Source of the DNA: Laetmonice hystrix
Taxonomy: Eukaryota
Assembly: GCA_965235115.1 (NCBI GenBank)
Contig: OZ249450.1
Location: 15,438,001-15,502,000, forward strand
Reading direction: 5' to 3'
Length of the DNA: 64,000 nt
Part shown: in pieces, positions 1 to 64,000 of the stretch
How positions within the stretch are numbered: position 1 is the stretch's first letter
How the letters are laid out: each line of letters starts with the position of its first letter
Made by a program: the position numbers and the translations under genes
Notes under the pieces: generated by a model
What the model was told of the DNA's origin: nothing
Seen by the model: the letters and a program-made list of their open reading frames with translations, nothing else
Databases searched by the model: none

Positions 1-235
1 GGACCAGGATCAGTGAAACAAGTCTGGACCAGGATCAATTAAACAAGTCTGGACCAGGATCAATTAAACAAGTCTGGACCAGGATCAATTAAACAAGTCT
101 GGACCAGGATCAATTAAACAAAACAAGTCTGGACCAGGATCAGTTAAACAAGTCTCGACCAGGATCAATTAAACAAGTCTCGACCAGGATCATTAAGTCT
201 GGGCCAGGATGTCTAAACCAGGATCACAAGTCTGG
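1..235. repeat. 25-bp minisatellite, unit GGACCAGGATCAATTAAACAAGTCT, about 9 copies decaying rightwards, truncated by the window start
   Basis: Unit read directly; the early copies are near-identical and the last ones lose bases. Confidence 0.95.
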
Positions 236-3200
236 ACGAGCGAGTCTAACTTGTAACCAGGACTGGCATAACAACCACTGTATACATATGTTACCTGCTA
301 CCTGTGTGAGCCAGACCTGTATGGTATCGACTTTTCTCCCCTTCCCTCTCAGTGCATGCAATCCGGCAGCATTTAAATGTCAAAATAAAATTAACTACCT
401 TGGAAAATACTTTTTTCAATCGAGCTATGTTTGTCCCGTTGCTACCCCCTCAATGGAAAAGGTAGACAAAAATAGCGTAGATGCATTGACCTTGCAGAGC
501 TACCAAAACGACCGTTCTTGCTCATACAGTCTAGACTCCATCAATAACGTTAGTCAATACATACTGTCTCGTCTCGTCTTGTCTCACGAGAAGCTAGTCT
601 TCCCCATCCACCCAGCGTACCTGTCTATTAGTGGAACGTATATTTCCACCTGTTTCTCTACCATTTTAAAATTGTTTTTTTTTACTTACACGGATTTTAA
701 TAGCCAGGTTATGAAATTATAAGAAGCCCACATAAATATGCTCTCAAGTTGGACTAAATTTTAAATGGATTTCCCTTTACAAATAAACAGTTACATACCC
801 TGGTATGTTAGCGAGGGGGAAAGCCTAAAAGGGGGCTTCCTCCAGCAGCGTCCCTTTCATCTCCAGACCCCCCCCCCCCTCAACCATTCACTTACTGTGA
901 GTCGCCAGAGGCCAGTGGAGGCAATTGCTGTCAGTCTGGCGACAGAGCTACCATCGACTGTTTGCGGCAATGGTCAGTGAGAACTTGGCAGTACCGTACC
1001 TTCCGATCGAGTGGAACGAATATACTGGAATAACTGCTCCACAGTGTGTCTCTTCACCATTCCCATCCCACTAACTTACCGTGATGGTAGTCGGCCTCAC
1101 TCTGCCGAGGATAGATCTCGTCTCTTGCAGTAATCGGTGGTCAGTTCACTTGACCACTGAGGATGAGACGATCCGAGCAATCGAGAGTTCTGCTTGGTGA
1201 CCAGTATTTGGAAACAGTTGCAGACCTCCTGGTGTTTCGGTGTTTGACTGAGAGCAGCAGCAGGACCCGTTGACTGCCTGGCACGGTGGAAAGTTCCACT
1301 TCTGGGAGCAGTAAAGTGAACTATCTAGGCTGGATGAACTGGGTGTGGTTCCTGGTGCGAGCAGCGAGCTGCTGCTGCTGCCGTGGGTTATAGTTTAGAC
1401 TCTTGTACTAACGGAGGCTGGATTATGTCTCACGCCCCCCAGCGTCGATGTCTACAGGCAGCGCTGGCTGGGTAGATGGTGAGATCCCCGACTGTTTGGC
1501 TGGTTGCCGGCTGACCCAGCCTCACAACCCGTGATGGCTGTATATGTATATGTCAGAATGTGCTGGGTGATGACAGGCTTGTCCAAGTAACTTTATGTGA
1601 GGGCGGTACCAACAAACTAGTCGGTCCGTGCGGGGGTCTCCACTGCCACAGCTCCAGCTGCTGCCCACTGCTATAGTGTCCGCCGCTTTACTTCCCAAGT
1701 GCCCCTCCAAACTTGGCAACACTCGGCTTGACCAGAGTTTTATATGTCGCTTGGCCGGTACCTTATCTCAATGCGTGGGATCATTATGCGACGTTGTCCT
1801 TAAATGTGTACAAACATCTCATTCCCGCCGGTATAATTGTGGGTATTTACTAACATTATCTGCATTATTAACTTTACATTCCAGTGATTTGTCAAACTCA
1901 TGTTGACTTTACGTCGCGGCAAGGTTGGATATCATCACTAGCAATGAATTCTAAATCAATCTGAATCAATGTCGTACCGCCAGACTTTTCTATTTTATGT
2001 TTACAGCTGTGCTATCATGACATAGAACGGTTTTAACCTGTAGATCATGACAATTGCCATAACTCTATCTGTCATGGTGTGAGAACAACGATTTTATCTT
2101 TTGATAAACACAATTTGCAGTATAACACGGCTACAACTTTACCTATATATCCCAAGCCCTAACCACGAGAGCCTTCATAGCTTTATACTATGAATAATCC
2201 ATAGCTTTGCCTTACTTGAGAGAACCATACATTTATAATTGTGGTCTCTCAGTTACAAAAATCGTACAGACATCACATGTAGAACATTTGTGGTCTCACT
2301 TCAAAGGAAGAAATTGATTCTGCTAAATAGAAATATGCCTCAAAGAAACTTCACTAAACACTTGTCTATTAACAAAGGGTTTTAACCCTAACCCTGAATA
2401 ACCAACCACAACGGGCCATCTCTCATACCGGGTAAACACTTACCGATGAAGTGCCCTAATCAATCAGGTGTTTGCGTGGCTGACCACAAGGTGGACATTG
2501 AATCAGTGACTAGGTGACGAGGTACTGGTGTGACAGTGACTCACTTATCTGTCCATGTCATATTTCTCCTGTCTCCCTCCTAATTACATACCATCTGTCC
2601 TTCCACCAGGTTACTCATGGTGTCAGAAGATATGGTCACATAATTACGACAGAACTTTTCTCCTAATATATCAGGGTGTCTCCGCACAAATACGAAGGAT
2701 GACAACATGTAAACTAACATCTCACACTGCCATAGGATTTTGGGGTATATCCCCCGCGATAACTTAACCGCAACGAAATTTGGTCAGAAGTAAAGATCCA
2801 TAGCCCTGACCATATCCCTAACCCCTGCCCCTACACCTTCCCAAAACATATCCCTATGCTATCCTAAGGCTAACCCTGTCCTTAACCCGAACCCCTACTC
2901 AAAAAATGTATCTGGATGTTACCATGGGGGGAATAACCGATTTTGGTGTAGGTGTCTATCCCAGTATTGTTAAGTTTGGTTTATTTAAATATTTGGCGGG
3001 AGTCAGGATAAATAATGCCGCTGAGCTCTCGTGTAGGGCGGTTTGGTGGACGCGGCCATCAGAACCAGCTATAAAACTTGACTGGGAGACACATAACGGT
3101 CCGAGAGAAATTGACATTTACAGGAAGGGACCTTATGGACCTATTATGGTCTAAATGGAAGAGTCACAGATCATAGAAAATAATCAACTCGGAGAGCGCT

Positions 3201-6146
3201 CAGATCACAGATCTTGTGTTTTGATTCGTGTCTTCACTAATACCAGTCAACGACTGGCAACGATATACTCAAAACATACTCAAAACATATGTACAAAACA
3301 TTCCCCAGTCCATCACCCATCTACACTCTCAAACACACCAAATTCCCCACCCATACACGTGGAATACACGTCCTAATAATCTTTATGACGGTGGCTGATG
3401 AGGGAGCCCTAGATGGCAGTGACCGAATGTGGAGTGACCAGCTTCCACAGTTCTCTGACTGACCGCTCCCCTCTCTCCCCACCCCTGGGAGTCATCCATC
3501 ACCGCCAGGCACCACAGGCACGATCATATAGACATCATACAATCATGGTTCTAACAGGGGATCAACATGTCATCGACTGTGTAATGTTTAATACATGCTC
3601 CAGGATGGCGCAGACAGTGGCTGGCTGCACTCTCACTGTCCCTCACAAATTATGGCAACCAATGAGGTTGGGGCCCATAGACCGGCCTTGGTGCCGTCAT
3701 CACGGTTGTTTTGTATGTGGATGATGATGTTTTGATGATATTATCGAGAGGTTCAGCCATACTTGTCAGGGCCGTGTTGGGAAATGCACAGCAATTTTTC
3801 TTACACACAACAATTTTGTACGGCAGTTATATGTTAGGTGGCTGGGAATAATTGGAGAAATTGCTTTATTTTTGCTCGTATTTTTTGCAAAACAAGGGAA
3901 GGAATACTTCACACAGTTTGTAGTGTCTCATTGCAAACTGCGATACCATATCCAACATTGGTTATTTCAATATTATGGACATATGACATTTCCCTCACCC
4001 CCCCCCCCCCCTACTATCCTTATTGATGCCAGATTCCTATTAAGGCGAAACGATACGTTTCGACCTTTGGACTATGAACATGGCAATAAACAGATCAAAC
4101 ACTAAGCCAGCATGCAGCACAATACAGTGGCTGAGAATTCACAGCAAATCATGTATTCAAGAACGTCTCAGGACTGGGTTCCATCTGCTGGTTTGGGGAA
4201 CCCTCTACCCTGCGTCTGATGTAATATGGCATGACGCTTGACGGACACAGAATGTTGGTACCTGACACACACCCAGTCCCGACACTACAGTAAGATCCTG
4301 TATTTAGCAGGAGGAATCCGACTGGTCCCGGTTCATTGCTGTCTGGTCAGTGTTTAGGAGTGGTATGTCCTTTGGATGATCTCTAGGCGTGTCTATGGTG
4401 AACCCAGACAGCCACTTCAAACACGGCGCCACTGTTAAACCCTCCTCTCTCGCTAACCATCTGTCCGTAATGGACATCTTCTAAACTCAAACCCATGGAG
4501 GTCGGTCATGTCTTGCCACTTTTAGTTTTTGGTGAAATATACGCGTATTGCGCTCAAAAGTATCTCGGGCTCATTGATAATGCATTAGTGCAAAACTAGA
4601 AGCTTCAAGATATATACCGCTATCTACGCACAGAGGTTTTCACCAATGAGACATCCGCCGAGTTGAGATAACTGATGACCTCAACTTAACCTTTCTGAAA
4701 ACCTCTTGAGTGATGGTCGTAGAGCCGAATTCGTTCGTGCAATAATGAGAAAGGGGAGGGGGAGGCGGAGCTGCAGCTTCTTCTTTCTTAATGTTATTTT
4801 CAACTGTTTATTTTACCAATATGGTTACTCAATACTTGAACTTTTTAGTTTATGCCAGTTCAGCTTAGCATTTTGCATGTCAAAATCCTCGATTAGATCC
4901 CCATAAAGACATTAATTACGCGCGTATTTTTCCAGTCATTCCTCACTGAAAGAATTCGACTGAACATAATTCGCCCTAGATTATAATAATTAAAATTATT
5001 GGCATTCCATGTCAAAGTAGTGATTTATCCAGGCGATTAGTAAAACTAAAAGATCTTCTGGTACCAAGCACAACTTGAGGCCCTCGAAAACGCCAAGTAT
5101 ATCTGCCAGTATGCAGGGTGGGTTGGTACGCCTGGTTGCCATGGTAGCATGTCTTAGGTCGCCATGCAGAACAATATGTCAGTGGCCGCCATAGCAACAT
5201 GTCCAAGACATGTATCTGGAAGGAGGTCACCAGGACAGGAGGACATCTGACCACTGGCCTGACCCCGCTGGTGGCTGGGACACCTATCTAGGTCACCGCC
5301 CTGGAGGGGGCCGGGTCAGGGGGATAACATGGAAGGGGTTGGATTATGGAAAATGGGTGATGAAGCTTAGAGGAGTGGACTAATCGTTCATTGAGGGGAC
5401 CTATTGGTGGGACTGGGCAGTGGGGACTCCCTAGGTGATTCAGCCAGACTAAGTGAGGACCCAAGGCATCTGAAGTTTAAGTGTCAGCCTAATGAAATCA
5501 ATATGGGAATCGCCTCTCCAGGCACCTGGGACATATGGTGTACTGCTCCCAGCAGCTGGCCCATTATCAAAGCCACACCACGTTTCTACTCATTCCATCC
5601 CTGTAAAATGTTCTACTGGTTCATTTTGATTGTCTCACTACCGTTACAGAACTACTCGAACTGTACTTCGCCTGCACACTTTACATCTGAGAAAAGTAAC
5701 TTGACGATCTATTTGCCTTCCTAATACTTGTGACTTGTCAGCTGTAATCTTTCTCTTCTCACTACTGACTTTGATGTTTCACATCATAGGTAGATATCTT
5801 AACGAAATAACTGGGGGGAAAACCGCGCTACTTTCTTCGGAAGTTCAAGTTCAAGTAAGGCCTCTCAAATATTCTCTCCGTGAACCGGCCATTTCAAGTG
5901 GCTTTTAATGACAGGCTACGTGTTGAGACATGCTATACCTTGGTGTAAGGAGTCAGAATGTGTTTGGCCAACATTTCTCACATTCCTTCCCCTTCCCACC
6001 CATACACACACACATCCTAAACCCCTCCTTCTCTGCCGGTATCTGTGCCCGTCCCGTCTCCTTCTATTGCTCCTTCTACCGTCACTCCTCCCGTCTTCCT
6101 TCCATCCCTCATTTAATCACTCCCACACGACCTTCCCATCACTTAC

Positions 6147-6263
6147 TGTGTAAGAGACCCAGTTGACGTCGATTCCCTCCTCGATGAACGCCTTCACTCT
6201 GTCCGTATGTCCGTACCCACACGCTTCCCAGAATGCCTCTTGTTTCGTCACGGCCAGCCCCAT
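6147..6263 (-). CDS. First coding exon of an ankyrin-repeat protein (rest of gene not located, probably beyond the left edge)
   Basis: Encodes MGLAVTKQEAFWEACGYGHTDRVKAFIEEGIDVNWVSYT, which matches the ankyrin helix-turn-helix pattern (A..G..D.V...I..G.DVN). Strong acceptor tttttctctctcatcacag|G-ATG and phase-0 donor ACA|gtaagt. Confidence 0.7.
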
Positions 6264-8424
6264 CCTGTGATGAGAGAGAAAAAGAGAGACTGTGAGAGAG
6301 AGGGAGAGTGAGGTCTGAGCACAGCTGAGCTGGTAACTTGGCAGACTGGTAGTGAGGACGGCGATGGGCTGGAGTAAACCCTCAAAGCTATCACCTGGAG
6401 AAATACTGGAGCAGCCCCTGGAGCTGGAACATGAGTGGGGGATAGAGTGTAAATGGGGTGGGACCACTCATGGCAATCACCCAGTACATCTCTACAGCAG
6501 GTGGACTTCACACAGATCAGGGTTAACTTCTACTATACCAGTTGGAATTCTACATTTACTTTGAAAAATCTCCTTCAGGAGTAGAGTCTGCGGCGCCAGA
6601 GCGATTATAATCAGCCAATCCTATATGCACCCTTGTGAATGGGTGTAAGTTGTACTGGCCTGCAAAATGTGGGAAACTGTACAAACTGTACTAGATCAAA
6701 TGAATTGAATGACTCTGTTGTCAAGTTTGGGAAATGCCGATATAACAAACATCTTAATTTATATACCAGTATATTACATATGGGGTGAAGTGCATTCAGG
6801 AGTTCGTCCCTTTTGAATATCGTAATTTTTTAAATGAATTTTGAGTGTCAGTTTCTGATATTGGCAAGTAACGCACCAAGGTTGGATAGATAAACTGCGG
6901 CACGTGGTGTGAATGTCGATCGAATCAGAATGAGCTTCCCCGATTAGGATAGATCTCAATTCATTAATGTTTTGCCTAATCTGCCAGATCTGTACATACA
7001 ATTCTGCAGGTCGGATGCTCTTCAAACAGAAGAGTTAAGGTGAGGGAGGCGCACCGTAGGTGACCAGTACTCCTGGGGTGCCAGAGACCCCATGTACGGT
7101 ACCCAGGGGGTAAAACCCCCGGGATTCTGCCACCCGATCTGGTCACACCACCCCGACCCCCACCTAGGGTATGAAGGGTACACATCCTCTCGATAAACTC
7201 CAAACCCTCTCTGATCTTTGGCAGAAAAACTGGATTAGGGTCACCTGCATTGAAGTCGGTTAAATCCCGCCGAGTATAGCGGTGAGGAGGTGAAGTCGAT
7301 CGGCCTGTGACCTTCAAAATGTACGTTATCGTGTCATGCTTGGAATCTAAACATTTCAAATCTACCAATATCGTTTCCTCTCTCCCCCACCCCCAACCCA
7401 CTTCTCCACTCCCAGTTAAAGGTTGGCCCGGCAAAATTGCACTGGTGGAGTGCCACTAAAAATTGTGTTTCATCATCAGCGATCCTAGCCAGAAACTTTT
7501 ATTTGAGCAACAGAGACATTAAATTTGAAAGGCTGCCTTTTTCTCTAATCCTACGTTGATTCTCCCAAGCTTTCCGAATCAGAATCCTACTCCGCTAAAT
7601 GGCAAGTTTTAGCTTTAATTCTTTTTATCATACTTATGGAAGCGGACCACGCAACTCTCAGAAATTTGTTTATTTATGTCACCACAGAGTATTCTTGGGG
7701 AGGTGTAGGGGCAGGGGTTAGGGGTATGGTCAGGGCTTCATTCTCTCTGTCCAAGTTTATAATATACTAAAGTACTCCGGCCCCTATAAAATACATCTGA
7801 TTGGAAGGCTGGCGGTGGTATGTGGTGATCCACCTTTCTCGATGTGCCCACACAGTCCAGACGCCAGACATGCACCTGGTGAAAGTCTGCCATCAGTGCC
7901 AACACCCTGGAAGTCCTCCAGACCAGCCATCCAGTACTGTCTACCTCAAAGTACTGGAGAACTGGAATCAATAAGGCTGGAGTTATATGCCAGTTCACCC
8001 CTACCTGGTACCACGTGGGTACATACTGCAGGCCTGCCCGGACCTTCTCCTGAAGGTTAGGCCGCTAGGGTTTACTTAAGTATATTTTAGACTCTACAGC
8101 TTGACACAAGTTTTCCAGGGCTCAATTTAACAGGTACCGTATCTCATCACAAAGTGCGATTTATTTTGGACCCCTTCGCGATGCAAGACAAAAATCGTCT
8201 TGCAAAAAATGTGATACAATGTCATATTATATCACTATACATGCAAATAAGATTTTTTTCTAGCACAATTTTCTATGAATTCGTACCCTGTTTTCCACCG
8301 GCTACCTGGATCCAACGTGATAATTAAATACAGCCTGTGTGTGTTGACCAGTAATTCTGATACAAATTTAATATCACTCGGATATTCCTGAGAGTTGCCT
8401 AACAGATCCATTGTAAAATGACGC

Positions 8425-11400
8425 TCATGTCATGAATGCAGCATGTATGTGTGTACACTGGACAATTACATAATGTAACTTGTGCTTTTTCAGTTCACAA
8501 ACCAACCAACTGACATGTACATTGTAAACGTACATCAATTGATAAATCGTATCAACTGCATAATTCCTGGCAGACTGGGAAACCAACAACTTGGCCAAGC
8601 ACCCACTGCCAGTCAATCCTATCCAGGTTAAACACAGGATCCGATATTCAAAGGTCAAACCATAACCTCTGACCAAATCACTCAGTGGTCAGTGCTCGCT
8701 GTGAAGGAGTCTGATTATGTTGGTCACTCATAATGGTCACAATCAGCTAAATACATCCCATTGTGCCATGGGCATTACATGTATGAAATATGGGATCGGG
8801 TCAGCCTGGTTTTCTCTGTCCCTGTCTATGTAGGGCGCGTATACATGATAATGTCAATAGAATATCCTTCAACTGATCCTGCAACTTGTCTTTTTTTGTG
8901 TGAGATCGCCGGAAAGCCGTAAAAAATGTTCTGATAAAATATAAATCATAGCCATCAACCATCAGTTCGGCTTCAGTTGGTTTCGGTAGTACTTAGCAGA
9001 CCTCCTGAAATGTGAGAGTGATACAGAATGTAGGAATACCTATTTCGACCTTGACCCTGGCTCCACCATTACGTGGTTTATGCCGATCACAACGTTCGCC
9101 TAAGGCAACATGTCGGATCAACGTGCATGCTCCTGACAACATGTCAGACACGTGCACCAATTGCCCTTCTGCCTGGAGCACCTCAAGCTCCTCGTTTAAT
9201 GAATGACTTGGGGGCACCCGTCTCTTATGAAAACTCTTAACTACGCAAGTAACCAACAATGACATTTACGGTTAGAATGCCAGACACTTTGCTCTTCTTC
9301 TTTTTTTATAGAGAAAAGGGGTAATGGTTCCATCCTTGTTCACATTACGTACACGTGTGGTTTAACAACACAATATTTTTGTTGCGTTTACATTCATTGA
9401 TCAGGTCCCATCCAGTTATAACGACTACATAATTGTCGTGAATGGACATTCATCACTCTTTTTAATTACATACAATTATCTGTGTTTTCCATCTTAGATA
9501 ATTAGTCATTACTTTCTTAATAACTTTAATAAGGCCATGACGCCTGTCACAAATAAAGGCATCTAAATGAGCAGTTTTAACTATAAAGCTGCGCTGAAGC
9601 ATGGTTTAAGAACAGTGAATCGCAATGTTAACGACTGAAATTTATGTATGAATTTGATACTTTTTCCTTTTTTTCACCATCTGCCATAATGGTCAAGATG
9701 GAATGTAGGCTAAACCATCCCATCATGACTGAACACTGTATATCAGAACAAGCTTGTGAAGCTTATAGCCCCCACTACAAACTATGGATTCTTGAAAAAA
9801 CGATGCACGACTTCAATTGATCTTTGAAGGGCAAAGGAAATATTGTCAAATGAAACTTTGTAAACTTAGTAAAGTTCTATGCAGTTATATGTACAGCTTG
9901 ATGGCGTTATCCGGCGTAAAGATGCATGTGTTTGATAGTGTTATCCGACATGAAGTGTTTTGTAGATATGCTTGACCTCGATTGACCTTTAGAGGTCAGT
10001 TATGTACAGTTTGATAGCGTTGTCTGGCGTGAACCAACTGATAGGGACAAATTATCTGTGGGTCCGGGAACTATGCGTACTTTTGGCACGCTTGTTGCCC
10101 CTCATGCATTCTGTCAGCAAGAACGAAATCCAGATAATTGTTAAAGAGTTATTGCTTCGAACTTCTTTAAATCCAAGATGGCCACCAAGCAGCCATTTTT
10201 AATGATATATTTGACCTGTGTCCTCCTTAGACTGTTCCTGGTTATTATGTAATGTTTCATGCAAGATTAGATGTTGTTAAATTTTCAACTGGTTTGGAGG
10301 TACAGGTCATTAAAATATGCATGACCTTGATTGACCTTTCAAGGTCGCTCAAGGTCATGGAAAATGGCGCCAAATGAAACTTCATATATGACTTCCTATC
10401 TATCAATAATAATAACTGTTGCCTTATCTTGCACCGTTTTCGAGATATGAGCCAAAACAGTGTTATGGGGGGAGTAAAATATTAATATGGCCGCCATGTC
10501 GCCATATTTCCTCTGATCTGGAAATACATTGGCATATACATTGCCCCTCATATACACCTTCTTTCCACCAAATTTGAAAGAAATCGGGATCGTTTTGTCT
10601 TGAGTTATTGCTCCAAATGTGTTTACATCCAAGATGGCCACCACGCGGCCATTTTGACTGATGTCAAAAATATCTTTGACCTGCCTCATCCGTGGACTGT
10701 CCCGGATCATGATGTAATGTTTCATGCAAGATTATGTCGTTATCTTTAACTGTTTTGAAGATCCAGGCTATTGCAAATATGCATGACCTTGATTGACCTT
10801 TCAAGGTCGCTCAAGGTCATCGAAAATGGCGCCAAATAAAACGTCATATATGACTTCCTATCTGTCAATAATAATAACTATTGCCTTATCTTGCACCGTT
10901 TTCGAGATATGGGCCAAAACAGTGTTATGGGGGGAGTAAAATATTAATATGGCCGCCATGTCGCCATATTTGCTCTGATCTGGCAATACATTGGCATATA
11001 CATTGCCCCTCATATACACCTTCTTTCCACCAAATTTGAAAGAAATCGGGATCGTTTTGTGTGAGTTATTACTTCAAATGTGTTTACATCCAAGATGGCC
11101 ACCACGCGGCCATTTTGACTGATGTCAAAAATATCTTTGACCTGCCTCATCCGTGGACTGTCCCGGATCATTATGTAATGTTTCTTGCAAGATTATGTCG
11201 TTATCTTTAACTGTTTTGAAGATCCAGGCTATTGAAAATATGCATGACCTTGATTGACCTTTCAAGGTCGCTCAAGGTTATCGAAAATGGCGCCAAATGA
11301 AACGTCACATATGACTTCCTATCTGTCAATAATAGTAACTATTGCGTCATCTTGCACAGTTTTCGAGATATAAGCCAAAACAGTGTCATTGTGGGGGTCA

Positions 11401-14400
11401 AGAAACAAATATGGCCGCCATCTCGCCATTTTGGATCTGAATTGAAATTTTATTGTGATGAATATTGGCCCTCATTATGCCTCATCCCTGCACCATGTTT
11501 GAAAGAAATCGTGATTGTTTTGGCTGAGTTATTGCTCAAAATGTGTTTTCATCCAAAATGGCCGCCAAGCGGCCATTTTTAATGATATCAAAAATCTGTT
11601 TGACGTGCATCATCCTCAGTTCATCCCTGATCCTTGTGTGAAGTTTCAAAGAAATCGACCCATACACTTCTGAGAAATCGCTGTCTACGGACATACGGAC
11701 GGACGGACGGACGGCCGTACGGACGGACGGACGGAGGTCGAATTATAAGCCCCCCGTTGTGGGGGCTAATTAAACCAACCAGCAGACATAGCAAAAAAAA
11801 GTAAAGAACGGAAATCCACATTTTAATCTTGACTGTATTCTGAGTAAATTGCTTCTTGACAACAAGACCTATCTCGATGATAAAACCACTCTAGACGCCA
11901 GCTCTAACGTTGGAGTTTTTTTGGTGCCCCCCCCCCCTTTCTTCCAGGCTGAGACTGGAGTGTGGAAATTAATGAGAGTAACAGACTAGTTAACAGAATT
12001 TACCAGTCTGTCGGAATGCGTACTTTAGCAACGTTGGTGAATGAACCACAATCGGGCCTTGGAGTCGACAGCTCTCAGCCAGCGAGTGCACTGCCACCTG
12101 GCGTTCATGAGGCGGGTTACTTGGATCCCCGCCACCCAAAGGCGTTGGGCCTGGGGGAAACTTTGGGGTTATAATATAATACACCACCACCCAAAGCTTA
12201 CCGATAACGTGAGACTAAGAGTGCTTATCAGTTGGAGGATAAATAGTATACTAATAGGCACAGTACGGTACAGTGCTGGGTGAAACCGGATTAGTTACCC
12301 GGTAGAACTTTTTCTAAATGACAATGTCACTGTATCTCACAGAGACTGTCACGACTTTGCCTGAGATTAAATACGCTATATGATTGGTGGTATGGGTAGT
12401 TAGGCTTCTAAAATTGCACGTGACTTGATGCACGCATGTCATGATGTGCGTGTCCCTAACAGGAATTAAATGCGCTCTGTAAATCACTATTAAGTTTCTT
12501 TTTGAAACCCTGAACAAATTTACAAGCATTCATTGTGTATGCAAATAATTGCATGTTATACTCTTCACCTCCCAACCCTGATGCCGTTTTTAAAGACTCA
12601 CATTGATAATCATGTACAGTCTGGTACAATATATTGTTTTGGGTTCTGGCATGTGGGGCACATAAAAAGTCGGCAGTCATGACAGGTTTTGATGTGGGCC
12701 ACTGGGACAGTGGCACAGTAACTTACTTAAAAAGAAGACTCTCACAATCCCAATTTGACCCCATATTTCATTTTGTCAACCCAGTAATGTGCACTCTTGC
12801 CGTTCTAGTATGTTATATGTATGCATTGATCAGTATTCCAGTATTCTGAACTGAACTTTGGGGAAGGAGAGGTACCACGTGGAGTAACGAGGCTAGCAAG
12901 TGGAAGATGGCCTTACTGGTTGTTTTTGTGTCTAAACATCTGCAGAAATATTTGTCACTGTCTGGGAGAAAAAAAAATCAAGGTAGAATGTCCGTGGCCT
13001 AAGGAAACGTCCACGACACGAGCAGTCTCACAGCAAGCTATGTTAGCACAAAGAGGGAGTTCTTACCTTTGCGTTATTTATTAACCAAGGTCAAGTTACC
13101 ATGAGGAATAACAAAAAGCCACACTACGAGCAGTGCTGTTTATAGAGACACCCTGCATACCTGGCACACCCTGAACCAAGTAAACCTTGCGGACAGCACA
13201 CCGTTTGACTGGCTCTTGTTCAGGGGGCACTGGTATAGATTTGTAGTACACTTGATTAAAGTTAAGTCTGACCAGGGCGGCGTTAAAAAATTGTTTGTTA
13301 CAAAGAATATTCTAGGAAAAAATCAGATGAGGCAGGGAGGGGACAAAATTGTTTGAAATATTCCCCCCCCCCCCCCCTGATGGAAGAGATCACGCATGAA
13401 ATATCGAAATGGCGCTAATCTGCCTCACAGACCATTCTGGTATTCAATGCAGCTCATTCAATGTATGCACACACGTGTATATATTTTATATTCAATGTTA
13501 AAGTTTAAAAAGATGGATTCTATACTAATGTAATGTATCAAAAATTATCGAAACTAACTCCTTGTCTTGAGTTGCAGTTCTCAGTGCTGCGGTACCTAGT
13601 AAAATCCGCCCTTCCCCAACCTCAGGTTCAGCCGTTTCTTTTGTCATGTACCGGTAGTCGAAATGTTGGTCTGGGTTGGGGGTTACACAAATGTGTAGGT
13701 CTGGGCAAGACTGCATCTATTCTCATGTAGAACTACGGCCTGTACCCGGCCGGGTGCCAACAACCTCGGCCGTGTATCAATGCGGCACAAATCCATTAGG
13801 CAAATTATTCACGCCCGCTATGGGATCTACAGGTTTCTGGCTACAACCACGGTATTCATAAATTTGACCTTTGTCAGGACATGTATAGACAGCAATTCCG
13901 AGATGCTCTGCATTTCTCTCGGATATTTTAATAAGCACTGACCTCAATAACTGTTCAAAGATGATTGCTTAATTATGAAAATTATTTAATACGTATTCCT
14001 TTTTTCTCTGAATTTTCTATGAATATATTTCCCAAAATGAGCACTTTGAGAACCGGCAATTTTCTTCATTACCGCTGAAGATATTTTAATAAGCACTGAC
14101 CTCAATAACTGTTCAAAGATGATTGCTTAATTATGAAAATTATTTAATACGTATTCCTTTTTTCTCTGAATTTTCTATGAATATATTTCCCAAAATGAGC
14201 ACTTTGAGAACCGGCAATTTTCTTCATTACCGCTGAAGATATATGCTTAACAAGAACAGAATGAGCAACACTTGGGACAGTTCTGCAGGCCGTCATGTCA
14301 AACATGTAGACTTACATGTCAGTAACCCAATATCTGGGCCTGTGGTGAGGAGAGGCCTGGAGAATGTAACATCCTCCTCAGGAGTACAGCACCAACAACC

Positions 14401-17400
14401 TGGAGAAACTACATGGCATGGCTGGCAGCGCATCTGGCTCCAGTGTTATCAGACAGGCCCAAATATCATGTTTGTATAGATCTCACCACCCTTCATGCCA
14501 ACAGTTTTCAGTGTCACGTTCCTAAACAGATAGAAATGTTCAGGGCGAGCCTCAAGCATGAAAGACGGCGGGTTTTCACTAACAACTCCTCCAGGCTCCA
14601 ATCTTACATTTCCGTTTTCAGCATAAAAACAGAGAAATAATTGCCTCTTCAAACATTGGAATTCTTAAGTTCTCTCAAAGAACCAAAACATACATCCTTT
14701 TCTGCATAAATAATTGTTGAACTACCGGGTATTCCTTTTTTTCAAACTGATTCAATGATATGAGAGACATATTACATGAGGCAAACCTTTAGACATGATG
14801 TAGGAGGGGAGTATTCACATAAATACTTCAGATTCCCTCCCAAACGATAGATTACAACTGGGTCCTTACCTTGTTCAGATGAAAACCTGGTTCAGACCCT
14901 GACCTGGACAGATGTTTGCCCAGAATCAAACCGCGTAACTTAGAAGTTGGTTTGAGCAAATGCCAGGCTGTACCAGACATACCAAGACCCCCATCCTATT
15001 TAGATCTGAAAATTTCTGATCGACGACTTGTATTTCATTACTGACATGTGTTTTTTATTTATCACGTTTGGTTAAAATATTTTTGGGTCCATGATATGAA
15101 ATTGAAGCAATAACATGAATATACCTCTGGTACTTTAAAACCTTTTAAATTTAATTTAAAATGTAGTTATTTCATCTCAAATTTGTTTTCATTAAATTCT
15201 CTTTTAAGCTCTGAATTAACCAAAGCCAAAGCCTTCCTATGGAATCCTAAGGTACGTAACATAGCCCTAAAGCCAGAGGATTAGGGGCACCCCCCCCCTC
15301 TCCGACCTAGTCTCAGGTCTAGCAATCCACCCCACACATGGATCCAGTTATGCTATGACAAGCTACCGGTCTCACCTCTCCCAGCTGGCCGCCCTCTCTC
15401 AGCCTTAAGGCCTGTCCTCCCTTCCCCCCATGTGGTCTTCTCTAAAACATGACCGATATTCCAAAATGGCTACCGGTAGGATGATGATGCTAACTGAGGA
15501 AGTTATGCGCCAGGGGTTTACCTAAGACTGGTTATGAGCCGGCACACACTGTGCACACCAAGTGACCAAGACAATTGGCTGACCCGTGAGTCAATCAAAT
15601 TCTTTGGTATTGACATGCAGTCTCCACATCTCCAGCCTCCAAGTAGATCATAAACACTGTATGCTTATGTTAAGTTAACAAACAGTGTAGATGCACTACA
15701 TCATGCGTCACCATGGCAACATTGGATCTGGATCTGATAATAACATGTGACAGCTGATACCACCATCTTAGGTCACTGTTCTGACATACAAAATATAATA
15801 TGAATAACAGTACTGCATAATATTACTGTTTTCCCATCTACTTTGCAACATGAATAAAAAAAGAGAACCCCAGATACACTTTTTGTAATGATGGATCACA
15901 GCCAAAGCAATACCGTTGGCATTGTACTCAAAGTAGTATTGCATAGTAACTTCTCGTTCCATTTCTCCAGTACACATATTTGTATATGCATATGTCGAGA
16001 CTAACGTAATGCTAACATGTCTGTAAGAAAAGGGGGATGTCTTTAAATTAATACCTGACTACAGCAAAGATTGTAAGTAGGACAATCTTTGACTACAGGT
16101 CCAACACGTTCCACATAGATCCACAGAATACATGAGTTGTGGTAGGCACGGCAAGAAGGCATCCTTTTTAAATAACGTTCCACACTACAACTGGTGTTGA
16201 ACTTCTGGGTTGAAGTGAAAATTCTGGAAGTGACATTTTTCTCTCCTCCCTGCAGTGACCCATGCGGATAAGAGCAGCAGGAAGACGCTGTTTTATCTCT
16301 GTGTACAAATGTATAATTCTTTCCTGAACCCAGCCACTGCACACTGTCCTAACATTATTTTATAACAAATCTATTTTATTTTCCAATTCCAGCTCACTGA
16401 TGTCATGATGCGACCCATGGGCAGTAATGTTTAGGTAATTACCGGTAATCAATGATTCCAAGGGTCAACTACATGGAGATGATCTCCCTCAAACCAAAGG
16501 CGTGGTTCATCAGACAGCCAGACAGATAACTTATCGGTAAGATTATGGACAACATTTCTTCGAATCAGCTGGATATTTCTTGATTTAAGAATGCCTTATC
16601 CCTAAAATTTGTGTTGTGCCCAGTTGTGACCGTGTACAAACAAACTCTAGTCATTGATTTTAACATTAGATTATCTCCATTCTGAGTTTGAAAATCTCAG
16701 TTCAAGGACACCGAGGTACGGTATCTTAACTCTGTAGATACCTTTACGGCATCCCACTGGGGTGGAGGGCAGAAAAGGGTAGTAACATCTGATAGTTGCC
16801 AGCTGAGAGGGGGCCGCCCACCCTCTGTAACCATGCACACATGGTGACAGCAAAGGGCATGCATGTTGATGGTTGTCTGACAGAGCCAGGCCACGCCCCC
16901 TGGCCAGCCTTCAACCCCTCAGCCAAATCAACCTTCTTCTCTGTACTTTGCTAAATGCCAGCCCCTGCACCACAGCACTGGTACATATCCTTGTCAATTC
17001 CTAGTCTTGCTGCCACAGCTCAGTGTTAAAGGGTTTAGGAGACGATTTGAACATGATTTGATTTGAATGACTGAAGCTCATCCAAGTACCAGACTGAAAT
17101 ATCTAGTTGAGTCTTATTTATAATATAATATATTGTTCTTTAAAAAAGGCAACCCATTTGTTTTCTCATCAGGATGCAGAGAGAACCAAAACAATGGAGA
17201 CCACCTCACGGAACATTGTCAGTTTGAGTTATCATGCAAATTTTAGGTATCAATTTTACAGAACAGTGCAAGCTGTCCTTATAAATTACAATGTCAATGT
17301 CATGCTATGATGGATGGAGATCAATAATGCCTGCTGGCCTCCTACCTACCACAGCCCAGGTCTGTAACCCTAACACTTGTCTATGAGACACTACATAGTA

Positions 17401-17733
17401 CATTATAAAGCATGCATCTTAGCCCCTTTAAGACCATTTAAACTATATCTTAGATTGGCTATTTTCAATCATACATGTATTGCTTTTATGCAGCTCTATG
17501 CTTAGAAGGTCAAATAAGAATATTTAACCCAGACATTATTCCTTGCTTTTTATAAAGAGCAAAAGAACCTTAAAACGCTTTAAAGCGATCCGAAACCGCC
17601 ACTAGCAATAGGGCCCATGGATAACCATGGTATAGTGCCTTTTACCTGCCACCATCTAATTCCCACAAAGTCTGTGTGTTAAAAGTAATCCCCGATAGAA
17701 ACTGACAGTTGCCCGTTTGCTCACGGCGTCCAT
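8425..17733 (-). CDS. FANCB: Divergent Fanconi anemia group B-like protein (multi-exon; 5' exons uncertain)
   Basis: Phase-compatible GT-AG chain: 14870-14967, 14487-14646, 14316-14399, 13559-13670, 12857-12939, then an exon starting at 12721 (donor near 12460-12510), 9040-9240 and 8425-8618 (TGA). Further exons lie near 16066-16210 and 15880-15960; the candidate start is ATGGACGCC|gtgagc at 17725-17733. Collinear motif matches to recalled human FANCB: KF(x23)ILW with identical spacing, MQYYFEYNANGIAL~IQWAGEIENLGMVL, LRGLILGK~LINLVQGK, FRNVTL~LNDVTL, VTFSRPLLT~VTSLSPLLT, GRILL..IFHLLA~GRVFL..LFALLA, QITVP~QITSP, SLNEELEVL~TLEKELVTL, KLLVSQSARNYA~KVAEVQLKSDFA. Confidence 0.65.
9747..11772 (+). 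mobile_element. Pearl/HINE-like (non-autonomous Helentron-type) element in a FANCB intron
   Basis: Begins AACAAG with sub-terminal TTATAGCCCCC (9763-9773). Internal tandem array with a 461-462 bp period (ATGACCTTGATTGACC at 10321, 10783, 11244), an ACGG microsatellite at 11687-11735 and a 3' hairpin AGCCCCC-cgttgt-GGGGGCT at 11748-11767. This architecture is typical of pearl/DINE-1/HINE elements. Confidence 0.75.
11687..11735 (+). repeat. Imperfect (ACGG)n microsatellite at the 3' end of the pearl/HINE-like element
   Basis: Read directly: acggacatacggacggacggacggacggccgtacggacggacggacgga. Confidence 0.95.
13922..14242. repeat. Exact 158-bp tandem duplication (intronic)
   Basis: Copies start at 13922 and 14080 (GATATTTTAATAAGCACTGACC...); no differences were seen by eye. 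Confidence 0.9.
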
Positions 17734-18580
17734 CTTGCCGAAATTCACTGCCGTGAGACCTTAAAACATGGCGTCCCTAGAGCCTACCCCATTCCCCCAT
17801 CACTGTGTTGGTCAACCATCTTCACGGACACTATGTACAATAATGGTTACTGGTGAACTCGGACCATGGTTATCTCGGCCCATGTCGATTACATGACTTC
17901 ATGTCCCATGCGTGCCCTGTCCCAGGCTCCATGCCTCACCCGACACCCGAGTCAGGTGGTCAAGAGTCTCAAGTCAACAACGGGTAGCACTCCCTTGCTC
18001 CCGGCGGGCGTGCACTGATGGTTGGACGGGGCCAGACATGCCAATTTGGTCGATCGACAACGTAGTGAAAAATCTCTTACCGGGCGCTTAAACGAACAGA
18101 AATTCGTCGCAATACCCTCCAACGCATGAAATGGTGGCTGAAAGCTATTATTTATACGGAGAATTGTCAACTAGAGAATGAAATGTACACTGGTTGGGTC
18201 ATGGATGGAGTCTGACAGTAGTGACAGACTACGGCAGTCTACGGCCGGGGACATGGCGTGCACTGCCACTGTCAAAGCGTCGGGCTACCGTTCAGCTAGC
18301 ACACCCAGGCATATCTTCACGAAGGATCAGCACTAAGTCAGTGGTGTGGTTAGACCTGCTGATCGGTCTCCTAGTACTATGACACGGATAATCTTACTCG
18401 CAGCTCTCAGTCTAGACTCTATGACTACCTTGTATCCTCACCCGATCTGACAGCTGGTCGAAACTCGCGGCTCTGGCGACGTCACACTTCCGGGTGACCT
18501 GACTGTTTTTGATTGGCTGAATCAATCTCCCATGTGATAATGTGATGTAAAATGGCGCCGAGTTCATTTCTCGGCTAGAG
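17734..18580. promoter_or_regulatory. Bidirectional promoter region, FANCB-like (-) / SMNDC1 (+)
   Basis: YY1-type AAGATGG over the FANCB start; GACGTCAC-ACTTCCGG (CRE-like plus ETS) near 18478-18493; GATTGGCT CCAAT box near 18511; AAAATGGCG at 18549 followed by donor GAG|gtacgg at 18580 (candidate non-coding exon 1 of SMNDC1). Confidence 0.55.
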
Positions 18581-20223
18581 GTACGGTACTCGTAGTTTAA
18601 GGTTGGCATTCTCGTTTATGTAAAACCTATTGACCTGCATTTATTGCTGATGTTATTCTTTATTGTATAAGGCATATGGGAAGGTATAAGGTAGCTGGAT
18701 TGTTGCATTTGGCTTTAAGCAATTTAACTTGACAACCTCACAATTCTACATAAATTTATAAAACTAAAAACTTCCATAATTGTGTTGGTGGTGATAGAAG
18801 CAATCATTTATGATAGGAATATATGCAAGCTAGGGGTTATACCCAGCTGGAGGAGGGGCAGGGGCTACGATTTATATATAAAAAATTTTAACAAGCCCTT
18901 TTTGACAAGCAAGTGCCCTTTTAAATTGATAGAAATATGTTCTTTAAAAGACAAGTGCCTCTCACAACCAGAGACCCAACCCCTCCACCCACTCCCTGCA
19001 ATTTTTGGCTACATATTACCCTGTTATCAAACCTGAGTGTCCATTACACGGGGGACCAAATTTAAAATGGTAAACCAGCAGATCTATACAGGCCTAGATG
19101 TATGCTTCTTGCTGTCTCGGCCAGAGTTAAGGGATCGAAGGTTAGGGTTGAATGAACGGAAGGGGGGGGGGGCGGATTGGCAAATTGCGCAGTGTGAGAG
19201 TATGATATTCAACAATACTCAGTCATAAAATCATAGTCATAGTCCGAAGTCGATTCAGAGATTTTTAAATCCGAAAGTAGTATGAGGACCATCTTGTTGA
19301 TTGACTACAATTTGGTGGCTGAAACTTTAAATTCTGAAACATCAACCGCTCATTGTCCGTAACATAACTAGTGAGAAATACCGGTTCCGTAACTACATAG
19401 TGACACTGACAGTCTCTGGTCATACTCATGATTCATAGTGACGATTGATAGTAGACATACCGTACTATAGGCCTATACGTGTATTAACTAGACTACCTGT
19501 CCTTGTCCTACCTTAGCTTAGTCTCCTCTCCGGCTCCCCCTGCCCACGCCACTCAGTAAGTTGACAAGTTGCCCACTGAGACACTGAATCTTACTGAGTG
19601 CGAAGCAAGGGGTAAAATAATTCCACCCTGTGTGCGCGAGAAGGTAGCAGTGTCAGTGACACTCACCGACAGCTCTAGGACTAGGGACGGCAGCGGTGGG
19701 AGGATGCGGGAGAGGATGCGCCGCGGCGGCGGCTAGTGATGAGGGAGCAGGGCCAGGGACGCAGCATGATTCACGACAAATATAAATTAACGTAGCCTAT
19801 AAAACAAGCTGTCTTTAACTCAAGTAGAAATGGGAACAAACTTACTTTCTGAGTACCTCAGCTACAAATATTCCAGACTGACGTTACGTATTCCATGCAC
19901 CGCGAAATGATACACACTGATGCAGATCTTGACAAGCGAGCGTACCTGCCTACATTCACCGGAAGCGGGAATTTTTCTTTTTTTATCATACGGAGCAAAT
20001 AAGGAAAAGAGCGCCGGTTCGTCTAATATATTTACATAATCCGGTTACATCTAAATACTTATTAAATCAAATCATAAAATGACAATAGAGAAATGTTACA
20101 AATAATATACATAATGTACAAAAAGAAAAGAATATTAAGATAACTGCTTCTTTGGTTTTTCACAAATTTGCTCCGATACTGTTGTTGACATCCGGGTTTT
20201 CTGAGCTCTTCAAGGAAGACACA

Positions 20224-23200
20224 ATGGCCGAAAACGCACAACAACTCGCCGAATATAAGTTGCAGCTCCAACAGGTACAGTATTGCCAGCTCATGGCTAA
20301 TATCCATTTAAAAGAAGGCCTATTTACTTAACCTATGAATCCATATAACATGCTTATCTTCACTGGGAGACTCAGTCTGACTGTGAAAATTGTTGCACCA
20401 GTTGCACAGCAGAGCAGAGCAGTGCCAGTGCAGTGCAGCAGGCGCCTACGCCGTAGCCGTGGCGTAGCCGTCGCCCCCGCGTACTCGCGTCGCCTTGCCC
20501 TGGCCTGGGCCTGGTAGCGTAGCCGTGGGGGGGGGGGGGGGGGGGGGCGTAGGGTAGGGCATAGCACTGCTTCACTGTTCTCCCGCTTGGGGGCCGGGGT
20601 GCGGGAGAGACAGGGAGAGAGTCAGACTCCCCCCCCCCCATTACTCAGCTACTCCCCCCCCAAAAAAAAAATTCCCAGGGGGAAATATTTTGCATTACTC
20701 TCTCCCCCCCCCCCCAAACTCGCAGCATTCTCGTTTCCGATAATCCGGGTATTTCTAGGTGGCGCTGCTATCTTCTCTGTCTAGAGCCGGTGCAAACAAA
20801 AGCCTAGCAACGCAACGCAACTAAATATAGGTGTTACTGGCATGGGTTTGGTCATCACACTGTCCTATAATTAAACTGTCATGGGGGGCAACGCTTCTTG
20901 ATACCCTTGTTTTCACCGGTCGTCAGGCTACTCAGGACCGGAAGAACTGACCTCGGAAACGAGAATTCCCCCCCCCCCCCCCAAAAAAAAATGTCGAAAA
21001 TCTCCAGGAAAGCCTGAATACGGTGAGAATTTCAACCGCCTCAAAAAATTCTATGTTCCAGACTATTCCTTCCAAGTATCATAGTATGGAACATTTGTGT
21101 GCTCTTTGAAAAAAGAATTCCCGCCAGCCTCTTCGGTAGATTTATTCGTAAACATCCCATGTGGAGCAGTTTGGACTGCATGTGGAGAAGTTCCCGTCCA
21201 TGCTGCTGCCGCCCTCCTCACATCCTCTTAGTCTTATAGACGTCCAATTTTCCGAACTCCATATCAAGAGTCGTTCTCCTAGCTCGTTGTGACTTACCAC
21301 TTGGTTACCGCGAAGGAGTCAGCATCTGCAGGCTAAAGCCTCGCCAAGGACACCTCTTGATTACGGGGGGCTTCCCTACCATAGTAAATTTAGAAATTGT
21401 CCTAATATGAAAAGATGACGCCATAGAGTCCAGCGAGCCAATGATAGCGCAATAGATTTGTGTGTGGTGACTGTCTCTGTCCAGCCCCCTGGCGGGTGAG
21501 GAGTGAGCTGTGTAACAGTGCTAGCTAGGGCACTGACACTCAGTCACTCAGTGAGTAAGTCTAAGTCCACTGGGCCTGACTCGCACTGGCAGTACTCTGA
21601 CGACTCACGAACCCCTAAGTCTAGTAAGAACTCGTGACAGCACAAGTCAGCAGGTGGAAGGACTTCCCTTTTGATTTTTTCGTAACAGTAACACACTATC
21701 AGTATCACATGGACGAGTACGGTGTGGCAGTGCTCTGGCCATGGGGGATTCTAGATCTGGCCGTTGGGGATTCTATATCGATATTCTTACCCCTGGTGAT
21801 GTCATGGCAGTTCCCAGACTGGCAAAAAAGTTATCTAAAACACTGGTTCTCACTTCTGAAACTTTGTTTGGCCTCTGCAACAGTGAATTTTATATGGAAC
21901 TGCCATCCAACATAATCTGCCTGACTAAGGATAAAAATATTTTGTCTTAAGGCAAGTTAAGCAGCATTCACGCTAACACAATTTTCCAGCGTTTTTATGC
22001 ATAATATGGAACAGGGAGGATGGGATGCAAAATTCAGATGTATTATGCTCCAATTTTAGATAGTTCTTAACTAAGTTAATGGTGTCCCTGGGACCCCAAA
22101 TTCTAAATTGCTAATTCGACCACTGCTTTAGGATTATCATTTGTGTGTATTTGTCTTTGGTAGGTGGAGGCTGCTCTCACTGTGGACCCAGAAAATGAGG
22201 ATTTAAAGAAATTGAAGACAGATTTACAGGTACGTCAGTGATGTTATGATTTGGTCTGGATAAGGTTAAGTATGATGCTGCTCGCATACCTGAATAAAAA
22301 TTACTTCATCATTGCCCCAACAGTTACTTTTCACAAGGTTTGAAGAGAGAATTTAACTAAGAAGTGCTTGCTCTGGTAAATTAAGTCACAATTTAAGGCA
22401 GATGCAAATACGGTATAGACCCACAAGACACACTTTTTTAATAATTCTATAATTTCAGGAAGTTCTGCAGTTAACGCAGGACCTACTGGTGTCACAAATT
22501 CTCAATGAAACGCCAGACGGACAAGAAAGTAGTGCTGTGAGTGCACCCCCAGCCGCCTCCTCTGCTCCAACCCATGGCTGGCAGGCTGGCGACAGATGTC
22601 TGGCAATATGGTCAGAAGACAACCAGTGAGGAACTTTTCTTATCCATAATTCCTTAATTTGCTGGCCCTGAAAGTGACATAGCTTATAAATAGATATGAA
22701 CTTAAAATAGATTCCTCCTTTTTTAATGCATGGCTTCATCATTTAATAAACAGGATATGGATAATTAAGAAGAAGAAAAGGCCTCCCATGGAAACACACC
22801 ATGCCAAAATAATTAAAATTAGTAAACCTTTTTTAAATTAGTGATGATTTCTCTTAATTGGATAAATGGCAGTTGTTTTATTGTTTCAGAACCTACGAAG
22901 CGACAATAGATGAGATTTTAGAGGATGGCTCATGTACAGTTACATTTGACAGTTATGGCAACACAGATGTCACACAGGTATGTGCTGCCCCCTGGCCAGG
23001 ATGTGTGGAACTGTACAATCAGGGCATAGGGTGGTGCTCCCCCTTGGGAGGGAAGTAGGTACTACTTGGGCTTGGTGGGTTGAAAATATTTGAGGTTGTG
23101 CAGTGTACTTTAAGGAAACAATTTTAATGGTAGAATTAGGCACCATCTGCAAGCAAGCAAATATCTACCCAAAAACATTTGTTACCCAAGAAATTGGCCA

Positions 23201-25950
23201 AATAAATAAATATTAGGAGGTAAATTCTGTGAGATACAAGCACTCATTACAAGTGCAACATTGTATAGATACTTGTTTGGATGTAGGTGGTATTTAAGGA
23301 CAGTCCTGTAAAGAGACCAAGGGTATTATACTTCTAAGAGAACAAAATTGGCTATTCTAAAAAAAAAAAGATAAAAGAAATTTGCCATATGTATAACTTT
23401 TTAAACCTATTTTTGCATAGTCATTATAATCTACTAGTTTTGCATAATCATCTAAAGAGACAGGAGGTAACCCCATGGTCACTTTACAGTCCGGCAGGTA
23501 TAAAGTGGCTTACAGGTCAAGTAGAGCTATTGAGAACTATCTGAATCTTTATCAGTCATGACCTTTCATCACCACCTCTTTAGACCATTTACTACATGTA
23601 TACAATGTAGTCCTGGGAAAATCAGAGTAGAACATCAAAACCTTAAATAAGAAATTGCTTTTTGTAGATTTTACTCTCAGAATGCATGGAAAACACATCA
23701 ATATCTTTGACATGCTTTGTCTAATTTTGAAATTGGATTTAAAAAGCACACAGGCACTGGAAAGATACCCTTAGATATTTTCAAATAACTAATAGAATGA
23801 CCCATTGAACTTGCCTTGTAGCACAATGAGGTGGTAGATAGGGTCAGCGTATCAACCGTTGACCATGTTATGGTGTCATGATTGGTTTTGGAAAAGTGGT
23901 TCCGAGATGGTTTACAATGTGAAGAGGTCGAGGGGAGGGGGGCCTACAGTAAGTGTGGGGGAGCACTAGATAGTTGTTCGTGTGAGAACGGAGTAAAGGA
24001 TGCCTTTGGTCTTGTTTCAGGAAAATACTTGTTGAGCAGCTGACGTGGCGAGTTCGGAAACCCGTCACCAGGTGTCGCCGGTGACCTGCTTTGTAAAAAT
24101 TGGTTGACACTTGATTAAACCGTATAAATAAAATAGTTCTGCATCACACAAGATTTAGAGTAGGAATTAGTAGTCAGTATTGAAAATAGGGTACGGTGGG
24201 TCTTTTAACAGAACTTCATCTTTATTGAAATAGGGCTGTTTTCTCATGTGGAGGCTGGGCTTAAACATAATGTTCACGGCTTCAGACATATTCATGGTTT
24301 GTGACTCCCGTTCCAATGAGAGCAAAGTGAATGAAGAATGCTCCTTTCATAAGTGTCTTATTTGAAATTGACTCTGTGCATTATAATTTACGTTTCAGTA
24401 TTTTTTTCCTTCACATTTTATTTGGTATTTACATGACAAAAAAAAGCACAGTAAAAATGTTGACATTAAGAAAGGTGAAAGTCCATGGTTCAAGTCTGGA
24501 AAGCCTCTGTGTCTTGTAGGGTCCCACATGACAGGGCGGGCATTCACAGACTAGCATAGACACTCTCGCTGTGCTAACAGCCTGATGACACTGGCGCCAC
24601 TTGGGGTAAGGAGCCAGTGCATGCATCATTGGCATACATACTCGTATTTCATCCCCCACTGGATGCTTGCTCCCATTAGCAACAGAGCAAGGCCAAGTCA
24701 AGCATCTTCAACTATCATCCCACATACTTATAACTGGAGAAGGTGATATGAAACATAAATCAGGAAAATAAGGGGAAAATATGGCACAAAAGCTGGAAAA
24801 TAACGGGTTATCTCAGAGGATTCTATTGTTGGCGTTCGTAAAACTTTTGATAAATTTCACACGAGTGTTGATGAAAATACTTGTAAACATGGACTCTAAA
24901 TGTGATGGTACTATTTGGTATGTGATTGGACAGGGTTCTTGCCACTCAAAAAAGATGACAAATCATGTGATAATTGTAATCAAACAGTTAGATAGGCAGT
25001 GGTTCCTATTACATATGAATTACCTTGTGAATTAAAATAATATAATGCCAAATTGCAGGCAGAAACTAATAAAGAATGTGGGTTTTGTAGGTCAGCTTGC
25101 TGCGCCCCCTGGAGGAGGCCTCAGGATCAGGCGATGGCACAGAGACACAACGGTCGAAACCAAAGACAAAGTGAGTAGTTGTTTGTACTGAAGGTTGCAG
25201 TTTAAATCACCCAAATACGGTATATTCTTTGCAGTCTTGAAGCAAGTACCCTAGCAATTTTCATAACACAAATGAGAGAGGATATAGGATTGATATAATA
25301 TCGTTACACCTTTTTCATGCCTGGCAATTAGACTTATAATTATGAATTAAATAAAATTGATAAGTGTTTATATTTCAGGAAGGACCAGTTGGCAGCACAG
25401 CGCGAGTACAAACGTAAGAAGAACCAAAAGAAGGCCCAGCGTTTGAAGGCACTGGAGGAAGAACGTGAGACAGAGAAGAACAAGTGGATGGACTTTAACT
25501 CTCGGGTACGTCCTTTAGATTTAGGTTTTCTCACTAGCCTTTAAATGAATGGCGTAATTTTGAAGGAGGTGATGACGATATGTTTGTCATAGAAAAGTAG
25601 CATTGTTTAAACTTGTTTATACTTTACTCTAATAATAAAGGCAAAAAGGCAATGATTGTTTATGAAAAAATCTGAATGTCCACCAGGGCAAACTTGTCAG
25701 GAAATGAGAGGTAATAAGTTATGTGTACCAATCCAAAAGATTTGTCGCTTAGGCACTCAAAGATACCATGGTTTCATGTTCTGTCTTTCTCAATCTGCAG
25801 ACATTCTCAAAGACCAACAAAGGAAAGGTAAAAAGAAGCATCTTTGCAACACCCGATGCTGTAAATGGTCGTGTTGGTGTTGGAACCTGTGGAATTGGCG
25901 GTCGACCAATGACAAATTACACACATCAGGAGAAGTGGACCAAGAAATAG
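20224..25950 (+). CDS. SMNDC1: Survival motor neuron domain-containing 1 / splicing factor SPF30 (Tudor domain)
   Basis: Exons 20224-20274, 22164-22229, 22459-22625, 22890-22977, 25091-25170, 25379-25505 and 25801-25950, all GT-AG and phase-compatible. Peptides QQVEAAL..ENEDL.KLK.DLQ, Tudor W.AGDRCLAIWSED..YEATIDEI, QREYKRKK..KKAQR and KRSIFATPDAVNGRVGVGTCGI match human SMNDC1. Confidence 0.97.
22324..22375 (+). other. Candidate 52-nt poison (PTC-containing) cassette exon in SMNDC1 intron
   Basis: Acceptor attacttcatcattgccccaacag|, donor CTG|gtaaat, in-frame TAA at 22354-22356; flanking introns would be 94 and 83 nt. Confidence 0.45.
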
Positions 25951-28880
25951 TCTCTAGGTTCTAATTCATTGTTCAATGGGACATGAATATTTTTGTAATA
26001 TAAGATTCCACCTCATTGGTTCATTGCACCTTTTCCCCAATTTTGTACGTAGTAAAAGGACACTCTGAAAAGTATGTAAAGTTGTCTCTTCATTGAAGGT
26101 TTTTTATTCCTTAATTTTATTTATCCTTAAAAAGAAGCGTTTCTGGCTATTTGCTTTCTTTTGACCAAAGTGGAAAGTGAACTGTACAGCAGGCTCAGAA
26201 ATAAATGTACAAACTTACAAAGGTGACGATCCCACCTGGTAGTTATGTAAGAGATATTCTTTGCTGGACATGAATGCTGCAATTTCAACTTTTGCAGAAA
26301 TTAGCTCTTAAGTACCCAGGCGATTTGTAAGACTCTGGTTATAGTTATTTGTTATCAGTTGTACTCAAGATTGTGTTCAGGCCAGCTCAGCTAACAGTTT
26401 CACTGAAGTACATTGTACCGTAATCGATTTTATGAATAATTTTAAGTTCGCTTATAAAGTTGGGAAAATGCAAGATACTTGAAGTTGTATTGACATGCTG
26501 TAATTTATGTCATGAATAACAAATTGTTTGTAGTATATTAATTGTCAGCCATGTATTTCACAGAATAAATGTATTTAGCCTGTACTACTCGTGTACGTGT
26601 ACTTAACCATGTGAAAATGTCCAGCAGTATGAGTCAGAAGATTAAATGGGCCACTAAGATCCCCCTCTCCCCACCCAACATGTTTTTATCTTCAAAGTTG
26701 ATAAGATTGCATGTAGCAACACGCTGTTTCAGAGACAGTCAGCAATGGATTTATAACTATAATACAGCCTGGCATATGTTTTTGGAGTCCGTCTTTTAGG
26801 AAAATCAAAATCAAAGCCGATTTCCAGTCATTAATAGTAAACGTGATTTATTCAGGAAACTGTCTTGAATACAGTTTAATTTCAGCAGTAAGGTTTATTT
26901 ATGGTTGATGTCAGCACCAAAAATATCTCCTCACAAGGAGAAATGCAGGTTTTATTGCACAAAATTCATTGCACAACCTACCCATGTGATAAAACCCCTG
27001 TTTCCTTCTATATTCCTATATTGTTGACGTACACATCCAGCTGCCTTGAAGTTGGTAAAGAGCCAAAGGCGCTTTAAGAGCTGTAATGAGCAGTTAGACA
27101 GACAGACTAATATGGAAAACAAATAACATAACCCAGATATACCATGAAAAATACTTCGATCCTCCAGTAGCCATGAGTATCGCGAACCATTATTTCGCAG
27201 TCGCACTCAAAAACAGGCAGATTCGGATATAATTGCAGAGTTAAAAATTGCATACCAACGAACAGGTACTCATCCAGCGGGGCCCTGACACACACCTCAC
27301 CTCCCTACATGGACCGTTGTGCCCACTCGACAGAACTTGATCACAAGTGGATTATGCTGAGAAGCGTCGACATCAATTAATATTGATAATTCATGAAAAC
27401 TCAATCCTACAAACAAAGAGGTTGTATGAAAAAGACATACATACAGCTTCTAGGATTGTTTTAGCTAAACTCAAATTGGTCTAATTCTGATGTCAGATGG
27501 TCAAGCGATTTTAGGGCAGTGCATTTCAAGGGTAGTGCAGCTCCTTTGTCGTCATATGACATGGAACAATGTTTACTCCTGGCAAGTAAAATGTATTACA
27601 ATGTATATCAAACATGATCCACACACCAACATTAATGTAGGTACAGACATTAGGTACCGGTGTATATAATATAACAATTGTCAATTGGATTTACACAAAT
27701 ATTTGGACAGATGGCATGTCTCTCCCTCTTACTGGGCATAATCATTAACAATTTGAGTATATGATTCAATTTGTTATGGACAGTAACAATAACAAATAAA
27801 ATACTTGACAACATCCACTGACTAACCTCATCAGTTCAGCTTCTCAGAGCACTAATCCAACAAACATTCTACAATTTGAGAATACAGTGCTGACCAGTGT
27901 GTACCTAAATTCTAAACAATAAAGATAAGACCTAACGTACCTAAACCCATATCTAGATTGGTCTACGCTGAACACTGCCTATTTCCCGGTATCAAAGTGA
28001 CTATTTTTGGCTGGCTGAAAATGACGCTCACATCTACCATCATTGAGCCGTCTTTTTCTTTTACTAATGCGTTACATGATGCAATGCTGTGCATTTACAT
28101 GTATATAAAGAGCATGAGCACAAGACTCTATACAATGATGCCATGTTGCTGTATGAATACCTATTTGATAATAGCGTGGAATGCAGAAAGCTTAGACCGT
28201 AGTGTTGGAGCTGATGATGCCCATAACTTGCACCTTTGGTATTGGGTCAAACATCTACTGAAAAACTACCGGTAACCCGATTCAAATTTAAAGTGACAGA
28301 AGACACTGTTATGGAGAAAAACAAAGGTAGCTTACAATTTGCTCCCAGCAACTTACAATACCCACATCCATTTTATCACTCAATAGGCCAGTATAATTTT
28401 CAATACCTCATTGGTAGTCTTCAAATAAATTCAATACATACTTTGAAATTTCATTATGATTGCTTTAATCCTTGCACCCATTGCTAAAAGTCTGATATCA
28501 TTTGCAAAGCTAAGCTTTAACATTTGAGTTTCTACAAGAATATTAAGGCAGATAACCATGTAAATAAGCCATAGAGATGGCCTCAATAACAGTACAGTGT
28601 ATTTAAAGTTTGGAATTCTTGTAATACTGGCAGACATTCCTTCAACACCAGACATGCACCCTTTTATCCAATAACCATACAAAATTTCATTAGGACTGGG
28701 AATGTTGAGCCATTTTACAACAGTCATCGGTCACACTCAAAAATGATGTAGACATGAATATTTCCAAGATGTCTCTGTTATGTACAAAGTCCTTGATGGT
28801 ATTGTGTAGAGGAACAGAGTGTATTCTTGATACGATTGTGACCAAGTAACTAGATCTACATGTGTCATGGTTATAATTTA

Positions 28881-31800
28881 CTAGCAACATGAAGATTTAG
28901 ACTCTCTACCACCTAAAGGATCTCCTAGTGCCACTCTCTCCCCATCAGCACGCTCCTCTGTGTATCCCATGGACTGATCGTTCTGGAGAATCTACAAACA
29001 CAGTAAAAGTAATCCTGCACAAAAACTACAACTAAAATCATTCAGGAGCAATTTCATTGAATTTAAGCACGATTACTTCATTAGTACCATTCATAAATTT
29101 CATTCAAAGAAATAAAATCCAATACACCTGAACGGCAACAAGTCCCTTTAAACCACACTAATATTATGTTATCTTATAGAAAAGGACGTGCTATATCTCC
29201 ATTTCCAAAGGTTAGAAAAAGGTAGAACTCACTTTTGAGACTAAACATCTTGCAGCGTCATCAATGTTGATATTTTCCTTTGCTGAAGTTTCGAACCAAG
29301 ACACGAATCCCTTGTCTCTGCAGTACTCGGCCATCTGAGATGTGTTGTTGACAAGTCCTTCCTTGGCTTGGTCACACTAGACAATAACCATTACATGATT
29401 TAACATCAATTTTCTATGTATAATTTAGACTAGGATAATCATGCAAAAGCAAAACAACACATAAGTAAATAATTAAAAATACTGAAAAGTTAGGAATTAG
29501 ATATCAATTAACATCATATGTACAATATATAATTTCATATGCAAGTACTGTACATATTGATAAATAAAAAAAAGAATGTTACATTGGAAAAGTGACAAAG
29601 CCATGCCAAACAACAACATTCTATATGATAAATCAGTGAGCCTAACAGATGGGTACTAGTGATTTAAAACCTATGATAGGTAACATGGGAGGCACTCGTG
29701 ATGAGACTGGTGAGGTTTAAGTACAACCATAGCCTGGAGGGAACTTGATATGTACCGTACATAGCCTTTATCATGTGTGGGAAGTTTTGCTTTTATCAAG
29801 AGACTTAACCAACAATGCTCAATTATTGAATTAATGGCTGATCTAAGAAATCTGATCAATGGTATAATTTATAAGAACCCACTCATGAGCTTGCTGCAAA
29901 CTTTTTAGTTTAACTTGATTTGTGGAAATGACCTTTGTAGACTAACATGTAACAAATGTGCTATGACGTCCAACTCTCTAAGTACCTTGTTGGCAAGAAG
30001 CACACATGGCACTGATGTACCGTCGGGAAGCTGTACTTTACTGTCGAGATCATTCTTCCACTTCTGTACAGCTTCAAAGGTGGATGCACGGGTGACGTCA
30101 AACACAATGAAACAGCCAACAGCTTCTTTGTAATAGACCCGCGTCATGTTGCCAAATCTCTCCTGGCCTAGCACAGACAGAAGAGCCACATGGTGCATAC
30201 ATTTTGACATTTGACATATAACTCTACAGTTCATGACCTGATGCCTAAAGGCATTTTCAACATGTCACTTCTTTATGTAACTCATAATTTATTAATTCAC
30301 TTCATTTAAAAGTACAGTGGACTGGTTTAAAAAAAGGCTTTTCCCTCTCAATCAATTATTATGCATAATACTTTAATATGGTTCTTTTTAATATTTTAAA
30401 TTCACCAGGTTAGAAATAAAAGTATTTGAGATGTTAAAAGCATGTGTTTGCATGGACAGGTTTAAGTACATATATATTTACAAACCCATTGACAATAAGA
30501 GTCATGACGTTTACTACTGGCAGGTTTCACCATAATGGGTGTCCTCTTCACCGAGGTACCAACTTGAGAGGTTGTCCTTACCTGCTATGTCCCATAACTG
30601 TAACCGTATAAGGGTGTCAGCATCCCAGTTGATGACTTTCAGAGCAAAGTCAACCCCTATCTGAGATATACAATTAAGGTACAGACTAGGGCATGAAAAG
30701 TGGTGTACACTAAACTGCTACATTTATTTCCCATGTAATCATTTAGGGTCAAACTTGGGACAGAACCCCAAACAATTTTCCTGTCTCATTATGAAGAATG
30801 GTACAGCACAGGCACCTCAACTCAGTTACACATTTGAAATTAAGGAATTCTATATCAATTGTTCCTTGCCTAAAGATTAGTTAACTGCCAAACTATTTTC
30901 ATGACTCAACTTTTGTTCACAAGGATACAGTTGCCCTGTAGTGTTGAGAAAAGAACTGGTGGACGTATCGCTTGATGATGCTCGTCTTCCCTGTACCTAA
31001 CTCCCCAATAACCAGCACTTTGTATAAGTGTTCTCGTTTTTCTCCTCCAGCTGCCTGGAATGAAAGATAGAGAAAGAAATACAAAATGTAGTTAAATACT
31101 GGAACACATATCCTTTCTTAGATAAAGCAGTGCAAAAACCTTTGCTTTCAACTATTTAAACTAGACCAATCCATGATATCCTGAACACCCATTTTCATTT
31201 TAAGTAAATGTGTTAAACGGTGAAGTAGGTAGCGTCTATCTATATGGGTGGGGGGGGGCAGAATCTCTCGGAAGTCATTTGTTCCTACACGTGCTCGAGA
31301 AGTTATCAGTACACACCTTGACCTACATTTCTGTGTATATGAGATTTTTCTCTTGTGTTCTATTTTTTTTTCTAATTCAAGGGTCGATATCCAAGTTGTT
31401 CATATTGTTTCAACTTTTATACTCTGTATAAAGTATATCAGAATTTTGAAGGGCCAATTGGTGACTACAATTATAAAATGACTACTGCTGGGTCAGGAAA
31501 AGTAAGGACAACTTTGTAATTAGTCAAGAAATTTCAACATTTGTCAAATTTAATGTCAGTAAAAAATCATGGAAACAATACAGTCAGCTAAGGGGGGTGC
31601 TAGCAAAACAACAACACAAACTATTATAATAGTGCTAAAAAAAAGTCATGATCAAGAAACTGAGCCAAGTCAGGAAAATTTCAGGAAGCTTCAGTGCTGA
31701 TCCTTTATGGCAAAAGGACCCTCAAAATACGCTGCCAGTGGGCAGATTATCATGAATTAAATTCCATTGGCAACCCATATGGTTTTTGAATCATGTACAA

Positions 31801-33000
31801 AGCTCTCTAGATGCTTATATCATACATTTGTCACATCAATACCTTTCAAGATTATCCCATCAGTGGTCAATCTATATGGCTGAGATAATTACTGTATTAA
31901 AGCAACCTCTGTCATCAACATTGTTCCATGTCCTCATTAATATCAGTATTATTTTTGTCAAACTATACAACATCTAGGTTAGGAAACCATCAAGTCTTTT
32001 ATTGAATAACAAAGAAAACTAAGCTTGTAAGAAATGAGCCAAAGGTAGTTTGAAGGTGGCTTGAAGAAAATAGGCCTACCATGCAGGGAGCTGGAATAAA
32101 TGTTACACATTCATTCCATATTCCATCACTTTAACCTATCCAGTGGGGGCAGGGGTGGTTGCTGTTAGTCTGTACTTACACACTTGATATCATACATATA
32201 CCGTACATTAAGGCAGAGTGTATACTGGTCATATAAGGAGGGGGAAGCAAAAGACAAGACATGCTCTATGGTTCTGATATATTATGAGCTTGATAGATAT
32301 TTAATTTTCAAATTAATTCTGGTTTAACCCTATTGCAGTGACTTTTGTGATGACACAATTCCTAGTAGGCCTGGCTTATTGTGACGAAGTACACTATAGA
32401 GGCAGAGACTTTGACGGACTGGGATTCAAACTTTTGGGCCTGGAATTTGATCCGATATTTTTTAATGTTATCATGCTTTCCCTATTAATAATATTAATTA
32501 ACGTTGCAGTTATACTCACAGTGATTCTCATCAAAATACTCCTGAATATAAACGGCTCATATTGACAATGATTCACTCACAATAGATATATTATCCATTT
32601 GAAAAGTTAATTACAATAATTACCAGTAGGTCTAATCATAATGACCTTGGCTTGGTTTATTCTCTGATAATCATTGATTTGTCAATTAATATAACTAATA
32701 CTAATAGTAGGCTCTATCGTATGATTTCGCTAAAAATGGGGCTGATGATATTGGCTATAGATTCACATTCACGATCACTGCACTTCAGTCTTCAGCTTGA
32801 AATTGAACTTCACCCAGTCAAGGCTGGGTTGTTGTGGTTGTAGGCCCTACTCAGGTAGCCAACTTGGGTTGGGCCAGTTGCAGTTGGGGGCAAGCTACTT
32901 TTTCATTTGTAAAACGTTTCCCTGGTTTCTAAGTCAAGACTAACAACACTCCTATAGTTAACTTTTTGGTACCTCAGGTGAAAACTGTGGAACTTACCAT
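28881..33000 (-). CDS. RAB32: Ras-related protein Rab-32/Rab-38
   Basis: Exons 32998-33000 (ATG only, |gtaagt), 30929-31054, 30582-30660, 29986-30167, 29233-29376 and 28881-28991. Motifs KREHLYKVLVIGELGTGKTS, family-diagnostic WDIAGQERFGNMTRVYYKEA, LLANKCD, WFETSAKEN and C-terminal CC prenylation site. Confidence 0.96.
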
Positions 33001-33102
33001 TACAAGTGTACAGACAGGCCTTGTTTCTGTGTTGAAAACAGTGTTGCAATCACAAAGTCCAACTCCAAAACGCTTCACTCACATCTATTATTTGGATGGC
33101 TG

Positions 33103-33208
33103 TCACATGATGTGCCTACGAAAGTAGGCCGGGAAACCTCTCACGTGATCAGGGATTCCCCGGCAGAAATTATGACGTCACTATTGACACATTTACGGTG
33201 CCGGAAGT
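33103..33208. promoter_or_regulatory. Compact bidirectional promoter, RAB32 (-) / SLC22A18-like (+)
   Basis: TCACATGA (M-box) 33103-33110, TCACGTGA (E-box/CLEAR core) 33141-33148, GGGATTCCCC (kappaB) 33152-33161, TGACGTCA (CRE) 33173-33180, CCGGAAGT (ETS) 33201-33208. Non-coding exon donor TCG|gtaagt at 33323. Confidence 0.7.
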
Positions 33209-34145
33209 AGATGGAATGTTTTGAAAAAGTTACACGTGTCGAACTGACAGTGGGATGATAATGATCAGTCACATGTCAATTATACACAACTACCAGCTTG
33301 AATACAACTTTGTCTTGGGGTCGGTAAGTGCCTGGGACTCCTTTGGCTTTGTATGTATGGCCACAGTGCGTCATACACTACAGAACCAGAGCAGAGGGGG
33401 CGGTCGTCAGGGCCGAAAATTGCTTGGCATTGAATTTGAATGCTAACGTTACCCTCTGCTAAATCGCCCCCCCCCCCAGAAAAAACAACAAAAAACTGCT
33501 GGGATGGGGGGGGGGGGGGAGAGGGGGGAGAGGAGGGGGGGAGATGCCTGTTTTTTTTTCTTCTGGCCAAACTTTTTTTTTTACTTCCAACGATAAAACT
33601 AAACTTTTTATTTCTCCCTGATCAAAAGCAAACAATTTTTCCCCTGAGGCTGAGGGGGCAGAGTGCCAGAGACAAACTTTTTTCATTTAGGGGTCTCATA
33701 TATTGTTATCCTGTAAATTCCTGTTTCACAGAGGTTAAAGAAAATCTCCTGTTCCTAGATCTCATCTTTAATACAGTAGGAATATCAGATGCGAACAATC
33801 CTTTCGTTCGCTTGTCGTTCACCTAAAATTTTGCAAGCCTGGGATGACAGGTGAACGGTCGTTTCGTTCGCCTGTCGGTTACCTAAAATAAAAAACAGGG
33901 GAACGAAAAATGGGTTACGCAAATTTCCCTTAATTTCAGGCCTGAATATATGACTGTAGATCTACTGTAGCTTTGAACCATGCAGTACTTTTATAATATG
34001 GTCTACTATTATTAGGGTATAAAACAAATTTCATGTTCTAGTCCAATTGTCTTCACAGATTAGATTTGTCACATTTTGTGGCCTTTCAAATGTTAGGTTG
34101 ATGTTAGGTCCACAAATTAATGGCCATTGTTGTCTACTAGCAGCC

Positions 34146-37100
34146 ATGAAATTACGATCAGGAGTGAAGACTACGCCCAGTGAAGAGGGTATGGGATCGG
34201 ATAGAGGTGACAAGGCAGCCATGGAGTCCCTGGACCACACTGTGACATTCTTCAGATTCAGGTTCAACTATGTAGTCGTGGTCACCCATTTCAACATTTT
34301 TCTCTATGCATCATGCTTTTTCATACAAATTGGAACATTACCAGTGAGTATATGATAAATTTGAGGCAGTTTTGAACTCAGAAGAATGTCATGAGAAACC
34401 TAATGAAGCCTCCAAAGACATTGCACCGATTTTGTAGCATGATATTTTTTAAATTTTACCATTCTGATTTTTAGCCTTCATGTTGAATGATGGTTTATTG
34501 AGCAGTCTTGATTACATGTGTGCATTGTACATTGAATTACACGAGTACTATAATAATTTCAGTATCTCAGCAAGAAGCTTGGTGTGGATGTCACCATGTT
34601 TGGGTACCTGCAGACAATGTTTGCTGTGGTACAACTGTGCGGAGGTCCCCTCTTTGGTCGTTTTGGGGATCTGTTTGGCGGCCGAGCAGCGTTGACTTTG
34701 GCATTTGCATCTGCAGCATTAAGTTATGGCCTCATGGGATTTGCATACAGTTTTCCAGCACTTTTGTTGTCAAGACTACCTTCCATTTTCATGCATGCAA
34801 TGCAAGGTATGCATTTTATAATTTTCTAGATTTTCTTTCTTGTCAGTGTTTCAGTTCCACTTATATTTCAGTAGAGAAGCCACACATTTTTCTCTACACA
34901 TTTGTTTGGCCTCTGAATATTTTCCCCATGTTTTTTTTTCAGTTTTATTAAATGTAATAGCCAGCATGTATAATCTCTGCGAGATATCATCTAAGTAAAT
35001 GTATTTGATTTTATGGGGACTGTTTCCTACTAGGTGGTCAGATGGTTGTGACAGATTTGACAGATTCCTCACAGCGAGCAGATGCTCTTGGAAAACTGGG
35101 TGTGTCCTATGGTGTTGGCATGGTAGTCGGACCATTTATAGGAGGAATAATTAACACACAATTTGGGTAAGATAGTGTTATCCTAGACAATCATTAAATT
35201 TTTAATCTAAACATTTGAGTAATAGCCTGTATTAGACTTTTTTTTCTGTCTTCATAGTGTCAATTATGAGAGGAGTAAAACTTTGAAAGTGACAAATCAT
35301 GTACTTTGATCATTTACTCTACAAAGTACAATATTAAAATACTGTGCATGCACTGCTGTGTACTAACAGGGAGCACCAGGCAGCCCTCGTGGCGTGTGCA
35401 GGATCATTATTCAGTATGGTTATGGTGAGGCTGACACTCCCCTCCCACACCAAGAAGAGTCCTGTCACAACTGACGATGAAGGTATTAGTTTCAAAGCAA
35501 AAAGATTCCAAAGCTATTTTGTTAAGAAAAGGAATTTTTCTAAAAAGTTGAGTTTCACCATGGGATAATTTGTTGAGGCCCCAATTAATTACTTCTTAGC
35601 AACACAACATGTAAATATTTTGCATTTATAGGGAAATCAAAAACATCTGTCTTCAACTTCAAGAAAATATTCTCCCTCCTGCGGGGCAACCCTCAGGCAT
35701 TAACACTGCTGACCATTAAGACTGTGATAGGTAAGGTTTATAGTCATATACCTTTCTACATATAATTATACCTAAAATGTATAAATTTGTATAAATCAAA
35801 AAGTCTGATTCATCCTAAAATAGGAATCTCTGCAGAGTATGGCCCATCTTACAATTTTTTCTAAGACATCAGAGTAGACGTGTAAAAAATTATTTAATGC
35901 ATTAAGTATTAGGTGTCTCGAGAACAAAACGAGCATTATTTTAATCATAAGTGATATTATTATGTTGTTAACTGAGACTGTGAGTCACAGAGTGTGAGCA
36001 CTGTATCAGCAACATTACTCGGTGCAGATGGTGATAGTTGCTATGATGCTAGGCGTGGCAGTAACCATAATATTTATTTGTTCTGTATCATTAATGAATG
36101 TGAACCAGTAAGAAGGGTGAACTCGTGCAATCCGTAATATACCTTTGATTGCAGGAATACCACTAGGTATTTTCCAAAGCATGTTTAGTATATTTGCCAT
36201 GGAGAAGTTCCGACTGGCAGCCGACCAGAATGGTTACATTATGTCCTACATTGGCATAGTGTCCATGGTGAGTTAGAAACACACCCACTGCATGATGGAC
36301 ACTTGGACTGTGCAAACTTCAACTGTTATCATTTTTGTTTGATCTCTTCCAGTTGTTTGCGTTTTTGTTGTGTTTTCTTCCCCTCAGTTATTTTGATCAT
36401 ATATTTTTACTGCTTTGGTTAAAGGTTCCTAATTTTCGCAGCTTTTTAATGCACGTTGTGTGTTTGATGGCCAGGAATTCCTCTGGGGTTGTGGCAAAGC
36501 ATTATGGGAATGGTCACACTGGAGGTGTTTCAGCTTGAGCCCCACCAGAACGGCTACATCACTTCGTATGTGGGCGTCATGGCCATGGTTAGTCTTACAT
36601 CTACAAATGCTTTGTCAGTAGAAGCCCCAGATTGAAAATTTTAAGGACTTTAGGTACTGAAACTTCTGTTTTACTATTGTCCTTTGTCAGAAATATTACC
36701 AAGCCATGCTTGCTGGAGAAGGTTTTTTTTTCACTCCAAAGAGGATTCCCACCCCTTTGTCATTCTCGGGGGAGCCATCATTAGCACCTAATACTGTGCT
36801 TCAAAATGCATAATTGTAGTAGCACATTAATGTTTAATGCTAGAGCTCTTTCCCATTCTTCATTTCATCAGCAAATTACTAACATTCATTGAGAATGCAA
36901 AAATGTTTTATTATTAATTCAAGTTTTATTAGTTGAATATTTAATTGCTATTTATTTGTTTGAATATTGTGGAAATGCCCCAAGATTAAGAGAGACATTT
37001 ACCAGTATTCGGGCAAGGGCCGGGGGATTGGGGTAACATGATTGAGGCTCTCTCATTTATAAGGCTTGATATTTGAGATTTCCCAATGAGAGATATTGTG

Positions 37101-39791
37101 ATATGAGCCAACATATAAGATGGTGTCTTGATTAACAAGCAATATAGATAATACAAACTTCCTTATTTTACCTGTGGACAATTATTGAAAGTTGGGTGTC
37201 TACTATGTGTTATGTTGACAGGTAGCTCAGAAAGTTGTCCCAGTAGCCTAAATTGTGTGTTCTTTTTCAGTTGATTCAAGGTGTTGGAATAGGTTTGCTG
37301 ACAAAGCGTTTCTCCGAGAATTCCCTGATTAAATGGGCCTCCTTCACATTAATATGGTCTTGGCTACTGATGGTACGTATAGTTAGAGTATTATACCAAT
37401 AGCATTATTTTATCTTATCTGCATTACCTAAACTATGGTCATCTTCATTATTAGCTTCTTGGTATTGGATGCTATCAGTAACTTTCGCCTGACCATAGTC
37501 TTGAGGATTCACGTTGTGAGGAATCAGATAGTGTGCTCCGGGTCGTATGATATGAAGTTTAGCCCAGCCTCCACCAGATGTGATCTGACATGCAGTGGGA
37601 TTTGACTAATTAAAAGAATTACTTTTAGACTTAGCATTATCATTCAAAATGACTGTTAAATTTGTTAAAATATTGGCTGGCTCTACGGTTAATAATATTG
37701 CCTGAGTATGTGGTTGACAATGTTGAACAACCTTCTTCCAGGCATTTGTGCAGAATGTGTGGCAGCTGTGTATAGTGATGCTCCCCAAGGTCTTCGGGCT
37801 TGTCATCATAACAGTAGTTATCAGTAGCAGCATCACCAAGACTGTGCCGAGTGCTGACACTGGTAGGTTATTAAATATGTTCGTTTCCTTCCCCATTATT
37901 AAACCAATTTCGTAGAGTCCTGTAGAATAAACCTCGTATAATATAGAAAGAAAGCTATCTTTGTTAAATAATTAAACCAATGTGTAGAAAAGCTTTATTT
38001 TGATGTTTTATAATTCCAACAAAAAAAGTAAAAATCATGGAAAGAACCATTTTCTGATAGGTAGGCCTAGCATACATGTTCATCAACAGAGGTGCACGCC
38101 AGACTACCCAGTAATATGTTGTTAATTTCTAGCCAGTTGACAGGAGATTGGCCGACTTGTATCTTAATATAAAGTGCTCCAGATATCTTAATTGATCAGT
38201 TTGGTTTTATATCGTACAGAAAGCCAAGTCAAAGCTGGTGGCCACACTTGTTTGTATTTCAGGAACCATGCTTGGTATTAACATGGCTGTCCACTCGCTT
38301 GTAGGCACCTTGTCGCCAACCATTGGTGGCAGAATGATGGCTGAGTATGGTTTCTCCTCAATCAGCTATCTTGGGGCCGTTGCAAGCACTTTGGTCTTTA
38401 TAGCAGTCACACTTCGGCACTTCAACTCATACATTCAGCTGGACGACGAAGCAGATTCTCAGCTTTGCTTGAAAAGTGAGGCGACAGCTTCTTTTCAGGA
38501 TAAGCCCAGTTCTGGAAGTTGTATCGGAGGGAACTGTTGAAATCACACGATTCAGTCTCATTTATTTATAAGGAGAACTAACAAGAACTACATCTTTGCA
38601 GGGGCCATGAGGTTCTAATTATGAACCTCAAAACTGATGAGAAAAGTGTGTAGGAATTAAAATGAAGTACCGTATACAGGAGTATTGTAACATCTGCAAC
38701 GTTGATAAACAGGAATTTAAAAAGGATACCAGCACATGGGACTCCTTTGTTGCGGAAAGCATTGAAGTTGTGGGAAGACAATGTCATGATAACCCCAGTC
38801 AAGTACTGTGTACTTTTATTCCTCTGTCAGTAAGTGACATCTCTATGCGGAACTAAAACATGGCAGAAAGGTTTCTCTCTCCTATCATTATTGTCCCTGA
38901 CTCTCATTATTTCATTTTGTTTCAGGTATATTTCGTTTTTCTGTTGCTTGAGATTCTTTGTAACTGTGCTGCATTATTGTGATAGTTTACCGAATTAATA
39001 CAATATCTGTATTAATTCAAAAGGGCATCTGATTTATCCAAAAAGGACGCATTTTTGCCCAATACTGCTGATTCCTTTTAGCAACATCTAATGCTGCCCC
39101 CTGGTGGCCAAAGTCGACGGCCTGTAAGTCATTTATCATGGGAGCTCTCACCGTGGTTAAGGATGTTCATGATACATGTGCCATGATATTTTCCTTACTG
39201 TCATTGATTTTTATTGCATGGGTTTTGTATATGGATCACCTGATTTGAATAGCTCAGTATTTCTCAGATTGTACATGTATTCCTGTCAGTGTATGTGTAT
39301 CTTCCAAGACTTGCGTCATTCAATAACTTTTTTTTTTTTGAAGTCCTATATACCGTACAGGGGACAATCTGCTAGACTGTATCAAGATTAGTTTTAAGAG
39401 GATTCCCCGACGTATAAGTATCCCATTTTATTATTTGGGACCTGCATGCTGCCGTATTATTTAGTAATTCGACGAGGGCTCCCTAGTCGACCGCCTCAAA
39501 ATTCAATCAAATTTTTGCATGCCAGTATATAAATGAGGACTTCAATCTTTGCTACATTTAATTTTGTATATTGCGATTTCTATTGACATGTACATTTATC
39601 TAGCTTTTGCCGTTGGTGTGATAGGTGCGATGCTCGGAATCAACATGGCTGTCAACTCTATGATCCGCACCGTCTCGCCGACAATCGGTGGGCTCATGCT
39701 CCAACATCTCGGATTCTCTTCCTTTGGTTATTTTGGATGTGTTACCGGCATTGTTGTAACGTCTTATCTCTTCAGCAAGGTCAATGATTAA
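34146..39791 (+). CDS. SLC22A18: SLC22A18-like major facilitator superfamily transporter with alternative exons
   Basis: Exons 34146-34343, 34563-34806, 35034-35166, 35370-35482, 35632-35730, [36155-36267 or 36475-36587], 37271-37372, 37742-37862, [38263-38540 or 39625-39791]. Motifs FGYLQT.F.VVQLCGGPLFGRFGDLFG.RAAL (MFS motif A), SRLPSIFMHAMQGGQMVVTDL, RADALGKLGVSYGVGMVVGP and DTG.MLG match the SLC22A18 family. Confidence 0.9.
36155..36267 (+). CDS. SLC22A18: SLC22A18-like mutually exclusive exon, copy A
   Basis: 113 nt, phase 1 to 0, gattgcag|..ATG|gtgagt; (G)IPLGIFQSMFSIFAMEKFRLAADQNGYIMSYIGIVSM. Confidence 0.9.
36475..36587 (+). CDS. SLC22A18: SLC22A18-like mutually exclusive exon, copy B
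   Basis: 113 nt, phase 1 to 0, atggccag|..ATG|gttagt; (G)IPLGLWQSIMGMVTLEVFQLEPHQNGYITSYVGVMAM, 19/38 identical to copy A. Confidence 0.82.
38263..38540 (+). CDS. SLC22A18: SLC22A18-like alternative last exon, copy A (long tail)
   Basis: ttgtatttcag| phase 1; (G)TMLGINMAVHSLVGTLSPTIGGRMMAEYGFSSISYLG...GSCIGGNC-stop. Confidence 0.85.
39092..39110 (-). promoter_or_regulatory. Near-consensus CTCF site between the two alternative last exons
   Basis: The reverse complement reads TGGCCACCAGGGGGCAGCA. Confidence 0.55.
39625..39791 (+). CDS. SLC22A18: SLC22A18-like alternative last exon, copy B (short tail)
   Basis: ggtgtgatag| phase 1; (G)AMLGINMAVNSMIRTVSPTIGGLMLQHLGFSSFGYFG...FSKVND-stop. Confidence 0.85.
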
Positions 39792-40110
39792 AGTATATAT
39801 TTACATGGAGACACAGTGCTGAGGATAGTTTCTTCTCTGAACAAATTCAGGTCGAGTATAGTCGACTTTTAGTGACGGATTTCATTTATAAAGCGGTTGT
39901 GATGAAATATTGGTTTGGCCGAATATCGGGAGGAAAGAATTTTTAAGTCTTCTTTAATTAAGTAGTGTAAAGTGAGGGATAAATTCATACATGAACTCCC
40001 ATGCATAAACACCTTTTTTATATAAAGCGTCATTATTATCCCTGAATTTCAGAAGCACCATATAGGCCCCTACATGGGAGATTACGGTAGATGGCTGTTT
40101 TGATTTATAG

Positions 40111-40278
40111 CAGGGGCGTAGACAAGTGGTAAAATCTGGGGGGGCTATGGATTGTTGTTAACTTGAAGACTGTGCTAGAAAGCAACCTGGGGCACAAAGG
40201 TTATAGGTTATTATAGGCTACCCTTAAAAATCTGGGGGGGCTGAAGCCCCCCCAAGCCCCCCCTTGTCTACGCCCCTG
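40111..40278. mobile_element. MITE (168 bp) with TIR CAGGGGCGTAGACAAG
   Basis: 16-bp perfect TIR; TATAG directly repeated on both flanks; internal G/C runs. Confidence 0.85.
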
Positions 40279-41395
40279 TATAGTTAGGGGTGATATATGT
40301 AGATAATGAATTGCTTTGATATTCGAACTCCGTGCTGCGAGGTGATAATGGTCCCACAAAGACAAAAAAACACACACAAAAGAACACCCACGGGCAACGT
40401 GTACATAGAAAAGGGTGGGGGAGGTTATAGTAAACCACATTTTCAGGGAACTGTTATGCCAGCCTTACAACAGAAGCCCATTACAAGTTTCAGACTAAAA
40501 TATTGTAACATACTCGAAAGATATCTGAGCTTATTATATTTTTGGTGGTATGTGTTTTAAATGTATGCTCAGGGTGACCACAGAAAGGAAACCACCTTTC
40601 AGGCTAGCCATGCTGCCACCCAAGGGTTGCAGATTGAAATTCCACCCGAAGGGATAATTTGTATAATTTTTATTTTCGTGAATATTGTTCTTATGGTTAT
40701 CAGCAGAGTATTCATCTATTATAAAAACCTAACAAATCGCTTAGACTAAACACCGAAACCAACCGACCAAACCGACCAAGTCAATGAAATCCAGCTCAAC
40801 CTGCCCACATACTGAACAACACGTTAAGGTTAGGGTTAGCTTTATATGGTCGGTTTCGGTAAATTCGCTCAGTTCCGGCGTTTACGTTCACCCTGACCGC
40901 ACATGTACTTTTTATGACAATTAGGAGAAACTGTGACGATTATCTTACAATATGAAGGTATATCCGTTGTAATTCTCCAATGTCCACAGTGGTTTCATTG
41001 TTAACTTTGTGACTTGTGCCAATGATGCACAGTTTGTCCTGGTATCGGCGTCCTTCTGACATATTCTTGGTGGTACATACAGAATACTGTATGCTTACCA
41101 CGTTGTTAATCTGTATATCAATGTCTTATTATTAAAACTTTTGATCACTTTGCTTCTCCTGAATGCAGTTATGTTTCTTGTCGGGCCCATTATATTTGTG
41201 ACTTCGTCACAAAGTCAATATGTCCCAAGGCAAACCATATCACCAGCAAAGCTCATTTAATTACGATGGTTCAAAGGTAAAGTTCTTTTGGCAAGTCAAA
41301 AGGTGATACAATAGTTATAAAAAAAAAAGTGGAATAATGCAGTTTTTGTACATAGTTAATGTTCCATATATCTAGGTGGTAGATTCAAGCCTGAT

Positions 41396-44300
41396 TTAAA
41401 AAAAAAAAAAACTTTCCCAAGGCGACATAGGCGACCTATTCAACTGTTCTGTATGAAGATCTGACGGTGACCTTAGATGACCTTGGGTGGGAGGGTCAGA
41501 CTTATGCGATCCGCGCCTGAGCCGTATATTATTCTTCTCTTCTTTGGTTAAATCGGGGTGCCACATATCGATAATCAGAACCAGGCGGAGCGTGTCGCCG
41601 TCATGCCAAACTTCGTGCTCAAACGAGTCGTCAAATACAATGAACTTGCCTTCCTCCCACGTCCTAGGAAACAACAAGAACAGATGCTGAGGCGAACGTA
41701 GGATTCGTTTTCAAGTGCCCGTGATATTTCCTTCCAGTTCAATATTCCCGATTATATAGACGTCACAAGGGGGGAGGGGGCACTGCCCCCCTTGGGCCTG
41801 CCCCCAAAAATATAGATTGTAGATTTTTTTTTATTGCATAGTATTAATTATTTCTAGATCTGTTTTTGTATAGACCTATGTAACAACCATGTTCCACTAC
41901 CTCAAGCAACCCCCCCCCCCCCCCATATGTTATCTATTTCACCGCTATACTGTAAGGCCGGTTTATAGTCCGTCGGCCGACCATCGGCCGACCATCGGCC
42001 GACCATCGCTCGACGTCAGGTCAAAGTTCACGCAGGCTTAACTCCCAGCGATCGGTCGATCGACGGCCGGATCGCTGGACTATAAACGTTCAGCGATGGT
42101 CGACCGATGGTCGGCCGACGGACTATAAACCGGCCTGTAGGCTTCTTATAACTATATTATATTTGGATGTATAGCCTAGCACAAATGGCACAAACTCCAG
42201 AGATTTACACGTCTCTTATACTAGATAATATGTTGATGATTTATAATGCCAAGAGTAGAGAATTAATGGACTTCATTGAAATTCCCCCTATGCAGGTGGA
42301 CAGTTCTTAATTTACGATCTTTCATCTCCCTCGGATTTCTCTGAGATTATTTCAATAATGTATTAAAATCATGACTTTTTGAATCCATTTTTTAATATGC
42401 TGGGATGTAGCAATGCACATAAACCTTGTTTCTTCACCGACACGGATGCGGGCCCCATCTGGTACAACAAGTCCGAGATGGGATCGGATTCGGGAGTTGG
42501 TCGGGCCACAGTGGGGCCAAAGATGGACGCCTGGATGCATCACAGAGAACTTGATCTGCCAAATCAAAGTAATCACCGACAATCGTTTTTACTACACATG
42601 AGAGTCCTTGCAATTATATTTGAAATTTCTCTTCCAGTTGATAGATTCGTCTGAATCGTCACTGGTTAACACTTCCTGGGCCCGTTTTTATTTTTGGTTT
42701 CCTTTTCCACCGTGAGCAAGGGTGAGCTGAGCTGAGCAAAGGGTGGGCATGAGCTCATTCTCACCGTTTTCGTGTTTTTTTGGGTTGCTCTTTTCCATGA
42801 GACGTGCTCATGGTGAGCAAGCTCCCGGAAAAAAACAAAAAACAAAAAAAAAACGAAAACGGTGAGCATGAGCTTCTGCTCACCCTTGCTCAGCTCAGCT
42901 CACCCTTGCTCACGGTGGAAAAGTAAAAAAAAAAAACGGCCCAGGTATGAATAAAATGTTTTTATGATGTTTTTGTGAGCCGGGACCCACCTGTCCGCGA
43001 CCACAGGAAATCGCGTCTGTGAATTCCTCCACCAAGGCGCAAGTCTTTGGAACCTTTTTACAGTTGGCTTCAATTTTTCTTCCTGGAGGAAATAGACACG
43101 GAAAATAAGAGGTTTTTTAAAACTTAATGTGTGATTATAGATTTCCACAGAAGAGACAGATTTGATATTATTCTCACCTCTTCTATAAAGCCTAAATTGT
43201 TTCCAGTTTCCGCTTTCCTGAAGGTCTTGCGTATCATCGAGGAAAGATCCAGTCGATGGGTCAAGTTGTGCCAGACCCTCGTCTCGTATCAACATCCAGT
43301 TCTCCTCAAGTTTCTGAAACAGTAACAAGAAAAAATGCTAAAGACGATCTGTCTGGATAACAATAAAGTGCCCAGCAAAATGTATGTTTTATGAAATTTG
43401 TTGTAAAAAACGTTTATACATTCCTTTATATATTTGAACGAGGTCGGGCTGTACTTGATCTCACCTGACATAATACGAATGGTATTACCTTTAAATTTTA
43501 ACAATACATAAAATACACGACACACTGCGAACTTAGATACTAGCAGTCACACTTCTACATTCCTAACACTTTACGTACCTGTAAATGTTCAAGGTTTCCT
43601 GTCTGTTGTTTTGTCCACCAGGGCTGCGATACCAGATGGTCTATGTTCTTTATAGATCGTTGCAACACGGAGCGAAACAAGCCTTTCTCTACACCAAGTT
43701 CATGAATCTTTCGAGACTAATGGTAAAAAACGGTAAAGGTTATCTTTGATAAAAATAAAACTGTCAATCATATGCCTCAAAGTGATTACAATTTTTCTCA
43801 ATTGATACAGATCTATCTCAACAAATTAAGTTACGGTGTTACACTGCCAATTCAAATCTCAACATAGAATTCGTTTATTGCCGAATTTTGTTCAATCTTT
43901 TAATTAAATTACATTCTTTTAAAATAGGTTGAGTAATGCCAAAGCCGTCCACTACTCAGTAGAGGGCTTTAATGCAGACGATACTCAGTCTATATATCTA
44001 TCTGTAAACGTGATTTGTGTAAACAGTCCACTCGTGTCAGACTGAGCCTCGCCTTATTGTGCTCGCCCACCCTGTAGTAGGCGTCACCGAGATTGATGTA
44101 GTAGGTCTGCTTTATAGTCCCCTCCTCCCCACTGTCAATCCCGCGCTGGAGGAGGGGGATGGCGGTGTCGAGTTCCCGGTCAATCGTCTTTATAATCACC
44201 CCAAGGTTAACGAGAGATAACCCATCATCTGGCTTCTCCTTCAGAACTTCCTAAAAATCCATGAAACTTTGAAAGGATATATTCGGTTTTCAGTAAGGAC

Positions 44301-46967
44301 AACATGGTAGATGGCCTGAAATTTGGTAGTCGAGAATGAAAAGTATCAAGATTCCTAGTCCCAAACCTTACCCATGCCTCTATTTTAGGTCCCTATAAAG
44401 ATTATTTGTATAACAATAAAGATTTTCTTACCGTAAACATTTTTTTTGCTTCTTGATGTGAGCGCATCGCCTGGTATCTGACGCCGAGCTCCTTCTTCAG
44501 ATCAAGGTCGTGTGGATATTTCTCTAACAGTTTCTTCAACGTGTTCATAGCCTGGTGGTTCCAACCTGCCAGAGAATCAAAGCAGGCCACATACTGGAAG
44601 ACACCTTTTTTGTTTCCTAAATTCATACACAACCTCCTGACTGCTATAACCATGACAACAGTTATACCTATCACCCTGCTTACTACTGTAACTATGGCAA
44701 CCGCCATACCTATCACCCTGTTGACTACTGTATATAACTAGCTATAGATCTACACAGCTTTCTGCTGTCCATGACACCACGCCACTCACGCATGAAGAAC
44801 TGTTTGGCGGATGCTTCTCTCCCGGCCTTCATGTAGAGCTCTTTAGGGACTTCATTCATTTCGAGCACCTTCAAGAAATCATCGATGGCCTTGGTCATCA
44901 GAGAATTGCTCCTCTGTTTCTCAGCCAGTTGGCTGAGAGTCTGGGCTTTCCCATAGTACGCGCGGGGAGACTCGCTGACGTGTGTCAGAATGTGGGTGTA
45001 GGCATTCAACGCATCCTGGAACTCGCCCTGAAATGTACCCCAACCATCCAGCATGTGTTTATCAAAAGATGGCAACTTAATCCTTTGGTGCTATAGGAAT
45101 GAAAGACTGTGGGCCTGCTATAACAGTAGCGTACCCAGGCGGGGGGGGGGGGGGGTGGCTTGGGGTGCTCAAGCACCCCCCTCAATTCGCCTCCCAATTT
45201 GCAGCGCCTACGACGTTGGTTATTTCCAGCACCCCCTGGGTCCAGTTTCTGGGTACGCCACTGTATAATATTGTAAAATATGTCATTCAGTCATGGTAAT
45301 CAGAGGAACTTAATACAAGGATATAGGCCTACCAAGAGTTCGAGTAGGCCCTTTATATATGAACCATGCATGTGTCCAAAGGCCAGGAAATTTACACATT
45401 AAATATTATTCACCTTATCAAACAAGTCATCTGCTTTGTCTAGGTGATCTTGAATCTTACGGTCTGCCTGGTTAGTGATGGATGACCTCGAGGGTTTTTT
45501 GAGGACATTGTTGGAGTCTTTTGTCTCCTGGGTGACCTTGTCGCCCTGAGATTCTGCGGGTTCATTGCTGCCACCTGGTGGCTGAGACCCTTGGTCCTCA
45601 GCAGTTGACTTGGGATCCCTAATACCTTGTGAGGCAGAGTCCCGGGGTGGGTGTGTTTTAATGAGCCCACCAGCCTTTGAATAGCCCATCACAGTTGCTA
45701 TGCGAGTTTGTATCAAATCTGAATGAAAAGAAAATTGTTTCTTAGCGTTTCAATTAGTCACTTTATCTTTGAAAGTGTAAGTTCACAACGAGCATGAGAC
45801 TGGAAACTCGGGCAAAACGGGAAAGTGCATCATCTGAGTGTATTGAAGCGTTGAGGTAGGCCCTATACCATTATAAACTTAGATACATGTACTGACCTAT
45901 TGCTTGAGGCACATCTACAAAGTTATAGACGTAGACTGCACCAGCAAGGTAGAGAACCAGAAGCAGTAGTAGACCATACACTGTCGTACTCCAACTTGAA
46001 CTTGACGTAGGTGTGGATCCCACACGACTGGACTTCTTCTTTACCGTCTTTACTCCATTGACTGGAAGCAGAAAATCACTTTACGAAGACATTCCTCAAT
46101 AATATTACACTAGGCCTACTGGTTTAGTATAGTGTGGGATGCTGTATGGATTTATGTTGTTTCTAGACAATTAGCAAACGTCCTTCCGTCTGAGACGACT
46201 TGTTACATGTGTGCAATGCTTCCCCAAGACAGAACTCCAGGTTAAAACGTTACAGAACGTTCTAGAAATAATACCCTGTGGGTTGGAGTTATTCCTGACT
46301 GAGAAATGTATGAAGCGATCATGTTAGCCGCGAGTGAAAGTATTTAGTATAGTGTCCAGATTAAAACCATTTTCCTCAACGGTTCAATGTTTGCAATATT
46401 CTATTTATGATCTCAAGGCTTTATTGCCAAGTCTGTGGGAACTCTACCTGTACGAATGGNNNNNNNNNNNNNNNNNNNNNNNNNNNNNNNNNNNNNNNNN
46501 NNNNNNNNNNNNNNNNNNNNNNNNNNNNNNNNNNNNNNNNNNNNNNNNNNNNNNNNNNNNNNNNNNNNNNNNNNNNNNNNNNNNNNNNNNNNNNNNNNNN
46601 NNNGTATAATGTCCATGTCTCTTTCATTAGCATAGTGAGTGTTGATTGACATTAATTTATTCAGGCCTAATTAAGCCTGCACTAGCTGTACTGTCGGCCA
46701 TCTCTAATGTGGCCCATGTCACACTGGTAACTGCAGATTCAAACAGTGAGTAAAAATACCATTTTTCAAACAACTTTCAGAGCATTTTCAAAACAAACAG
46801 CACTGTAATCTAATTACCGCACTGTAAGACATAACATTTATCAATTTTATAAATAATCCAATGACTCACATATTGTAAGGCAGTGTCAGTGAGTTTGGGG
46901 TGCCTGTATACGTACCTGGTTTCGGGCTAGTTTCGGTCCCTCTGTGGCACCGTTTCCGTGCCCCCAT
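41396..46967 (-). CDS. ASPH: Aspartyl/asparaginyl beta-hydroxylase (type II ER membrane, TPR plus 2OG-Fe oxygenase)
   Basis: Exons 46916-46967, 45897-46061 (transmembrane), 45414-45718, 44790-45027, 44432-44565, 44053-44250 (GC donor), 43579-43716, 43178-43313, 42991-43082, 42425-42555 and 41396-41663, all phase-compatible. Motifs SPRAYYGKAQ, LEENWMLIRDEGLA, GRGQIKFSVMHPG.H.WPHCGPTN.R.R.HLGL and FDDSFEHEVWH...RLVLIIDMWHP. Confidence 0.96.
41955..42136. mobile_element. PIF/Harbinger-like MITE (182 bp)
   Basis: TIR AGGCCGGTTTATAGTCCGTCGGCCGACCATCGG; 3-bp TSD GTA (41952-41954 and 42137-42139); internal (GGCCGACCATC)n subrepeats. Confidence 0.88.
42675..42945. mobile_element. Palindromic MITE (about 270 bp) in an ASPH intron
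   Basis: Long imperfect inverted arms CCTGGGCC(C)GTTTTT..TTTTCCACCGTGAGCAAGGGTGAGCTGAGCTGAGCAA; no clear TSD. Confidence 0.8.
45124..45263. mobile_element. MITE (140 bp) with TIR CAGT(A/G)GCGTACCCAG
   Basis: 15-bp TIR with one mismatch; TATAA repeated on both flanks; G-run core. Resembles the element at 40111. Confidence 0.85.
46460..46603. other. Assembly gap (144 N) in the intron between the first two coding exons of ASPH
   Basis: Run of N; the ORF-track entries spanning it are artefacts. Confidence 1.
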
Positions 46968-47596
46968 GACCAGCGTCCTGACTTCTAAAGCACAGGTTCA
47001 CTTGGTGATCCACCTTAACATACGACACCAACGCTGGAAACAATTAGGCTAGATGGCCTTGTAGGTTCAAATAAACTCCACCTGGCACCACAAGGTCAGG
47101 GCCTATAGCCTGACTGAAGTAAAGTGGGTCTCCTGCGAGCGCACCTGCGTGATGACCAAGAAACTTACAAATGTATAGCCTATATAGAAGATCATAAATA
47201 TGGAAATAATAAGCAGCACAAGCGAGCTTTTATTTCATCGTTAGGAACGTAACCTATAGGGTGTAATTTTATGGCCCTGATTGAATCCTCCACCAAGTGT
47301 TAGTGTACTCTTTGCAGCTTTGAGTTCATCTGTTGTAGGGTTAAAGCCACTGGCCGTGCAATCTCAGTTGAGTTTGCAGCTAGTTTGCAGCCAGCAGCTG
47401 TCAGCGGTGGTCACTCTTAAACTTTGATATCGGGATCGAGATTATAAAAGAAAAGTATTTCGCCAGTTTGTACAGGCCAGGCACACAGTCCGTGAAATTC
47501 TAAGCAAGGTAAAAAAGATTTGAACACAATTGGTGCTCAAATAGTTAATATATAAGCACGCTGGGCCCTGTTCCGGCTAGATACATCTGAACGGCG

Positions 47597-49129
47597 AGTT
47601 ATGTCCGATAGGAGATATGTCCGCAAACATCAGCTATATAGATGTGTCCGGTACCGGACACATCTAGCTGATATTTGCGGATATAGAAGCCAATGAACCG
47701 TAACCCGCGGCTCCGCCAATGCCCATTCACATAGGCCTAAGCATAACCATGCTGTTTCCCTCCAATGACGTCACTGCATAACCTCTATTGACGCTTGGTG
47801 TCACCTTAGTCTATAGCACGTTGGCATGAGTCTTTGTTGCCTGGATGTATACAAGTTTCTTTGATTTTTACTAAACCAAATGTTAAAAATCAAGACAAAA
47901 TGCATTTTAAAAGTATGCTTAAATGTTTACCTACAACGTGCACTACCTTAAGGTTTGTGATTTCGCTGAGATATAGTTTAATATCGTGATCAACCCCTGT
48001 GCTGTGTCTGTCACACCTGTTCTGTGGTACCCGACCAACAGGGTGTGTATATAAAGCAATAGGAACGCTATAGTAGGCCTACCTACAACTCTCTAGGAAA
48101 GGCGAGACTCGGGTCTCCACGTTCGGTCGAAGTCTGGAAACTCCGGAAACCCTGAAGGGAAATTCGACATAGACTTCGACTTACACTTCGAGTTCGAGTT
48201 AAACTTCGACATAGACTTCGACTTACACTTCGACTTCGAGTTAAACTTCGACTTCCGGTTTCCGGCACCCTAGCGGCAAAGTATATGTCACTCATGTCCG
48301 ACAGCTCCGACACCCTGTGGGTTAGAGTTAAGGTTTAGTTTAGGGTTAGTTATATTTTCCCATTGGTCCGACAGACCATGGCATTGGTCTGACAGCCAAA
48401 GTAACCGGCCCAGGGGCGGGCCATTGCCGGCGCGGGGCAGGGGCACCTGGCGCGCACTGAAGGCGAACACGTGGTCGCGCGTCAGGGTTGTCGCGCGTTA
48501 AGTGTAACCGGAAGTCGAAGTTTAAGTCGAACTCGGAGTGTAAGTCAAAGTACAACTCGAAGTCGAACTCGAACTCGAAGTCAAAGTCGAATTTCCCTTC
48601 AGGGTTTCCGTAGGAAACAGACGCTGTTGAAAACATGACGGTATACGAAGAGGTCGGCTCGGTTGGTGTCCACGAGGGACAGGTGAGGGCGAAACAACTC
48701 TTCTAAAGGCTTCTAGAAATAGAACCGGTACCCCGTCAGTGTGCTCAATCTGCGGCAAGGTTCCAAACCAGTTGACTCTCAATGGGCTATCGTGTGTCTC
48801 CAGACGCCAGGGCCTATGAACGTTAAGACTTGGACCCTGAAGAGTCAGACCAATCCCTGATTTTTTAGTTGTTCTCAATTTTTCTTGCTCTCGCTTCCTA
48901 TTCATCAGAATCTGGGAGGGGCTTAATGAGCTGAAATAATGTGGCCTATCACCAAAACGATGTTAACTTTCCAAATGTTCAAGTTTTTCTTCTTCTAGTT
49001 TTAGCGATGTATTAAAAAAGGCTGAGCGAGACCGGCAGTTTACATATAGCTGATATTTGCGGACACGTATCAATTTCTCCAGACACATCTAGCTCATGTT
49101 TGCGGACATATCTCCTGTCGGACATAACT
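47597..49129. mobile_element. About 1.5-kb non-autonomous TIR element upstream of the ASPH ATG exon, with a nested foldback
   Basis: Left end AGTTATGTCCGATAGGAGATATGTCCGCAAACATCAGCTA is the near-exact reverse complement of the right end (49090-49129); sub-terminal repeats AGCTGATATTTGCGGA; no transposase motif recognised. Confidence 0.7.
48144..48610. mobile_element. Foldback-like element with arms built of 6-bp (TTCGAC-type) subrepeats
   Basis: Arms 48144-48260 and 48506-48610 share outer CGGAAACCCTGAAGGGAAATTCGAC and inner TTAAACTTCGACTTCCGGTT; the spacer contains telomere-like GGGTTAG repeats. Confidence 0.8.
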
Positions 49130-49301
49130 AGGCCCTAGCCGTTCGCCCCCCCCCCCCTATCTGTGTGCTAGGCCTATAGATCTACTTGTCCAGCCTCTCG
49201 GGGGATTGGCCCCCATCGCCCACCCGCCCTGGCGGCCTGGCCCCGACAACGCCGGCCTCAGTTGATCAATTCAGGATCGGTCCGCTCGCTTACTGGCACA
49301 A

Positions 49302-49320
49302 TGACGTCAATTACTTCCGG
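49302..49320 (-). promoter_or_regulatory. ETS plus CRE pair in a GC-rich patch; candidate ASPH promoter
   Basis: TGACGTCA 49302-49309 and ACTTCCGG 49313-49320. The ASPH ATG exon has an upstream acceptor (tgtgctttag, near 46985), which implies a non-coding first exon. Confidence 0.4.
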
Positions 49321-50338
49321 CCACCACCACAATATTGCTGCGCCGCTGACCCCAGTGATTTTGACACGGATTGTCATGTTCAACATATGACTTCTTGGAA
49401 TGGGGGGGGGGCATTTATTTCCAACCACTACTCTGAAAGGTGGGGCCTTGCCGCTGTCCAAATGTGATTTTGGGCGGTACTTCTCCTTTAAGTATGAATC
49501 GGGAGGTCGGAAAATAACTCTCCAAATCGGGAGACGCCCGACGATATCGGGAGGTATGAGAGAACAAATTGAAGATCCGCCAGAAGGCAACTCAAAAGGG
49601 TTCACTCCGCTTGGTGTCAGCATATCCACAACTGCAGTAGGCCTATAGGCCATAACCGAAAACAATGTATGGAAAAAATAAAGACACTGAGTTAGGCCTA
49701 TAAGATCAACTGCGCAGTTTCAATATCAGAGGCGGATCCAGGGGGCGTGGGGCGAATCAGTTGGGGTTCTTTTAGAATGGTTCCCGATAGGCCTACCATC
49801 GTTGGTGGCGAGAAAGCCAGTAGCGACGAGATCGGGAACCAATCTATACATAGCTAGCACTTAAGCCTATAGCTATATTGGCCTACACTACTCAAAATAA
49901 GTTCGGGATATATGTAGCTTCCAATTGGACTTGTGCTTGAAATATAGAAATGAAATACCTTTCATGAATAATTTATTGTAAACCAAAGTAGCCTATGGAT
50001 TAGCCTAGGCCATGTGTTAAATAGCTAGGCCTACAACAAAATCTAATTGGTATAGGCTCCTAATCTTGTCAAGGTATTGCAATGTATTGCAATGTATTGC
50101 AACGATACAAGAACAAACTATGGTTCACCCCCACATTCAAAAACACTAGCCCCTAATGCTGGCAATGCGTCAACTAGGCCTATGGGGTGTGCTACTGACG
50201 TAGCCTACTGTTAGCCTGTCATGACTAGTTCCATAAGGGAAACGCTAGATGGCAGTCAAATTTAGTTTTGAGTTAAAACGATAGATCGCAGCAAAGAAGT
50301 AGTACCGTTGCAGGTCGCCAGAGGCGCTGTCCACCAAA

Positions 50339-50427
50339 TGGTTCCCTGCCCGCCGCTATGCTCCTTGGCGCTGATGGTTGCGAGCGACCATCAGCGCTAA
50401 AGAGCGTAGCGGCGGGCAGGGGAACCA
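50339..50427 (+). repeat. 89-nt near-perfect GC-rich inverted repeat (hairpin)
   Basis: About 41 paired positions, three of them G.T/U, with one mismatch, one bulge and a 4-nt loop CGAG. Confidence 0.9.
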
Positions 50428-53064
50428 GGCTAATCGTGCTCAACATTCCCGCCAGCAGGCGCTGCCGGTTTAGACAGTGGTGAAGCCTCCGGTGTGGTCC
50501 GTTGGCCAGAGGCACCAGAGAGCAGACTAGCTCATTAGTCATTAAAAGAAAACTTTTCGATCTCACACTTTGTGGTCATGTCAGCCTATGACTAGGTCCT
50601 TACAAGTGTTTCTGACTCCTTGATCAATGAGATCATCAACAAATACTGCTTTATGCAACAAACAAATTCGGTTTATTGAATGTTTTTTTTACTTTAGCAC
50701 GATCACGTTCTACACCCCACTTGAATCAAACAATTGAATCCAAGTTTCCTTGTGCCACTTCAAAATAACGAACACCTTAGTCGGTCTTGATTCTTTGGTC
50801 AAACCATCAGCAGTTTGAAGAGATATATCTTTCAAACATACCACAATCTATACGTACATGATTCTAGACTATCATTTGTTACAGTTAAATGAAGAGATCT
50901 GAATACAAAAACAACTGATCACATGCATACCAGTGATTAAGTACATAACCGATGCCATAGGTGATGTGTTAACAGGTATAATATTGGGATGCTGACAAGG
51001 TTAGAGCGTGTTGAACTTCTAGGACTAATACAATTTCTGTAAAATTAAAAATAAATTTCCGTAAAATTGTGATAAGTACATAGGTATTGGAATGTATTTT
51101 ACGGCATGTAAAAATAGAAATTTTTTACCTTCCGATTCAAAGTATTTTTCCCAGTACATGTATTATTCTGATTGGCCTGTCTTCTCTTAGATATCTGAAC
51201 AGGAATCAGAATTACGAAATTGTGGGAAATTGTGGGCTACATCTATTTATTTAAACATTAACCTAGTTCTGTTCCAAGTCAATGTGGGTTAAAAACAATA
51301 CATCATAATAGATTTACAAATCATTTACACCATCTCTTATTTGGAAATTCTATAATAAGGTCACATTTCATACACACTGGCATGAAGGAAAGAGTAGATT
51401 GGAATTATTGACATCTAGTATTGATCAATAACATCATGATACATTCAGGGAAATATATAAATCTGCCAGCAGTTTTGGTCATCATGAAAACACCATCATA
51501 AAGAAACATTTATACGCCAGAGCATCACGTTCAGATAAGTCCAACTCGAGAAGTCAGCTTAAACTCATATTTGAGCAACATACGAGTATTCTTTTCATTT
51601 TCCAAGACCCAAGTCTTACGGCTCATAGAGAAACTGGAAAGTTGTGGGAATCCATATCCTTTGTGTTCTATTTTTGTGCTTATTCTGCCTCGTTAACCAC
51701 CACTTAATGACTATTATAAGTCCAACAGTCGCTGAAAAGCAGGTGAAATCATAACTCGGAGTGCAACAAATCCTGCAAAGGACGATATTGATACACATGT
51801 ATGTCATGATTTCTCATTATTACTAACTCATAGGATTTCAAAGATTAAATTTTTACAGCTACTCCCTGACGATATCATTCCTCTTTTCATTTATACATGC
51901 ATTGTCTGTGTATCTCTGGAAGTAATTAAGCATATATTGACAAATGGCACATTTTGAATACTTGGCATTACACCAAAACACATGTAGACCCCCCCCCCCC
52001 CCCAGACACACACACACTCACATATACAGTAGGTATTATAGACATATAATTCATTACTTGTACCAACAGACAGCCACTGGTAATGATTTGGTATAGCCTG
52101 TTACATGTATACTATACCGTATACCGTATGACATTGGGAACGTTGACTCTTGCAACACCAGTTTCAGGGTGTTCATTGTCAGAAAAAACCGCCTATCACA
52201 TGTAACAAACAGACAACAAAAACAGTACAGTACCAGATTACTTGAGAAAAAAAAATGAAAGAATTATGGCAATCTTAACATACTGATGAAATCACACCAC
52301 ACACAATTAAAGAAACATCACAAAATCCAAACTGACACACTGCATTCGTGAACTAGCTATGGTTCATGTATCATTGACTCGTGTAATACTGATGGTTTCA
52401 GTTTCAGCCCTGTCAGAATAGAACCAGCTAAATATGACAAAGGGAACCATGTGTAGAGAATGAATAACACATTTTGTAGCACAGGTACAAACAGCAGCAG
52501 CATCATTGGCTCTCAATCTGTAAAAGAAGATTTCTTTCACAAATTCTATATCCGTCAAATACGTATCGAAAAATATCCTTATAAAATGTACACCACCTTG
52601 CTTTCTACTTATCATTACATAACTGATAAAATCACAAAAATTCTATTATTCACATGTACAATGTATACAATTTATACATCCAGTTATATGATTGTGTTAT
52701 TAATGGATATCCCTCCACTGTAAAAATTAAGTAAACCCAGACTTTTATGGAGCATGTCACTGATTTAGGCTGTATAATATTTCACTTCAATAATAGCAGG
52801 TGTTAAGTCCACGTCAGCAAAAAGCAGGTGCACATCCCATTAAATTCCCATCTCGCGTCTGGAATAGCAATAACGGGAAAGTCATCGAATGCTACCGACT
52901 CACTCCAAATGACATACACAGCACTTGTCTTTCCTTCTAATTGTGTAGTTTGGGCGGAGAGTGTGCATAATGCCAGACATGTCATATTCTCCCGTCCCCA
53001 GCATGATCATGGGGGTCAACCTAGCTTTGGTTCCCTCATTGACGGCACTGCCTCATGTAGTCGG

Positions 53065-55564
53065 TCAACAGGCCACAGGTGTACTAAAGACGACTGTGTA
53101 CTCGCAGATCTCTGTCTCCTGTACTGACATTACCTTGTCCTTCAAACCACAAGTGAAGGTCAACTGTAAATTCAAATATAAAAAAATGTGTAAAATTAAC
53201 TGACATTACTATCACAATGAAGATTTTTTTCAGTGAAGTTGTGTTAATTGATTGGAAATAATTTGTGTAATACCAATTGCTGACTTTTAGTAAATTCTAT
53301 GGGGATGAAACTGACGGAAATCAAACTGACCCAAGATATGCGAGACCTGTTCTCAGGGCATTGGACACTGTCTCCGCCCGCCATCTTCAGTTGTCTGCCA
53401 TAGTTTTGATGGACAACCCATTCGGCAGGATTTCGACCAATTATCTTTTGTGATCCCACAGCAGCTGCCTGGCGTACCTCCTTGAATGGACATACTGTGT
53501 ACTTGTACTTGCCAGCGTGGTGTTGGTAGCACTCCTTGCTTAAGACATAATATTCGCCATCTTCACCATATAGCTGGAAAGATAATTGGTCAAAAACCAT
53601 ATACAGAAAATAGATCAGTGTTTATGTTTCCTGTATTGTTGATATGTCTGACAGAATTCCTCTTTACTCGCATGCGACCTCTTGGATCACAATAGATTAT
53701 TTTCCTCTGGTGAATTGAAGCAATAACTGTCCCTTACCAGGTTTGGGTTAGATTTGGCTTTCGCCTCTTGGATGTACCTAGCCTTGATAGGCATAGCCTC
53801 CTGTCTAATGTGATGGAATTTCTCTGCCTGTTTCAGGATCATCCCACATCGGTCCTTGCACGGAGTCTGATAGAAGCCATACCCAGGATGGTCATCTACA
53901 ACAATGCCCATCAAAATGGTGGAAGTTTCAAAACAGGTCTGTTGTAAAAAGAATCCTACCTTACCTTCATTACCGACATGATTTCTCTTATTGTTTACTG
54001 GGAGGCTTAGTATAGCTTCACCCTGACTAGGTCACTAAAAGAAATGAACATTTCATGCTTTTCCAAAATACAATTCACAATGTGTTAAAAACTGGCCTGA
54101 CCTGGCGATTTGACATGCTCTGGAAGTGGGTTGTTGTCCCACTCGTCACTGCCATCACAGCAGTCACATATGCCATCGTTCACTTGGCTGGACGGGATGT
54201 GTTTCAAATCATGGCTGAAAAGCTGGATATGGCAGTAGAATCTGAAAAATTACAAAATGTTTTTGATACCATACTTTCTTGACTACTGAGCATTATTCAA
54301 ACAGAATGGGTAACAAAAAAATATAAAGTCATGATAGAGGAGCTGGGTTCAGCACTGGCTCACCAGGGTGATTTTGCTTAACAAGGAGTTGCAGTGTCTT
54401 TTGCAGTGTTAGTCATTTTTTTTATAAACACTACCGTCTGCAAATTTAGTCTTAAACACATTAAAATCTTTATGTTAATATAAGCACTCAGCCATCTTTG
54501 ATAGTCACAACCTCTTTTTTGACACATGCATAATAGCAGCTTAGTATCATTTGTAATAACTGTGTCAAAATGATTCTAATGAGTCAGTTTCTTCCATACT
54601 GAATGGAAGGACTTACGGGTATGGTGCTATTATGAAAGTTAGGGTATCGTTTTGTTAAACCGACCTGCCATTAATGCAAGCTGAGGTGCCTGGCTCATCT
54701 GAACCATCTTTGCAGTCACAATAGTCATCATTCACATGATCAAAGGGTATCTTCTCTTTGGAATCTGTGCACGTGAATATAGACTCCGCATTGGGTTTAT
54801 ACAGCCGAGCCCAGTGCTGTGGAACACCGCGGGGCCGGTTTGCTTCCTCCTTAGTTTCTTCTGACAGCTTCTCTTTTGGATTTCTTGGTTCTGCTGTTCT
54901 AAGCTTCGGCTGTTTTGGGTGGAATTTGACTACATCTTCGTGTTTTTTACTATCCGCTTCATCGTGAAGGAAAACTCCTTTGTTTTCAATTGGTGCTACC
55001 TGATCATTTCTATGGGAGCCTTTGATGAATTTTTTATTGTTATTACTATGGATATAATGCTTATCTTTATGCTGCTTTTTCCTACAGTTAAATCCATTTT
55101 CACAATTTTTGTCTGCCGCACTTCCTTGCCTCTGTTGTGATTCAAAATTTAACACCTGAAAATACAAACAAATGACTTCAAACATGGAGAAATGGGGCAA
55201 GCGATGATATACATGTGATATTGCGTTTCAGTACCAAACTATAATTTTATATAGGTTTTTACTGTAATTTTTTTTACAGATACTCTGTACAGGGCAACTC
55301 TCAACAAACATTTCTTTGCCTTTTCATATACGTAGTCAGAAATTGTACATACTGGTTCTATTAATTGGAGAATATCTCATATTTCTTGGTAGCTATTATT
55401 CTTTATGTTTCTAAAAGAAAACAAATCTTTATGCTTCTTATGCATGTAAGGATCATTTTTATTTTTACCTTAATGCTGAGCATCTGAAAAGCCAGGAAGA
55501 TAATGCCTGCAAGTGCCAAGAACACAACCAATGTGTAGACACGGCGCCGACGATAGACTCGCAT
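53065..55564 (-). CDS. Glucosidase II beta subunit (PRKCSH)-like protein with N-terminal signal-anchor and C-terminal MRH domain, 408 aa
   Basis: Exons 55469-55564, 54665-55155, 54102-54241, 53738-53895, 53331-53573 and 53065-53163, phase-compatible (1227 nt). Motifs RPRGV..FTC.DS...[39 protein letters not shown] and [15 protein letters not shown]....[10 protein letters not shown]...CEY....STPVAC-stop. Confidence 0.9.
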
Positions 55565-56116
55565 CGTGGCCTCTGCTCAGCATTATTATCAATTTAGAGA
55601 TCACATGAGCGTTGTTTATTCCTGAAAGAAAAACAATATAACTGCTAAATAGCGAGAAATACCCCACTAACTCTATTTTAGTGATATTCATTCATATTTT
55701 TTTTCTATTCTGTCATATTTCTGAGCAGTAATACCTAATGGATTATTACTACTGGAAAAGAAAAAAAAAAAAGTCTTTGAGTTTGACAATTATCTAGGAC
55801 CTTACGTTACCACGCAGAATCTACCTTTGACTTTGTTTCTTGCAGCGCCCTCGCTGGCCCCACAAATAATACAACGTGGAATGGGACTCTGCCCCGCCTC
55901 GATTACTTTAGCCCCTATTATCGCTCAGTTTGAACCATTTTTGTTCACATCCGCCAAAACTCACTTAACGGCGGCCTTAATGGATAGCTACCAACTGTCA
56001 CTATTACCGTACCTAGAGATTGATTAGAAAACAATCTTACTTTGACTTCTTACTTCTCTAACTGATATTTTACTTACACTTAGACATCTGTTTTGGTTGG
56101 GCGAACTGAACGATGT

Positions 56117-56476
56117 TTATGTCATGGGCGTCGCCATCTTGTTCTTGTTTTCCACAAATCAACATATTTTCCTAGAAATTGTCTAAATGATATGGATTTT
56201 ACCATGAACTATTTTATTCTTGCATCGAAATTATTATTCTTCGATTCATGATAACTCTTAAAGATTTTCCTTTATCATTCCACTTCGTTCATCTTCGTAC
56301 ACTTCCGAGATGTCATTTCCGGTCAGAGCTTCGAAGGCATTCCGAAACCTTACAATTTTGTGCTTATTTTGGAAATATTTTATTTTGTGCTCTTCGCAAT
56401 AATGTTTCTCGAGTGTAAGACTTGACAGGCATGTTTGTGAGTGAGTTAGGACCGTGAAGACGTAGTTACTGAACAG
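56117..56476. promoter_or_regulatory. Bidirectional promoter / non-coding first exons, PRKCSH-like (-) and RNF19 (+)
   Basis: YY1-type CAAGATGGCG on the minus strand at 56132-56141; minus donor GAA|gtaaga near 56053; plus donor CAG|gtaagt at 56476; CpG-richer patch with TTTCCGG. Confidence 0.55.
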
Positions 56477-57051
56477 GTAAGTGAGCAGAGGACACCAGAA
56501 CGGGTGTGTTTTTCTTTTCAGTTTTTGAGCCAGCGTTTGTGGAAGGAGGAACCTTACCTTGCCTTAGTCAGGGTAGTGGGCGGGGGAGGGTTTACGTGGG
56601 CGGCTCAAATTCCCTTTAGGCTATACTAAACTACGTTATGAATGAGGACCGTATAATTACAAGGTTAAGCAATATTGTAATGTTCGTTTTAAACAGATAA
56701 GTCTACCACAGTGTCGGGATCAGGTGATGTTTATAAATAAAATAACAGCGGTTATTTTGCTGGCAAACTTAATGTCTCACCTAACTTCCTAAGGTTTTGT
56801 GCTGCACCACCAGTGTCACTTTTCATCCTGGGGAGAATACTGCTAACCCACACATTTTTCATGTTGGTAATTAGTCAAACGCATTTACTTATTCAGGCCG
56901 CAACAAGATCCAAATTATCAACCTGCCCCATGGCAGGTAGATTGAGGGTTTAACATGTCATAGGCATTAGGAGAGCAATCTTTTTATGCCCTGCTTATTT
57001 TGCTGGAATGCTGGCAAAATAGGGGATATGTTAATTAATTCGCCCCAGATA

Positions 57052-57946
57052 CAGTCAGACCTTGTTAATCCGGCCATCGTTAATCCGTATGACTTGCAAT
57101 CCGGACACATTTCCTTGGGAACGGATGTTTTTAATGTTATTTGTTCTTCTTAATCCGGATGTCTTGGTTTCCGGATCCGAACATGCCAGATTCTAGCAAA
57201 TGTTGATTTTAGTATGTAAACTGACTGGTTAATCTGGTCACCAGAACCTTAAGATGACAATGTGTGGCACAGGCTCACCGTGGCTCCAGGGCGGCCACTG
57301 CCACTCAAAGAGGTGTGAATGAAACAACACCCAAAGCCCGACTGTTAACAGTTAGGCCTACTTGATACAAAAGGTATTGTTTCCCATTGAAATGATAACT
57401 CGGGTATTGTTCTTTTTCTGGTGCATGGCTACACTTCAACAAGGCATGCTGGCCTCATGAGCAGAGATGACAAGCTCTTTGATAAACTTCGCATCTACCA
57501 ACAACCGAAAGAACAACTACACGGACAACTACCATGTCTAAAATGAATCATTGACTTTTCTTTCATAATATCCTATATATGGTGTACGGCACTAGGATTC
57601 CTGCCCAACGTTTCCTGCAGAAGCTTTTATTAAAAAATGGCAGTTTTATATATTTAAAGATAAGTCCTACATTCACTTAGTGTCCCGTTTATTAATTGCT
57701 GTAATCAGTTCTGCAGTGCCGTAAGGTATAACCTGCAAGGAATAGGCCTCTGGTGCACGTGGTCCATGGGGATAAGGCGGGAAAGACTACTATTCAAAAT
57801 GGTCACCAGGTGGTGTTAACAGTAGATCCCAGAGACCAGTAGGTGGCACTGCATTCGGCAAGTCTGCTGATTTGTTAATCCGGCGTTTTGAAATCCGAAC
57901 AAAATTTCTAGGGAACCAGTGTGTTCGGATTAACGAGGTCTGACTG
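57052..57946. mobile_element. Tc1/mariner-pogo (Tigger-like) non-autonomous element, 895 bp
   Basis: TIR CAGTCAGACCT(T/C)GTTAATCCG, TA TSD on both sides, sub-terminal TTAATCCGG repeats. Confidence 0.88.
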
Positions 57947-58422
57947 TATATCAGTCAGGCCAGATGTTTTTAGACTTTGGTGATGGGCACCTAACATTTT
58001 TTGGCACTCAATAGTACGGACCAGTACACGGACTTGGGTACTCCCCCGCTGCACTCGCATTTCGCGAGTTGCGAGTGCCTGTTTAGTTCCCTGGTTATAT
58101 TATATAACCTGGTTATTATATTACCGGTATATTAGTTCCCTGGTTATATATGGAGACACTATCTTCTTGTCTAGTTGTGCAAGTCACTGTGGAAGAAATG
58201 GGCCAAGTGAGGTTGACAGGATGCTGAACTAACAAAGACCAATTTGACTCTGTCATCCATGAACCAGACATGTTGTCAGTTGAGAGTGCCGAGTAGGTGG
58301 GTGAGTCATGAGGATGGTGTACAATGATTGGTAGTCACCATGTACCATGGGTTCCATGTATCAGAGCCTCGTCTACCAATCCTATGATCATCATGGACCG
58401 CACCTGGCTTAGCCTAGTCACC

Positions 58423-59120
58423 GGTTGACGGTCGATGTGTACCGCTGCGTCTGTGCACCGTAGTCGATGTGTACCCCTCCGCAGTCGTTGTGTACCACTT
58501 CCCTGGTCGTTGTGTACCGCTTCCCTGGTCGATGTGTACCCTTCCCTGGTCGATGTGTACCAGTAGGCCAATACAATAATATCTAATGATCAGCTCTAAT
58601 AATGTGTGGCATCTCTCAGCAGGGGGTGGGGTAAGGCCTGCATGGCTATTATACATGTATAGAACGCGCCATTTTTAGACTTGTAAGGTTGGATACCGAC
58701 TAGATGTATGAGCTTGTATGACAGCTCGCTAGCTCCGCCTGGCCCGGCCCGCTCAGCCGCTCGCCCGCCCGGCCGCTCACTCACCCGGCCGCTCGCCCGC
58801 GCAACAACTCTAGGTCAGCGGAGGAGCGCGCTAATCATTGACCAGATTATGGTAGCCTGCTTTATGATTTTCATTTTAACATAATATTAGGCTAAATCTT
58901 TCTGGGGACCATGTTATGTACGGTAATGATGTCTATGCATTTTGACCAGTACACTCCGACCAGGGGAGGGGAGGGGTACACATCGACCGGGGAGGGGTAC
59001 ACATCAACCAGGGAAGCGGTACACATCGACCAGGAAAAGGGGTACACATCGACCGGTGAAGCGGTAGTAGCGGTACACATCGACCGACCACAGTGACAGT
59101 GGTACACATCGACTAGTATT
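58423..59120. mobile_element. Foldback/Mutator-like element with arms of about 20-bp GGTCGATGTGTACC subrepeats
   Basis: The left arm (58428-58560) and right arm (58945-59113) are inverted arrays; 9-bp direct repeat CTAGTCACC at 58414-58422 and 59121-59129. Confidence 0.72.
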
Positions 59121-60261
59121 CTAGTCACCATGTCCCATTCAATAGTCACACGGCTGTAAAAATTTCTTCAAAAACGTCACGTCAACACGTCAGATGCCCG
59201 CGTCTGTTTCGCAATAAATCCCCGGTCAGACCTGGTATGTAGGCCTATACCTGGAATATGCTACTTGCCAACCGGGCATGTGTTCTGTGAATTTCTAGTC
59301 ACCCGAGCTCAAATTCTGTCGCCTCGGTCGACCGGTCGACTTCAAATGCCACCCTTGTAGAAACTAGAAGTTAACTTCAAATGGTATAATTGCAAAAGTA
59401 GGAATTAAACTTGGTCCACAAATTTCTTGTGGGCACATTTTGATAGTCCGGAGGTGATCTGGCCCATTTAAAAAATTTTCTTACGGGGATCTTGCTGCTG
59501 CTAGAATCTTGCTAGGTGGCTAACTGATCAGAATTTTTATGAGCCACATTCATAATAAATTTACAAAGTAATACTCTGCTTTTGGACCCTGGTCTGAGCC
59601 CATGAGATACGTCTCTGGTCAAAGGAATGCATTTCTTCTTTTTTGTTTACCTCTAATAATATACATGTAAAGCCCATGACTTCAAAACCAATGTTGAAAT
59701 AGTAGTCAGGTAATTTGTAAAATAAAGATCAGGGTTCTCCCCAGGATGAAATCACAGCCAGGGGGAAATTTAATCAGGAAACCTGCACAGAGCCAGCAGG
59801 CCCTCTGCCAGTGCCATTCAGGACTGTCTGTGCCAAGGACGGAGTCCTGAGGGGGCTGGAATTGGAAATGGCAATAATTAGTCCGTGGCTGGGGAAAGAG
59901 AAACTTTGTCACAGTGTATAAAGACAGAACTTTTATATCTGGCAACCACTGATTGCATACCGGTACACTAGACTGATGAAGATGGTTGACCATGCTGCCA
60001 CCTGCCACCTAATTAATCTCATAGAACTGTAATGGGACAGTGGGTGGAAAGACCAACTCTCTTTGTTTCCACTTACCGGTAGTCACATGGGCAAGGGTGG
60101 TCTGTTGTGTCCCTGGATGCACAAATTACGGGGGTGTATTCACAAAATAGAGTATGACAAAGGGCGGGGAAGGTTAATTAATTAATGCAGTAGGCTGAGT
60201 AGCCTGCGCAGACATATGCATCACTGACGGTAGGCCTAGATCTCGTACTTTTTAAAAGTAA

Positions 60262-60508
60262 AGGCCAACACACACAATGCGATTACCCGTCGCACGACGG
60301 TCTCACGACGGTCCGTCGCTATGGCAATAAATGGCCTGCAACAGCCTGCGACCGTCGCAGACGTTCTGACAGTGCCAGAACCTCTGCGACGGTCGCAAGA
60401 CTCCATTCCGTCCTGTGTAGATGAGCTCGGGTCAAAAACTGGGTCACGACGGTCGCGTCGCAAGGAGTTGCAAGGAGTTGCAAGCAGTCGCAGTGTGTGT
60501 GTTGGCCT
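60262..60508. mobile_element. PIF/Harbinger-like MITE (247 bp)
   Basis: TIR AGGCCAACACACAC; canonical TAA TSD (60259-60261 and 60509-60511); internal CGACGGTCGC repeats. Confidence 0.9.
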
Positions 60509-61136
60509 TAAGCCCACTAAACTTTTAAAGTTTAAATTAAAGTCTACTGTATCACGGAAGTCTAATATTTGAAAGTAGATATGTTTGTTATCTGTATAGG
60601 CATAGGCCTAGCCCAGGGCTAGGGAGCTGGCCTAGGCCTTGGTGCTGGGCAGCCCCTGCTAGCTGATTGGCCTGAACCAGGATTGCATGCAGCAATCAGT
60701 TTCAAGCATAATTTGTGGTCTCGATGATCATGCAGTTAGTTGTTTATGATATTCGGACCCTGAATCAGGACAGCGTAGTGTACGGCCAGTAATGTCGCTG
60801 TAGACGATAGTGTCTACAAGACTCGAGAGTCTCTAATAGGGCTAGGCCTTGCACAGCAAGCACAGTCGTGCGGTTTCACAAGCAGATTCCCCTCGTTCTA
60901 ATCTAGTTGACAGCCCTGCCTTCAAACAGCGTCTTTCTTCCAAAGAGGTAGACCTACGTAATATTCTAAAACATTATCTTGCATTTTTCTTGGGTTAAAT
61001 AACTTTACTGATGGAAAGCACGGTGAGTAGGCCAAGCCTATTTTGATGTTTAATTTATTTATTTTGCTGACTGATATGTTTATTTCAGTTCCAGAAGTCC
61101 ACCATCTTTTGTGGAAGCTCATCTAGAGGCCTACCA

Positions 61137-63819
61137 ATGAATGCGCTCCCAGCAAACTTGGCCAGCATGTTGGCCATGAAGAAAAGAGATTCCGATACCT
61201 ATTCAACGCACTCAGTTGCGTCAAGGAGTTCGGAGCGACGAAAGTCGTCAAGGTTCTCCTTCAGGCGTATGTTTCGGCGTTCTTCAACACGATCAGCTCG
61301 CCTGGCCAAGTCAGCTTCTGAGCTCGAGACGCGCTCGGTCAGCTCTATTCAGACATCTGGGGAGAGGGACCTTGCATTGCAGTCTGTGAGCTCAGAGGAA
61401 AGTTCGAGCAGCGGGCGAGTACGGCAATACATGGAGTGCCCTCTCTGTCTTGCAAGGGTGAGCGTCATACAAATCTTATTAAGTTAAGAACACTTGAAAA
61501 GGTCAAATTGATGTTAACAGTTATATGATTTAGATGGGTTTTTTTTATCGAATACTGTAGGAAAACAGACCTATGATATCAGGTTTGGTGTTTGCTTGTA
61601 ACTATGAAGATTTAGAGTTTCATTTAGAAGAGTATTGAGATTGAATGTGGTGCATTCCAGCAACCTGAGGACCAGTTTCCAGTGATAATGACATGTCATC
61701 ATCGCTCATGTCACGAGTGCTTGAGACAATACCTACGTATTGAGATCATGGAGAGCCGGGTTAACATCGCCTGCCCGGAATGTGCGGAAAAGTTTCATCC
61801 CAATGACATTAAGATGATCTTGGCTGAGGACGAACTGATGAGGAAGTATGAAGAATTCATGTTACGCCGTGTCATGGTGTCAGAACCTGATGCTCGTTGG
61901 TGTCCAGCTCCGGACTGTGGGTAAGGACGATTGCATCATTTAACGCTCTATTTATTTATTGTGATTACCATAATTTTTCGAGTAGAGCCACGGCCTTTTA
62001 TATAAACTGCAGGCCATTTTTGGAGCAAAACTCTTAGAAAAAAAAGTTGGGTCTCAACCCTATGAAACATGCTGAAACGTTTATCACTATCAGTTAGATG
62101 CTGCACCAGCTTGGTTATAGTTTGAAATGTTGCTGTCCATACGCCAGTATCACCATCATCTCCTATTGAAGACAATATGATACACCTTTGTTTCATTTAA
62201 ACTTATGACGATGGATTGTGAAGCACTCTTTTGATTAATGCGTTTTCATGGAAATCTCAGAGATTTTTCACAACTTTTTTTAATCTGTTTGACTAGATAT
62301 GCAGTCATTGCCAGTGGTTGTGCCAGCTGTCCCAAGTTGAAGTGTGAACGGCCTGGCTGTGACACCCACTTCTGTTACCACTGTAAGCAGCACTGGCATC
62401 CAAACCAAACCTGTGACGCAGCACGGGCCGAACGTGCAGCGCACCTCCGGTCATCTTCCATCTCCTACAGCCACGAATCTAGCTCCCAGAGTAAGTTGTA
62501 AGACCGTTGTTTTCACGTTATAGGATTTGAAAGGTGCAATTGTATGAGTGCAGGGAAGGAAACTTGCTTTTTCTAGGAACAGTAACAATGGTTATTGCAA
62601 AGTTGCATGTGTTTCTTGATTGGTTCTTGACTGAAGGCTTGTACCACAACCGCATTGCATTTGTCTTGATGGGAAGTCTTGACGTTTGTCAAGGCTATCT
62701 GCACGTGTCCCCTTTGTAACATTTCTCTGGCAAGTCTGGGGTCAGTAAAAAGAATCCTAGACCCAGATTGGAATGTTATTTTCCATTTTAAAGATCTAAG
62801 TGTACTGGCATTAGCTATTTAGTAACTTCAAAGTGTGTGGTGTAGGACAGAGTTTGATATCAAAATATTAATGATCCTGTGTTTTGATTTAATGACTTGG
62901 GTCAGCATTTTATATGATAAGGAAATGATCAAATCATCATATTATCTTTTACCAGATGAGATCAAGCCCTGCCCACGATGTGGGGCGTTTATTATCAAGA
63001 TGGACGACGGGTCATGTAATCACATGACGTGTGCAGTCTGTGGAGCCGAGTTCTGTTGGCTCTGTATGAAGGAAATATCTGACTTGCATTATCTGAGGTA
63101 AGTCAACTTATCTGACTTGCATAATCTGAGGTAAGTCAACTTACCACTGTGATTCATATCTTGACAGTTCAGAAATTATAATGCATCTTTGGACAGACAT
63201 AAAATATGCTTAATAAAAAAAAAATATAAAAAAAAGTTGGCATTTCTGTTAGGTGATTTTATTAATTTTAGGAGGAAAGATTGTGAGAAAATATACAAGA
63301 CGTACAAGAAGTACTAAATTATGTCTAACTGGTCTATTACAGCCCGTCTGGGTGCACATTCTGGGGCAAGAAGCCGTGGTCGCGGAAGAAGAAGATACTC
63401 TGGCAGTTAGGCACATTGGTTGGAGCACCTGTAGGTATCAGCCTCGTGGCTGGAATCGCTGTGCCTGCCATGATTATTGGCATACCTGTCTGGGTGGGTC
63501 GCAAGGTAAGAATGTTAGAGATTCGTTTAGTCTATTATGTTACAAATACCAGACCTTATGACCAGGCATTGTATGACCTTCTTTGTGTGTGTTCCTGTGT
63601 ATTTTGTGTTTTCACTAATGTATCTCTTAGTTCCAGGGCCGTTAACTTGCACAAAGCAAAATCCAACCATTTGCACAACTGCTCATTGATATAACTTTCT
63701 TACTCAACAGTTACACGCAAAGTATGAACATGCACCCAAGCACAAGCGCAACCTTGTGATCACCGGAGGAGTTTCAGCATCCATTCTCATTTCCCCCATT
63801 CTTGCTGGATTTGCTGTTG
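61137..63819 (+). CDS. RNF19A: RBR E3 ubiquitin ligase RNF19A/B (Dorfin) ortholog, 3' end beyond the window
   Basis: Exons 61137-61457, 61661-61920, 62297-62490, 62956-63097, 63343-63505 and 63711-63819. RING1 [61 protein letters not shown]2 IKPCPRC...[53 protein letters not shown] and two hydrophobic segments. Confidence 0.96.
63076..63143 (+). repeat. 33-bp tandem duplication of an RNF19 exon end plus splice donor
   Basis: TATCTGACTTGCAT(T/A)ATCTGAGGTAAGTCAACT occurs twice with one difference. Confidence 0.95.
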
Positions 63820-64000
63820 GTAGGTAGAGTTGGTTTCTACTATTTTAATTTAAAATGTTAAACTTCTGTTTTCTCCATACTTAAATATGAAATAATTAAA
63901 TATTTCCTGGTGTACATTGGTAGTATGGGATGAAAACAAAGGAAATATCTTTTTGGCTGATATTTGTAAAAACATTGTTGAAGGTCATTTGGTATTATTT

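What the first reader, a model, noticed from the sequence alone, without database searches (positions are those of the whole stretch)
36155..36587. Tandem-duplicated, frame-locked mutually exclusive exons in the SLC22A18-like transporter
Two exons of exactly 113 nt, 207 nt apart, have the same phases (1 to 0), intact splice sites, no stops and 50% amino-acid identity. Including both or neither shifts the frame, so only one-or-other mRNAs encode a full protein. The segment corresponds to TM7-TM8; TM7 lines the MFS substrate cavity, and the differences (IF/LW, FSIFAM/MGMVTL) fall there. Copy A is closer to human SLC22A18. I know of no such switch described for this family.
Basis: partly seen in the sequence, partly recalled or inferred. 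Interest (0 to 1): 0.8.

Follow-up and report, generated by a model that had tools for sequence, protein, structure and literature searches.

The report
Conserved alternative exon pair in SLC22A18-like transporter
A polychaete worm's single SLC22A18-type membrane transporter gene carries two old versions of the exon that builds part of its substrate cavity, both kept by selection, so it can probably make two transporter variants; the only RNA data show just the first version in use, and this kind of either/or exon pair is well known.

Summary
Exons A (36155-36267) and B (36475-36587) are both 113 nt, have AG/GT sites and the same phase, and are clearly homologous (71/113 nt, 18/37 aa). The gene is the single-copy SLC22A18 (SLC67A1) orthologue of an annelid, not a vertebrate.

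B is not a decaying copy:
- A second, distant species (synonymous sites saturated, introns unalignable) has the same A-B tandem with intact splice sites.
- B's dN/dS between the two species is about 0.11.
- Twelve A-versus-B differences are fixed in both species.

Owenia, Capitella and three other metazoan loci have only the A-type exon.

The exon encodes the outer half of TM7, the TM7-TM8 loop and the start of TM8. Its invariant Gln aligns with the pocket residue Glu222 of NorA.

Including both exons or neither gives a premature stop. The 207-nt intron rules out steric exclusion.

The one RNA-derived data set of this species holds a spliced contig E5-A-E7 and nothing on B. Use of B, and strict mutual exclusivity, are therefore inferred, not shown.

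Verdict: a new member of a well-known kind (tandem-duplicated mutually exclusive exons). I found no paper reporting it for this family. The scan noted many similar exon pairs elsewhere in this genome.

The parts
34146..39791 (+). SLC22A18/SLC67A1-like MFS transporter gene. Coding exons: E1 34146-34343, E2 34563-34806, E3 35034-35166, E4 35370-35482, E5 35632-35730, 6A, 6B, E7, E8 37742-37862, and the last exon 9a (38263-38540) or 9b (39625-39791).
   Evidence: tblastn with Owenia, Capitella and Mya orthologues. Eight GT..AG joints in one 1278-nt RNA-derived contig. Complete 429-aa ORF.
35632..35730 (+). Upstream constitutive exon E5 (start of TM7). It ends in phase 1.
   Evidence: Joint 35730>36155 in the X4 contig. 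Conserved in L001 and L007.
36155..36267 (+). Exon 6A, 113 nt, the default version (IPLGIFQSMFSIFAMEKFRLAADQNGYIMSYIGIVSM): TM7 C-terminal half, loop, TM8 N-terminal half.
   Evidence: Spliced E5-A-E7 in RNA-derived contig 25, depth 95. 34/37 aa identical in species 2, dN 0.066. Family-typical FQSMFS motif.
36268..36474 (+). Intron between A and B, 207 nt. It is of normal size for this gene, with U2-type GT..AG ends.
   Evidence: The other introns of the gene are 149-424 nt. It is 1.5-2.3 kb in species 2, so there is no steric block to A-B splicing.
36475..36587 (+). Exon 6B, 113 nt, the alternative version (IPLGLWQSIMGMVTLEVFQLEPHQNGYITSYVGVMAM). Its donor GTTAGT is weaker than A's GTGAGT.
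   Evidence: Intact AG/GT and open frame. Its orthologue in species 2 is 29/37 aa identical, with dN 0.132 and dS 1.21 and Fisher p=1.3e-5. It is the only alignable sequence between unalignable introns. X4 RNA depth on it is zero.
37271..37372 (+). Downstream constitutive exon E7 (rest of TM8, TM8-TM9 loop motif, TM9). It starts in phase 0.
   Evidence: Joint 36267>37271. Conserved in L001 and L007.

Best explanation
Exons 6A and 6B are an old tandem duplication inside the single SLC22A18/SLC67A1-type MFS transporter gene of a polychaete. Each encodes the outer half of TM7, the TM7-TM8 loop and the first half of TM8. This hairpin carries pocket-lining positions of the C-domain. A is the default exon. 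B is a protein-coding substitute kept by selection, most likely spliced in instead of A in a minor isoform restricted by tissue, stage or condition, giving a transporter with an altered cavity wall (GLWQSIMGMV in place of GIFQSMFSIF). Nothing physical prevents A-B splicing. Exclusivity is enforced because 113 is not divisible by 3, so A+B or neither gives a premature stop and presumably nonsense-mediated decay. Splice-site competition may add to this, since B has the weaker donor in both species. Shown: the anatomy, the homology, the frame logic, the A-containing mRNA, conservation and purifying selection on B, and the lineage restriction. Inferred: that B is spliced in, that it replaces A, and that it changes substrate handling.
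For: - Homology and frame.
- Codon-position identity between A and B of 65/86/35 % means both copies stayed under coding constraint long after third positions saturated.
- Species 2 (L001, and its second haplotype L007) has A, B and E7 at 113/113/102 nt with AG/GT sites. B has dN/dS of about 0.11; A has dN 0.066.
- Between the two species only the exons align (B 78 %, A 77 %, E7 77 %); the introns do not.
- Twelve A/B differences are fixed in both species, and 14 positions are shared.
- Internal control: a partial third B-like copy in species 2 is truncated and has lost its acceptor in one haplotype, whereas B has not decayed.
- The gene is single-copy, and B matches only itself and A in the 627-Mb genome.
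- TM mapping: the AlphaFold model of the Owenia orthologue (pLDDT 88) places the exon at residues 270-306, that is TM7 258-286, loop, TM8 291-319.
- The closest solved structure is NorA. Exon position 7 (Gln, in both A and B) aligns with top posterior probability to NorA residue 222. NorA Leu218, Ile244 and Ala252, named as pocket residues in PMC11130294, also fall within the exon.
- Hatje et al. report that about 60 % of human MXE clusters have lengths not divisible by 3, and that clusters usually consist of one ubiquitous exon plus regulated, lower-expressed exons (PMC5740500). This fits A expressed and B unseen.
Against: - No RNA evidence for B. In the only RNA-derived run (X4, same sample, Logan contigs) the gene is covered at depth about 95 with E5-A-E7, and depth on B is 0, although contigs of depth 4-11 elsewhere in the gene were kept. 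Contigs can drop rare variants, and the tissue is unknown.
- No B-containing protein or transcript was found among 150 representative hits or 120 full-length family members.
- Conservation rests on one other species (two haplotypes). A closer third species (P0269) could not be read.
- B evolves about twice as fast as A.
- No conserved intronic docking or selector pairing was found.
Confidence: 0.7

Rival explanations
1. B is a silent relic: a duplicated exon that is no longer spliced into any productive mRNA in this species. It looks intact by chance or because of recent loss of use.
For: Zero RNA depth on B while A is at depth about 95. No B-type protein in any database hit. B evolves faster than A.
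Against: Synonymous sites between the two species are saturated and the introns are unalignable. Even so, B keeps its length, frame, both splice sites and 78 % identity, with dN/dS about 0.11. The truly unused partial copy in species 2 has decayed. Between A and B, second codon positions are 86 % identical while third positions are 35 % identical.
Confidence: 0.13
2. B acts as a poison exon. It is included after A to shift the frame and trigger NMD, tuning transporter level rather than making a second protein.
For: A+B gives a premature stop at codon 338, upstream of two more junctions. The 207-nt intron allows A-B splicing. Joined MXE reads are common in validated NMD-type clusters (PMC5740500).
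Against: A poison exon needs no protein-level similarity to A. B's substitutions between species fall 8/2/15 on codon positions 1/2/3 in the A-equivalent frame. B keeps 14 residues shared with A and with the family motif QNGY..SY.G. This pattern is that of a translated exon in the substitution frame. The two roles are not exclusive.
Confidence: 0.08
3. Assembly artefact: a collapsed paralogue or haplotype placed in tandem.
For: None found.
Against: Contigs assembled independently from three DNA runs span A-intron-B-E7 colinearly (records 2, 10, 18). The same tandem order occurs on two contigs of another species' assembly. There is no other B-like locus in the genome. A and B are only 63 % identical, far below haplotype divergence.
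Confidence: 0.01

Closest known systems
Tandem-duplicated mutually exclusive exons in general (Letunic/Kondrashov-type exon duplications; human MXE landscape, PMC5740500; tandem duplicated exon substitutions, PMC9741552, PMC8373072)
   Same: Adjacent homologous exons of equal length and phase inside a folded domain of a membrane protein. Length is not divisible by 3, so joint inclusion or skipping gives NMD targets. One default exon plus one apparently regulated exon. Both copies are conserved between species.
   Different: This family (SLC22A18/SLC67A1) is not in the papers I read or found. The event is lineage-restricted within annelids rather than ancient. Expression of the second exon has not been shown.
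COQ-2 exon 6a/6e switch in nematodes, platyhelminths, annelids and molluscs (PMC7434440)
   Same: A mutually exclusive pair of homologous exons in a polytopic membrane protein that swaps residues at the substrate site. It is present in lophotrochozoans and restricted to certain lineages.
   Different: COQ-2 is a prenyltransferase, not an MFS carrier. There the two isoforms and their substrate consequence (ubiquinone versus rhodoquinone) are shown experimentally. Here neither is.
Carrier genes with MXE pairs: SLC25A3 exon 3A/3B and SLC39A14 4A/4B (cited in PMC5740500); SLC7A2 CAT-2A/2B and Drosophila/C. elegans MRP (the first from my own knowledge, the latter in PMC9741552)
   Same: A solute carrier whose transmembrane or loop segment is exchanged by either/or splicing to give isoforms with different kinetics or tissue distribution.
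   Different: Different folds or families. None is a DHA1-like MFS transporter, and none swaps the TM7-TM8 hairpin.
NorA / DHA1-type MFS drug:proton antiporters (PDB 7LO8, 8TTE; PMC11130294), also MFSD10 and VMAT
   Same: Best sequence and fold matches of the family. TM7 carries a central pocket residue at the position of the exon's invariant Gln.
   Different: NorA has Glu222 as a protonation site, whereas the animal family has Gln. About 20 % identity. The comparison is used only to map the exon onto the fold.

Membership tests
Tandem-duplicated mutually exclusive exon (MXE) cluster | Neighbouring exons in one gene, same strand, with no other exon between them | tested here: met
   A 36155-36267 and B 36475-36587 lie between E5 and E7.
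Tandem-duplicated mutually exclusive exon (MXE) cluster | Similar length, identical splice phases, canonical splice sites on both | tested here: met
   Both exons are 113 nt, phase 1 to 0, with AG/GT. The same holds in species 2.
Tandem-duplicated mutually exclusive exon (MXE) cluster | Significant sequence homology between the exons | tested here: met
   71/113 nt, 8.7 sd above the window background. 18/37 aa.
Tandem-duplicated mutually exclusive exon (MXE) cluster | Joint inclusion or joint skipping is incompatible with a full protein | tested here: met
   Stops at codon 338 (both) and codon 282 (neither).
Tandem-duplicated mutually exclusive exon (MXE) cluster | Transcripts exist with each exon alone, and none (or only NMD substrates) with both | tested here: inconclusive
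   The A-only transcript is shown. B has zero depth in the single RNA-derived run, which consists of contigs from one sample.
Tandem-duplicated mutually exclusive exon (MXE) cluster | Both copies conserved as coding sequence in other species | tested here: met
   In L001 and L007, B has dN/dS about 0.11 and A has dN 0.066. Only one other species was available.
SLC22A18 / SLC67A1 orthologue (DHA1-like MFS) | Best matches are proteins named SLC22A18 across Metazoa, full length | tested here: met
   The 429-aa product is 61 % identical to the Owenia protein and 52-64 % to mollusc 'solute carrier family 22 member 18-like' proteins.
SLC22A18 / SLC67A1 orthologue (DHA1-like MFS) | MFS_1 domain with a 12-TM fold | tested here: met
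   PF07690 is on all homologues. The AlphaFold model of the Owenia orthologue has 12 TM helices, pLDDT 88. Top fold hits are NorA, MFSD10 and VMAT. Single 37-aa exons alone give no Pfam hit.
SLC22A18 / SLC67A1 orthologue (DHA1-like MFS) | Single orthologous locus in the genome | tested here: met
   All strong exon matches lie on C20 at the window. Only weak paralogues (40 % and 24 %) lie elsewhere.
SLC22A18 / SLC67A1 orthologue (DHA1-like MFS) | Transport activity or substrate | not testable with these tools
The substrate of the animal family is poorly defined (my own knowledge).
Poison (NMD-inducing) exon | Conservation without codon periodicity or protein similarity | tested here: not met
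   B's interspecies differences are 8/2/15 by codon position, and it shares the family motif with A.

The most novel reading that the evidence does not exclude
The gene carries two independent duplicated modules: the TM7-TM8 exon (A/B) and the TM11-TM12 last exon (9a/9b). Both are conserved in the second species. For each, the only spliced mRNA contig of the one RNA sample uses a single version (A and 9b). If B and 9a are chosen together, one gene would encode two matched C-domains, in effect two transporters with different cavities, through coordinated choice at two distant splice sites. That would be unusual for an MFS carrier.
Probability: 0.12. Interest if true: 0.6.

Novelty: new member of a known kind. 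Interest (0 to 1): 0.35.

Why it matters
SLC22A18/SLC67A1 is a poorly understood orphan-like MFS carrier. A natural pair of selected variants of the TM7-TM8 hairpin points to the residues beside the pocket Gln that tune its function. It also offers a ready-made comparison for transport assays. More broadly, it adds an MFS example to the rule that tandem exon substitutions concentrate in membrane transport proteins, and it documents a lineage-specific, fairly old origin within annelids. It does not reveal a new mechanism.

Tried and rejected
- RNA search. Two run searches found no run recorded as RNA. X4, a small run of the same sample, turned out to hold spliced contigs. It supports A only, and B use could not be shown.
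- The search for homologous proteins with the B exon. The 55-aa open frame found no candidate.
- Profile search with A+B against 1.84 billion representatives. There were 183 hits, and all but one of the 150 listed were A-type. The one B-type hit (P0037) led to species 2.
- A closer relative (P0269, 93 % in E2) and P0293 could not be read because the sample files are too large.
- Conserved intronic docking or selector elements. None was found, because the introns do not align. A 17-nt, 76 % complementary pair flanking the A-B intron (36277-36293 / 36449-36465) is weak, has no counterpart in species 2, and is not used as evidence.
- Steric hindrance and U12/U2 incompatibility as exclusivity mechanisms. 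Both are rejected: the intron is 207 nt here and 1.5-2.3 kb in species 2, and all sites are GT-AG U2-type.
- Pfam on single exons gave no hits, as they are too short.
- I did not fold the two spliced isoforms. A spliced product is not a contiguous reference, and I did not type long sequences. The Owenia orthologue was folded instead.
- Complex prediction was not used, as it is not relevant here.

Full report
**Observation**

- Exon A (36155-36267) and exon B (36475-36587) are each 113 nt. Each is preceded by AG and followed by GT (A...ttgcag|GA...ATG|gtgagt; B...ggccag|GA...ATG|gttagt). Both are open in the same frame and separated by 207 nt.
- They match at 71/113 nt. The best other ungapped match to A on either strand of the window is 52, against a background of 28.9 +/- 4.8.
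- The peptides share 18/37 residues.
- Identity by codon position is 65 %, 86 % and 35 %. Third positions are essentially randomised while second positions are kept. This can only happen if both copies stayed under coding constraint for most of the time since the duplication.

**What the gene is**

- A profile of A+B against 1.84 billion representative proteins gave 183 significant hits, all MFS proteins or genomic ORF fragments of one family.
- A full-length hit (Mya arenaria) retrieved 560 relatives, named 'solute carrier family 22 member 18(-like)', 'organic cation transporter-like protein 2' or, in newer records, 'solute carrier family 67 member A1'. They range from sponges and cnidarians to vertebrates.
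- tblastn plus the RNA joints give a ten-exon gene on the + strand from 34146 to 39791. It encodes 429 aa.
- The product is 61 % identical to the Owenia fusiformis protein and 52 % to the Capitella protein.
- Earlier notes of this scan call the genome a polychaete. That fits, and the gene is not vertebrate.
- In the 627-Mb assembly the gene is single-copy. B matches only itself and A.

**Is the arrangement real?**

- Contigs assembled independently from three DNA runs of the sample span A, the intron, B and E7 colinearly (records 2, 10, 18).
- This, together with the second species below, excludes a mis-assembled paralogue or haplotype.

**RNA evidence**

- No run is recorded as RNA.
- A small run of the same sample (X4) contains a 1278-nt contig with eight GT..AG joints, so it is RNA-derived.
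- That contig joins 35730>36155 and 36267>37271, which is E5-A-E7, skipping 1003 nt that include B. It then joins E8 to the distal last exon 9b.
- X4 depth on the two bins covering B is zero. The main contig has depth about 95, and contigs of depth 4-11 were kept elsewhere in the gene.
- A is therefore the expressed default. B is absent or rare in that sample. These are contigs from one sample, so they can show presence, not absence.

**Conservation**

- The only clearly B-type hit among the 150 listed (P0037) lies on a 6.6-Mb contig of another assembly (L001).
- That locus has A (2574-2686), B (4972-5084) and E7 (5713-5814), again 113/113/102 nt with AG/GT.
- A second contig of the same assembly (L007) is 93-98 % identical and probably the other haplotype. 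It carries the whole gene with the same order, and both last exons.
- Between the window and this species only the exons align (B 78 %, A 77 %, E7 77 %, E5 71 %). The introns do not align.
- Nei-Gojobori estimates:

| Exon | dN | dS |
|---|---|---|
| A | 0.066 | saturated |
| E7 | 0.053 | saturated |
| B | 0.132 | 1.21 |

- B's ratio is about 0.11. Synonymous versus non-synonymous change in B gives Fisher p = 1.3e-5.
- Twelve positions differ between A and B yet are fixed within each type in both species (I/L5, F/W6, M/I9, F/M10, S/G11, F/V13, R/Q19, A/E21, A/P22, D/H23, I/V32, S/A36). Fourteen positions are invariant in all four.
- Species 2 supplies a control. A partial third B-like copy 160 nt upstream of B is truncated after 22 codons, and in one haplotype it has lost its acceptor and its Trp. 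An unused copy decays; B has not.
- B has a pyrimidine at donor position +3 in both species (GTTAGT, GTCAGT), against GTGAGT for A. This is a weaker site, as expected of a regulated exon (inference).

**Distribution**

- The genomic loci of Owenia and Capitella, and three more distant metazoan loci, have one A-type exon. Nothing else in the A-E7 interval scores above shuffled background. In Capitella that intron is only 58 nt.
- None of 120 full-length family members carries a B-type segment.
- The duplication is therefore older than the split of the two species that have it (synonymous sites saturated). It is absent from, or lost in, the two other annelid lineages sampled.
- B keeps ancestral states in the loop and TM8 half (P22, V32, as in Owenia and Capitella). 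A keeps the ancestral TM7 motif GIFQSMFS.
- A 37-residue segment cannot date the event more finely.

**Where the exon sits**

- An AlphaFold model of the Owenia orthologue (43-sequence alignment, pLDDT 88, pTM 0.86) has 12 TM helices.
- The exon equals residues 270-306. That is the last 17 residues of TM7 (258-286), a four-residue loop, and the first 16 residues of TM8 (291-319).
- The closest solved relative by sequence profile and by fold is the DHA1 antiporter NorA, followed by MFSD10 and VMAT.
- In the profile alignment the nearly universal Gln of the FQSMFS motif (exon position 7, kept in both A and B) pairs with NorA residue 222 at top posterior probability.
- In NorA that residue is Glu222. 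It is buried in the substrate pocket and is one of the two essential protonation sites. Leu218 (TM7), Ile244 and Ala252 (TM8) are listed as pocket residues (PMC11130294). They align to exon positions 3, 29 and 37.
- A and B agree at positions 3, 7 and 37 and differ at 29 (M/T).
- The fixed A/B differences cluster immediately around and one to two turns outward of the Gln (positions 5, 6, 9-11, 13).
- That B re-lines part of the cavity while keeping its central residue is a reasonable inference. It rests on a 20 %-identity alignment and no coordinates.

**Mechanism of exclusivity**

- The A-B intron is 207 nt here and 1.5-2.3 kb in species 2. All sites are U2-type.
- Steric hindrance and spliceosome incompatibility are therefore out.
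- No conserved complementary intronic elements were found.
- What remains is the reading frame. A+B stops at codon 338 and neither stops at codon 282, both upstream of further junctions.
- This is the commonest situation in validated MXE clusters. Such clusters also typically have one ubiquitous exon and one regulated, lower-expressed exon (PMC5740500).

**Comparison and novelty**

- Either/or splicing of tandem duplicated exons is well described and is enriched in membrane transport proteins (PMC9741552).
- Functional analogues include the COQ-2 6a/6e switch of helminths, annelids and molluscs (PMC7434440) and SLC25A3 (PMC5740500).
- Searches combining SLC22A18, major facilitator superfamily or annelid with mutually exclusive exons found no description of this pair.
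- The same scan has already noted at least 13 similar exon pairs in this genome.
- I therefore class it as a new member of a known kind. The evolutionary evidence for function is good, and expression of the second exon remains unproven.

Noticed in passing
window 38263-38540 and 39625-39791: Two homologous alternative last exons, 9a and 9b (TM11-TM12). Both fit the phase of E8. 9a gives a 466-aa product and 9b a 429-aa product. Both are conserved in species 2 (37/48 and 36/49 aa). The X4 RNA contig uses 9b. Low-depth X4 contigs (4-11) cover 38453-39199, which is the end of 9a and beyond, but not its first 190 nt. This is the separate first-stage note s1-356022.
   Followed up: partly
L001:4813-4878 and L007:9813-9878: A truncated third B-like copy about 160 nt upstream of B in species 2. 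It has 22 codons and then diverges. In one haplotype the acceptor AG has become AA and the Trp codon is lost. It serves as a decaying control copy.
   Followed up: yes
protein P0001: A genomic ORF fragment from another, mollusc-like assembly shows two extra partial copies of the 5' end of the same exon (…PIGIFQSMFSV / FPISVFQSMFSIL / IPIGVFQSMFSVV…). The start of this exon seems prone to local tandem duplication.
   Followed up: no
L002:12415-12609, L004:17116-17310: In two distant metazoan loci E5 and the A-type exon are contiguous, with no intron between them. The annelids and the mollusc-like locus have the intron.
   Followed up: no
window 36277-36293 and 36449-36465: A 17-nt, 76 % complementary pair sits just inside both ends of the A-B intron. 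It is weak and was not found in species 2. It is probably chance.
   Followed up: partly
window 35370-35482: Exon E4 is also exactly 113 nt but is not homologous to A or B. This is a coincidence of length.
   Followed up: yes
window 46460-46603: A run of 144 N (gap or masked).
   Followed up: no
window 37694, 38054-38093: Haplotype-type differences in the DNA contigs (a 10-nt insertion and a 38-nt deletion) lie in introns. No variant was reported inside exon A or exon B.
   Followed up: no

What the first reader, a model, noticed from the sequence alone, without database searches (positions are those of the whole stretch)
38263..39791. Second switch in the same gene: two homologous alternative last exons (2 x 2 carrier isoforms)
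Both terminal exons take the phase-1 donor at 37862 and encode TM11-TM12 (G.MLGINMAV.S...T.SPTIGG.M....GFSS..Y.G). One ends in an extra tail of about 40 aa (..DDEADSQLCLKSE..GGNC), the other stops right after TM12. I found no second copies of the two intervening exons, so this is exon-level modularity rather than a whole-gene tandem duplicate. TM7 and TM11 both face the cavity, so coupled choice could build distinct C-domains and sorting tails from one gene.
Basis: partly seen in the sequence, partly recalled or inferred. Interest (0 to 1): 0.72.

Follow-up and report, generated by a model that had tools for sequence, protein, structure and literature searches.

The report
Duplicated last exon in a transporter gene
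An invertebrate SLC22A18-type membrane transporter gene has two diverged copies of its last coding exon: RNA shows the downstream, ancestral copy in use, the upstream copy is kept by selection but unseen in RNA, and duplicated-exon switches like this are well known.

Summary
Two homologous open segments, 38263-38540 (9A, 92 codons) and 39625-39791 (9B, 55 codons), each follow an AG acceptor in phase with the phase-1 donor at 37862. Both encode TM11-TM12 of a single-copy SLC22A18-like MFS transporter. In the window only this exon and exon 6 are doubled.

- **9B is used.** One run with spliced contigs (X4) joins E5>E6A>E7>E8>9B (joint 37862^39625, GT..AG). It has no depth over 9A.
- **9B is the ancestral form.** Five complete loci of other animals have one last exon, of the 9B type, and no 9A-type copy in the last intron. 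Three further partial loci also carry only the 9B type.
- **9A is not decaying.** Against 9B, synonymous sites are saturated (dS about 2.6) while dN is 0.32. All six heterozygous differences in 9A are third-position, five of them synonymous.
- **9A has an orthologue.** A 70-aa ORF in another assembly (P0001) shares 9A's derived changes at two near-invariant columns (Arg15 to Gly, Gly36 to Ser) and a new Arg24.

Best reading, about 0.6: a lineage-restricted pair of alternative last exons from tandem duplication. 9B is the default; 9A would be a conditional variant with an altered TM11 and a 40-aa tail. The "2 x 2, coupled" idea has no support: only 6A+9B was seen. This is a new member of a known kind.

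The parts
37742..37862 (+). Exon 8 (TM10), ending in the shared phase-1 donor ACACTG|gtaggt
   Evidence: Gene model. RNA joints 37372^37742 and 37862^39625 in run X4.
38263..38540 (+). Exon 9A: upstream, derived copy of the last coding exon (TM11-TM12 plus a 40-aa tail, stop TGA at 38538-38540). Candidate alternative last exon.
   Evidence: Open frame and acceptor. 58% identical to 9B. dN 0.32 against dS 2.6. Six of six heterozygous SNPs at third codon positions, five synonymous. Orthologous ORF P0001. No depth in the spliced run X4.
38656..38661 (+). ATTAAA hexamer 116 nt after the 9A stop: the only canonical-type poly(A) signal between 9A and 9B (candidate only)
   Evidence: Pattern scan. 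Its use is not shown.
38613..39199 (.). Low-level transcribed piece between 9A and 9B (depth about 11, against about 95 for the mRNA contig). Strand and connection unknown.
   Evidence: X4 contig record 26, carrying this locus's own heterozygous alleles. The stretch is single-copy in the genome. No Pfam hit for its ORF.
39625..39791 (+). Exon 9B: downstream, ancestral and expressed last coding exon (TM11-TM12, stop TAA just after TM12)
   Evidence: RNA joint 37862^39625 with GT..AG ends, and a contig that starts exactly at the exon boundary. It is the type found as the only last exon in other animals' loci.
39792..39943 (+). Start of the 3' UTR behind 9B. Its end is not determined: it runs into a high-copy repeat at about 40110-40280.
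   Evidence: X4 contig records 27 and 28.
36155..36587 (+). Context: the other doubled exon of the same gene, E6A at 36155-36267 (ancestral type, seen in RNA) and E6B at 36475-36587 (derived type, unseen)
   Evidence: RNA joints 35730^36155 and 36267^37271. Other species have a single E6 of the A type.

Best explanation
The last coding exon of a single-copy SLC22A18-like MFS transporter gene was duplicated in tandem long ago, in this animal's lineage.

- **9B**, the downstream copy, keeps the family's ancestral TM11-TM12 sequence and is the default terminal exon. This is shown: RNA joins exon 8 to it.
- **9A**, the upstream copy, lies inside what is otherwise the last intron. It has a good acceptor in the same phase, its own stop codon and a 40-aa cytosolic tail. 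Purifying selection has kept it, together with an orthologous copy in another species.
- **The likely mechanism** (inferred) is that 9A is an alternative last exon. When its acceptor is used together with a nearby cleavage/poly(A) site, the mRNA ends there. The carrier then gets a different TM11-TM12: the family-invariant Arg of TM11 is replaced by Gly, a new Arg sits nine residues further on, and an acidic tail is added. Otherwise 9A is skipped as intron and 9B is used.
- **When 9A is used** is unknown. It was not seen in the one spliced data set available.
For: Anatomy:
- Both exons are in phase with the donor at 37862 and give full ORFs of 441 and 404 aa.
- Only E6 and E9 are doubled in the window.
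- 9A and the spacer are single-copy in the genome.

9B use:
- X4 contig record 25 joins E5>E6A>E7>E8>9B with GT..AG at every joint.
- A contig of depth 173 starts exactly at 39624/5.

9B is ancestral:
- L005, L007, L008, L009/L010 and L011/L012 each have one last exon, 57-66% identical to 9B and 46-59% to 9A.
- Their E8-E9 introns, 0.4-3.6 kb long, hold no second copy.

9A is under selection:
- Third-codon identity to 9B is 36%. NG86 gives dS 2.6 and dN 0.32.
- Six of six heterozygous SNPs fall at third positions, five synonymous and one Asp to Glu. P is about 0.001-0.003 under neutrality.
- P0001 from another assembly is 76% identical over the 45 aligned TM columns (57% over 68 residues by BLASTP, tail included). 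It pairs with 9A at SH-aLRT 98.
- P0001 shares 9A's departures at columns that are Arg in 72 of 73 and Gly in 72 of 73 other homologues, and shares the new Arg24.
Against: - No RNA evidence for 9A. X4 has zero depth over 38161-38554. The contig through exon 8 runs on into 9B without a break at the exon 8 end, so an E8>9A junction was rare or absent in that sample.
- Contigs drop rare forms, and there is only one sample from one individual.
- 9A has lost two residues that are near-invariant in the family, which could also mean relaxed constraint.
- No poly(A) site is demonstrated for either exon.
- The transcribed piece 38613-39199 runs past the only ATTAAA behind 9A and is unexplained.
- P0001's DNA could not be fetched. 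So whether that species also has a 9B copy, and the synonymous divergence between the two 9A orthologues, are unknown.
Confidence: 0.62

Rival explanations
1. 9A is an unused relic. It is a duplicated exon that is no longer spliced into mRNA, or never was, and only 9B makes protein.
For: - The only spliced data show E8>9B and no depth over 9A.
- 9A lacks the Arg and the Gly that 72 of 73 homologues keep.
- Other animals manage with one 9B-type exon.
Against: - A neutral copy would not stay open over 92 codons after synonymous sites saturated. dN/dS is about 0.12.
- Polymorphism is confined to third positions.
- A second species keeps an open orthologue with the same derived residues.
- The acceptor is intact and pyrimidine-rich, 13 of 20.
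Confidence: 0.2
2. 9A is expressed, but not as a simple alternative last exon. Either it is an internal exon whose transcript goes on into downstream sequence (the 38613-39199 piece and/or 9B as untranslated tail, perhaps degraded by NMD as a regulatory isoform), or it belongs to a separate transcription unit.
For: - A locus-specific transcribed piece lies just behind the 9A stop. It runs beyond the ATTAAA at 38656.
- The contig graph has a second way into the start of 9B: the contig breaks exactly at 39624.
Against: - No joint connects that piece to anything in the joint table.
- Selection on the 9A protein sequence and tail argues for a translated product rather than a purely regulatory transcript.
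- No other MFS exons lie nearby that could form a separate gene.
Confidence: 0.1
3. This is the reader's fuller model: two independent or coupled switches (6A/6B and 9A/9B) give four carrier isoforms with matched C-domains.
For: - Both pairs exist and all four combinations are in frame.
Against: - Only 6A+9B is observed.
- Full-length homologues elsewhere are 6A-type whatever their exon 9 type, so there is no sign of 6B/9A co-variation.
Confidence: 0.1

Closest known systems
Tandem duplicated exon substitution events at the C-terminus (for example 77 of 236 human events swap one C-terminal region for a homologous one, PMC9741552; tropomyosin 3' exons; the clusters of terminal exons in Drosophila pip, PMC9013439)
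   Same: - Adjacent homologous exons produced by tandem duplication.
- Same splice phase, each copy with its own stop codon.
- The swapped region is made of transmembrane helices plus a tail.
- Both copies are under purifying selection.
   Different: - Mutually exclusive use is shown only for one member (9B).
- The pair is restricted to one lineage: it is absent from five other animals' complete loci. Most human events are ancient and widely shared.
SLC22A18 (OCT family organic cation transporter-like MFS transporter 18)
   Same: - Homologues of the exon peptides carry this name (P0017, P0063, P0027, P0091 from JGI; P0095 from NCBI).
- MFS_1 domain.
- About 12 hydrophobic segments.
- Single copy in the genome.
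   Different: - No functional data for this protein.
- The 9A form departs from the family at the TM11 Arg, which 72 of 73 homologues keep.
Mutually exclusive internal exons in carriers and channels
   Same: A homologous helix module is exchanged inside an otherwise constant transporter.
   Different: Here the choice is between terminal exons. It must therefore involve 3'-end formation as well as splice-site choice, not only splice-site competition or frame locking.

Membership tests
SLC22A18-like MFS transporter | Pfam MFS_1 domain | tested here: met
   The exon 2 peptide alone scores 37.4 bits (cut-off 33.4). Exons 3, 9A and 9B give sub-threshold MFS_1 matches. The full-length spliced protein was not scanned because it has no reference.
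SLC22A18-like MFS transporter | Closest named homologues are SLC22A18 / OCT-like member 18 | tested here: met
   Names on P0017 and on P0063, P0027, P0091 and P0095. The match is on the terminal exon only. Orthologous loci match along all exons.
SLC22A18-like MFS transporter | Twelve transmembrane helices, with exon 9 giving TM11-TM12 | tested here: inconclusive
   A Kyte-Doolittle scan finds 11 clear segments. TM11 (residues 350-372) is amphipathic and falls below the threshold. No structure model was made.
Tandem duplicated exon substitution (C-terminal) | Adjacent homologous exons of one gene, compatible in phase | tested here: met
Tandem duplicated exon substitution (C-terminal) | Both versions kept by purifying selection | tested here: met
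   - dN 0.32 against dS 2.6.
- SNP pattern in 9A.
- 9A orthologue P0001.
- 9B-type exons across animals.
Tandem duplicated exon substitution (C-terminal) | Each version found in mature transcripts, never both together | tested here: inconclusive
   The E8>9B joint is seen. 9A is not seen in the single spliced run, which is held as contigs only.
Alternative last exons (splice choice coupled to polyadenylation) | A separate cleavage/poly(A) site behind each terminal exon | not testable with these tools
   Only contigs were available. ATTAAA lies 116 nt after the 9A stop. No canonical hexamer follows 9B before 41131. Contigs cannot show RNA ends.

The most novel reading that the evidence does not exclude
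The two derived exons, 6B (TM7 region) and 9A (TM11-TM12), are a co-adapted pair. 9A has the family's invariant TM11 arginine moved nine residues along the helix and carries an acidic tail. Spliced together by coordinated choice at two sites 3 kb apart, the pair would let one gene encode a second carrier with a different charge layout in the cavity, and so a different substrate or coupling, and a different sorting tail.
Probability: 0.12. Interest if true: 0.6.

Novelty: new member of a known kind. Interest (0 to 1): 0.33.

Why it matters
It gives a clean example from outside the model organisms of a transporter that diversifies its substrate-lining helices by exon duplication instead of gene duplication. 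It also offers a natural experiment on a family-invariant TM11 arginine: Arg15 to Gly together with a new Arg24. SLC22A18 is a poorly understood orphan carrier, so comparing the 9A and 9B forms could point to residues that set its specificity.

For genome annotation, the case shows that the proximal, longer and better-looking terminal exon is not the default one. An automatic gene model that stops at 9A would mis-state the main protein.

Tried and rejected
- **RNA runs.** The run search found no run on record as RNA. One of the four runs (X4) behaves as RNA: it has GT..AG joints and no intron depth. It is held only as contigs, so levels, ends and strand cannot be read.
- **A second species with both exons in tandem.**
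  - The contig carrying the 9A orthologue P0001 (506 kb) and the one carrying the closest 9B relative P0036 could not be fetched because the files are too large.
  - A 53-aa + strand ORF lies 2.6 kb downstream of P0001. It has the length expected of a 9B-type ORF starting at its Met, but could not be identified. No hit of the profile search comes from a 506,188-bp contig.
  - P0020, P0037 and P0016 turned out to lie on other, short contigs.
- **Short-query search.** Word-index searches with the single exon peptides gave only one or two hits.
- **Tree of 76 terminal-exon peptides** (52 columns). It supports the 9A+P0001 pair but cannot place that pair; most forks are open. So the duplication cannot be dated from it.
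- **Whole-gene or partial paralogue as the source of 9B.** Rejected: there are no other MFS exons downstream, and 9B is joined to exon 8 in RNA.
- **Processed copy as the source of the spliced contig.** Rejected: the DNA runs show no such joints, and the genome has no other 9B copy.
- **Competing RNA structures between the exon 8 intron and the two acceptors.** Only 12-16-nt chance-level inverted repeats were found.
- **Flanking introns of 9A and 9B.** They share no similarity.

Full report
**What is in the sequence**

On the + strand the window holds a nine-exon gene. Its exons are:

| Exon | Coordinates |
|---|---|
| E1 | 34221-34343 |
| E2 | 34563-34806 |
| E3 | 35034-35166 |
| E4 | 35370-35482 |
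| E5 | 35632-35730 |
| E6A / E6B | 36155-36267 / 36475-36587 |
| E7 | 37271-37372 |
| E8 | 37742-37862 |
| 9A / 9B | 38263-38540 / 39625-39791 |

- All splice sites are GT..AG. Every one of the four exon combinations gives an uninterrupted ORF: 441 aa with 9A and 404 aa with 9B.
- 9A reads 92 codons. They cover the TM11-TM12 core and then a tail running from HFNSYIQLDDEADSQ to GGNC. 9B reads 55 codons and stops five residues after TM12.
- The two cores align without gaps at 47% identity over 55 residues, or 58% over the first 45.
- tblastn of the spliced proteins against the whole window shows that only exon 6 and exon 9 have second copies.
- In the 627-Mb genome the only other hit is a 35%-identical paralogue on another chromosome. 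The 1-kb spacer between 9A and 9B is single-copy.

**Which gene it is**

- The exon peptides hit Pfam MFS_1.
- Homologues of the terminal exon carry the names [quoted passage not shown] and "solute carrier family 22 member 18-like".
- A hydropathy scan gives the expected helices. Exon 9 holds the amphipathic TM11, with the motif NS-IR-T-SPT-GG, and the hydrophobic TM12.
I did not test the taxon.

**RNA evidence**

No run is on record as RNA. Of the four runs from one individual, three behave as DNA, with contigs running through the introns. The fourth, X4, behaves as RNA.

- Its 1278-nt contig (depth 95) carries the joints 35730^36155, 36267^37271, 37372^37742 and 37862^39625. All have GT..AG ends, and X4 shows no depth over most intronic bins.
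- The transcript seen is therefore E5>E6A>E7>E8>9B.
- A second contig (depth 173) starts exactly at the 9B boundary and runs into the 3' UTR.
- X4 has zero depth over 38161-38554, which includes 9A. The exon 8 contig continues into 9B without breaking at the exon 8 end, so an E8>9A junction was rare or absent in that sample.
- These are contigs from one sample. They show presence, not absence.
- A low-depth (about 11) X4 contig covers 38613-39199, just behind the 9A stop. It carries this locus's own alleles. Its connection and strand are unknown, so I leave it unexplained.

**Which copy is ancestral**

I fetched loci of the orthologous gene from other animals by way of ORFs called on their genomic contigs.

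| Locus | Last exon | E8-E9 intron |
|---|---|---|
| L005 | one, 9B type | about 0.4 kb |
| L007 | one, 9B type | about 1 kb |
| L008 | one, 9B type | 3.6 kb |
| L009/L010 | one, 9B type | about 1.1 kb |
| L011/L012 | one, 9B type | about 0.6 kb |

- In these loci the last exon is 57-66% identical to 9B and 46-59% to 9A. tblastn finds no second copy in the E8-E9 intron or within the flanks held.
- All of these loci also have a single exon 6, of the 6A type.
- Three partial loci agree. L004 and L015 have one exon 9 close behind exon 8. L018 has no second copy within 1.1 kb upstream.
- 9B-type terminal exons are found as far away as reptiles.

So 9B and 6A are the ancestral forms, and 9A and 6B are additions specific to this lineage. 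The RNA form seen, 6A+9B, is the ancestral protein.

**Is 9A alive?** Four independent lines say yes.

1. **Old duplication, constrained protein.** Between 9A and 9B, third-codon identity is 36%, which is random. NG86 gives dS about 2.6 and dN 0.32. The flanking introns share nothing. The duplication is thus old, and the protein sequence stayed constrained on both branches. A neutral copy would not keep 92 codons open.
2. **Polymorphism pattern.** The sequenced individual is heterozygous at six sites in 9A: 38378, 38387, 38420, 38429, 38444 and 38447. All are third positions; five are synonymous and one is Asp to Glu. Four of them lie in the tail. The chance of six of six third positions is 0.0014, and of five or more synonymous is 0.003.
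3. **An orthologue in another assembly.** A 70-aa ORF, P0001, lies on a 506-kb contig behind MFS exons. It is 76% identical to 9A over the 45 aligned TM columns, or 57% over 68 residues by BLASTP with part of the tail. It pairs with 9A at SH-aLRT 98.
4. **Shared derived residues.** 9A and P0001 share changes at columns that are otherwise near-invariant among 73 homologues. These are Arg15 to Gly (72 of 73 have Arg) and Gly36 to Ser (72 of 73 have Gly). Both have a new Arg at column 24, where the others have Tyr, Ile, Phe or Leu. Shared and conserved departures look like a specialised variant, not decay.

**Mechanism**

- **Shown:** 9B is a used terminal exon, and 9A is skipped in that RNA even though its acceptor tract (13 of 20 pyrimidines) is no weaker than 9B's (11 of 20).
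- **Inferred:** 9A is a proximal alternative last exon. Its inclusion needs its acceptor plus a cleavage site nearby; ATTAAA at 38656 is the only canonical-type hexamer. When 9A is used, the carrier gets a TM11 with the arginine moved nine residues along, and an acidic tail with a cysteine at or near its end in both species (Cys-Asn in P0001).
- **Not shown:** any 9A transcript, any poly(A) site, or any coupling with exon 6.
- Full-length homologues elsewhere are 6A-type whatever their exon 9 type. No long complementary RNA elements of the docking/selector kind were found.

**Comparison with what is known**

Swaps of homologous C-terminal exons made by tandem duplication are an established class. 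[quoted passage not shown] This locus meets the structural and evolutionary criteria of that class. It has not yet met the transcript criterion for 9A. I file it as a new member of a known kind.

**Verdict**

| Question | Result |
|---|---|
| Observation | confirmed |
| Both exons are true alternative last exons, 9B default | about 0.62 |
| 9A is an unused relic | about 0.2 |
| 9A is used in some other transcript form | about 0.1 |
| Interest | modest, 0.33 |

The notable points are that the expected roles are reversed, with the tailed upstream exon being the derived one, and that a family-invariant arginine has been relocated.

Noticed in passing
window 41399-41677 (- strand) and 40328-41145: This is the last coding exon of an aspartyl/asparaginyl beta-hydroxylase-domain gene on the minus strand (Pfam Asp_Arg_Hydrox, 57 bits, end of the domain). 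The gene converges on the transporter gene. RNA-like contigs of depth 290-425 over 40328-41145 are probably its 3' UTR, so the two genes' 3' ends lie within about 1 kb of each other or overlap.
   Followed up: partly
window 40110-40280: A high-copy repeat: summed contig depth reaches thousands in the DNA runs, with many loose ends. It sits in or just behind the 9B 3' UTR and hides the transcript's end in contig data.
   Followed up: no
window 29212-31084 (- strand): Exons of a Ras-family small GTPase (Pfam Ras, 52 bits) lie upstream of the transporter gene on the opposite strand. By eye the peptides look like Rab32/38.
   Followed up: partly
window 36155-36587: At the exon 6 switch the roles are the reverse of exon 9. 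The upstream copy 6A is the ancestral type: it is the only exon 6 in L005, L008, L009 and L011, at 59-73% identity against 45-53% for 6B. The downstream 6B is the derived copy. RNA shows 6A only.
   Followed up: partly
window 38613-39199: A single-copy stretch inside the E8-9B intron is transcribed at roughly a tenth of the mRNA contig's depth, while most other intronic bins show none. It has no Pfam hit and no joint to any exon. It could be the 9A 3' UTR, a retained intron part or an independent RNA.
   Followed up: partly
contig of P0001 (ENA ERZ26222911; no DNA held), ORF at 12599-12760 of the listed stretch: A 53-aa + strand ORF lies 2.6 kb downstream of the 9A-type ORF. That is the length a 9B-type ORF has when it is called from its first Met. 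If it is 9B-type, the tandem pair is shared by a second species.
   Followed up: partly
L011 2778-2987 and L012 1622-1831: In this compact orthologue exons 6 and 7 are fused into one exon (intron loss). In L006 exons 7-9 are contiguous.
   Followed up: no
window 33460-33560: Long C-runs and G-runs (low-complexity, G/C-rich) lie about 0.7 kb upstream of the transporter's start codon. They may be part of the promoter region.
   Followed up: no
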